Below are positions 1 through 43,543 of a stretch of DNA of 43,543 nt, piece by piece (position 1 is the stretch's first letter; the number at the start of each line of letters is the position of its first letter). The notes beneath the pieces are model-generated. The model did not search any database, was not told where the DNA came from, and saw only the letters and a list, made by a program, of their open reading frames with translations. Origin of the DNA: a virus (Duplodnaviria > Heunggongvirae > Uroviricota > Caudoviricetes); the IMG/VR virus record IMGVR_UViG_2541047719_000002, positions 1 to 43,543 of that record; one strand, 5' to 3'. The position numbers and the translations under genes are program-made.

Positions 1-1284
1 CTACTTCTTCGCCTCTGCAACCACTTTGCTACCCACGCCGCGGTTATTGTATTCCCACATGCGGTTGTAGTTAGTGTCATTCAGATTGCGCTGTACTTCG
101 TCGTTATCATCAACGCTGCCGGTGTTACCCGCAAATGGACGATTAGAGATCACCGCATCAGCCCACGGTTTGGCTGTGTTAAAACCTTCGTTGATGGCGC
201 TATCACGGATCACTACCTGACCGTTGGTATTGGCATCAACATCCAGCGAGCGGCCCAGTTGCGCCACGCCATCACCGGAAGCATTGAAACGGCTGTTTAC
301 GGCGAGGAAACCGTAGTAAATGTTGGACAGCGTAGCCGGTGCAAACACATACGCTTCTTGCTGGGTACGGGAGTTCACCACGCGGAATTCGGTGTTATCG
401 AACACCACTGCGCCGCGACCAGAAACGATATCCACATCCCCTTCAATATAGCTGTTGGTCACCAGCGTACGCGGCTGACGATTCGTTTCCAGACGGTTCT
501 GCACACCGCTGTTGGTGACAAAGAAGGTGTTCTGACGACCGAGAATGTTGACGTTATTGATCTGCACTTTGTCGCCATCAGTACGCAGTGCCACCGCCGG
601 ATGGTTACCCGCATCTACGCTATCGCCCAGCGTGTTTTCGATGGTCAGGTTTTGCAGTTGCAGGCCATTGTTTTGTGACCAGAAGACCGCAGAGCAGAGA
701 ACACCGATACTGTCGCTGCGTTTACTCTGGCAGCTATCGTACATATACCACGCCGGTTTACCTGGCATATATTTGCCGCGCGGGTTGACGTCGTGACGCC
801 AGTCGGCAGGGCTCATGCCACCATCAAGGGAAAGCCCAATCTTCACATCAATCGGTTTTTCACCTGTACCGTATAGAGTAATTCCACCCGGAGCGGCAGG
901 GACATACACCGTTCCCTGATACTCACCAGGCATCACGGCAATATACTGGCGCTTGTTGGTACGCTTGATAATTGCCGCATCTACCGCCGCCTGAATCGTG
1001 GTATGCGTTACACCTTGAGTACCCGCCGGGCCGACAACAAAGTCAGGTTGCGCAGGCAGGGTAATCGGGGAAGGATTCCACGCTGCCGCACCTGGTGTCA
1101 GGGATGCAAAATAGTGTTGAGCATCGAAATTCTGCGCTTCTTTTGCCGACAGAATCGGGCGAGAAGAGGTACCAGGCGCGGTTTGATCAGAAGGACGTTG
1201 ATCGGGCGGTGTTGAGCTACAGGCGGTCAGCGTCACGCCAAAAGCCAATGTCAGCGCCAGACGGGAAACTGAAAATGTGTTCAC
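1..1284 (-). CDS. ybhC: YbhC, pectinesterase-like outer-membrane lipoprotein (host gene flanking attB-lambda)
   Basis: 427-aa ORF with signal peptide and lipobox (LTACSS), recalled as E. coli YbhC; GTG start at 1282-1284; ends immediately left of the att core. Confidence 0.85.
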   Translation of the reverse strand: MNTFSVSRLALTLAFGVTLTACSSTPPDQRPSDQTAPGTSSRPILSAKEAQNFDAQHYFASLTPGAAAWNPSPITLPAQPDFVVGPAGTQGVTHTTIQAAVDAAIIKRTNKRQYIAVMPGEYQGTVYVPAAPGGITLYGTGEKPIDVKIGLSLDGGMSPADWRHDVNPRGKYMPGKPAWYMYDSCQSKRSDSIGVLCSAVFWSQNNGLQLQNLTIENTLGDSVDAGNHPAVALRTDGDKVQINNVNILGRQNTFFVTNSGVQNRLETNRQPRTLVTNSYIEGDVDIVSGRGAVVFDNTEFRVVNSRTQQEAYVFAPATLSNIYYGFLAVNSRFNASGDGVAQLGRSLDVDANTNGQVVIRDSAINEGFNTAKPWADAVISNRPFAGNTGSVDDNDEVQRNLNDTNYNRMWEYNNRGVGSKVVAEAKK

Positions 1285-1330
1285 AGGTTGCTCCGGGCTA
1301 TGAAATAGAAAAATGAATCCGTTGAAGCCT

Positions 1331-1345
1331 GCTTTTTTATACTAA
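1331..1345. repeat. attL: attL core (15-bp lambda att core GCTTTTTTATACTAA), followed by lambda P' arm
   Basis: Exact 15-mer identical to the copy at 41724..41738; flanked left by host sequence and right by lambda P' arm-like sequence leading into int. Confidence 0.85.
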
Positions 1346-1418
1346 GTTGGCATTATAAAAAAGCATTGCTTATCAATTTGTTGCAACGAACAGGTCACTA
1401 TCAGTCAAAATAAAATCA

Positions 1419-2489
1419 TTATTTGATTTCAATTTTGTCCCACTCCCTGCCTCTGTCATCACGATACTGTGATGCCATGGTGTCCGACTTATGCCCGAGA
1501 AGATGTTGAGCAAACTTATCGCTTATCTGCTTCTCATAGAGTCTTGCAGACAAACTGCGCAACTCGTGAAAGGTAGGCGGATCCCCTTCGAAGGAAAGAC
1601 CTGATGCTTTTCGTGCGCGCATAAAATACCTTGATACTGTGCCGGATGAAAGCGGTTCGCGACGAGTAGATGCAATTATGGTTTCTCCGCCAAGAATCTC
1701 TTTGCATTTATCAAGTGTTTCCTTCATTGATATTCCGAGAGCATCAACATGCAATGCAGTTGGGATGGCAATTTTTACGCCTGTTTTGCTTTGCTCGACA
1801 TAAAGATATCCATCTACGATATCAGACCACTTCATTTCGCATAAATCACCAACTCGCTGCCCGGTAACAACAGCCAGTTCCATTGCAAGTCTAAGCCAAC
1901 ATGGTGATGATTCTGCTGCTTGATAAATTTTCAGGTATTCGTCAGCCGTAAGTCTTGATCTCCTTACCTCTGATTTTGCTGCGCGAGTGGCTGCGACCGG
2001 GTTTGTTGTTATATGGCCTTCAGCTATAGCCTCTCGGAATGCATCGCTCAGTGTTGATCTGATTAACTTGGCTGATGCCGACTTGCCCTCGTCTATGTAT
2101 CCATTGAGCATTGCCGCAATTTCTTTTGTGGTGATGTCTTCAAGTGGAGCATCAGGCAGACCCCTCCTTATTGCTTTAATTTTGCTCATGTAATTTATGA
2201 GTGTCTTCTGCTTGACTCCTCTGCTGGCCAGGATTTTTTCGTAGCGATCAAGCCATGAATGTAACGTAACGGAATTATCACTGTTGATTCTCGCTGTCAG
2301 AGGCTTGTGTTTGTGTCCTGAAAATAACTCAATGTTGGCCTGTATAGCTTCAGTGATTGCTATCCTCCTGTCTCGGCCTAATCCAAACTCTTTACCCGTC
2401 CTTGGGTCCCTGTAGCAGTAATATCCATTGTTTCTTATATAAAGGTTAGGGGGTAAATCCCGGCGCTCATGACTTCGCCTTCTTCCCAT
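1419..2489 (-). CDS. int: Integrase, tyrosine recombinase (lambda Int)
   Basis: 356-aa ORF recalled as essentially identical to lambda Int (MGRRRSHERRDLPPNLYIRNNGYYCYRDPRTGKEF...); adjacent to attL; ATG at 2487-2489. Confidence 0.95.
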   Translation of the reverse strand: MGRRRSHERRDLPPNLYIRNNGYYCYRDPRTGKEFGLGRDRRIAITEAIQANIELFSGHKHKPLTARINSDNSVTLHSWLDRYEKILASRGVKQKTLINYMSKIKAIRRGLPDAPLEDITTKEIAAMLNGYIDEGKSASAKLIRSTLSDAFREAIAEGHITTNPVAATRAAKSEVRRSRLTADEYLKIYQAAESSPCWLRLAMELAVVTGQRVGDLCEMKWSDIVDGYLYVEQSKTGVKIAIPTALHVDALGISMKETLDKCKEILGGETIIASTRREPLSSGTVSRYFMRARKASGLSFEGDPPTFHELRSLSARLYEKQISDKFAQHLLGHKSDTMASQYRDDRGREWDKIEIK

Positions 2490-2685
2490 TTCTGATCCTC
2501 TTCAAAAGGCTACCTGTTACTGGTCGATTTAAGTCAACCTTTACCGCTGATTCGTGGAACAGATACTCTCTTCCATCCTTAACCGGAGGAGGGAATATCC
2601 TGCATTCGCGCACCCATCGACGAACTGTTTCAAGGCTTCTTGGGCGTCGCTGGCGAGCGTTCCACTCCTGAAGTGTCAAGTACAT
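2467..2685 (-). CDS. xis: Excisionase (lambda Xis), 72 aa
   Basis: Translation from internal ATG (MYLTLQEWNARQRRPRSLETVRRWVRECRIFPPP...) recalled as lambda Xis; 3' end overlaps int start by 23 nt as in lambda; the longer 102-aa ORF in the track is an upstream extension. Confidence 0.9.
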   Translation of the reverse strand: MYLTLQEWNARQRRPRSLETVRRWVRECRIFPPPVKDGREYLFHESAVKVDLNRPVTGSLLKRIRNGKKAKS

Positions 2686-2805
2686 CGCAAAGTCTCCGCA
2701 ATTACACGCAAGAAAAAGCCGCATTGATGCGGCGATGGTAGGTCTGGATATCATTGAGCAATGAACAGGCCTCATCGAGTATGAGGCGGTGTGATTTCTT
2801 TATTT

Positions 2806-3027
2806 TCACTCTTTATGTTTGTCAGTGAATGGTTTCTCCATCTCCATTAATGCCTTATTCATCTCATTTCGTAACTCTATAGCCATCCTGACGGCTTCAA
2901 CCTGTGCAGGATGTCGGTTAATTGCTGGAGAATATCGTCTGGAGCGAAGGATTGAGAAAACAAAGATAATGCAAGCAACTATCTGAATTGCATTGCATAT
3001 TATTGATACAATGTGAATTGCAGCCAT
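2806..3027 (-). CDS. Hypothetical small membrane protein
   Basis: 73-aa ORF with ATG start and hydrophobic N-terminal segment; position in early-left accessory region. Confidence 0.4.
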   Translation of the reverse strand: MAAIHIVSIICNAIQIVACIIFVFSILRSRRYSPAINRHPAQVEAVRMAIELRNEMNKALMEMEKPFTDKHKE

Positions 3028-3037
3028 CTACTACCCC

Positions 3038-3061
3038 AAATAAAAAACCGCCATCAGGCGG
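3038..3061 (-). terminator. Rho-independent terminator (minus strand)
   Basis: Minus-strand hairpin CCGCCTGATGGCGG followed by TTTTTTATTT, immediately downstream of the 3105..3416 gene. Confidence 0.5.
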
Positions 3062-3104
3062 ATTGGTGTTCTTTCAGTTCTTCAATTCGAATGTTGGTTA
3101 CGTC

Positions 3105-3416
3105 TTATTCGATACGCACTCCTGGTATTTCGCCTTTTGATATTGCTAAGTCATAAATTTGCGCGGCACTATACCCGTCTCGCATCCATGAATCTAAGGC
3201 GCGAACAGCCTCGCTACGCTTTTTATCTTCTCTCTCATTTTTGATATCAACGAGGACATCAACGCAATTAAGGCATATGTGGATTTTGTCCTTACATTCG
3301 ATCATGGCGGCTTTACCATGATTTCCGCCACACAGTGAGCATAAATCTTCAGGGTCTGGCTGGTATTTCTGTAACGTTAAAGGGTTGAATGTTGAACAGG
3401 CCATAATCATCTCCAT
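3105..3416 (-). CDS. Hypothetical protein with Cys-rich zinc-ribbon-like motifs
   Basis: 103-aa ORF, ATG start, CxxC...CxxC pattern (CSLCGG...CLNC). Confidence 0.5.
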   Translation of the reverse strand: MEMIMACSTFNPLTLQKYQPDPEDLCSLCGGNHGKAAMIECKDKIHICLNCVDVLVDIKNEREDKKRSEAVRALDSWMRDGYSAAQIYDLAISKGEIPGVRIE

Positions 3417-3475
3417 AAAACAAAACCCGCCGTAGCGAGTTCAGATAAAAGAAATCCCCGCGAGTGCGAGGATTG

Positions 3476-3760
3476 TTATTCAGTGCCGATATTCACCTTT
3501 ATCGCGAACACCTTTACCGGTTTATCGCCGAAGTGCGGATGTGTGATTGTCTTGATTTCATATCCGTCATACGGGACGTCAATTCTGCGACTGAAATCGT
3601 CGCGCTTCGGATATCCCCTTGTGATAATCAGGCGGTCATACTCGCGGAACATAATTCGCTTATTCCAGTAGTCATTACACAGGCGATACTCTTCCGTTTT
3701 ATCTCCGCGAATCATGGCATCGAAGTATTCACCTTTAACGGCAAGTTGCAGGTTAGCCAT
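3476..3760 (-). CDS. Hypothetical protein, ASCH/DUF3850-like
   Basis: ORF from ATG at 3758-3760 preceded by strong RBS GGAGGTGAGG and overlapping upstream stop (TAATG); motif EYFDAMIRGDKTEEYR resembles ASCH-type domains (recalled, unverified). Confidence 0.5.
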   Translation of the reverse strand: MANLQLAVKGEYFDAMIRGDKTEEYRLCNDYWNKRIMFREYDRLIITRGYPKRDDFSRRIDVPYDGYEIKTITHPHFGDKPVKVFAIKVNIGTE

Positions 3761-4017
3761 TACCTCACCTCCAGTCTCCATACCGCCTGACCAATCCGGC
3801 TGGCATGTTTATCTTTAGATACTGTTCCGTCTTTAGCAATCTCCATAAGAATTTTGCGCAAATCTGCCGAACGCCATTCTTCATCAGGAAATTCCTTCTC
3901 CATTGCCAACCGCAGACTCCAGGTTGCCATCCTGAATGGATATTCCCCGCCGAGAACTTTCTCTTGCAGGGCTGCACGGGAACGCATCACCTGCAAAACC
4001 TTCTCTTGAACATCCAT
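3760..4017 (-). CDS. Hypothetical protein
   Basis: 85-aa ORF from ATG at 4015-4017 with RBS AGGAGG; TAATG overlap with upstream gene. Confidence 0.45.
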   Translation of the reverse strand: MDVQEKVLQVMRSRAALQEKVLGGEYPFRMATWSLRLAMEKEFPDEEWRSADLRKILMEIAKDGTVSKDKHASRIGQAVWRLEVR

Positions 4018-4682
4018 TACGTCGCCTCCTGCGGCGGTTCCGGTAGCGGCATCCAATTGATTACATCGCATTCAGGGATGCTGATATCATCACCAAGCCA
4101 CCCTTGACCTTCAGACCAGCATTGCACGTAATACCCGTATTTTGTGTTCACTACGCACCACTGCGCGTCGTTCGGCATTCGCTCACTACAGCTTATCCAA
4201 CCATCCGGAGTTACCGGATAGTTGCCAGCCAGTCTACGCAAAACAGCCTTAACAGCCTCAATACGGTCATCATCGCAATTTTCCAGCGTATCTATGCGGT
4301 CGAGCATGATGATGGCGTTATCAATATCAGGATTGCCGGTCCACTCATTACCGCGATTGGATTCGGCAGCCTGGTTGCGCATAATCTCAGGCGTAAGCTC
4401 TTTGTAAGCATAAGCAAGAGGCTCTGATGCATTATCCGGCACAACCGACGCAGGCGCGGCAGCATAAACAGGAATAACGTCCGGTTGCTCTTTATTGCTT
4501 TCATCCGTTAAAGCCCAGAATAATTTCCCGGCAGGATGTTTGAAAATATAAGCAACTGGATCTGCTTCCAGCGATGCCAGTGCAATTTCATAAGCCCGGC
4601 GTTCAATATTGTCTCGAACGTCCAGGCTGCTGATACGCTCTTTGATTTCTTTAATCAGTTCTTTGTCGGTTAAAGTGGTCAT
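4017..4682 (-). CDS. Hypothetical phage protein with C-terminal DUF551-like domain
   Basis: 221-aa ORF; C-terminal W/C-rich segment (WISCSERMPNDAQWCVVNTKYGYYVQCWSEG...WMPLPEPP) resembles DUF551 (recalled). Confidence 0.55.
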   Translation of the reverse strand: MTTLTDKELIKEIKERISSLDVRDNIERRAYEIALASLEADPVAYIFKHPAGKLFWALTDESNKEQPDVIPVYAAAPASVVPDNASEPLAYAYKELTPEIMRNQAAESNRGNEWTGNPDIDNAIIMLDRIDTLENCDDDRIEAVKAVLRRLAGNYPVTPDGWISCSERMPNDAQWCVVNTKYGYYVQCWSEGQGWLGDDISIPECDVINWMPLPEPPQEAT

Positions 4683-4692
4683 AAATTATGCC

Positions 4693-4929
4693 TCAGTTGT
4701 ATCCGATTGGATTAACCGCAACAATAACGCCATCCGCGAACAAATCTTTAATGAGGTGTTCGCTCGGCTCGCCTTTTTCGTACTCTTCAATAAGGTAAGT
4801 GTCTCCATCCTCATTGATATAAACTGGAAGAATGGAACCGTTGATGAAGTAGGTTCCGTTGTTATCGAGGATTTTTGCCTCGGCGATTTGTTTTTTGGTA
4901 AAACGATCTTCTTTTTTCAAAGTTGCCAT
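4693..4929 (-). CDS. Hypothetical protein
   Basis: 78-aa ORF with ATG start, tightly packed in operon. Confidence 0.45.
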   Translation of the reverse strand: MATLKKEDRFTKKQIAEAKILDNNGTYFINGSILPVYINEDGDTYLIEEYEKGEPSEHLIKDLFADGVIVAVNPIGYN

Positions 4930-4930
4930 A

Positions 4931-5680
4931 TCACTCTCCTTTGATGCGAATGCCAGCGGCGCGGATTGCAGCGATGACTTCAGAAACTTTGTATGCCATT
5001 ACCGTTTGGTAATCATCGTGAAAATCTGTTCGATGAAGCATGCTGCTACGTTCCGGGAGCGATATTTCCCGAGCATCCAGTTCCTTAACGCGTTCCTCCA
5101 GTTCGTAGACCCTGCATTGTTCTCTATCATCAATCAGATATAACCCAAGACATTCGCTTTCTACCCAACCGCCAAAATCATGATCGTAACGCTCACATGA
5201 AAACTCACCGTCACCGTCCTTTGTTGGAATGGTGTAACTATCTAATGGGCCACCATATGTCGGCACATTCCCCAATGTTGGATGCTCAATCCACATGAAA
5301 AATGCACGTCCGGTTATTGGGCAAATATCTGGCCGCCATTGGTTACGAACAGCCTTGGTTTCGGATAATTCTTCAGCGTGTTGTTTTACTTCCTCAAGCT
5401 CAACTCTCAGCTTCCCAACCGTAAGAGCAATATCCTCGTTCTCCTGGTCACGGCGTTTGATGTATTGCTGGTTTCTTTCCCGTTCATCCAGTAGTGCCAG
5501 CACGGTTTCTGGTCCGGCCAGAAATTTGAAGGCGTTGAGCGCATCAATATCCACACCGTAATCTTTAAGTTCCTGTTCACTTAACAAATCATCATCAGCT
5601 GGCAACATTAACAGGCGTTCCATTGCTGGAATTGCACGTTCCGCCACCTCACGCAGTGCCTGGTAATTAATTTCGCTCAC
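4931..5680 (-). CDS. Ead/Ea22-like protein
   Basis: 249-aa ORF; N-terminus MSEINYQALRE, internal LLDERERNQQYIKRRDQENEDIALTVGKLRVELE and C-terminus AGIRIKGE match my recollection of lambda Ea22; GTG start with AGGAGG RBS. Confidence 0.65.
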   Translation of the reverse strand: MSEINYQALREVAERAIPAMERLLMLPADDDLLSEQELKDYGVDIDALNAFKFLAGPETVLALLDERERNQQYIKRRDQENEDIALTVGKLRVELEEVKQHAEELSETKAVRNQWRPDICPITGRAFFMWIEHPTLGNVPTYGGPLDSYTIPTKDGDGEFSCERYDHDFGGWVESECLGLYLIDDREQCRVYELEERVKELDAREISLPERSSMLHRTDFHDDYQTVMAYKVSEVIAAIRAAGIRIKGE

Positions 5681-5981
5681 TGGTTGCCTCCTTTGCTGGG
5701 CCTTCTAACTTCTGAGTGGTTGTATCAAACTCAAACAACTTAACCACGTCATCAAACAGGACATAATCGCCATCAGAATCTTCAGTCATGTCAGCGCCAC
5801 AATCCTGACCGCACGAGTCGCAACCTCCCATATCAAGCTCGTATCGCTTCAGGTTTGCGATATTTGATAAATTCAGCGCCAGTACAGCCAGGTCATAAAC
5901 CTCTTCGGCAGTGACATCGCTGTTCAGTCCCATTTCATGGCGATATATGATTTTTTCTACTCGTTGTTTTGTGATTGTCAT
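5667..5981 (-). CDS. Hypothetical protein
   Basis: 104-aa ORF, ATG start, acidic Cys-containing segment. Confidence 0.45.
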   Translation of the reverse strand: MTITKQRVEKIIYRHEMGLNSDVTAEEVYDLAVLALNLSNIANLKRYELDMGGCDSCGQDCGADMTEDSDGDYVLFDDVVKLFEFDTTTQKLEGPAKEATSERN

Positions 5982-6523
5982 TTTTGCTCGCCTCCCTGTT
6001 CTTCCAGAAAAATACGCATAGTCTCAAGCATCTCTTCGGTGTCATACGGTGACAACTTGTCACGCAGGATGTGTTCAATGCTGTTAATGAACTTTCGGAT
6101 TGCTTTGCGTTCAATTTCAGTCAGGAAAGCATCGGTGGCTGGGGTGTCTGATTGCATAGACTTTGCGCGATAGTCATTCCACCCTCTTGCATACATGGGA
6201 TTAACTTGCACTCCATCTTTTACGCAATATGCCTGCCCTCCACGGTTGATAACCTTGATTTCGTCCATAGCGCCAGACTTCAGCCCCGCATTCTCCGCCG
6301 CCAGCGCCGAAAACTTCTCGTGTGCCAACTTAACAGCCGCATCAGCCTGCTTAATTGACTCAATCGCTTTCTGGTGGTCTTCGGACAGAGCCGAAATCTT
6401 GGCCTCCGCTTCAGCAAATTTACGCACCAGATATTCAGCGTTTGTTTCGTTAACCTTTAAATCTCGTGGGATGCATTTACCTTTCAGAAATCCATCCATC
6501 TCAATTAGTGACATTTGTTTCAT
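5978..6523 (-). CDS. Hypothetical protein
   Basis: 181-aa ORF, ATG start, 4-nt overlap with neighbour. Confidence 0.5.
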
Positions 6524-6684
6524 TTCTTCCCACTCCGCAACATCGCATTCAGATATTTGTTGTCATTAACAGAACCGAAACTATTTCTCTTAAGCAATTC
6601 CTCTCTCGATGGCATTGGCTTTACGCGTTGGCGAATAATCATTTCTGCCGGAAGAATGCCGGGATTGTATGCAAGTCCTCTCAT
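6520..6684 (-). CDS. Hypothetical small protein (short form of the 105-aa track ORF)
   Basis: Internal ATG at 6682-6684 preceded by GAGGA RBS and lying just downstream of the stop of 6695..6991; the longer form would overlap the upstream gene. Confidence 0.3.
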
Positions 6685-6694
6685 GGTAAATTCC

Positions 6695-6991
6695 TCAGTC
6701 ATTACTGATAGCGCCATAGCGTGAGCGGTAATTACGCAGGCGCGGGTCGATATATTCAGGGAAGTGGGTATATGTGGCTTTGCGGAATGGTCGGATTGAT
6801 GTCTGGTAAATTCGCTCGCGTTCTTCTTTCTCTGCAAGCCATATACAGTGGCGAAATTCCTTTTCCTCTTTCGTTTCCTGCGGTAGCGACATTATCCGGT
6901 TGTAGTTTTTCCTGAATTTATCCAGCACCTCCGATACGGAATTGCCGGAACAGCGGCGCGCGTCATCCGCACCATACAGAGGCGCTGGCAT
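6695..6991 (-). CDS. Hypothetical protein
   Basis: 98-aa ORF, ATG start. Confidence 0.45.
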
Positions 6992-7004
6992 GATTTTCTC
7001 CTGA

Positions 7005-7511
7005 TTAAATTGCGTGAATAGCGTGACGAGGGAAGGGGAGAGTTACTGGTGCAAAGGGTATATCGTCGTCAAAATCCATCGGAGGTTCGTTGTGTTGTGC
7101 TGGTGATGATTGCTGCTGTGGCTTCTGTGATTGCCTGCTGGCTGCTTGTTGTTTGCTGTCGCCAATGCCGCCAAGCATTTGCATCACACCATTAATTCCG
7201 ACATGAACCTCGGTTGTGTAACGGTCTTGCCCTGACTGGTCTTTCCACTTTCTGGTTCTCAGCATTCCCTCGAAATAAATCTGATCACCTTTTTTCACAT
7301 ACTGCCCCACGACCTCAGCCAGTTTCCCGGATACAGCAACACGATGCCATTCAGTCAATTCCTTTTGCTCGCCAGTATTTTTATCTCGCCATTGTTCTGA
7401 CGTGGCTATTGTCAGGTTAGCGAACGCTGTTCCTGATGGTGAGTATCGAACTTCCGGGTCTTGTCCTACCCGACCAAGGATAATCACCTTATTTACGCCT
7501 CTGCTTGCCAT
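7005..7511 (-). CDS. ssb: Single-stranded DNA-binding protein
   Basis: 168-aa ORF with OB-fold SSB N-terminus ([23 protein letters not shown]...) and acidic C-terminal tail DFDDDIPF. Confidence 0.85.
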
Positions 7512-8219
7512 TTATGCCGCCTGTTTTAGTTCGTTAACTCTGATGTTCATTACCTGAACGCATTTAGCCTGCGCCTCCTCGTTGCCAGCCATTAATTGCC
7601 AGTCACGCTGATAACGCTCGATGAGTTTTTTCTTGTCAGTTTCTGTTGACGCATAATCGCTGAAGTCTTTCAGGATTTGTTCGCAGTCAACCGATGGAGA
7701 TTTCTGGTTGGTATTTTCTGGTGATGGTTTGTTATCTGATGCTGGGATTGCCCATCCCGGCAGCGATGGAGGGAGCCAGCAAAATCCTGTTCCATCCTTC
7801 AGTTTTGCCCTGTGCCACCCCTGCTTTTTATCGAGAGATGTTTGTGCGAAACCTTCCTCAAGGTTATACAGATACCGACCGATTCCCCACTGAACGGCAG
7901 CACGCTTCATTGCACCTGAACGACCACCTTTGACGGCTTCTACCTGCGTGTTTTCAGCAGCATCCCATTTGGTTACCCATTCGGAATCAATCTTGATTGA
8001 TATGCCGCATTCAACTCCGCCGTTGTTGGGAATATCGCGGTATTCATTGCGCCATCCTGCTTTGCCGCAAACATCGTCCAGGCGTTTCATGATTGCCCGG
8101 TTCGTGACATAAGCCAGCACCATAGCCCACACCTTGCCATCGCGTGTTTTACCGCTTTGCTGTATTCGCCATTCGATATCTTCAGGGCTGAATGGCTCAT
8201 CGAATTTGTTCAAATCCAT
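7512..8219 (-). CDS. Single-strand annealing recombinase (Erf/Rad52-like)
   Basis: 235-aa ORF directly upstream of ssb; C-terminal segment (ETDKKKLIERYQRDWQL...CVQVMNIRVNEL) resembles my recollection of the P22 Erf C-terminal domain; family assignment unverified. Confidence 0.65.
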   Translation of the reverse strand: MDLNKFDEPFSPEDIEWRIQQSGKTRDGKVWAMVLAYVTNRAIMKRLDDVCGKAGWRNEYRDIPNNGGVECGISIKIDSEWVTKWDAAENTQVEAVKGGRSGAMKRAAVQWGIGRYLYNLEEGFAQTSLDKKQGWHRAKLKDGTGFCWLPPSLPGWAIPASDNKPSPENTNQKSPSVDCEQILKDFSDYASTETDKKKLIERYQRDWQLMAGNEEAQAKCVQVMNIRVNELKQAA

Positions 8220-8744
8220 AATTCACCTCAGAATGGACACGGCCCAAGGAAATAACGCTGATTTAATACTTCGACTCGGGACAAATTAAGGCATACCCGC
8301 ATTCCTTGGCGGTCACCATTATGGCGATACCAGAGAGCTTTCTGCGTGTACATGCGTCTCTGTAACTTGCTCTCCTTCACTGTGGTTGCAAGTGACATGA
8401 ATATCTCCTTCGTTACCGATTAAATCTTTCATCTGACGAATGAATTCTTCGTCTGACCAGTTATCTGTAAAACTCATTTCCTGCGATACCACGGAAGGTT
8501 GATAGCTGATTTCATCGCTTTATTTGCTTCAAGCCACATTTTTGAATCACCAATAAATCTGGCTATTACTGCTTTGTTCTGTGCAGCACGAAGCATCTGG
8601 TGATTAATGGCTATTTCATTGCGCATAACGCCTCCAGTTGTTTCTTTGCTGCTCTGATTAATTGTTTAACTCGGCGTGATAATTCAGATTCGTGCGGGTA
8701 GAAAGCGGACATGACGCCGCTACCCGCTAAAATATATTCATTCA

Positions 8745-9257
8745 TTATTTGCTCCTGTAGAATTCGCCGTGATGCTTTCTGGCAAAGTCGCAGTAAGCTT
8801 TTTTGGCATCTTCTAATTCATTAAAGTACCCTAGATGTTTTTTCTTTCCGTTTAATTTACCATAGGCAGCCCACTTTCTACTTTCCTTCTTCCATGTGAC
8901 TCCTTTGCAACCTGATTTGTTGAGGGTGTTTATTTTACTATTCATTGAATTCTGTGAGTAAGTTGCAAGCCTCAGATTGCAAATTCTGTTATCTGTCTTA
9001 ATGCCATTTATATGGTCGATAATACCTTCAGGCTCAACACCGAAAGTGATAATCCATGCAAGTCTATGTGCAGCATAGTGTCTTCCGTTAATGAAAATCC
9101 TTAAGTAGCCGCTTGTTGTTATTGTTCCGGCAGTTCCACCTATCTTCCTTGCTCCATAAGATTTTAGCCATGTGAACTCACCAGAAATAGGGTTATATTT
9201 GACAACATTATTAATCTCACTTAGGGAAATTAATTCAAGAATCTTTATAAATGCCAT
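8745..9257 (-). CDS. HNH homing endonuclease with AP2-like DNA-binding domain (copy 1)
   Basis: HNH_3-type motif (HRLAW...IDHINGIKTDNRICNLR) plus C-terminal AP2-like segment (GVTW...KWAAYGK...LGYF); start set at ATG 9255-9257; AT-rich gene. Confidence 0.8.
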   Translation of the reverse strand: MAFIKILELISLSEINNVVKYNPISGEFTWLKSYGARKIGGTAGTITTSGYLRIFINGRHYAAHRLAWIITFGVEPEGIIDHINGIKTDNRICNLRLATYSQNSMNSKINTLNKSGCKGVTWKKESRKWAAYGKLNGKKKHLGYFNELEDAKKAYCDFARKHHGEFYRSK

Positions 9258-9341
9258 TTTATATCCTATCAACTGCGTTCATTAATCAGCGTTTACGCTC
9301 ATGAATAAACACCTCTCGTGAAGCGTTATTGGTATGCATAT

Positions 9342-9365
9342 AAAAAAGCCCTCACACTGGAGGGC
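9342..9365 (-). terminator. Rho-independent terminator (minus strand)
   Basis: Minus-strand hairpin GCCCTC-CAGTGT-GAGGGC followed by TTTTTTAT; lies between 9502..9702 and HNH copy 1. Confidence 0.5.
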
Positions 9366-9501
9366 AAAGAAGATTTCCAATAATCAGAACAAGTCGGCTC
9401 CTGTTTAGTTACGAGCGACATTGCTCCGTGTATTCACTCGTTGGAATGAATACACAGTGCAGTGTTTATTCTGTTGTTTATGCCAAAAATGAAGGCCACC
9501 A

Positions 9502-9702
9502 TCAGGCAGCCTTGTTATTCTGTTTACCAAGTTCTCTGGCAATCATTGCCGTCGTTCGTATTGCCCATTTATCGACATATTTCCCATCCTCCATTACAGG
9601 AAACATTTCTTCAGGCTTAACCATGCATTCCGATTGCAGCTTGCATCCATTGCATCGCTTGAATTGTCCACACCATTGATTTTTATCAATAGTCGTAGTC
9701 AT
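9502..9702 (-). CDS. Hypothetical small Cys-rich protein
   Basis: 66-aa ORF with CxxxxxC...CxxC pattern (CGQFKRCNGCKLQSEC). Confidence 0.4.
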   Translation of the reverse strand: MTTTIDKNQWCGQFKRCNGCKLQSECMVKPEEMFPVMEDGKYVDKWAIRTTAMIARELGKQNNKAA

Positions 9703-9829
9703 ACGGATAGTCCTGGTATTGTTCCATCACATCCTGAGGATGCTCTTCGAACTCTTCAAATTCTTCTTCCATATATCACCTCTGTGGCTTGCTGCCAAAA
9801 CAATGAACCATCCGGAAATTCCAGATAGT

Positions 9830-10054
9830 TCATAATTCACTCTTCAATACTTCCAGCTTACTAATAGCCGAAAGATATCCGCGCTGATAGGGCATCATCA
9901 TTCCTTCGAGCTTGCCACTTCTTAACTCATCCCTGAGCAATTGTATTGCTTTATCAATAACCTCTGACTTAGCGTCCTTTATGGCTTGCTTGCGGGGCTT
10001 TGCTTTCTGCTTTGGCAGATTTCTCAAGCATGATGGAATGTATGTCTGATTCAT
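9830..10054 (-). CDS. Hypothetical small basic protein (early-left; cIII/kil position)
   Basis: 74-aa ORF from ATG 10052-10054, starting just after the stop of the N-like remnant. Confidence 0.4.
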   Translation of the reverse strand: MNQTYIPSCLRNLPKQKAKPRKQAIKDAKSEVIDKAIQLLRDELRSGKLEGMMMPYQRGYLSAISKLEVLKSEL

Positions 10055-10057
10055 CAC

Positions 10058-10204
10058 TTACCTCGCTGTCAGTTGTTTTGATTTCCGGTAGCCTGCCGAG
10101 TAAATGGCTACGTTTGGCAGGCACACAGCACCACCTTCAACTTCCTTCTAACGCGTTCCTGCAAGCGAAATGGCTCTTGAAACACGTTTACTGGCTCCGT
10201 CCAT
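10058..10204 (-). pseudogene. C-terminal remnant of an N-type (P22 gene 24-like) antiterminator gene, with in-frame TAG
   Basis: Minus-strand translation ...DGASKRVSRAISLAGTR-TAG-KEVEGGAVCLPNVAIYSAGYRKSKQLTAR-TAA matches my recollection of the P22 gp24 C-terminus (KAISLAGTRQKEVEGGSVLLPGVALYAAGHRKSKQITAR); TAG at 10148-10150 sits where P22 has Gln; 5' end overlaps the 3' end of HNH copy 2. Confidence 0.45.
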
Positions 10205-10721
10205 GATTTTCATGAAAGCCATATAGTGCATTGGCTTCTTTCCTTGCTTGTTTGGCATCATCTAAAAGTTTGAATGAGCCTAGGTATTTTCGTTTTCCAT
10301 CCACAGTTATCGATGCAACATAAAACCCATGCTCTTTTCTTTCTTCAACACCTGTAACTCCAGTTGATGAAGATGATTTTAAAGGCATGTTTTTCATATT
10401 CTCTTTGAAAGAAACGCTTCTTAAATTGGAGATTCTGTTGTCATCCTTAACGCCGTTTATGTGATCAATCACATCAGGCCAGTAGCCATGCACGTAAAGC
10501 CATGCAAGTCTGTGAGACTTAAATTTTTTACCTCCAATATTTATTCTCAGATAACCCTTGTTGTCAGGTGAGCCAGCCTTTTTACCTGGATACTTCTTGT
10601 TCCACGTCAAGGCAGCTCTGTTATCCGCAAACAAATGCTTTGCTCTCGGCTTCCAATAAAAGTCACCACTCACAGGATTGTAATGAAGAATCTCCCTTAC
10701 AGACACTTGAGTAAGATCCAC
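10188..10721 (-). CDS. HNH homing endonuclease with AP2-like domain (copy 2)
   Basis: 177-aa ORF, GTG start with AGGAGG RBS; HNH_3 motif (HRLAWLYVHGYWPDVIDHINGVKDDNRISNLR) and AP2-like C-terminus (GVTGV...LGSF...ALYGFHENHGRSQ). Confidence 0.8.
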   Translation of the reverse strand: MDLTQVSVREILHYNPVSGDFYWKPRAKHLFADNRAALTWNKKYPGKKAGSPDNKGYLRINIGGKKFKSHRLAWLYVHGYWPDVIDHINGVKDDNRISNLRSVSFKENMKNMPLKSSSSTGVTGVEERKEHGFYVASITVDGKRKYLGSFKLLDDAKQARKEANALYGFHENHGRSQ

Positions 10722-10857
10722 TTAAACCTCCTAACAAAAACACTTCAATAACCCTCCGGTTATGGAAATGTTCTTTTGTAGTGAGCAGCATTGCCGTTCA
10801 TCCTGAACCCGCCGCGCTCCCGACGCATGGTTTAAAGACGCGCCGTTCGTCTATGGG

Positions 10858-10952
10858 CTTATGATGTACTTAAAGTTCATTAATGTAAAGTACCAATAGT
10901 ACATTTTATGGGTATAAAAAGCTCACTACATCATAAGTTAGTGAACTTTAAG
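10858..10952 (-). promoter_or_regulatory. Candidate PL promoter and OL operator(s)
   Basis: Minus strand TTTACA-17 bp-CATCAT with an operator-like TGAACTTTAAGTACA (12/15 match to the OR palindrome) inside the spacer; second TGAAC half-site near 10942; immediately left of cI 3' end. Confidence 0.35.
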
Positions 10953-10963
10953 GAAATTTATTT

Positions 10964-11671
10964 TTATCCGAATCGCTTGTAATCGATTGACTGCCTAATG
11001 AGGACTTTGGCTAGAATGTGAAGTTGCTCTTCTTCACCTTCTTCTATGTACCATCGATCATAAGCGGCATTGTCAGAGATGACGGCAAGCCTGTTCTTTT
11101 GCATTTGCAGGCGCTTAACGTGCATTGTTTTCCCGTATACAAACACATAAATGCCATCGCCATCAAAATAGGTTATGGATACATCAACAAAGATCTCATC
11201 TCCCGGATTGATGGTTCCCTCCATGCTGTCACCGCGAACCGTGATGACTTTTACGCTTTCCTGTGGCCTTCCATTAAATAAAATTCTTGCCTGCTCGGGC
11301 GTATATTCAATTGCTCTTATCTTTTCTATAAATTCATTGGAAACCATGGTTCCTGGCCCGGCGCTCGCCTGAACATCCAATACATCAACACGATAAGAAT
11401 CATTTGATCTTGATAGATGATTTACCGTGATACCGTCATAATCAGCATAGCCATGCAGATATGCAGCAGTAGTTCCCAGCACCGAAGCCAGAGATTCCAT
11501 CTTGTCTTTTCTTGGTATTGACTCCCCGTTGAACCATTTACTAATGGCTTTTGGTGTGACCTTAAGCCTGACAGCTAAATCAGCCTGCCTACCATGCAAA
11601 GGTAATCCCGCTTTATCACAGGCCAGCGCAAGCCTCTGCGAGAAAGTTTCACGCTCTTTCTGTTGAACCAT
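10964..11671 (-). CDS. cI: CI-like prophage repressor (HTH plus LexA-like S24 autopeptidase domain)
   Basis: N-terminal HTH region (TFSQRLALACDKAGLPLHGRQADLAVRLKVTPKAISKWFNG) and C-terminal S24 motifs (GDSMEGTINPGDEIFVD...VKRL); start set at ATG 11669-11671; upstream ATGs at 11716 and 11728 are alternatives. Confidence 0.8.
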   Translation of the reverse strand: MVQQKERETFSQRLALACDKAGLPLHGRQADLAVRLKVTPKAISKWFNGESIPRKDKMESLASVLGTTAAYLHGYADYDGITVNHLSRSNDSYRVDVLDVQASAGPGTMVSNEFIEKIRAIEYTPEQARILFNGRPQESVKVITVRGDSMEGTINPGDEIFVDVSITYFDGDGIYVFVYGKTMHVKRLQMQKNRLAVISDNAAYDRWYIEEGEEEQLHILAKVLIRQSIDYKRFG

Positions 11672-11740
11672 AAGTTCAACTATATTAGGTATTGACTGTA
11701 CTATCAGTTCCGTCATAATATGAACCATAAGTTCACCACA
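11661..11740. promoter_or_regulatory. Divergent PRM/PR region with two copies of a 17-bp palindromic operator
   Basis: TTGAACCATAAGTTCAA at 11663..11679 and TGAACCATAAGTTCA at 11721..11735; PR TTGACT (11692-11697), 16-bp spacer, CATAAT (11714-11719) reading toward cro; leftward TAATAT 10 nt before the cI ATG. Confidence 0.55.
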
Positions 11741-11750
11741 GGAGAGAAGC

Positions 11751-11981
11751 ATGAACGAAGTTACGTTTGCAGAAGTTATCAAATCCGTTCGAGTTTCTGT
11801 TGTGGCTGATGTTTGTGGACTTACGCCAAAAGCCATCTATAAGTGGCTTGAGCGTGGTTCTCTGCCGCGCACCGAGTTCACTGGTGAAACCGAATATGCG
11901 GATAAGATCGCCAAGGCATCAGGCGGCAAGTACTCAGCAGCACAGATTCGCCGTATCGGTAAACAGCAGTTTGTCATGTAA
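11751..11981 (+). CDS. cro: Cro-like transcriptional regulator
   Basis: 76-aa ORF divergent from cI, immediately downstream of PR/operator; HTH-like segment (CGLTPKAIYKWLERGSLP). Confidence 0.6.
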   Translation: MNEVTFAEVIKSVRVSVVADVCGLTPKAIYKWLERGSLPRTEFTGETEYADKIAKASGGKYSAAQIRRIGKQQFVM

Positions 11982-12102
11982 TAAAAATGTACTTTCAGTA
12001 CCGAACGGCCCGGTATACGGTCGGGTGCCCGGCGTGGTCAAGGATGACTGTCAATGGTGCACGATAAAAAACCAAATTATTTACCTATGGAGATAGTAAG
12101 AA

Positions 12103-12399
12103 ATGGCACAAGCAAGCTACAGCAAGCCAACACAGCGAGAAATTGATCGCGCTGAAACTGATTTACTCATCAACCTGTCAACGCTTACCCAGCGCGGTCT
12201 GGCAAAGATGATTGGCTGTCATGAATCGAAGATAAGCAGAACGGACTGGAGATTTATTGCTTCGGTCTTGTGTGCTTTCGGAATGGCATCAGACATCAGT
12301 CCGATTAGCAGGGCTTTTAAGTATGCGCTTGATGAAATCACAAAGAAAAAATCCCCGGCTGCCACCGAGGATTTTAAGCAAATTGATATGCAATTCTGA
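12103..12399 (+). CDS. cII: CII-like transcriptional activator
   Basis: 98-aa ORF; HTH segment and C-terminus (KKKSPAATEDFKQIDMQF) resemble lambda CII (…KKRPAATERSEQIQMEF) as recalled; GGAG RBS. Confidence 0.8.
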   Translation: MAQASYSKPTQREIDRAETDLLINLSTLTQRGLAKMIGCHESKISRTDWRFIASVLCAFGMASDISPISRAFKYALDEITKKKSPAATEDFKQIDMQF

Positions 12400-12431
12400 G
12401 GGAATTACTGGATCAATCCACAGGAGTAATT

Positions 12432-12587
12432 ATGACAAAACGTCGTAAGAAATACCAGGAAAAAGAAGAGATTCGACACCCTGATTCACCTGAGGGATTA
12501 GTGGTAGCCGCAGCAAATAACAGGGCGTTCGCAGAGCGCCTTGTTGGTGTTTACAGACTAGCCAAAGCAGGAGTGAAACATGGGCGT
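12432..12587 (+). CDS. Hypothetical small basic protein between cII and replication genes
   Basis: 51-aa ORF not in the track, ATG with AGGAG RBS at 5-nt spacing; 3' end overlaps start of O-like gene. Confidence 0.35.
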
Positions 12588-13401
12588 CGTTAAGTTAGCT
12601 GATTACAGGCCTCAACTGGAGGTCGTGGAGCATCGCGTGGCAGATACCGAAGATGGTTTCATGCGCGTTGCTAACGAGATTACCGACAGTCTGCTGATGG
12701 CTGATTTAACCGTCCGGCAGTTGAAGGTGATGCTCGCTATCATGCGCAAGACATACGGATTCAATAAGCCGATGGATCGACTCACAAACACGCAGATAGC
12801 AGCCATGACAGGTATTCATCACACTCATGTTTGCGCTGCCAAGCACCAGCTTATCGAGCGTAAATTCCTCATTGCTGATGGCGTGAAAATCGGAGTGAAC
12901 AAGGTGGTTTCTCAGTGGATTAGCCAGGACAGCTTAACATTAGCTAAAACAGCTAATAAAACATTAGCCAAGTCGGCTAATGGGTATAAGCCAAGTCAGC
13001 TAAACACAAAAGACAATATACAAAAGACAATAAATACAAATACCCCCTTACCCCCTAACGGGGGTGGCGATGGGCAGGTTAAACCTGAACGTCGCAAGGC
13101 AGAACGAATCGACTACGAATCCTTCCTGAACGCCTACAACACCGAAGTCGGTGACAGACTGCCACACGCTGTTGCGGTCAACGAGAAACGCAAACGCCGC
13201 CTGAAGAAAATCATCCCGCAACTGAAAACGCCAAACGTGGACGGTTTCAGAGCGTATGTCAGGGCGTTTGTGCATCAGGCCAAGCCGTTTTACTTCGGAG
13301 ACAACGACACGGGCTGGACAGCTGATTTTGATTACCTGCTGAGGGAAGATTCGTTAACGGGAGTACGGGAAGGGAAGTTTGCAGACAGGGGGATTGCATG
13401 A
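12580..13401 (+). CDS. Replication initiation protein (lambda O-like N-terminal domain)
   Basis: 273-aa ORF; N-terminal region typical of phage O-type initiators; contains internal iterons; ATGA overlap with helicase gene. Confidence 0.8.
12922..13045. repeat. ori: Candidate replication origin: four iterons AGCYAnnnCnGCTAA plus adjacent AT-rich tract, inside the O-like gene
   Basis: Iterons start at 12922, 12942, 12966, 12989 (spacing 20-24 bp), followed by AT-rich 13004..13045; same arrangement as lambda ori within O. Confidence 0.55.
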
Positions 13402-14774
13402 AACAGGATATCGAAGCGAGCGTTATCGGTGGACTGCTGATTGGTGGATTAACACCAACCGCCAGCGACGTTCTGGCAACGCTGGAGCCGGAAGCGTTTT
13501 CAATTCCGCTCTACAGGAAAGCCTTCGAGGTTATCCGCAAGCAGGCGAGAAACAGAAACCTAATCGATGCGCTGATGGTTGCCGAGGCGTGCGGAGAGGA
13601 GCATTTCACGTCAATCCTGATGACCAGCAAAAACTGCCCGAGTGCCGCAAACCTGAAGGGATATGCCGGAATGGTCGCGGATAACTATCACCGCCGTCTG
13701 GTGCTGGAAATCATGGATGAAATGCGTGAACCAATTCAGAGCGGAACCATCGACGCATCGAGTCAGGCGATGGATGAACTTGTAAAGCGTCTTTCAGTCA
13801 TCAGAAAGCCCCGTGACGAGGTTAAACCTGTACGGTTAGGGGAAATCATTACTGACTACACTGACACGCTTGACAGGCGTCTGAGGAACGGAGAAGAGTC
13901 AGATACCCTGAAGACCGGAATCGAAGAACTTGATGCCATCACCGGAGGGATGAACGCGGAAGACCTGGTGATAATCGCTGCTCGTCCTGGTATGGGGAAA
14001 ACCGAACTGGCGCTGAAGATTGCCGAAGGCGTTGCAAGCCGCGTTATTCCTGGTTCTGACGTCCGGCGCGGGGTATTGATTTTCTCAATGGAAATGAGCG
14101 CATTGCAGATTGCAGAGCGAAGCATTGCCAACGCCGGGAGGATGTCGGTTAGCGTACTGCGAAATCCTGCATCGATGGATGACGAAGGCTGGGCGCGTGT
14201 TGCTAACGGCATAAGTCAGCTTGCAGATTTGGATGTATGGGTAGTCGATGCCTCGCGGTTATCGGTCGAAGAAATACGCTCAATCGCAGAACGGCACAAA
14301 CAGGAAAATCCAAACCTCTCACTCATCATGGTGGATTATCTTGGCCTGATTGAGAAGCCGAAAGCAGATCGCAACGACCTCGCAATTGCTCACATCTCCG
14401 GAAGCCTGAAGGCGATGGCGAAAGACCTGAAAACGCCTGTTATCTCCCTAAGTCAGCTTTCACGCGATGTTGAGAAGCGACCAAACAAACGCCCGACAAA
14501 CGCAGATTTGCGTGATTCAGGAAGCATTGAACAGGACGCAGACTCAATCATCATGCTCTATCGGGAAGCGGTATATGACGAGAACAGTAGCGCCGCGCCA
14601 TTTGCTGAAATCATCGTGACGAAAAACCGTTTTGGCTCGCTTGGTACGGTTTACCAGCGGTTCTGCAACGGACACTTTGTTGCATGTGACCAGGATGAAG
14701 CCAGACAGATTTGCACAGCATCAAATGCACCTGCTGCACGTGGCAGACGATATGCACAAGGGGCTGACGTATGA
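13398..14774 (+). CDS. Replicative DNA helicase (DnaB family, P22 gene 12-like)
   Basis: 458-aa ORF with DnaB N-terminal domain and Walker A ([13 protein letters not shown]) and RecA-like core motifs. Confidence 0.9.
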
Positions 14775-14854
14775 CCATCTACATCACTGAGTTAATAACA
14801 GGCCTGCTGGTAATCGCAGGCCTTTTTATTTGGGGGAGAGTAAATCGTGGCTGA
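14771..14854 (+). CDS. Hypothetical 27-aa hydrophobic peptide
   Basis: ATG overlapping helicase stop (ATGA); single predicted TM segment; not in the track (below its length cutoff). Confidence 0.3.
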
Positions 14855-15053
14855 GTTAATTTTCTCTGCATTGAGGATTCTCGGTGCTATGTGGATGGTG
14901 GCGACGTTCATTGTTGTTGCCAGCAGTTTTGTCCGGTTGGTAGGCGAAGGTAAAGACCTGGTAGGTGTGCTTTTCGGTAGCATTTTCCTGTGGGTGATTA
15001 TCGGTGTTATGCCTGTCGCTGTAGCAAAAATGGCGTGGCGTTTTGTGAGTTGA
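14847..15053 (+). CDS. Hypothetical small membrane protein (two predicted TM segments)
   Basis: 68-aa ORF, GTG start preceded by GGGGGAGAG RBS, overlaps preceding ORF stop. Confidence 0.4.
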   Translation: MAELIFSALRILGAMWMVATFIVVASSFVRLVGEGKDLVGVLFGSIFLWVIIGVMPVAVAKMAWRFVS

Positions 15054-15070
15054 ACTGAGGGTAAGTATCG

Positions 15071-15391
15071 ATGGACGAATCAAGAAAGCAGTTTGAAGAA
15101 AGTTGGTTTCGACGTGGAGGCGAATCCTCAGACCTTATCCGTTACCCTGAAAATCACCATGAAATTGGCAGTGGTAATATTGGTGGTCAATACGTGATGG
15201 ACGATGTTCAAGGCCACTGGCAAACGTGGCAGGCATCGCGATCAGCTATTGAAATAACCGCGCCAAAGTTTATCGACAGCAGAGAAGCATTAGCCAAAGG
15301 GTTTACTGTTGATTATTCCAATGGCTTCGGTGATGCAATGGATGCTTATGAGGAAAACATCCGCTCTGCTGGAGTCAAAGTGAAGGAGTAA
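15071..15391 (+). CDS. Hypothetical nin-region protein
   Basis: 106-aa ORF, ATG start. Confidence 0.5.
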   Translation: MDESRKQFEESWFRRGGESSDLIRYPENHHEIGSGNIGGQYVMDDVQGHWQTWQASRSAIEITAPKFIDSREALAKGFTVDYSNGFGDAMDAYEENIRSAGVKVKE

Positions 15392-15393
15392 CG

Positions 15394-15804
15394 ATGAAGC
15401 AAACAATCTTCCTCCGAAGTAAGCAACAACAGCAAGCCGCAATAAATGCCATCCTCGCAACACCACTCGATAAAGACAAGCCAGTCACCATCCGCATTAC
15501 TGACTACAAGCGCAACCTTGACCAGAACGCAAAATTTCACGCGATGCTGGCGGATATCGCTTGTCAGGTTCAATGGTGCGGCAAATGGTTAAAACCAGAA
15601 CAATGGAAGGTTTTGTTGATAAGCGGTCATGCAGTGGCAACAAAGCAGGAAGCTGATGTTTTGCCCGGCCTTGAAGGCGAATACGTCAACATTCGCGAAA
15701 GCAGCGCGCAGATGAGTGTGAAGCGTATGGCAAGTCTGATTGAGTACACGACAGCATGGGCTATTGGTCAGGGTGTCAGATTTACCGACAGGAGGTACGA
15801 ATGA
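15394..15804 (+). CDS. ninB: NinB (Orf family recombination protein)
   Basis: 136-aa ORF similar to lambda NinB as recalled (…[27 protein letters not shown]…). Confidence 0.8.
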
Positions 15805-15977
15805 GACGACAGCGACGAAGTTTCACCGACATCATCTGCGAAAACTGCAAATACCTTCCAACGAAACGCTCCAGAAATAAACGCAAGCCAATCCCAAAAG
15901 AATCTGACGTAAAAACCTTCAACTACACGGCTCACCTGTGGGATATCCGGTGGCTAAGACATCGTGCGAGGAAATGA
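15801..15977 (+). CDS. ninE: NinE-like protein
   Basis: 58-aa ORF ([58 protein letters not shown]) matching recalled lambda NinE; GGAGG RBS; ATGA overlaps. Confidence 0.6.
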
Positions 15978-16924
15978 CGATGACTGCGTATTACAACGAA
16001 ATAGATCCGTATGCAGCGCAATGGCTGCGTAACTTAATTGACGCTGGAGAAATTGCCCCCGGTTATGTAGATGAAAGGAGTATTGAAGATGTCACACCAG
16101 GTGATTTGCGAGGATTTACCCAGCACCACTTTTTTGCAGGAATCGGAGTTTGGAGCTATGCACTTAGAAAAGCAGGATGGCCAGACAACAAGAGTATCTG
16201 GACAGGAAGTTGCCCATGCCAACCTTTCAGCTCGGCAGGCAAAGGAAAAGGGGTTGATGACGAGCGGCACTTATGGCCGGCATTCTTCTGGCTTATTGAA
16301 AAATGCAATCCTGGCATCGTTATTGGCGAACAGGTTGCAAGCGCAGACGGCCTCGCTTGGCTCGACCTTGTACAAACTGACTTGGAAGGTGCGAACTACA
16401 CCTCTGCAGGTACCGATATTTGCGCTGCGGGCTTCGGTTCTCCGCACATCAGGCAGCGATTGTATTGGGTGGCCTACTCCAACGACAAATATCAACTTTC
16501 AGCCAGAGACGCGCAGGGGAATTCAGAACCTATCTGGATGCGTGAGACTAGCGGGATGGCAAACTCCTTTAGCGAACGATGCAACAGGTTCAACGCATTG
16601 CTACAGCGGAAAAGACAAGAGCGGAACCCCAAGAATCTGCTTGAAACTTCCCGGGACGGTGAAGCTATGTACCCATTACCGGTTAACGGCTTCTGGAGAG
16701 ATGCAGACTGGCTTTACTGTAGAGATGAAAAATATCGTCCAGTTAGACCCGGCTCATTCCCGATGGTTAATGGCATTGCCAAAAGCTTGGGACGAGGCAA
16801 GTCCACACTGGGAAGAATGGCAAAGCGCAATCAAGATCAGCGAATTATTGGATATGGAAACGCAATCAATGCAGAAGTAGCAACGGCATTCGTGAAAGTT
16901 TGTATGGAGGTTGTTAATGCTTAG
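15974..16924 (+). CDS. Orphan DNA (cytosine-5) methyltransferase
   Basis: C5-MTase motifs: motif [10 protein letters not shown], motif [17 protein letters not shown]-like IGEQV; no adjacent restriction endonuclease gene. Confidence 0.8.
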
Positions 16925-17102
16925 CCCATCCCAATCCATTCAATACCAGAAAGAAAGCGTCGAGCGAGCTTTAACGTGCGCTAACTGCGGTAAGAAGCTG
17001 CGTGTGCTGGAAGTTCACGTGTGTGAGCGTTGTATATATGAATGCTTAAATATGGTGGAACATAATGAGAAATATAAGCAACATAGACGAATTAAGAAAT
17101 AA
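16917..17102 (+). pseudogene. ninF: ninF 5' fragment (NinF residues 1-39 fused to a 22-codon out-of-context tail), interrupted by HNH gene insertion
   Basis: [39 protein letters not shown] matches recalled lambda NinF up to codon 39 (17033); sequence diverges from 17034. Confidence 0.6.
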
Positions 17103-17571
17103 ATTATCATATGATGATGTTTTAGGTGTACTTAGATGGAAAGTGTCTCCTTCTAATAATGTTAAGGTTGGCAGTGTTGCTGGTTACATTAGGAGTGATG
17201 GTTATAGGATGTTAACTATCGATGGTGTAATTACTTATGCTCACCACGTTATATGGATGATAAATAATGGTGAGATTCCATTAGGGTATAAAATTGATCA
17301 TATAAATGGAGTAAGGTCAGATAATAGGCTATCTAATCTTCGATTGGTTACACACCAACAGAATGCACAGAACCAAAAGAGAAAAATAACCAATTCGTCA
17401 GGAGTGACTGGAGTATATTTCAATAAAGAGAGATGTAAGTGGATTGCGAATATATGCGTAGATGGGCGCACCAAATATCTTGGAATATTTGCTAGCATCA
17501 TTGACGCTATTGCAGAAAGGAAGAGGGCAGAAAAAGAACTGGGTTTTCATGAAAACCATGGTAGACCATAA
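17065..17571 (+). CDS. HNH homing endonuclease with AP2-like domain (copy 3), inserted within ninF
   Basis: 168-aa ORF, ATG with RBS; HNH_3 motif (HHVIWMINNGEIPLGYKIDHINGVRSDNRLSNLR) and AP2-like C-terminus (GVTGVYF...LGIF...LGFHENHGRP); AT-rich. Confidence 0.85.
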   Translation: MRNISNIDELRNKLSYDDVLGVLRWKVSPSNNVKVGSVAGYIRSDGYRMLTIDGVITYAHHVIWMINNGEIPLGYKIDHINGVRSDNRLSNLRLVTHQQNAQNQKRKITNSSGVTGVYFNKERCKWIANICVDGRTKYLGIFASIIDAIAERKRAEKELGFHENHGRP

Positions 17572-17572
17572 C

Positions 17573-17632
17573 TGCGCAGAACTGATGAGCGATCCGAATA
17601 GCTCAATGTACGAGGAAGAAGACGATGAGTGA
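17573..17632 (+). pseudogene. ninF: ninF 3' fragment (encodes CAELMSDPNSSMYEEEDDE)
   Basis: Directly after the HNH stop; in frame with the ninF 5' fragment if 17034..17572 is removed; matches recalled lambda NinF C-terminus. Confidence 0.5.
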
Positions 17633-17837
17633 TTACCTGAAATGGTATCTCTGCCACCGCTGGTTAATTAAGTTTGCTGTAAAAGACTGGATGACAGCGG
17701 ATGCCAACAAGCTTAAACAACGAAAGGACTATTACTACGCCAGAATGAAGGAAAACTACTGCTCAATTCGCACTCGCATATTTATTAAAAAAGACCTTCA
17801 GTCAATTCTTCAGTTGCGAGGGAAGGTAAATGGCTAA
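17625..17837 (+). CDS. Hypothetical nin-region protein
   Basis: 70-aa ORF, ATG overlapping the ninF stop (ATGAGTGA). Confidence 0.45.
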   Translation: MSDYLKWYLCHRWLIKFAVKDWMTADANKLKQRKDYYYARMKENYCSIRTRIFIKKDLQSILQLRGKVNG

Positions 17838-18120
17838 CCTACGCAAAGAAGCGCGCGGCAGAGAATGCCAGGTACGTATTTACGGCGTATGCAATGGCAA
17901 CCCTGAAACTACAGTTCTGGCACATTACCGGATGGCTGGAATTTGCGGAACTGGAATGAAGCCTGACGACCTGATCGGCGCATGGGCTTGTAGCGCGTGT
18001 CACGATGAAATCGACCGACGCACCCATAACCTCGACAACAAAGACGCCAGACTTTACCACCTCGAAGGCGTAATCAGGACGCAGGCGATACTGCTGAAGG
18101 AGGGGAAGATTAAGTCATGA
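17830..18120 (+). CDS. YbcO-like (DUF1364) putative zinc-binding nuclease
   Basis: 96-aa ORF with Cys/His cluster (C..C...H...C..C.H); same size and position upstream of rusA as DLP12 ybcO (recalled). Confidence 0.55.
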   Translation: MANLRKEARGRECQVRIYGVCNGNPETTVLAHYRMAGICGTGMKPDDLIGAWACSACHDEIDRRTHNLDNKDARLYHLEGVIRTQAILLKEGKIKS

Positions 18121-18479
18121 ACGAATATCAGTTTGTGCTTCCATATCCGCCGTCGGTGAACACCTACTGGCGAAGACGGGGAAGCCAATATTACATCAGC
18201 GATAAAGGCCAGAAATACCGAAAAGACGTTCAGCAAATCATCCGCCAACTCAAGTTAGACATTTTCACCAAATCACGACTCCGCATCAAAGTCATCGCAG
18301 ACGTTCCAGACTCCCGCCGCCGCGACCTCGATAACATCCTGAAAGGATTACTCGACTCCCTTATCCACGCCGGATTTGCGGAAGACGACGAGCAATTCGA
18401 TGACATTCGCGTAATTCGTGGCGTGAAAGTACCAGGCGGAAGGCTTGGAATAAAAATCACCGAACTGGAGAACGCATGA
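18117..18479 (+). CDS. rusA: Holliday junction resolvase RusA
   Basis: 120-aa ORF with RusA N-terminal motif (FVLPYPPSVNTYWRRRG) and acidic catalytic region. Confidence 0.85.
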   Translation: MNEYQFVLPYPPSVNTYWRRRGSQYYISDKGQKYRKDVQQIIRQLKLDIFTKSRLRIKVIADVPDSRRRDLDNILKGLLDSLIHAGFAEDDEQFDDIRVIRGVKVPGGRLGIKITELENA

Positions 18480-18664
18480 ACGCCACAATTCAAACAATAC
18501 CAGAGCTACTTATCCAGACACGAGGCAATCAGACCGAAGTGGCGAGGATGCTTTCCTGCGCAAGAGGAACAGTGCTCAAGTACAACCGAGACAGCAAAGG
18601 CGAGCGTCACGTAATAGTTAACGGCGTCCTGATGGTCAAACAGGGCAAGAGGGGAAGACCATGA
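18476..18664 (+). CDS. ninH: NinH-like protein
   Basis: 62-aa ORF similar to recalled lambda NinH (…GNQTEVARMLSCARGTVLKY…). Confidence 0.75.
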   Translation: MNATIQTIPELLIQTRGNQTEVARMLSCARGTVLKYNRDSKGERHVIVNGVLMVKQGKRGRP

Positions 18665-19284
18665 GACTCGAAAGCGTAGCTAAATTTCACTCGCCAAAAA
18701 GCCCGATGATGAGCGACTCACCACGGGCTACGGCTTCTGACTCTCTTTCCGGTACTGATGTGATGGCTGCTATGGGGATGGCGCAATCACAAGCCGGATT
18801 CGGAATGGCTGCATTCTGCGGTAAGCATGAACTCAGCCAGAACGACAAACAAAAGGCTATCAACTACCTGATGCAATTTGCACACAAGGTATCGGGGAAA
18901 TACCGTGGCGTGGCAAAGCTTGAAGGAAATACTAAGGCAAAGGTACTGCAAGTGCTCGCAACATTCGCTTATGCGGATTATTGCCGTAGTGCCGCGACGC
19001 CGGGCGCAAGATGCAGAGATTGCCACGGTACAGGCCGTGCGGTTGATATAGCAAAAACAGAGCAGTGGGGGAGAGTTGTTGAGAAAGAGTGCGGAAGATG
19101 CAAAGGTGTCGGCTATTCAAGAATGCCAGCAAGCGCCGCATATCGCGCTGTAACGATGCTAATCCCAAACCTTACCCAACCCACCTGGTCACGAACTGTT
19201 AAGCCGCTGTATGACGCTCTGGTGGTGCAATGCCACAAGGAAGAGTCAATCGCAGACAACATTTTGAACGCGGTCACACGTTAG
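18661..19284 (+). CDS. Q: Late-gene antiterminator Q (lambda Q)
   Basis: 207-aa ORF recalled as essentially identical to lambda Q (MRLESVAKFHSPKSPMMSDSPRATASDSLSGTDVMAAMGMAQSQ...). Confidence 0.95.
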   Translation: MRLESVAKFHSPKSPMMSDSPRATASDSLSGTDVMAAMGMAQSQAGFGMAAFCGKHELSQNDKQKAINYLMQFAHKVSGKYRGVAKLEGNTKAKVLQVLATFAYADYCRSAATPGARCRDCHGTGRAVDIAKTEQWGRVVEKECGRCKGVGYSRMPASAAYRAVTMLIPNLTQPTWSRTVKPLYDALVVQCHKEESIADNILNAVTR

Positions 19285-19326
19285 CAGCATGATTGCCACG
19301 GATGGCAACATATTAACGGCATGATA

Positions 19327-19355
19327 TTGACTTTTTGAATAAAGTTGGGTAAATT
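19327..19355 (+). promoter_or_regulatory. Late promoter PR' (TTGACT -35, TAAATT -10) with overlapping qut site
   Basis: TTGACT at 19327-19332, 17-bp spacer, TAAATT at 19350-19355; sequence matches recalled lambda PR' region. Confidence 0.7.
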
Positions 19356-19498
19356 TGACCCAACGATGGGTTAATTCGCTCGTTGTGGTAGTGAGATAAA
19401 AAGAGGCGGCGCTTACTACCGATTCTGCCTAGTTGGTCACTTCGACGTATCGTCTGGAACTCCAACCATCGCAGGCTGAGAGGTCTGCAAAATGCAAT

Positions 19499-19554
19499 CC
19501 CGAAACAGTTCGCAGGTAATAGTTAGAGCCTGCACAACGGTTTCGGGATTTTTT
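19499..19554 (+). terminator. tR' intrinsic terminator (3' end of the short 6S late leader transcript)
   Basis: Stem CCCGAAAC...GGTTTCGGG followed by TTTTTT (19549-19554); matches recalled lambda tR'. Confidence 0.7.
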
Positions 19555-19558
19555 ATTT

Positions 19559-19633
19559 GGGTCAGTCGTATAAAGGTAATCACGGAAGGCTGTTAACCTT
19601 CTTATCGTGGTTCGAGTCCACGCTGTCCCGCCA
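19559..19633 (+). tRNA. tRNA-Asn-like (anticodon GUU), atypical, possibly degenerate
   Basis: Anticodon stem GAAGG/CCTTC with loop CTGTTAA; T-arm CGTGG-TTCGAGT-CCACG; discriminator G and encoded CCA; acceptor stem 6/7 with a U-U mismatch; D-arm pairs poorly. Confidence 0.45.
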
Positions 19634-19638
19634 AACAT

Positions 19639-19714
19639 GCTGGTTTAGCTCCAATGGTAGAGCAGTCGCCTTGTAAGCGAATGGGTAGCGGTTCAAGTCC
19701 GTTAACCAGCACCA
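19639..19714 (+). tRNA. tRNA-Thr (anticodon UGU)
   Basis: 76-nt cloverleaf folded by hand: perfect 7-bp acceptor stem GCTGGTT/AACCAGC, D-arm GCTC-CAATGGTA-GAGC, anticodon loop CTTGTAA, T-arm AGCGG-TTCAAGT-CCGTT, encoded CCA. Confidence 0.75.
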
Positions 19715-19956
19715 TAACTGAGCCGTAGCCACTGGCTATCCTGAATTCATCAGTGATAGTTATGCTGCGGCCTTCTACACATGATCTTCGTGAAAGCGGG
19801 TGGCAAGAGGTCGCGCTAACAACCTCCTGCCGTTTTGCCCGTGCATATCGGTCACGAACAAATCTGATTACTAAACACAGTAGCCTGGATTTGTTCTATC
19901 AGTAATCGACCTTATTCCTAATTAAATAGAGCAAATCCCCTTATTGGGGGTAAGAC

Positions 19957-20280
19957 ATGAAGATGCCAGAAAAACATGACCTGTTAGCCGCCATTCTCGC
20001 GGCAAAGGAACAAGGCATCGGGGCAATCCTTGCGTTTGCAATGGCGTACCTTCGCGGCAGATATAATGGCGGTGCGTTTACAAAAACAGTAATCGACGCA
20101 ACGATGTGCGCCATTATCGCCTGGTTCATTCGTGACCTTCTCGACTTCGCCGGACTAAGTAGCAATCTCGCTTATATAACGAGCGTGTTCATCGGCTACA
20201 TCGGTACTGACTCGATTGGTTCGCTTATCAAACGCTTCGCTGCTAAAAAAGCCGGAGTAGAAGATGGTGGAAATCAATAA
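19957..20280 (+). CDS. S: Holin/antiholin S (lambda S107/S105 dual start)
   Basis: 107-aa ORF starting [22 protein letters not shown]..., recalled as lambda S; Met1 and Met3 dual-start motif present. Confidence 0.95.
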
Positions 20281-20740
20281 TCAACGTAAGGCGTTCCTCG
20301 ATATGCTGGCGTGGTCAGAGGGAACTGATAACGGACGACAGAAAACCAGAAATCATGGTTATGACGTCATTGTTGGCGGAGAGCTATTCACTGATTACTC
20401 CGATCACCCTCGCAAACTTGTCACGCTAAACCCAAAACTCAAATCAACAGCAGCCGGACGTTACCAGCTTCTTTCCCGTTGGTGGGATTCCTATCGTAAG
20501 CAGCTTGGCCTGAAAGACTTCTCTCCGAAAAGCCAGGACGCTGTTGCACTGCAGCAGATTAAGGAGCGTGGCGCTTTGCCGATGATTGATCGCGGTGATA
20601 TTCGTCAGGCTATCGACCGTTGCAGCAATATCTGGGCTTCACTGCCGGGCGCTGGTTATGGTCAGTTCGAGCATAAGGCTGACAGCCTGATTGCAAAATT
20701 CAAAGAAGCGGGCGGAACGGTCAGAGAGATTGAGGTATGA
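20264..20740 (+). CDS. R: Endolysin R (lambda-type lytic transglycosylase)
   Basis: 158-aa ORF recalled as near-identical to lambda R ([39 protein letters not shown]...). Confidence 0.95.
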
Positions 20741-21204
20741 GCAGAGTAACCGCGATTATCTCCGCTCTGGTTATCTGCATCATCGTTTGCCTGTCATGGG
20801 CTGTTAATCATTACCGTGATAACGCCATCGCCTACAAAGAACAGCGTGATAAAAAAGGCAGTGAGCTGAAGCAGGCGACCGCCACCATTACTGACATGCA
20901 GCAGCGCCAGCGGGATGTTGCTGCACTCGATGCAAAATACACGAAGGAGTTAGCTGATGCGCAAGCTGAAAATGATGCTCTTCGGCGTAAGCTTGATAAT
21001 GGTGGTCGGGTGCTCGTCAAAGGAAAATGCCCTGTGCCAGCCTCAGCCAAAACTTCCAGCGCCTCCGGCATGGGCAATGATGCCACCGTCGAACTCTCTT
21101 CAGTTGCTGGACGAAACGTTCTCGGTATCCGGGAAGGAATTATCCGCGACCAAACAGCACTGAGAGCGCTTCAGGAATACATCAGGACGCAATGCCTTCG
21201 ATGA
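20737..21204 (+). CDS. Rz: Inner-membrane spanin Rz
   Basis: 155-aa ORF with N-terminal TM segment and coiled-coil periplasmic domain; contains embedded +1 frame Rz1. Confidence 0.85.
20957..21163 (+). CDS. Rz1: Outer-membrane lipoprotein spanin Rz1 (embedded in Rz, +1 frame)
   Basis: 68-aa ORF with AAGGAG RBS, signal peptide and lipobox (VVGC), Pro-rich mature region. Confidence 0.7.
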
Positions 21205-21644
21205 TAGCGATAATTTTACTCATCATCCTTCACATCTGGCTCTGTAGACAGGGTGGTGATCACTTCTGGAGTGAATCCAGATTAAACATCTCATTGCTGA
21301 TGCTTGAAGTTGAGCATCTGGCGCGCGGTAAGGGGCTGCGTTGAGATAAGAGCCAGTTCATTACAAAGCCCATCTACGGGTGGGCTTGATAATGAAACCG
21401 TGATTTACATCCCTCACAATCCAGGTATGTAAAAGCTGGATCATGCGAGAACGGATTTAACTAAATCTGTGCACCACCAGTTACGGCAGTACAGCGAAAC
21501 AACCCAAGCCAGTAAGTGGGGAAATAACACTGGCAGCCACTGAAAGATGAACCTCCTGCCTTATGGCAAAAAAGATTCTTTGTGGTGGCGGACTGATGGA
21601 AAGACATCCGCTGAATCGATAACGAACAAGTGGAAGATGTTGCG

Positions 21645-21818
21645 ATGGTTTCCGTAAACAAAGACCAGAAGGAAGGCGTTGAATACATCACTGGTGCTGA
21701 TGGTGTGAAAAGGCCAATGGCTTATTACAAATCGGCTGAAGAGAGAGCAAGAATGGAAAATCCCCCTAAATGCGGCTCATTTTTCGACATGCTGAACCTT
21801 CAGCAATGGAAGTTGTGA
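21645..21818 (+). CDS. Hypothetical small protein
   Basis: 57-aa ORF from internal ATG of the 21630..21818 track ORF; weak support. Confidence 0.3.
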   Translation: MVSVNKDQKEGVEYITGADGVKRPMAYYKSAEERARMENPPKCGSFFDMLNLQQWKL

Positions 21819-21956
21819 ACAACTAACAGGTCGCTCAGGCGGCCTTTTTATCGCCATCACAAAAGCCATTCCTTACTGAGTGGCTTTGACAATGGCTTAT
21901 ACCCTACACGGGATAACTTAACTGATATCCCTTTTAACGGATAAACGGAGCCAACA

Positions 21957-22199
21957 ATGGCAGAGATTATTCCCATGACTGAAGAACAGAAATTCCAGTT
22001 AGAGATTTACAAACTGGTCATGAACCAGAACGCAGCCGCAGAAGAAGCATTTCAATTCATTGGTACTGACGAGCTGAAGCTTGAGCTATTCAAAATTCAC
22101 TTCCAGTCAGGCGGCGCTAATTCAGATATCACGACCCGCACTATCGAAGCGGTGCGTAAATCGAAGGAAGCGTTAGACCTGTTCACTACCGGAGCATAA
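21957..22199 (+). CDS. Hypothetical protein upstream of terminase genes
   Basis: 80-aa ORF, ATG start with GGAG RBS. Confidence 0.45.
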   Translation: MAEIIPMTEEQKFQLEIYKLVMNQNAAAEEAFQFIGTDELKLELFKIHFQSGGANSDITTRTIEAVRKSKEALDLFTTGA

Positions 22200-22278
22200 T
22201 CATGGCAACTCAAGGTTTCGACAACCCATCCAAATTCCGCGATGAATGGGATAAGCAAGCAGAAGGGAAATAATCAAT

Positions 22279-22704
22279 ATGGCGACTGAGAAAAAGAATG
22301 TCGGTCGCCCTTCGGATTACCTGCCGGAGGTGGCTGATGATATCTGTGCGCTGCTTGCCTCCGGGGAAAGTCTGGTTAAGGTTTGCAAGCGCCCCGGCAT
22401 GCCAGCAAAGGCTACTGTATTTCGCTGGCTGTCAGAGCATGACGAATTTAGAGACAAGTACGCGAAGGCAACTGAGGCGCGAGCTGATTCTATTTTCGAA
22501 GAGATATTCGAAATTGCTGACACTGCGATTCCAGATGCTGCTGAGGTGGCAAAGGCAAGACTTCGCGTTGATACCCGTAAATGGGCGTTGGCCCGAATGA
22601 ATCCCCGTAAGTATGGCGACAAGGTAACTAACGAGCTTGTCGGCAAAGACGGCGGCGCAATCCAGATTGAAACATCACCGATGAGCACTCTATTCGGAAA
22701 ATGA
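22279..22704 (+). CDS. Terminase small subunit (Sf6 gp1-like)
   Basis: 141-aa ORF closely resembling recalled Sf6 small terminase (…GRPSDY.PEVADDIC.LL.SGESL.KVCKRPGMP…); directly upstream of and overlapping the large terminase. Confidence 0.8.
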   Translation: MATEKKNVGRPSDYLPEVADDICALLASGESLVKVCKRPGMPAKATVFRWLSEHDEFRDKYAKATEARADSIFEEIFEIADTAIPDAAEVAKARLRVDTRKWALARMNPRKYGDKVTNELVGKDGGAIQIETSPMSTLFGK

Positions 22705-24116
22705 CCTCGATTAATCCTATCTTTGAACCGTTCATTGAGGCGCATCGCTACAAAGTCGCCAAAGGCGGTCGAGGTAGCGGTAAGTCATGGGCAATTGCGA
22801 GACTGCTTGTTGAAGCGGCGCGTCGGCAGCCAGTGCGTATTCTCTGCGCTCGTGAACTGCAAAACAGTATCAGCGATTCGGTAATCCGGTTGCTTGAAGA
22901 TACCATCGAGCGTGAAGGGTATTCGGCTGAGTTTGAAATTCAGCGTTCCATGATTCGTCATCTCGGAACGAATGCTGAGTTCATGTTCTACGGCATCAAA
23001 AACAACCCGACGAAGATTAAATCGCTCGAAGGCATTGATATCTGCTGGGTGGAAGAAGCGGAAGCGGTAACGAAGGAATCATGGGATATCCTGATTCCAA
23101 CCATCCGTAAGCCGTTCTCTGAAATATGGGTGAGCTTTAACCCGAAGAACATCCTCGACGATACCTATCAGCGATTCGTCGTAAATCCTCCTGATGATAT
23201 TTGTCTGCTGACGGTGAACTACACCGACAACCCGCACTTTCCTGAAGTTCTCCGTCTGGAGATGGAAGAGTGCAAACGCAGAAACCCGACACTGTATCGT
23301 CACATCTGGCTTGGTGAGCCAGTGAGCGCAAGTGATATGGCAATCATCAAACGTGAATGGCTTGAAGCTGCTACCGATGCGCACAAGAAACTCGGATGGA
23401 AAGCGAAAGGCGCTGTTGTCTCTGCGCATGACCCGTCAGATACAGGACCAGATGCTAAAGGTTATGCATCGCGTCACGGTTCGGTAGTTAAGCGCATTGC
23501 CGAAGGTCTGCTGATGGACATCAACGAGGGTGCTGACTGGGCTACTTCGCTGGCGATTGAAGACGGCGCTGACCATTACCTGTGGGATGGTGATGGTGTT
23601 GGTGCCGGGCTACGCAGACAGACAACGGAAGCGTTCTCCGGCAAGAAAATCACCGCCACGATGTTCAAGGGCAGCGAATCGCCATTCGATGAAGATGCAC
23701 CATATCAGGCCGGAGCATGGGCTGATGAAGTCGTGCAGGGCGACAACGTTCGCACTATTGGCGATGTGTTCCGTAATAAGCGAGCGCAATTCTATTACGC
23801 GCTGGCTGACAGGCTGTATCTGACATATCGGGCGGTTGTCCACGGTGAGTATGCAGACCCCGACGACATGCTGAGTTTCGACAAAGAAGCGATAGGCGAG
23901 AAGATGCTGGAGAAGCTGTTTGCAGAACTGACGCAGATTCAGCGCAAATTCAATAACAACGGGAAGCTGGAGCTTATGACTAAGGTCGAAATGAAGCAGA
24001 AGCTCGGTATTCCATCTCCTAACCTGGCTGATGCGCTGATGATGTGTATGCATTGCCCGGAGTCGGCTGCGCAACCCGACTATTCCAGTTACTCAATTCC
24101 TTGTGGTGTAGGTTGA
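22701..24116 (+). CDS. Terminase large subunit (P22/Sf6 gp2-like, headful packaging)
   Basis: 471-aa ORF with Walker A GGRGSGKS and C-terminal nuclease domain. Confidence 0.95.
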   Translation: MTSINPIFEPFIEAHRYKVAKGGRGSGKSWAIARLLVEAARRQPVRILCARELQNSISDSVIRLLEDTIEREGYSAEFEIQRSMIRHLGTNAEFMFYGIKNNPTKIKSLEGIDICWVEEAEAVTKESWDILIPTIRKPFSEIWVSFNPKNILDDTYQRFVVNPPDDICLLTVNYTDNPHFPEVLRLEMEECKRRNPTLYRHIWLGEPVSASDMAIIKREWLEAATDAHKKLGWKAKGAVVSAHDPSDTGPDAKGYASRHGSVVKRIAEGLLMDINEGADWATSLAIEDGADHYLWDGDGVGAGLRRQTTEAFSGKKITATMFKGSESPFDEDAPYQAGAWADEVVQGDNVRTIGDVFRNKRAQFYYALADRLYLTYRAVVHGEYADPDDMLSFDKEAIGEKMLEKLFAELTQIQRKFNNNGKLELMTKVEMKQKLGIPSPNLADALMMCMHCPESAAQPDYSSYSIPCGVG

Positions 24117-24117
24117 T

Positions 24118-26316
24118 ATGGCAGAAAAAAAGATGACTGACTGGCATCGCAAGGTGCTGTGCAACTTTGATAATGCCTGGTCAGCAACGCAGGATATGCG
24201 TGAGCAGATTATTGAGGCTCAACGTTTCGTCCGGGTATCCGGCGCACAGTGGGAAGGCAGCACAAACGCTGGTTACTCATTTGATGAAGGCAGGTTTGAG
24301 CATTATCCGCGCTTTGAACTAAATAAGATTTCCCGTGAATGTGATCGCATCATTGGCGAGTATCGGCAGAATCGCATCAGCGTTAAATTCAGGCCGAAGG
24401 ATGACAAGGCATCGGAAGCGTTAGCCGAAAAGATGAACGGCAAATTCCGCGCTGATTATCAGGAAACATCCGGTGGCGAAGCGTGTGATAACGCATTTGA
24501 TGATGCTGTAACGGGCGGATTCGGTTGTTTCCGCATGTGTGCTGATTACGAAGATGAAATGGATCCGAGTAACGAGCAGCGACGCATCAGCCTTCTTCCT
24601 GTTTACGACCCAGCGACATGCGTCTTCTTCGATCAGGACAGCAAGCAATATGACCGCTCTGATGCTATGTGGGCTATGGAAATGTTCTCCATGACGCCTA
24701 AAGCGTTCGAGGCTGAATACCCTGATTCCATCGCGGCAAGCCTTTCTCGTGATGACACTGGCACTCAATATGACTGGTCAACGCCAGATGCCATCTATGT
24801 TGGACGTTACTACGAAGTCCGCATAGAGAAGGTGAAGCTCACAGCATGGCGTAACCCTGTCAGCGGAGAAACGGCAATCTATGATGAAGAGCAAATCAAA
24901 GATATTGTCGACGAGCTGACCGATGGTGCATTCGAACTGATTGGCGAGCGAACGGTGAAGAAGCGCCGCGTTTATTGCGGTCTTCTGTCTGGCGCTGAAT
25001 GGCTGGAAGAACCGAAGCGTATTCCGGGCGAACATATTCCTCTCATCCCGGTATATGGGCGTCGCTCATTTGTTGATAATCAGGAGCGAATCGAAGGCCA
25101 CGCAGCAAAAGCGATGGATGCGCAGCGTCTTGAGAACCTGATGGTTTCCATGATTGCAGATAACGCTACTCAGGCTGGCGGTGATGGCATTCCTGTAGTT
25201 GATGTTGACATGATTCCTGGTCCTCTTGCCACTCATTGGGCGGAGCGCAACAAAAAGCGCCCGGCGTTCCTGCCGATGGTCAGTCTGAAAAACAAAAACG
25301 GAGATATTACTGCGCAGGCTCAGGTCAGCAGTTATACACCTCCGACACAAATGCCGCCAGCTCTTGCCGGGCTATTGCAGTACACCGGAACGGCTATTCA
25401 GCAAATTACAGGTGCGTCGCAGCTTGAGAACATGCCGAGCAACGTCGCCACCGATACCGTTGATAGCATCTTTAACCGGATGGATACGCAGTCCTATATC
25501 TACATGGACAACATGGCTAAATCCATGCGTCGCGCTGGCGTTGTGTGGCTTTCTATGGCGCGTGAAGTCTATGGCAGCGATACGCCAATGCGCATCGTTA
25601 ATGAGGACGGCAGCGATGACGTGGCGCTGATGACTGGTGAAGTGGTTGACCGTCAGACAGGGCAGGTTATCGCGCTTAACGACCTTTCGCAGGGTAACTA
25701 TGAAGTGACTGTCGATGTCGGTCAGTCGTTCGCTACTCGCCGTGATGCAACGGTTAAGTCGTTACTTTCCATGCTGGCACTTATCCCACCAGGAACGCCG
25801 AAGCACGACCTTGTATCGTCGATGATTCTCGACAATATGGATGGCGAAGGGATGGACGACCTTAAAGAATACAACCGCAATCAGTTGCTTCTGTCTGGAG
25901 TTATCAAGCCGAGAACGCCAGAAGAGCAGCAGATGGTTGAGCAGGCGAAACAACAACAGGCCAGTCAGCCAGATCCGGCTATGGTTGCTGCGCAAGGTCA
26001 GCTTCTTGCTGGTCAGGCTGAATTGCAGAAAGCGCAGAACGAACAGGCAGCCATTCAGGTTAAAGCATTCCAGGCACAGACGGATGCTCAGGTTGCTGCG
26101 GCAAATGTTGTGAAAATCCTCGCATCTGCCGATAGCCAGCAAAAATCTGATATCCGTGAGGCGCTGAAACTGCTCGGACAGTTCCAGCAACAGCAAGGAG
26201 ATAATGCCCGTGCTGATGCAGAGCTTGTCCTGAAAAGTCAGGCACAGGGCCATGCGCAGCGCATGGACATCAGCAGCATCCTGCAAAAATTAACTCAGCA
26301 ACAACCACAGCAGTAA
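24118..26316 (+). CDS. Portal protein (P22 gp1-like)
   Basis: 732-aa ORF in P22 gene order after terminase; Gln-rich C-terminal barrel region. Confidence 0.9.
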   Translation: MAEKKMTDWHRKVLCNFDNAWSATQDMREQIIEAQRFVRVSGAQWEGSTNAGYSFDEGRFEHYPRFELNKISRECDRIIGEYRQNRISVKFRPKDDKASEALAEKMNGKFRADYQETSGGEACDNAFDDAVTGGFGCFRMCADYEDEMDPSNEQRRISLLPVYDPATCVFFDQDSKQYDRSDAMWAMEMFSMTPKAFEAEYPDSIAASLSRDDTGTQYDWSTPDAIYVGRYYEVRIEKVKLTAWRNPVSGETAIYDEEQIKDIVDELTDGAFELIGERTVKKRRVYCGLLSGAEWLEEPKRIPGEHIPLIPVYGRRSFVDNQERIEGHAAKAMDAQRLENLMVSMIADNATQAGGDGIPVVDVDMIPGPLATHWAERNKKRPAFLPMVSLKNKNGDITAQAQVSSYTPPTQMPPALAGLLQYTGTAIQQITGASQLENMPSNVATDTVDSIFNRMDTQSYIYMDNMAKSMRRAGVVWLSMAREVYGSDTPMRIVNEDGSDDVALMTGEVVDRQTGQVIALNDLSQGNYEVTVDVGQSFATRRDATVKSLLSMLALIPPGTPKHDLVSSMILDNMDGEGMDDLKEYNRNQLLLSGVIKPRTPEEQQMVEQAKQQQASQPDPAMVAAQGQLLAGQAELQKAQNEQAAIQVKAFQAQTDAQVAAANVVKILASADSQQKSDIREALKLLGQFQQQQGDNARADAELVLKSQAQGHAQRMDISSILQKLTQQQPQQ

Positions 26317-26406
26317 TTAACCCATAACGTGCAATGGCTGTCTTTATGAGGCCTGGCACCCTATTGCCTTCCGATGGGCTGAACATCGAGTAAACAGGGG
26401 GAACAA

Positions 26407-27300
26407 ATGGACCAGATGGCAGAAAACACACCAGAAGTTGAAATCGAAACCGATACATCAGAGAAGATTCCTGATGATGTCGAACTGGCTGAAGAAGTCG
26501 AAACAGAAGATGGCAGTGAGTCCTCCGGCAATGATGCAGAGGAAGCTACTGAAACTGATGACGACGAATCAGAACAGGAATTCTACTTTGGTGATGAAAA
26601 GCTGGATTCGCCAACCAGCGAAGATAGCGCAGAGCATGGACTGGTAAAACACCTGCGCAAGACGATTAAAGAGAAAGACCGTGAGCTGAAAGAGCTGATG
26701 CGTCAGTCCCAGAAACCCGTCGAGCAGCAGCCGGTAATCACTCAACCACCGCGAATGCCAAAACTGGATGATGAGGACATCGGTTTCGATGAAGAAATCT
26801 ACCAGCAACGCATGGCTAAGTGGGCAGAGGATAACGGAAAGTACCAGCAACAGGAGATGGCTCGCAAGCAGAAGGAGCAGGAGCTTCAGGCTGCTTATCA
26901 AGAGCGATTATCCAAATATCAGCAACGTGTTAAGGCTCTCAAGGTTCCTGGCTATCAGGAAGCAGAACAGGCCGTACTCGAGGAAATCCCCATCGAGACA
27001 CAAAACGCGATCCTGTTTGAGTCAGAGAAGCCGGAAATCGTTGTTCTGGCGCTTGGTCGCAACGCTGAACTGCGCAAGCAACTGGCAGAAGCTACCAACC
27101 CCGTAGCAATTGGTCGTCTGCTGGAACGTATCGAATCTAAGGCCAGAATCATGCCAAAAGCAAAAACCACGGCAGCCACAACCCCGACAGTTAAGGGGAG
27201 CAACGGCGCAGTAATCAATAACCTCGACAAACTGAAAGCCAAGGCGCTGGAAACTGGTGACTGGACGCCGTATTTCGCCGCTAAAAAGGCAAAAAAATAA
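26407..27300 (+). CDS. Scaffolding protein (P22 gp8-like)
   Basis: 297-aa acidic, helical, Glu/Lys/Gln-rich ORF between portal and coat. Confidence 0.8.
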   Translation: MDQMAENTPEVEIETDTSEKIPDDVELAEEVETEDGSESSGNDAEEATETDDDESEQEFYFGDEKLDSPTSEDSAEHGLVKHLRKTIKEKDRELKELMRQSQKPVEQQPVITQPPRMPKLDDEDIGFDEEIYQQRMAKWAEDNGKYQQQEMARKQKEQELQAAYQERLSKYQQRVKALKVPGYQEAEQAVLEEIPIETQNAILFESEKPEIVVLALGRNAELRKQLAEATNPVAIGRLLERIESKARIMPKAKTTAATTPTVKGSNGAVINNLDKLKAKALETGDWTPYFAAKKAKK

Positions 27301-27318
27301 CCTATCGGAGCATTAAGC

Positions 27319-28572
27319 ATGGCTAACCAATTAGCAAAAGACCTTGAAATCATGTTCGAAAACTACGTTGAAGGCTTTGAGGCCGCCTGCGTAGTTTCCC
27401 GCAACGCTAAAAAATTCCGTCCCGGTGATACAGCAATGCAGCGAGCAGGTGATGTTCTGTATCGTCCGCAGCATTACCACATGAACATTGAGGAAGGCCT
27501 CGATCTCAGCAGCAAAACGCCAACAGCACTGGTTCAGCGCCTTGTTCCTTCTGTGTTCAAGGAGCCGAAAAACATTCTGTACACTCTGGATGCGCGTGAA
27601 ATGCGTGACCCGGAACATAAAACTGAAGCTGGTCGAGCCGCAGGTATGCGCCTTGCTGCACAGATTGACTCTGACCTGATTTCCATGGTTACGCAGCGTG
27701 CTACTAACGTGATCACGATGGCTGACTCAACCACAGGTACACAGGGCCGTGATTTGTGGAACTGTGCGGCAGGTATTGATGCCACCATGACGGCGATAGG
27801 TGTACCGCAGGGTATCAACCGTCGCTCTTTCTGGAACCCCTTCAACTACAAAGACCTTGCTGGCGAGCTTGGTCACCGTGCCTATGCTCAGGGCGCAACC
27901 CTGACAGCATACGAAAAAGCGCAGATCCCTCCGGTTGCGTCCTTTGATAGCTACAAGACCGATATTTCTGGTCGATTACCGAAAGGAAGCACTGAATCCT
28001 TGACAGTATCAGGCCAACCTGAACACAAGGTTGAAGCGAAAGATTCAAATGGTATGCCAGTTGATAACCGACAGGGGACTATTACGGTATCTGCATCTGG
28101 CTTGCAGGTTGGTGATGCGTTCACCATTGCCGGTGTGAATTCCGTACACCAGATCACAAAAGATACCACCGGGCAACCGCAGGTATTCCGTGTTCTGGCT
28201 GTTAGCGGAACTACCGTAACAATCTCTCCAAAGATTCTCCCTGTTGAAAATGCCGATGTTGCGAGTCGTCCATATGCAAACGTCGATGCCAAACCGGCAG
28301 CATCAGCAGCAATCACCATTCTCAACAAGAACGCAGCACCTGCTAACCTGTTCTGGGCTGATGGTTCTGTTGAGCTGATGTACGGCAAACTGGCGTTCCC
28401 GACTGGTCAGGGTCCACAGGTAATGACAGCAACCACCGAGCAGGGCGCTACGCTGATCATGTCTTACGCCTTCGACCACATCAAAGGCGTAACCACTGCT
28501 CGTTTCACCACTCTGTACGGTTGCTCTGTACTTGTTCCTGAATATACGGGCATCGTTATTGCCGGGCAGTAA
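27319..28572 (+). CDS. Major capsid (coat) protein (P22/Sf6 gp5-like)
   Basis: 417-aa ORF in conserved position, followed by an intrinsic terminator. Confidence 0.9.
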   Translation: MANQLAKDLEIMFENYVEGFEAACVVSRNAKKFRPGDTAMQRAGDVLYRPQHYHMNIEEGLDLSSKTPTALVQRLVPSVFKEPKNILYTLDAREMRDPEHKTEAGRAAGMRLAAQIDSDLISMVTQRATNVITMADSTTGTQGRDLWNCAAGIDATMTAIGVPQGINRRSFWNPFNYKDLAGELGHRAYAQGATLTAYEKAQIPPVASFDSYKTDISGRLPKGSTESLTVSGQPEHKVEAKDSNGMPVDNRQGTITVSASGLQVGDAFTIAGVNSVHQITKDTTGQPQVFRVLAVSGTTVTISPKILPVENADVASRPYANVDAKPAASAAITILNKNAAPANLFWADGSVELMYGKLAFPTGQGPQVMTATTEQGATLIMSYAFDHIKGVTTARFTTLYGCSVLVPEYTGIVIAGQ

Positions 28573-28579
28573 TTTTGGT

Positions 28580-28599
28580 GGGGCTTCGGCCCCATTTTT
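28580..28599 (+). terminator. Rho-independent terminator after coat gene
   Basis: GGGGC-TTCG-GCCCC hairpin followed by ATTTTTA. Confidence 0.6.
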
Positions 28600-28613
28600 A
28601 TTGGGAGAAGACA

Positions 28614-28802
28614 ATGGCACAAACAATGCTCTATAAGCCTGGAAACATGATCACCTGTGGTCAGTTTGCTGTCGATTACATCATTGTTGATGACGAAGAA
28701 GTTAAATCTCACCTGAAAAAAGGTTGGGTAAAAACTCCTGAAGAAACCGCAACGAAGCAAAAAGTGGCTAAGGCGGAAGAAGATGGCGAAAACGAAGGGT
28801 GA
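28614..28802 (+). CDS. Hypothetical small virion-module protein
   Basis: 62-aa ORF from ATG 28614 with GGGAGAAG RBS; the track ORF began upstream inside the terminator. Confidence 0.45.
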   Translation: MAQTMLYKPGNMITCGQFAVDYIIVDDEEVKSHLKKGWVKTPEETATKQKVAKAEEDGENEG

Positions 28803-29244
28803 TCTCGTTCTAAAGGCTTTGCGAAAAGCCGGGCTGTATTCCAATGCCACGTTGACAGATGCTGACCCTCAGGCAATTGAAGATGCCATTAATGATCTCG
28901 AAGACATGATGGCAGCATGGCAGGCGAAAGGTATCGAGCTTGGATATCAGTTTGCTGATACAGAAAACGGCATCATGCCGTTACCTGACGATGATTCAGG
29001 TATCCCTGCATGGGCAAATGATGGCGTCGCTTTGAAGCTCGCTGTGCAGATGTGCATGGATAACGTCATTCAGCCGTCGGATGCTCTCCTTACCGCTGCT
29101 GACAGTGCATATCAGACAATCTGTATCGCTTTAACCAAAATACCACCACTTGAGCGGCGAAATGACATGCCTCGCGGTAGTGGTAACAAAAGCGCGTTTA
29201 CGTGGAATCGGTTTTACATCGAGAAAGATAATCCGAGTACGTGA
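28783..29244 (+). CDS. Head-to-tail adaptor / head completion protein (P22 gp4-like)
   Basis: 153-aa ORF in conserved gene order after coat. Confidence 0.75.
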   Translation: MAKTKGDLVLKALRKAGLYSNATLTDADPQAIEDAINDLEDMMAAWQAKGIELGYQFADTENGIMPLPDDDSGIPAWANDGVALKLAVQMCMDNVIQPSDALLTAADSAYQTICIALTKIPPLERRNDMPRGSGNKSAFTWNRFYIEKDNPST

Positions 29245-29253
29245 GGTGAATAA

Positions 29254-30672
29254 ATGCCGATTCAGCAACTTCCGCTTATGAAAGGTGTCGGCAAAGACTT
29301 TCGAAGCGCCGACTATATCGACTATCTGCCAGTGAATATGCTGGCTACACCCAAAGAAATCCTCAACAGCAGCGGATATCTTCGCTCATTCCCGGGCATT
29401 GCCAAACGTTCCGACGTGAACGGCGTATCGCGGGGCGTCGAGTACAACATGGCGCAGAATGCTGTTTATCGCGTATGTGGTGGCAAGCTGTATAAGGGCG
29501 AAAGTGAAGTCGGTGATGTTGCCGGAAGTGGTCGTGTATCAATGGCGCATGGTCGTACATCTCAGGCTGTAGGCTTTAATGGTCAACTGGTCGAGTATCG
29601 CTATGATGGCACGGTTAAAACCGTCTCAAACTGGCCTACAGACAGCGGATTCACGCAGTATGAGTTAGGTTCGGTTCGCGACATTACGCGCTTGCGTGGG
29701 CGTTATGCGTGGTCAAAAGACGGCACTGATTCATGGTTTATCACTGACCCTGAAGACGAATCACATCCTGACCGATACAGCGCACAATATCGTGCTGAGT
29801 CTCAGCCTGACGGTATTATCGGCATCGGAACATGGCGAGACTTCATCGTCTGCTTTGGTTCATCGACGATTGAATATTTCTCCCTGACTGGTGCAACCAC
29901 CGTTGGTGCTGCTTTGTATGTCGCACAGCCATCACTGATGGTGCAAAAAGGCATCGCCGGGACTTACTGCAAAACGCCGTTTGCTGATTCGTATGCGTTC
30001 ATCAGCAATCCGGCAACAGGTGCGCCGTCTGTGTACATCATCGGTTCCGGTCAGGTATCACCAATCGCCAGCGCGAGCATTGAGAAAATTCTCCGCTCCT
30101 ACACTGCTGATGAACTGGCTGATGGCGTAATGGAATCGCTGCGGTTTGATGCGCATGAGTTGCTGATTATCCATCTTCCGCGTCACGTCCTCGTGTACGA
30201 CGCATCTTCAAGCGCAAATGGTCCGCAATGGTGTGTGTTGAAAACAGGCCTGTATGACGATGTGTACCGCGCTATCGACTTCATTTATGAAGGCAATCAG
30301 ATAACGTGCGGAGATAAGCTGGAGTCCGTGACCGGGAAATTGCAGTTCGATATCAGCAGCCAGTATGGGCTACAGCAAGAACACCTGCTGTTTACTCCGT
30401 TGTTCAAAGCGGATAACGCCAGAGTGTTCGATCTTGAGGTTGAATCGTCAACCGGCGTTGCGCAGTACGCCGACCGCCTGTTCCTCTCTGCAACCACTGA
30501 CGGCATAAATTACGGACGTGAGCAGATGATTGAACAGAATGAACCGTTCGTTTACGACAAACGCGTTTTGTGGAAGCGTGTCGGGCGAATCAGGAAAAAT
30601 GTCGGCTTCAAATTGCGCGTTATCACGAAGTCACCTGTCACTCTGTCTGGCTGCCAGATAAGGATTGAGTAA
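29254..30672 (+). CDS. Tail hub protein (P22 gp10-like)
   Basis: 472-aa ORF, same length and position as P22 gp10. Confidence 0.8.
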
Positions 30673-31625
30673 TGGCTGATTCGAATCTCAATGAGCCGGT
30701 AATCATTCAGGCTACACGACTCGACACATCAGTCCTTCCACGCAATATCTTCTCGCAGTCGTATCTGTTGTACGTTATCGCACAGGGTGCTGATGTTGGT
30801 AACGTGGCGAACAAGGCCAACGAAGCAGGGAAGGGGGCTTATGATGCACAGGTGAAGAATGATGAGCAGGATGTCACCCTTGCAGACCATGAATCCAGAA
30901 TTGCTGCTGCTGAAGCAACTCTCGTCAATCATGAACATAGAATCGCAGCAGCGGAAAGCACTCTTGCAGATCATGAAACAAGGATTACTGCTGCCGAAAC
31001 AGAGCTGGCTGATCACGAGACGCGAATTGCTGCCAATGAATCTGAGTTAGCAAACCATGATGCGCGAATAACTCAGAATACAACCGATATCGACGCACTT
31101 GATACTAGGCTCACAGCGGCAGAGGGAAGTATTTCGACGCTACAAAGCACAGTTGGTGATCACTCAACAAGAATATCTGCGCTTGAGTATGCCATCACGC
31201 GAAAGAAATCAGAGGTTGTTTACTCAGGGGTATCGGTAACAATTCCGACAGCGCCTACCAACCTTGTTAGCCTGCTGAAAACGCTCACGCCGTCATCCGG
31301 CACGTTGGCACCATTCTTCGACACCGTTAACAACAAGATGGTTGTGTTCAACGAGAACAAAACCTTGTTCTTCAAGCTGTCGATCGTCGGGACGTGGCCC
31401 AGCGGAACAGCCAACAGGTCAATGCAGCTAACCTTTTCCGGCTCTGTTCCTGACACACTGGTAAGCAGCCGCAACTCGGCGACAACAACCGATAACATCC
31501 TGTTAGCTACGTTCTTCAGTGTGGATAAAGACGGCTTTCTTGCCACAAATGGCAGTACGTTAACCATTCAGTCTAATGGTGCGGCGTTTACTGCCACAAC
31601 CATCAAAATCATTGCGGAGCAGTGA
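30672..31625 (+). CDS. Tail needle protein (P22 gp26-like trimeric coiled coil with C-terminal knob)
   Basis: 317-aa ORF; heptad repeats ([14 protein letters not shown] / [14 protein letters not shown] / [14 protein letters not shown]) and beta-rich C-terminal extension. Confidence 0.75.
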
Positions 31626-32104
31626 TGGAAATAAAGCTCATCGATAATCCGGTGAAGCTTGCAGAATTCCTCAACAACCCGGCAAACACGGGAAATATCG
31701 TAGACAGTGGAGACAAATACTACATCAAGCCTGATGCGGTATACCTCGGCATCTACGAAGGATTAGTGCTGGCTGGCGTTCATGAAGTGCGTAACTTCTG
31801 GCATAGCGTTGTTGAATGCCATGCGGTGTACGACCCCGGATTCCGTGGTGAATATGCACTGCAAGGGCATCGATTATTCTGCAAATGGCTTCTCGAAAAC
31901 TCACCATTCCTTAACAGCATCACTATGGTTCCTGACACCACGAAATACGGACGGGCAATTATCCGTTTGCTTGGCGCTACCCGTGTTGGTCACCTTGATG
32001 ATGCTTATACCAGCAATGGAAAGCCTGTAGGCATCACGATTTATCAGTTACCGCGCTCAAAATACGAGGAGCTAAAGAATGTTAATTTTCCAGATTGCCA
32101 ATAA
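31625..32104 (+). CDS. Virion assembly / ejection-associated protein (P22 gp14 position)
   Basis: 159-aa ORF, ATG overlapping needle gene stop (TGATG); assigned by gene order only. Confidence 0.5.
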   Translation: MEIKLIDNPVKLAEFLNNPANTGNIVDSGDKYYIKPDAVYLGIYEGLVLAGVHEVRNFWHSVVECHAVYDPGFRGEYALQGHRLFCKWLLENSPFLNSITMVPDTTKYGRAIIRLLGATRVGHLDDAYTSNGKPVGITIYQLPRSKYEELKNVNFPDCQ

Positions 32105-32753
32105 GCACCTCAGCAAAGCTGTTTACTGCAAAGGCGGCAGTGATGGCGGTTCAAAAGCCCAGGCACGCGCAACTGAAAAGGGTATCGAATTGCAGCGTGA
32201 AATGTGGCAAACGAACATGCAAAACCTTGCACCGTTCACGCCACTCGCTCAACAGTACGTATCAGAGTTGCAGAATCTTTCCTCTCTTCAGGGGCAAGGT
32301 CAGGCGCTTAACCAGTATTACAACTCCCAGCAGTATAAAGACCTTGCAGGGCAGGTGCGCTATCAGAGTCTGGCAGCAGCAGAGGCAACGGGTGGATTAG
32401 GCTCTACAGCAACAGGAAACCAGTTAGCAGCAATCGCACCTACACTCGGTCAAAACTGGTTGTCAGGTCAGATGAACAACTACAACAATCTGGCAAACAT
32501 TGGCCTTGGTGCCCTTACAGGTCAGGCAAACGCCGGGCAGAACTACGCTAACAACGTCAGCCAATTGTATCAACAGCAGGCGGCAGCATCTGCGGCGAAT
32601 GCTAACCGACCATCAGGATTGCAATCAGCTTTGGGCGGTGCCATGAGCGGTGCTGCATCAGGGGCGATGATTGGCTCTGTGGTGCCAGGAATAGGTACGG
32701 CTGTTGGCGCTATTGGTGGCGGCATTATCGGTGGTCTTGGATCATTGTTTTAA
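32079..32753 (+). CDS. Ejection protein (P22 gp7-like)
   Basis: 224-aa ORF with Gln/Asn/Gly/Ala-rich low-complexity region and hydrophobic Gly-rich C-terminus. Confidence 0.7.
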   Translation: MLIFQIANKHLSKAVYCKGGSDGGSKAQARATEKGIELQREMWQTNMQNLAPFTPLAQQYVSELQNLSSLQGQGQALNQYYNSQQYKDLAGQVRYQSLAAAEATGGLGSTATGNQLAAIAPTLGQNWLSGQMNNYNNLANIGLGALTGQANAGQNYANNVSQLYQQQAAASAANANRPSGLQSALGGAMSGAASGAMIGSVVPGIGTAVGAIGGGIIGGLGSLF

Positions 32754-32762
32754 GGTGGGAAT

Positions 32763-34109
32763 ATGGCTACTTGGCAACAAGGAATCAACTCAGGCGGTTT
32801 TCTTGCTGGTATCGGTGGGCAAAACTCAAATGCGCCAAAGGCAAGTGATGTAAGTGAGGCGTTGGCCTATATTCGCCAGAACAACGAAATGGAGCGTTCA
32901 GGTCGCAATAACATCGGCCTTCAGGCGTTGCAGGGACTTGGTAGTGTCGCTCAAACATATCAAGCTGCAAAGCAACAGGAAGCGGATGCTGCATTCCAAA
33001 AAGAATATGCGGCAGCCATCCAGTCCGGTGATCGACAGCAGGTTCGAGATCTGATGACCAAATATCCTGGTCAATTAGAGAAGATTCAGTCTGGTATGAA
33101 GTGGGCAGACGAAGAACAGCGCAACTCTATCGGCACATTAGCAGCTGGAGCACGCCTTGCGTCATCGTCTCCAGACGCAATGCAATCATGGCTGCAAAAC
33201 AACGCCAAGGAACTGACTCGCGTCGGTGTTGACCCTAATAACGTTGCTCAGATGTATCAGCAGAACCCTTCAGGATTTGGTGAGTTTGTTGATCACCTTG
33301 GAATGGCTGCTCTTGGTCCGATTGACTACTTCAATGTTCAGGACAAGATGGTTGGCCGCCAACTAGAGAAAGGGCGATTGGATGAAAGCATTCGTCAGGC
33401 TGATATGGAGAATGCGAGAGGATGGGCAAATATCCAGAACGCTCAACTAGACAGGGCTCAGCGGGCACAAATGCATAATGATAACGTAGCCCTGAAGTTG
33501 CAGGAATTAGGGATGAAACAACAGGAAAGCGGAAAGATTGACCCAAAACTTGTTCGAGATCTGAATAGTGATATTAATGGGTTCTCAAAGAATTATTCTG
33601 CAATGCGCAGTGCTTCTGACAACCTACAAGCCCTTGGGAAGCGCAACACTCCAGCAGCGCAGTTGGGAATGATTTTCAACTATATGAAATCGCTGGATCC
33701 GCAATCTGTGGTACGCGAAGGTGAGCAAGTGCAGGTAAAACGCACTGATGGAATATTCGGCACACTTGGTAACTATGTTAGCCAATTATCTAACGGCAAG
33801 ATGCTGAATAATGAGCAAGTCCAAGACTTAATCAACACCTCAAAACTGATGGCAAATACTGAAGGCGAAAAGTTTAATCAGCAAATGGATGATTATCTTT
33901 CAACTTATGGAGATTCTCTCCCCAGCGGACTAACTAAGCAATTGCAATCCAGAAAAGCCAAGCTGTATGAAGATATTCAGCAGCCTGCGCAACAACAGAC
34001 ACAACAAGCAACATCTGGCGGTCAAACATTTCGAGAAGGTATGACCGCGAAAAATCCTAAAACTGGTCAGAAAATTATTTACAGGAACGGACAATGGCAA
34101 CCAATGTAG
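32763..34109 (+). CDS. Ejection protein (P22 gp20-like)
   Basis: 448-aa ORF in conserved order. Confidence 0.7.
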   Translation: MATWQQGINSGGFLAGIGGQNSNAPKASDVSEALAYIRQNNEMERSGRNNIGLQALQGLGSVAQTYQAAKQQEADAAFQKEYAAAIQSGDRQQVRDLMTKYPGQLEKIQSGMKWADEEQRNSIGTLAAGARLASSSPDAMQSWLQNNAKELTRVGVDPNNVAQMYQQNPSGFGEFVDHLGMAALGPIDYFNVQDKMVGRQLEKGRLDESIRQADMENARGWANIQNAQLDRAQRAQMHNDNVALKLQELGMKQQESGKIDPKLVRDLNSDINGFSKNYSAMRSASDNLQALGKRNTPAAQLGMIFNYMKSLDPQSVVREGEQVQVKRTDGIFGTLGNYVSQLSNGKMLNNEQVQDLINTSKLMANTEGEKFNQQMDDYLSTYGDSLPSGLTKQLQSRKAKLYEDIQQPAQQQTQQATSGGQTFREGMTAKNPKTGQKIIYRNGQWQPM

Positions 34110-36217
34110 GTTTACCAGAGGGGTTTGTTCTGGATGAACAGCCTGATAACTCACAACTTCCTGATGGCTTTGTGCTTGATTCCCAACCAGAACAGCAGCA
34201 ATCTCCTTTGGTTTCACCAGAGGAAAATTCCAGACAGGAAAATGTTGTTAATAATGCTAACGGTTTCGACCGTTTTATGTATGGCGTTCTCAGTGGATTG
34301 ATGGATGTTGGTAAAGGTGTTGGCCTGTTTCAGGATATGACACCAGAAGAGCAAGCCGCAATTCAGTCTCTACAGCAGAAGTTAGCGGCAAAACCATCAA
34401 CCGCACAAGATGTTGGTGAGTTTGTTGGACAAGCAGCGCCATTTGTTAGTGGTGGTGGGATTATTTCTCAGGTTCCGAAAGGGGCGGCAAGGCTGGCTGC
34501 CGCCGCAGGGCTTGGTGCTGGAGAAGGGGCTATTGTAGCCAATGGAACAAATGGCGATGTTGCTTCCGGCGCTGCTATTGGCGCTGTGGCTGGCCCTGTA
34601 GCCGAGATTGTTGGTCCAGCGCTTGGGAAGATTGCAGGAAAAATTAAAAATAGTGCCGGGGATATTTATCGCTCATCCGTAGGGATGGGGAGTAAATCAT
34701 CTAAAGCAACGTTAAAGAAAGCTGCTGGCGCAATGGATAATAAATTTATTGGCGGGCAACGAGCTATTCAAGGTTTCGCCAATGAAGTTAATCCTGATTT
34801 TAACGCGATAAATGCCATCCGTGAGCTAGAACTGGAAAATTATGCCACTCCAGGAATGATCTCTAATAATCCTGCTGTCAGGGCTCTTGATAATGCAGTG
34901 GCAAGTCTCCCTGGAACAGAGATTAGTGAGGCGCATAAGCGCTTTATTACTGAATTAGGAAGAAAAGCTGATGAAATGATAACTTCATTTGGGGGAAACC
35001 TTGATAAGCAACTGGTTTCTGACAGGCTTGCAGATAATTTTGATAAAACCATTTCATCATTACAAAATCAGTCAGATAACATCTACAACAAAATTGCCGA
35101 AAAGGTTCCAGTAAGAGACCGTATTGAGGCAACCAATACATTGAATTTTTTAGAGGATTTTGCTGATGACATAGGTGGAATTGATGAATTATCTCCAATA
35201 ATGAAGCGGACATTGAACCGACTTGATCCAAACACCTTGCCAACGTATGGGCGTTTAGATCTCGCTAGAAAGCAGGTTGGGCAAGCTATTGGCAAAGGCT
35301 CTGGCCCATTCAAGGATGAAGAAACAGGTGTTCTTAAAAAGTTATATGCAGCTATAACAGATGACCAACAGGCTGTCGCAGAAAAATATGGCGCAGGGGA
35401 GTTATGGACGCTTGGTAAGGAGTTGGTAAAAAAACGAAAATCCATTGAAGATGATGCCGTAACCGTTTTGGGTAGAAAACTTCAGCAATCAGCAATTCCA
35501 AAAGTTGAAAGTGCCGTTGTTAATATGGCAAAAGGAAACGGTGGTGACTTTAGGCAATTAATGAAGTCAATTCCAAAGGATATGCGGCAGGAAGTTGCGC
35601 TCACCTCAATGAATAAAGCATTTACCAGCTATGCTAAATCACCAGGTCAGCAATTAGGGGTTGATGGATTTGTAAAATGGTATAACGGAATGTCACGCAA
35701 TGGGGCCAATATGAAGGCTCTCCGTGATGCTATTGGCACAGATGCATCAAAGCGCCTTGATACGATTTATCAAGCTGCCAAGGCTATGAATAGACTCAAT
35801 ACTGGTAAGCAGTATGCTAGCAGCCTTGTGGATCAGCAAGTTAATAACTTTCTGAAGGAAAAGGGTAGTCTAGCAAAAATTTATGGAATAGCCTCAAAAG
35901 CTGCTGCGGCGGAAGGTGTTACAAGCTTATCTGGTCTTCCTGGTGTAGGTGCAACAGGGGTGATAACGTCCGCATTGATGTCAGGGAAAACAAGCAGGAT
36001 AAAGGCTGCTGATGCTCTACTGTCTTCTCCTGAGTTTAAATCAATGCTATTTCGCCTGCAAAACGCACCAGTAGACAGAGCAGAAGTGAGACGCGCAATA
36101 GAAAGGAAACTGATGCAATCTGGGGCATTTAAGAGATGGGAGAAAACCCTATCAACAGATGAAGCAAAAACCATTGCCCGCACGGGGATTATTACATGGC
36201 TCGCTAGTGACAGTTAG
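34094..36217 (+). CDS. Ejection protein (P22 gp16-like)
   Basis: 707-aa ORF, last gene of the ejection-protein set. Confidence 0.7.
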   Translation: MATNVGLPEGFVLDEQPDNSQLPDGFVLDSQPEQQQSPLVSPEENSRQENVVNNANGFDRFMYGVLSGLMDVGKGVGLFQDMTPEEQAAIQSLQQKLAAKPSTAQDVGEFVGQAAPFVSGGGIISQVPKGAARLAAAAGLGAGEGAIVANGTNGDVASGAAIGAVAGPVAEIVGPALGKIAGKIKNSAGDIYRSSVGMGSKSSKATLKKAAGAMDNKFIGGQRAIQGFANEVNPDFNAINAIRELELENYATPGMISNNPAVRALDNAVASLPGTEISEAHKRFITELGRKADEMITSFGGNLDKQLVSDRLADNFDKTISSLQNQSDNIYNKIAEKVPVRDRIEATNTLNFLEDFADDIGGIDELSPIMKRTLNRLDPNTLPTYGRLDLARKQVGQAIGKGSGPFKDEETGVLKKLYAAITDDQQAVAEKYGAGELWTLGKELVKKRKSIEDDAVTVLGRKLQQSAIPKVESAVVNMAKGNGGDFRQLMKSIPKDMRQEVALTSMNKAFTSYAKSPGQQLGVDGFVKWYNGMSRNGANMKALRDAIGTDASKRLDTIYQAAKAMNRLNTGKQYASSLVDQQVNNFLKEKGSLAKIYGIASKAAAAEGVTSLSGLPGVGATGVITSALMSGKTSRIKAADALLSSPEFKSMLFRLQNAPVDRAEVRRAIERKLMQSGAFKRWEKTLSTDEAKTIARTGIITWLASDS

Positions 36218-36441
36218 TCAACTTTGGTTATTTTGCCTTCTTTTTCTTGATGAACTTTGCATCCATCATCTTTTGATAGCCAAACTAAAAACTTTAAAAC
36301 CTTAAACACAAGTACGGATACTGTAATGAAAGCACCAATTGCAATTATTGCCAGTGAAATTATTTGCATTGGTGCTTTTAATGCAGGGAAAATAGCGTAA
36401 ATGATCGCGAAAACAGTAATTATGAGGAACCATCGCTTCAC
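36214..36441 (-). CDS. Hypothetical two-TM inner-membrane protein (moron; SieA position)
   Basis: 75-aa ORF, GTG start with AAGGAGG RBS; two hydrophobic helices; convergent with gene 16. Confidence 0.5.
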   Translation of the reverse strand: MKRWFLIITVFAIIYAIFPALKAPMQIISLAIIAIGAFITVSVLVFKVLKFLVWLSKDDGCKVHQEKEGKITKVD

Positions 36442-36471
36442 ACCAACCTCCTTAGTTTTTCACAGGATACC

Positions 36472-36837
36472 ATGAAAAAAGTTAACATTGGAAACGTACC
36501 AAAGATGCTCGTTCCGCTCTTTGAGAGCGGTACAATTGTGTTTTGTAGAGACTTTCCAGAATGGCAACGCCTGCATCAAAAACTTGGCGTTGACGTGCAT
36601 GACTCGGACGCCAACGGAGCATCTCATACAATGAGTAGCGAGAATGGTGTTTTGCATGTGATAGGCGTGTTCAATGGCAAACTATCTACCATTGCCCATG
36701 AGTGCGCTCACATGGCATTCGATATCTGCTCAAGGGTCGGTGTTGATGTTGAACCAGGAAGAGCCAACGAGACTTACTGCTACTTAATGAGCAGGCTTGT
36801 TGAGTTCTGCGAGAGACATATCAAAAAGCCGGAGTGA
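36472..36837 (+). CDS. Hypothetical small protein with HExxH zinc-metallopeptidase-like motif
   Basis: 121-aa ORF, ATG start; motif AHECAHMAFD with downstream Glu candidates (VEPGRANE). Confidence 0.55.
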   Translation: MKKVNIGNVPKMLVPLFESGTIVFCRDFPEWQRLHQKLGVDVHDSDANGASHTMSSENGVLHVIGVFNGKLSTIAHECAHMAFDICSRVGVDVEPGRANETYCYLMSRLVEFCERHIKKPE

Positions 36838-36845
36838 CCCGGCTT
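36828..36845. terminator. Candidate bidirectional terminator between convergent moron genes
   Basis: GCCGG-AGTGAC-CCGGC hairpin flanked by A-run on one side and T-rich tract on the other. Confidence 0.45.
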
Positions 36846-36850
36846 GATTA

Positions 36851-37030
36851 TTACTTTTTGCTGTCTGGAGTTCGCTTATCCAATACCCAGCCATGACCTG
36901 GCTTTGTTGTTGGTGGAAGCCTTTCGTTGTCCTTGACGGTGGCAAAATTGTCTTTCTTACCGCCGCGTGGGCCAACTTCTTGGTATATTCCGCCGTTTTT
37001 TCCTGTGTTTTCACCTGGTTTTTTCGCCAT
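36851..37030 (-). CDS. Hypothetical small hydrophilic protein (possibly YjzC-like)
   Basis: 59-aa ORF from ATG 37028-37030 with GAGGT RBS; Gly/Lys/Pro-rich; own promoter-like TTGACT-18-AATATT upstream (37095..37066, minus strand). Confidence 0.45.
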   Translation of the reverse strand: MAKKPGENTGKNGGIYQEVGPRGGKKDNFATVKDNERLPPTTKPGHGWVLDKRTPDSKK

Positions 37031-37117
37031 GATATACCTCAACATACACCCGTTATTGGGCGATTAAATATTGATCTCATTTTATAAGTAGTCAATATGG
37101 CCCAGGTAAATGAAAAA

Positions 37118-37135
37118 ATTAACCAGCCATCAGGC
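37118..37135 (-). terminator. Rho-independent terminator (minus strand)
   Basis: Minus-strand CCAGCC-TGAT-GGCTGG followed by TTAATTTTTT, just downstream of 37141..37323. Confidence 0.45.
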
Positions 37136-37140
37136 TGGTA

Positions 37141-37323
37141 TTAGTCACATTCTATTTCTTTTGTCGAGGTCCATACATAAGGATCTGAGCAAACAACCTC
37201 TCCATTTATCATGACGTCATAGCCCATTAGATATGAGTTACCACCAACAATCTGAGCGGCTATGACGCTAATGCTGGCGGCGCAGGCTGCACCAAAAACG
37301 AAACCAATTAATATATTTTTCAT
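37141..37323 (-). CDS. Hypothetical small exported or membrane-anchored protein
   Basis: 60-aa ORF, ATG start, hydrophobic N-terminus, two Cys in the mature part. Confidence 0.4.
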
Positions 37324-37354
37324 TTTAATTCCAAATAGTTATAGGATGAAAGTT

Positions 37355-37540
37355 ATGACCATAGAAGAACGTCTGAACAACATTGAGTTGAACCAAACCC
37401 TGCTTGACCAGCGACTTTCAGATCTTGAGCTTAAAGATCTAGATGCGCAAATATCAGAAGCAGAAGCCAAACTCTCCAGCTTAAATCACCGTAAGAAGCA
37501 AATCCGCGACAGAATTACTCAGGGACGCGGAAGTTGTTGA
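37355..37540 (+). CDS. Hypothetical small coiled-coil protein
   Basis: 61-aa ORF from ATG 37355 (AGGA RBS at 8-nt spacing); heptad-like Leu pattern. Confidence 0.35.
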   Translation: MTIEERLNNIELNQTLLDQRLSDLELKDLDAQISEAEAKLSSLNHRKKQIRDRITQGRGSC

Positions 37541-37549
37541 AATCCTAGT

Positions 37550-43543: not shown

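What the first reader, a model, noticed from the sequence alone, without database searches (positions are those of the whole stretch)
36472..36837. 121-aa protein with an HExxH motif: possible minimal zinc metallopeptidase
The ORF has AHECAHMAFD followed 13-19 residues later by Glu residues that could be a third zinc ligand, within a protein too small for a classical protease. It is divergently arranged with a two-TM protein. Standalone HExxH proteins in prophages can act as derepression proteases (ImmA-like) or effectors; the target here is unknown.
Basis: seen in the sequence. Interest (0 to 1): 0.65.

Follow-up and report, generated by a model that had tools for sequence, protein, structure and literature searches.

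The report
Small phage zinc-protease-like gene hkcC
The 121-residue ORF is a real, strongly conserved gene (hkcC of phages HK620 and P22, function unknown) from a large phage-only family whose only invariant residues form a zinc-protease active-site signature; its target is unknown and it is probably not a repressor-cleaving enzyme.

Summary
Observation confirmed. ORF 36472-36837 (+) encodes 121 aa with HECAH at residues 76-80. The window is a P22-like (Lederbergvirus) phage. The ORF is HK620 'hkcC', listed in the literature as a P22 'ant moron' gene of unknown function and left unannotated in the P22 reference records.

It is a real gene: 27 of 30 polymorphic sites fall at codon position 3. 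An exhaustive profile search finds 546 cluster representatives, mostly standalone 105-140 aa proteins. Across 132 aligned members H76, H80 and E100 are invariant and E77 is present in 131, with Y104 nearly invariant. This is a gluzincin-type HExxH...NE signature.

The AlphaFold model is confident (pLDDT 89), but no solved structure matches significantly. No curated family claims it (PHROG 1365, unknown function). Only sub-threshold SprT-like similarity recurs.

The family also occurs in lytic N4-like, T7-like and crAss-like phages, and hkcC persists in loci with no Arc/Mnt/Ant genes. An ImmA-like derepression role is therefore not supported. The divergent two-TM gene is a swappable cassette in the sieA slot. 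The conserved partner is the convergent downstream orf59a (YjzC-like), linked across at least six genera.

Verdict: a probable minimal zinc metallopeptidase carried as a late-operon accessory gene, substrate unknown. Moderately interesting and directly testable in a classic model phage.

The parts
36472..36837 (+). hkcC: 121-aa ORF (13.6 kDa, pI 6.4, no signal peptide or TM segment), predicted minimal zincin-type metallopeptidase
   Evidence: ORF. Equals HK620 hkcC (H31). PHROG 1365, E = 1.7e-39. Purifying selection. Family of 546 representatives. Model pLDDT 89.
36697..36711 (+). Codons for H76-E77-C78-A79-H80 (HExxH): inferred two zinc ligands and the catalytic base, on predicted helix 71-88
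   Evidence: H76 and H80 invariant in 132/132, E77 in 131/132. Helix assignment.
36766..36783 (+). Codons for N99-E100-T101-Y102-C103-Y104: 'NExxCY' motif at the N-terminus of predicted helix 100-116. E100 is the inferred third zinc ligand; Y104 is a candidate transition-state stabiliser.
   Evidence: E100 132/132, Y104 128/132, N99 97/132, C103 108/132. Helix assignment.
36464..36467 (+). AGGA Shine-Dalgarno, 4 nt before the ATG
   Evidence: Read from the sequence.
36472..36502 (-). Region equivalent to the P22 P_sieA promoter, embedded in the first ~10 codons of hkcC. It would drive the leftward cassette gene.
   Evidence: By homology with the curated P22-pbi annotation (13861-13891). This stretch is identical to P22. 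Function here was not tested.
36826..36845 (.). GC-rich hairpin between the convergent stop codons. It is an efficient intrinsic terminator for leftward transcripts (P22 t_mnt) and weak for rightward ones.
   Evidence: P22 annotation. A hairpin with different stem sequences is present at the same place in five other genera.
36851..37030 (-). orf59a (HK620 'HkcD'): 59-aa, basic (pI 9.9), weakly YjzC-like protein. Conserved convergent partner of hkcC.
37067..37095 (-). Promoter-like TTGACT-17-AATATT upstream of orf59a. It is conserved, together with its leader, in Rosenbergiella, Xenorhabdus and Proteus prophages.
36214..36441 (-). 75-aa two-TM ORF in the sieA slot. It is a context feature (a swappable cassette) and not part of the conserved module.

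Best explanation
hkcC encodes a small cytoplasmic zinc metallopeptidase of the zincin/gluzincin type.

Inferred mechanism: Zn2+ is held by H76 and H80 on the active-site helix and by E100 at the start of the following helix. E77 activates the water. Y104, one helical turn after E100, helps stabilise the transition state. The substrate peptide docks against the beta-hairpin (residues 49-66) that precedes the active-site helix.

The gene is a non-essential accessory passenger of the late operon. It points the same way as genes 16 and 9, has no conserved promoter of its own, and is reached by late transcripts that read through the 'ant moron'.

It belongs to a large family found almost only in phages and prophages, including lytic ones. 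Its job is therefore a general phage-versus-cell function: most likely limited proteolysis of a specific host or co-resident-element protein (host takeover or counter-defence). It is not cleavage of P22 immunity repressors.

In the hkcC subfamily it travels as a two-gene convergent module with orf59a, which has its own promoter and is probably expressed from the prophage.

Shown here: the gene is real and under constraint; family size; the invariant H-E-H-E(+Y) pattern; a confident fold; the orf59a linkage; independence from immI.

Inferred: metal binding, catalysis, timing of expression, and the nature of the substrate.
For: - ORF and motif.
- Purifying selection: 27/30 polymorphic sites at codon position 3, 30 synonymous vs 4 non-synonymous.
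- Family size: 546 representatives at E <= 1e-3, 151 at <= 1e-10, mostly 105-140 aa.
- Invariant columns: only H76, E77, H80 and E100 among 70 members at 22-74% identity; same result in 62 more apart from one E77K.
- Spacing: H80 to E100 is 20 residues within an 'NE' motif. From my knowledge, this matches thermolysin (H146 to E166, NExxSD).
- Model: pLDDT 89, pTM 0.83, order beta-beta-alpha-beta-beta-alpha(HExxH)-alpha(E).
- Recurrent sub-threshold similarity to zincins: SprT-like in 13 of 132 members, plus DUF5700, Aminopep, M78 and M50B. SPRTN 6mdx ranks third in Foldseek-PDB. BFVD structural neighbours labelled SprT-like, Metalloprotease or IrrE. PHROG 'peptidase' hit for one member.
- Presence in lytic phages and variable positions.
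- Start tightly coupled to the upstream late gene in several prophages.
- Late read-through of the ant moron: PMC2629481.
Against: - No curated family reaches threshold.
- No experimental data exist on zinc binding, activity, expression timing or phenotype.
- HExxH zincin-like folds are not always peptidases.
- Counter-defence genes are usually early, whereas hkcC in P22-likes lies in the late operon.
- The region is dispensable for plaque formation in the laboratory (classical immI deletions; my knowledge).
Confidence: 0.6

Rival explanations
1. Protease-partner module. HkcC acts on, or is held in check by, the small basic protein Orf59a. For example, Orf59a is made constitutively from the prophage and is removed by HkcC once late transcription starts; or Orf59a is an inhibitor or adaptor of HkcC.
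For: - The convergent hkcC/orf59a pair, with a hairpin between the stop codons, is conserved in 69/80 P22-like loci, in 37/38 diverged viral loci, and in Rosenbergiella, Klebsiella, Xenorhabdus, Proteus and Pasteurellaceae prophages of a different morphotype.
- orf59a has its own conserved promoter and leader.
- The two proteins carry complementary charge (pI 6.4 vs 9.9).
- Phage-derived protease/inhibitor pairs have precedent (PMC8235301).
Against: - Most of the family has no orf59a neighbour: Orf129 paralogues, lytic phages, 11/80 P22-like loci, L009 and L022.
- YjzC genes in Firmicutes phages have no HExxH neighbour.
- Adjacent morons can be co-inherited without interacting.
- A linked co-fold could not be run.
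Confidence: 0.2
2. SprT/Wss1/ArdC-like protease that works on DNA-bound proteins. It would clear protein adducts or roadblocks from phage DNA before packaging, or degrade DNA-bound host nucleases (anti-restriction).
For: - SprT-like is the only Pfam family that recurs among weak hits (13/132).
- SPRTN is the best-ranked protease fold in Foldseek-PDB.
- Several longer members carry strongly basic C-terminal tails.
- Members often sit next to packaging or DNA-metabolism genes.
Against: - All SprT-like hits are below the gathering score.
- The third ligand is Glu, not the His of SPRTN/Wss1 (my knowledge of those families).
- HkcC itself is mildly acidic and has no basic tail or zinc ribbon.
Confidence: 0.15
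3. ImmA/IrrE-like derepression protease that cleaves Mnt, Arc or the C2 repressor.
For: - HExxH plus a downstream Glu in a small domain resembles the M78 logic.
- In P22 the gene lies in the immI neighbourhood, and Arc-like genes are also nearby in Proteus and Klebsiella prophages.
- A few BFVD neighbours are labelled IrrE at low probability.
Against: - Peptidase_M78 hit in 1/132 members at E = 0.099.
- No adjacent HTH repressor.
- The family is present in lytic N4-like, T7-like, phiKMV-like and crAss-like phages.
- hkcC is retained at >=98% identity in 13/80 loci without any immI gene, and in L010, L013 and L015 without Arc/Mnt.
- The Orf129 paralogue sits between the lysis and terminase genes.
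Confidence: 0.05
4. Zincin-like fold used for something other than proteolysis: a metal-dependent hydrolase of a small molecule, or a non-catalytic metal-stabilised binding protein.
For: - No significant similarity to any characterised peptidase.
- Very small size.
- Some HExxH zincin-like families are not peptidases (my knowledge).
Against: - The catalytic Glu of HExxH is conserved in 131/132 members. A purely structural metal site would need only the ligands.
- A conserved Tyr one turn after the third ligand fits peptidase chemistry.
Confidence: 0.1

Closest known systems
SprT-like zincins (Pfam PF10263; E. coli SprT, SPRTN, Wss1, ArdC C-terminal domain)
   Same: HExxH on a helix preceded by a beta-hairpin. 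This is the only curated family that recurs among weak sequence hits (13/132 members). SPRTN is the top protease in the Foldseek-PDB ranking. Some structural neighbours among phage proteins are labelled SprT-like.
   Different: No member reaches the Pfam gathering score. The putative third ligand is a Glu 20 residues downstream rather than a His. There is no zinc ribbon or DNA-binding module. Structural matches are not significant.
Gluzincins of the thermolysin type (MEROPS clan MA(E): HExxH + NExx...)
   Same: HExxH, then an invariant Glu exactly 20 residues after the second His within an 'NE' motif at the start of the next helix. A conserved aromatic residue (Y104) lies nearby.
   Different: About 120 aa in total versus >300 aa. 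No detectable sequence or fold homology to M4, M1 or M13. No pro-peptide or secretion signal.
Minigluzincins (proabylysin, projannalysin; ~100-aa archaeal zincins; recalled from the literature)
   Same: Standalone catalytic zincin domain of about 100-120 residues.
ImmA/IrrE (Peptidase_M78, COG2856) anti-repressor proteases
   Same: Small HExxH...E domain encoded by mobile elements.
   Different: No M78 profile match, different His-Glu spacing (as I recall, 27 in IrrE), no partner HTH repressor, and presence in lytic phages.
HK620 hkcC / P22 'hkcC' and ST64T/L 'Orf129', epsilon34 gp70 (PHROG 1365)
   Same: hkcC is the same gene, 99% identical. Orf129 and gp70 are paralogues at 38-40% identity with the same invariant residues.
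   Different: These are names only. No function, motif or family assignment has been published as far as the searchable literature shows.

Membership tests
Zincin / gluzincin metallopeptidases (clan MA) | HExxH motif on an alpha-helix | tested here: met
   H76-E77-x-x-H80 within predicted helix 71-88. Invariant across the family.
Zincin / gluzincin metallopeptidases (clan MA) | Third zinc ligand Glu on the next helix, about 18-70 residues downstream | tested here: met
   E100 is invariant in 132/132 members, lies 20 residues after H80 and sits at the N-terminus of predicted helix 100-116. Ligand geometry was not measured.
Zincin / gluzincin metallopeptidases (clan MA) | Zincin fold: beta-sheet with a substrate-binding edge strand, a backing helix and an active-site helix, recognisable by structure comparison | tested here: inconclusive
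Zincin / gluzincin metallopeptidases (clan MA) | Zinc binding and peptide-bond hydrolysis | not testable with these tools
   Requires biochemistry.
SprT-like (PF10263) | Profile match above the Pfam gathering score | tested here: not met
   The query has no hit. 1/70 members hit at E = 1e-4 and 12/62 at E >= 0.009, none at threshold.
SprT-like (PF10263) | Third ligand His shortly after HExxH (as in SPRTN and Wss1; my knowledge) | tested here: not met
   No conserved His downstream of H80. The conserved residue is E100.
ImmA/IrrE (Peptidase_M78, PF06114) | Profile match to M78 | tested here: not met
   None for the query. 1/132 members at E = 0.099.
ImmA/IrrE (Peptidase_M78, PF06114) | Genetic pairing with the HTH repressor it cleaves; restricted to temperate or integrative elements | tested here: not met
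   The neighbours are the sieA-slot cassette and orf59a. immI genes are absent from 13/80 loci and from several genera. Members occur in lytic phages.
PHROG 1365 (phage protein family, unknown function) | Full-length profile match | tested here: met
   E = 1.7e-39 over residues 1-121. All 70 diverse members match.
Toxin-antitoxin pair (HkcC toxin / Orf59a antitoxin) | Obligate co-occurrence of the toxin with its antitoxin, usually co-directional in one operon | tested here: not met
   hkcC occurs without orf59a in 11/80 loci, in L009 and L022, and in all remote members. The genes are convergent, not co-transcribed.

The most novel reading that the evidence does not exclude
HkcC and its roughly 550 known cluster representatives form a previously unrecognised, phage-specific family of minimal (~120 aa) gluzincin proteases with a fold not represented among solved structures. 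These proteases would cleave a specific host or rival-element protein (a defence or exclusion factor). In the hkcC clade the protease would be wired to the prophage-expressed YjzC-like protein Orf59a as a two-state lysogeny/lysis switch, a protease-partner module that moves between podovirus and siphovirus late operons as a unit.
Probability: 0.15. Interest if true: 0.75.

Novelty: new variant of a known kind. Interest (0 to 1): 0.45.

Why it matters
P22 and HK620 are reference phages. Yet the most conserved element of their hypervariable 'ant moron' is missing from the P22 RefSeq annotation and has no assigned function.

Recognising it as a probable metalloprotease, and as one member of a large phage-wide family (PHROG 1365), turns hundreds of 'hypothetical proteins' into a concrete hypothesis. 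That hypothesis can be tested cheaply with point mutants of four residues in a genetically tractable system.

If the substrate is a host defence or exclusion protein, this would add a proteolytic mechanism to the known repertoire of phage counter-defence. If the substrate or regulator is Orf59a, it would define a new type of mobile two-gene module.

If the protein turns out inactive or phenotype-less, the finding remains a routine annotation improvement.

Tried and rejected
- **Artefact of regulatory DNA.** I considered that the ORF might be an artefact, because the curated P22 record places P_sieA and t_mnt at its two ends. Rejected on codon-position statistics and deep homology.
- **Curated libraries.** Pfam, NCBIfam and PADLOC gave nothing for the query. 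The only hits were chance lantibiotic matches to 'HEC...'.
- **PDB sequence searches.** Two family profiles returned only motif-level, non-significant hits: myroilysin, peptidyl-Lys metalloendopeptidase and an N4 vRNAP segment.
- **Fused domains.** Longer members carry only low-complexity basic or coiled-coil tails.
- **Recurrent neighbours in remote members.** None found.
- **Ancient YjzC/HExxH pairing in Firmicutes phages.** Not found.
- **Additional diverged loci.** Searches with the Pasteurellaceae and Klebsiella proteins found nothing in viral contigs.
- **Literature.** Searches for hkcC, orf59a, PHROG 1365 and small phage HExxH proteases found no functional study. The phage L virion-proteomics supplement was not held.
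- **'GNAT acetyltransferase' label.** The annotation in KR296688 has no support.

Full report
**What is there.** The ORF is at 36472-36837 on the + strand, exactly as described. It encodes 121 aa with an ATG start and an AGGA ribosome-binding site 4 nt upstream. AHECAHMAFD is residues 75-84. Glu residues follow at positions 94 and 100. A 75-aa ORF with two hydrophobic segments lies divergently, with the two start codons 30 nt apart.

**Identity of the window and of the gene.**
- The window is a P22-like (Lederbergvirus) phage or prophage of the E. coli/Salmonella type. It carries the ejection-protein gene 16 homologue, then this region, then mnt-like, arc-like, sar RNA, ant and the tailspike.
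- The ORF is 99% identical to HK620 'hkcC: unknown'.
- Villafane et al. [quoted passage not shown]
- The P22 reference records (NC_002371, AF527608) do not annotate it. They place P_sieA over its first ~30 nt and t_mnt over its stop codon.
- Automatic annotations call it hypothetical. One calls it a GNAT acetyltransferase, without support. PGAP names it 'hypothetical protein' WP_000757525.1.

**Is it a gene?** Yes.
- Among 81 near-identical copies there are 37 DNA alleles but only 5 protein variants.
- Of 30 polymorphic sites, 27 are at codon position 3. That gives 30 synonymous against 4 non-synonymous changes in this frame.
- Full-length homologues extend to 43% identity in a word-indexed search.
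- An exhaustive HMMER profile search of 1.84 billion representatives finds 546 at E <= 1e-3 and 151 at E <= 1e-10. Almost all are standalone proteins of 105-140 aa.

**Is the motif meaningful?**
- A lone HExxH is not. Shuffling predicts 0.67 occurrences among the window's ORFs, and P = 0.025 within this protein.
- The family settles the question. In 70 members at 22-74% identity to the query, the only invariant columns are H76, E77, H80 and E100.
- In 62 further members the same holds apart from one E77K.
- Y104 is present in 128/132, G49 in 131/132, and an N precedes E100 in 97/132.
- HExxH followed 20 residues later by 'NE' at the start of the next helix is the gluzincin arrangement. From my knowledge, thermolysin has H142-E143-x-x-H146 ... 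N165-E166.

**Structure.**
- AlphaFold2 on an 18-sequence alignment gives pLDDT 89 and pTM 0.83.
- The elements are strands 11-13 and 21-25, helix 28-37, hairpin 49-56/59-66, helix 71-88 carrying HExxH, and helix 100-116 beginning with E100. That order is compatible with a minimal zincin.
- Foldseek-PDB has nothing below E = 0.1, with human SPRTN (6mdx) third at E = 0.18.
- Against predicted viral structures there are 26 matches at E < 1e-3, with TM up to 0.83. Nearly all are uncharacterised phage proteins; a few are labelled SprT-like, Metalloprotease or IrrE.
- I could not read the model coordinates, so the ligand geometry is unmeasured.

**Relation to curated families.**
- Pfam, NCBIfam and PADLOC give nothing for the query.
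- PHROG 1365 (unknown function) covers it end to end and matches all 70 diverse members.
- Scanning members individually, SprT-like (PF10263) is the only family that recurs: 1/70 at E = 1e-4 and 12/62 at E >= 0.009, all below threshold.
- Other putative zinc-peptidase families (DUF5700, Aminopep, M78, M50B) appear sporadically.
- PDB sequence searches with two profiles give only motif-level, non-significant hits.
- The family therefore sits in zincin sequence space near SprT-like but is not a member of it. Its putative third ligand (Glu) also differs from the His of SPRTN and Wss1 (my knowledge).

**Genomic behaviour.**
- The family is phage-wide and its position varies.
- A 38-40% identical paralogue (ST64T/L Orf129, epsilon34 gp70) lies between the lysis genes and terminase, immediately upstream of dec.
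- Lambdoid mEp phages carry a longer version after the lysis genes.
- N4-like phages carry it among small early-type genes.
- A phiKMV-like phage has it between the ligase and RNA polymerase genes, and a T7-like phage after the lysis genes.
- Longer members add only basic or coiled-coil low-complexity tails.
- This distribution, including strictly lytic phages, argues against a function tied to lysogeny control.

**Within P22-likes.**
- hkcC is the constant element between two variable slots.
- In 80 viral loci it is at least 98% identical, while the 360 nt upstream fall into at least 14 unrelated sequence types (the sieA slot).
- Downstream, orf59a is present in 69 loci and absent in 11. Arc, Mnt and Ant are all absent in 13.
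- Homology between the window and P22 begins precisely at the start/SD of the leftward gene. The window's 75-aa two-TM gene is therefore a cassette replacing sieA and re-using its expression signals. It is not a conserved partner of hkcC.

**The conserved partner.**
- Immediately downstream and convergent lies orf59a (36851-37030, -). It encodes 59 aa with pI 9.9 and a weak YjzC Pfam hit at E = 1.7e-3.
- The same arrangement occurs in siphovirus-type prophages of Rosenbergiella, Klebsiella oxytoca, Xenorhabdus and Proteus penneri, and in a Pasteurellaceae genome. There hkcC sits inside the tail-gene cluster. HkcC identity falls to 46-63% while Orf59a stays at 65-80%.
- It also occurs in 37 of 38 further diverged viral loci.
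- A GC-rich hairpin with differing stem sequences lies between the two stop codons in every lineage. A TTGACT-17-AATATT promoter with a conserved leader precedes orf59a.
- orf59a therefore looks like an autonomous promoter-gene-terminator moron, presumably expressed from the prophage. In P22 it also lies on the mnt transcript.
- hkcC has no conserved promoter and is often translationally close-coupled to the preceding late gene.
- Late transcripts are known to read through this moron to gene 9 (PMC2629481). The hairpin is a good terminator only leftwards. Late expression of hkcC is thus the simplest inference, but it is untested.
- The linkage is not universal. hkcC occurs without orf59a. In complete E. 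coli genomes hkcC is in 131 and orf59a in 116 of 5,426. YjzC genes of Firmicutes phages have no HExxH neighbour.
- A toxin-antitoxin reading therefore fails.

**Conclusion.**
It is unproven structurally and biochemically.
- The ImmA-like or immunity-related reading is not supported.
- The best model is a late-operon accessory zincin that cleaves a specific cytoplasmic target of host or rival-element origin, in this clade travelling with orf59a.
- The gene is known by name but uncharacterised. The family is absent from curated protease classifications as far as these libraries show.
- I rate it a new variant of a known kind, of moderate interest, and readily testable in P22.

Noticed in passing
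window 36214-36441 (-): A 75-aa two-TM ORF occupies the P22 sieA slot and re-uses sieA's SD/start region and the promoter embedded in hkcC. Homology to P22 starts at about 36437. At least 14 unrelated cassettes occupy this slot among 80 P22-like loci, so it is probably an alternative superinfection-exclusion or membrane moron.
   Followed up: partly
L009 4349-4885 (-); E. coli NZ_CP062211 (hit H148): In some P22-like prophages the sieA slot holds a 178-aa ClpP-like protease gene (Pfam CLP_protease, E = 2.8e-13) plus a 109-aa coiled-coil gene. This is a second, unrelated protease gene next to hkcC.
   Followed up: no
window 36851-37030 (-), promoter 37067-37095 (-), terminators 36826-36845 and 37122-37139 (-): orf59a (HK620 HkcD) is a YjzC-like 59-aa basic protein with its own promoter and leader, conserved across genera, and bracketed by terminators. 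YjzC-family genes are also lone opposite-strand inserts in the late operons of Clostridium, Brochothrix and Streptococcus temperate phages.
   Followed up: partly
window 37141-37323 (-), 37262-37540 (+), 37550-37867 (-): Three extra small genes relative to P22 lie between orf59a and the mnt-like gene. They are a 60-aa protein with an N-terminal hydrophobic segment (PHROG 37095), an XhlA-family coiled-coil protein (PGAP name), and a 105-aa protein with a signal-peptide-like N-terminus whose start overlaps the stop of the mnt-like gene.
   Followed up: no
window 38357-38423 (-): sar antisense RNA (Rfam RF00262, 71.6 bits, E = 4e-14) lies between the arc-like and ant genes. A promoter-like site sits at 38431-38459 (-) and a 14-bp-stem terminator at 38361-38392 (-). 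The immI circuitry therefore appears intact, although Mnt and Arc here are only about 40% identical to those of P22.
   Followed up: partly
PDB 11fw / 11go / 9pnq chains (N4-type virion RNA polymerase, residues ~2187-2234): The family profile weakly matches a strand plus 'TLIHELVHAS' segment in the C-terminal part of giant N4-type virion RNA polymerases (E = 0.4-0.6, not significant). This may hint at a zincin-like module there.
   Followed up: no
L003 3001-3794 (epsilon34 gp70-gp71), also phage L and ST64T: The Orf129 paralogue of hkcC is always immediately upstream of dec, the capsid decoration protein gene, with overlapping stop and start codons. The two appear to be inherited together.
   Followed up: no
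P0028, P0079, L021 (Arsenophonus MAG): Some database copies of hkcC are frameshifted or fused to out-of-frame sequence. These are either pseudogenes in decaying prophages or assembly errors.
   Followed up: no
NC_002371 / AF527608 (P22 references); KR296688 (phage 34): There are annotation gaps and errors. hkcC is missing from the P22 reference annotations and is mislabelled 'GNAT family acetyltransferase' in phage 34.
   Followed up: yes
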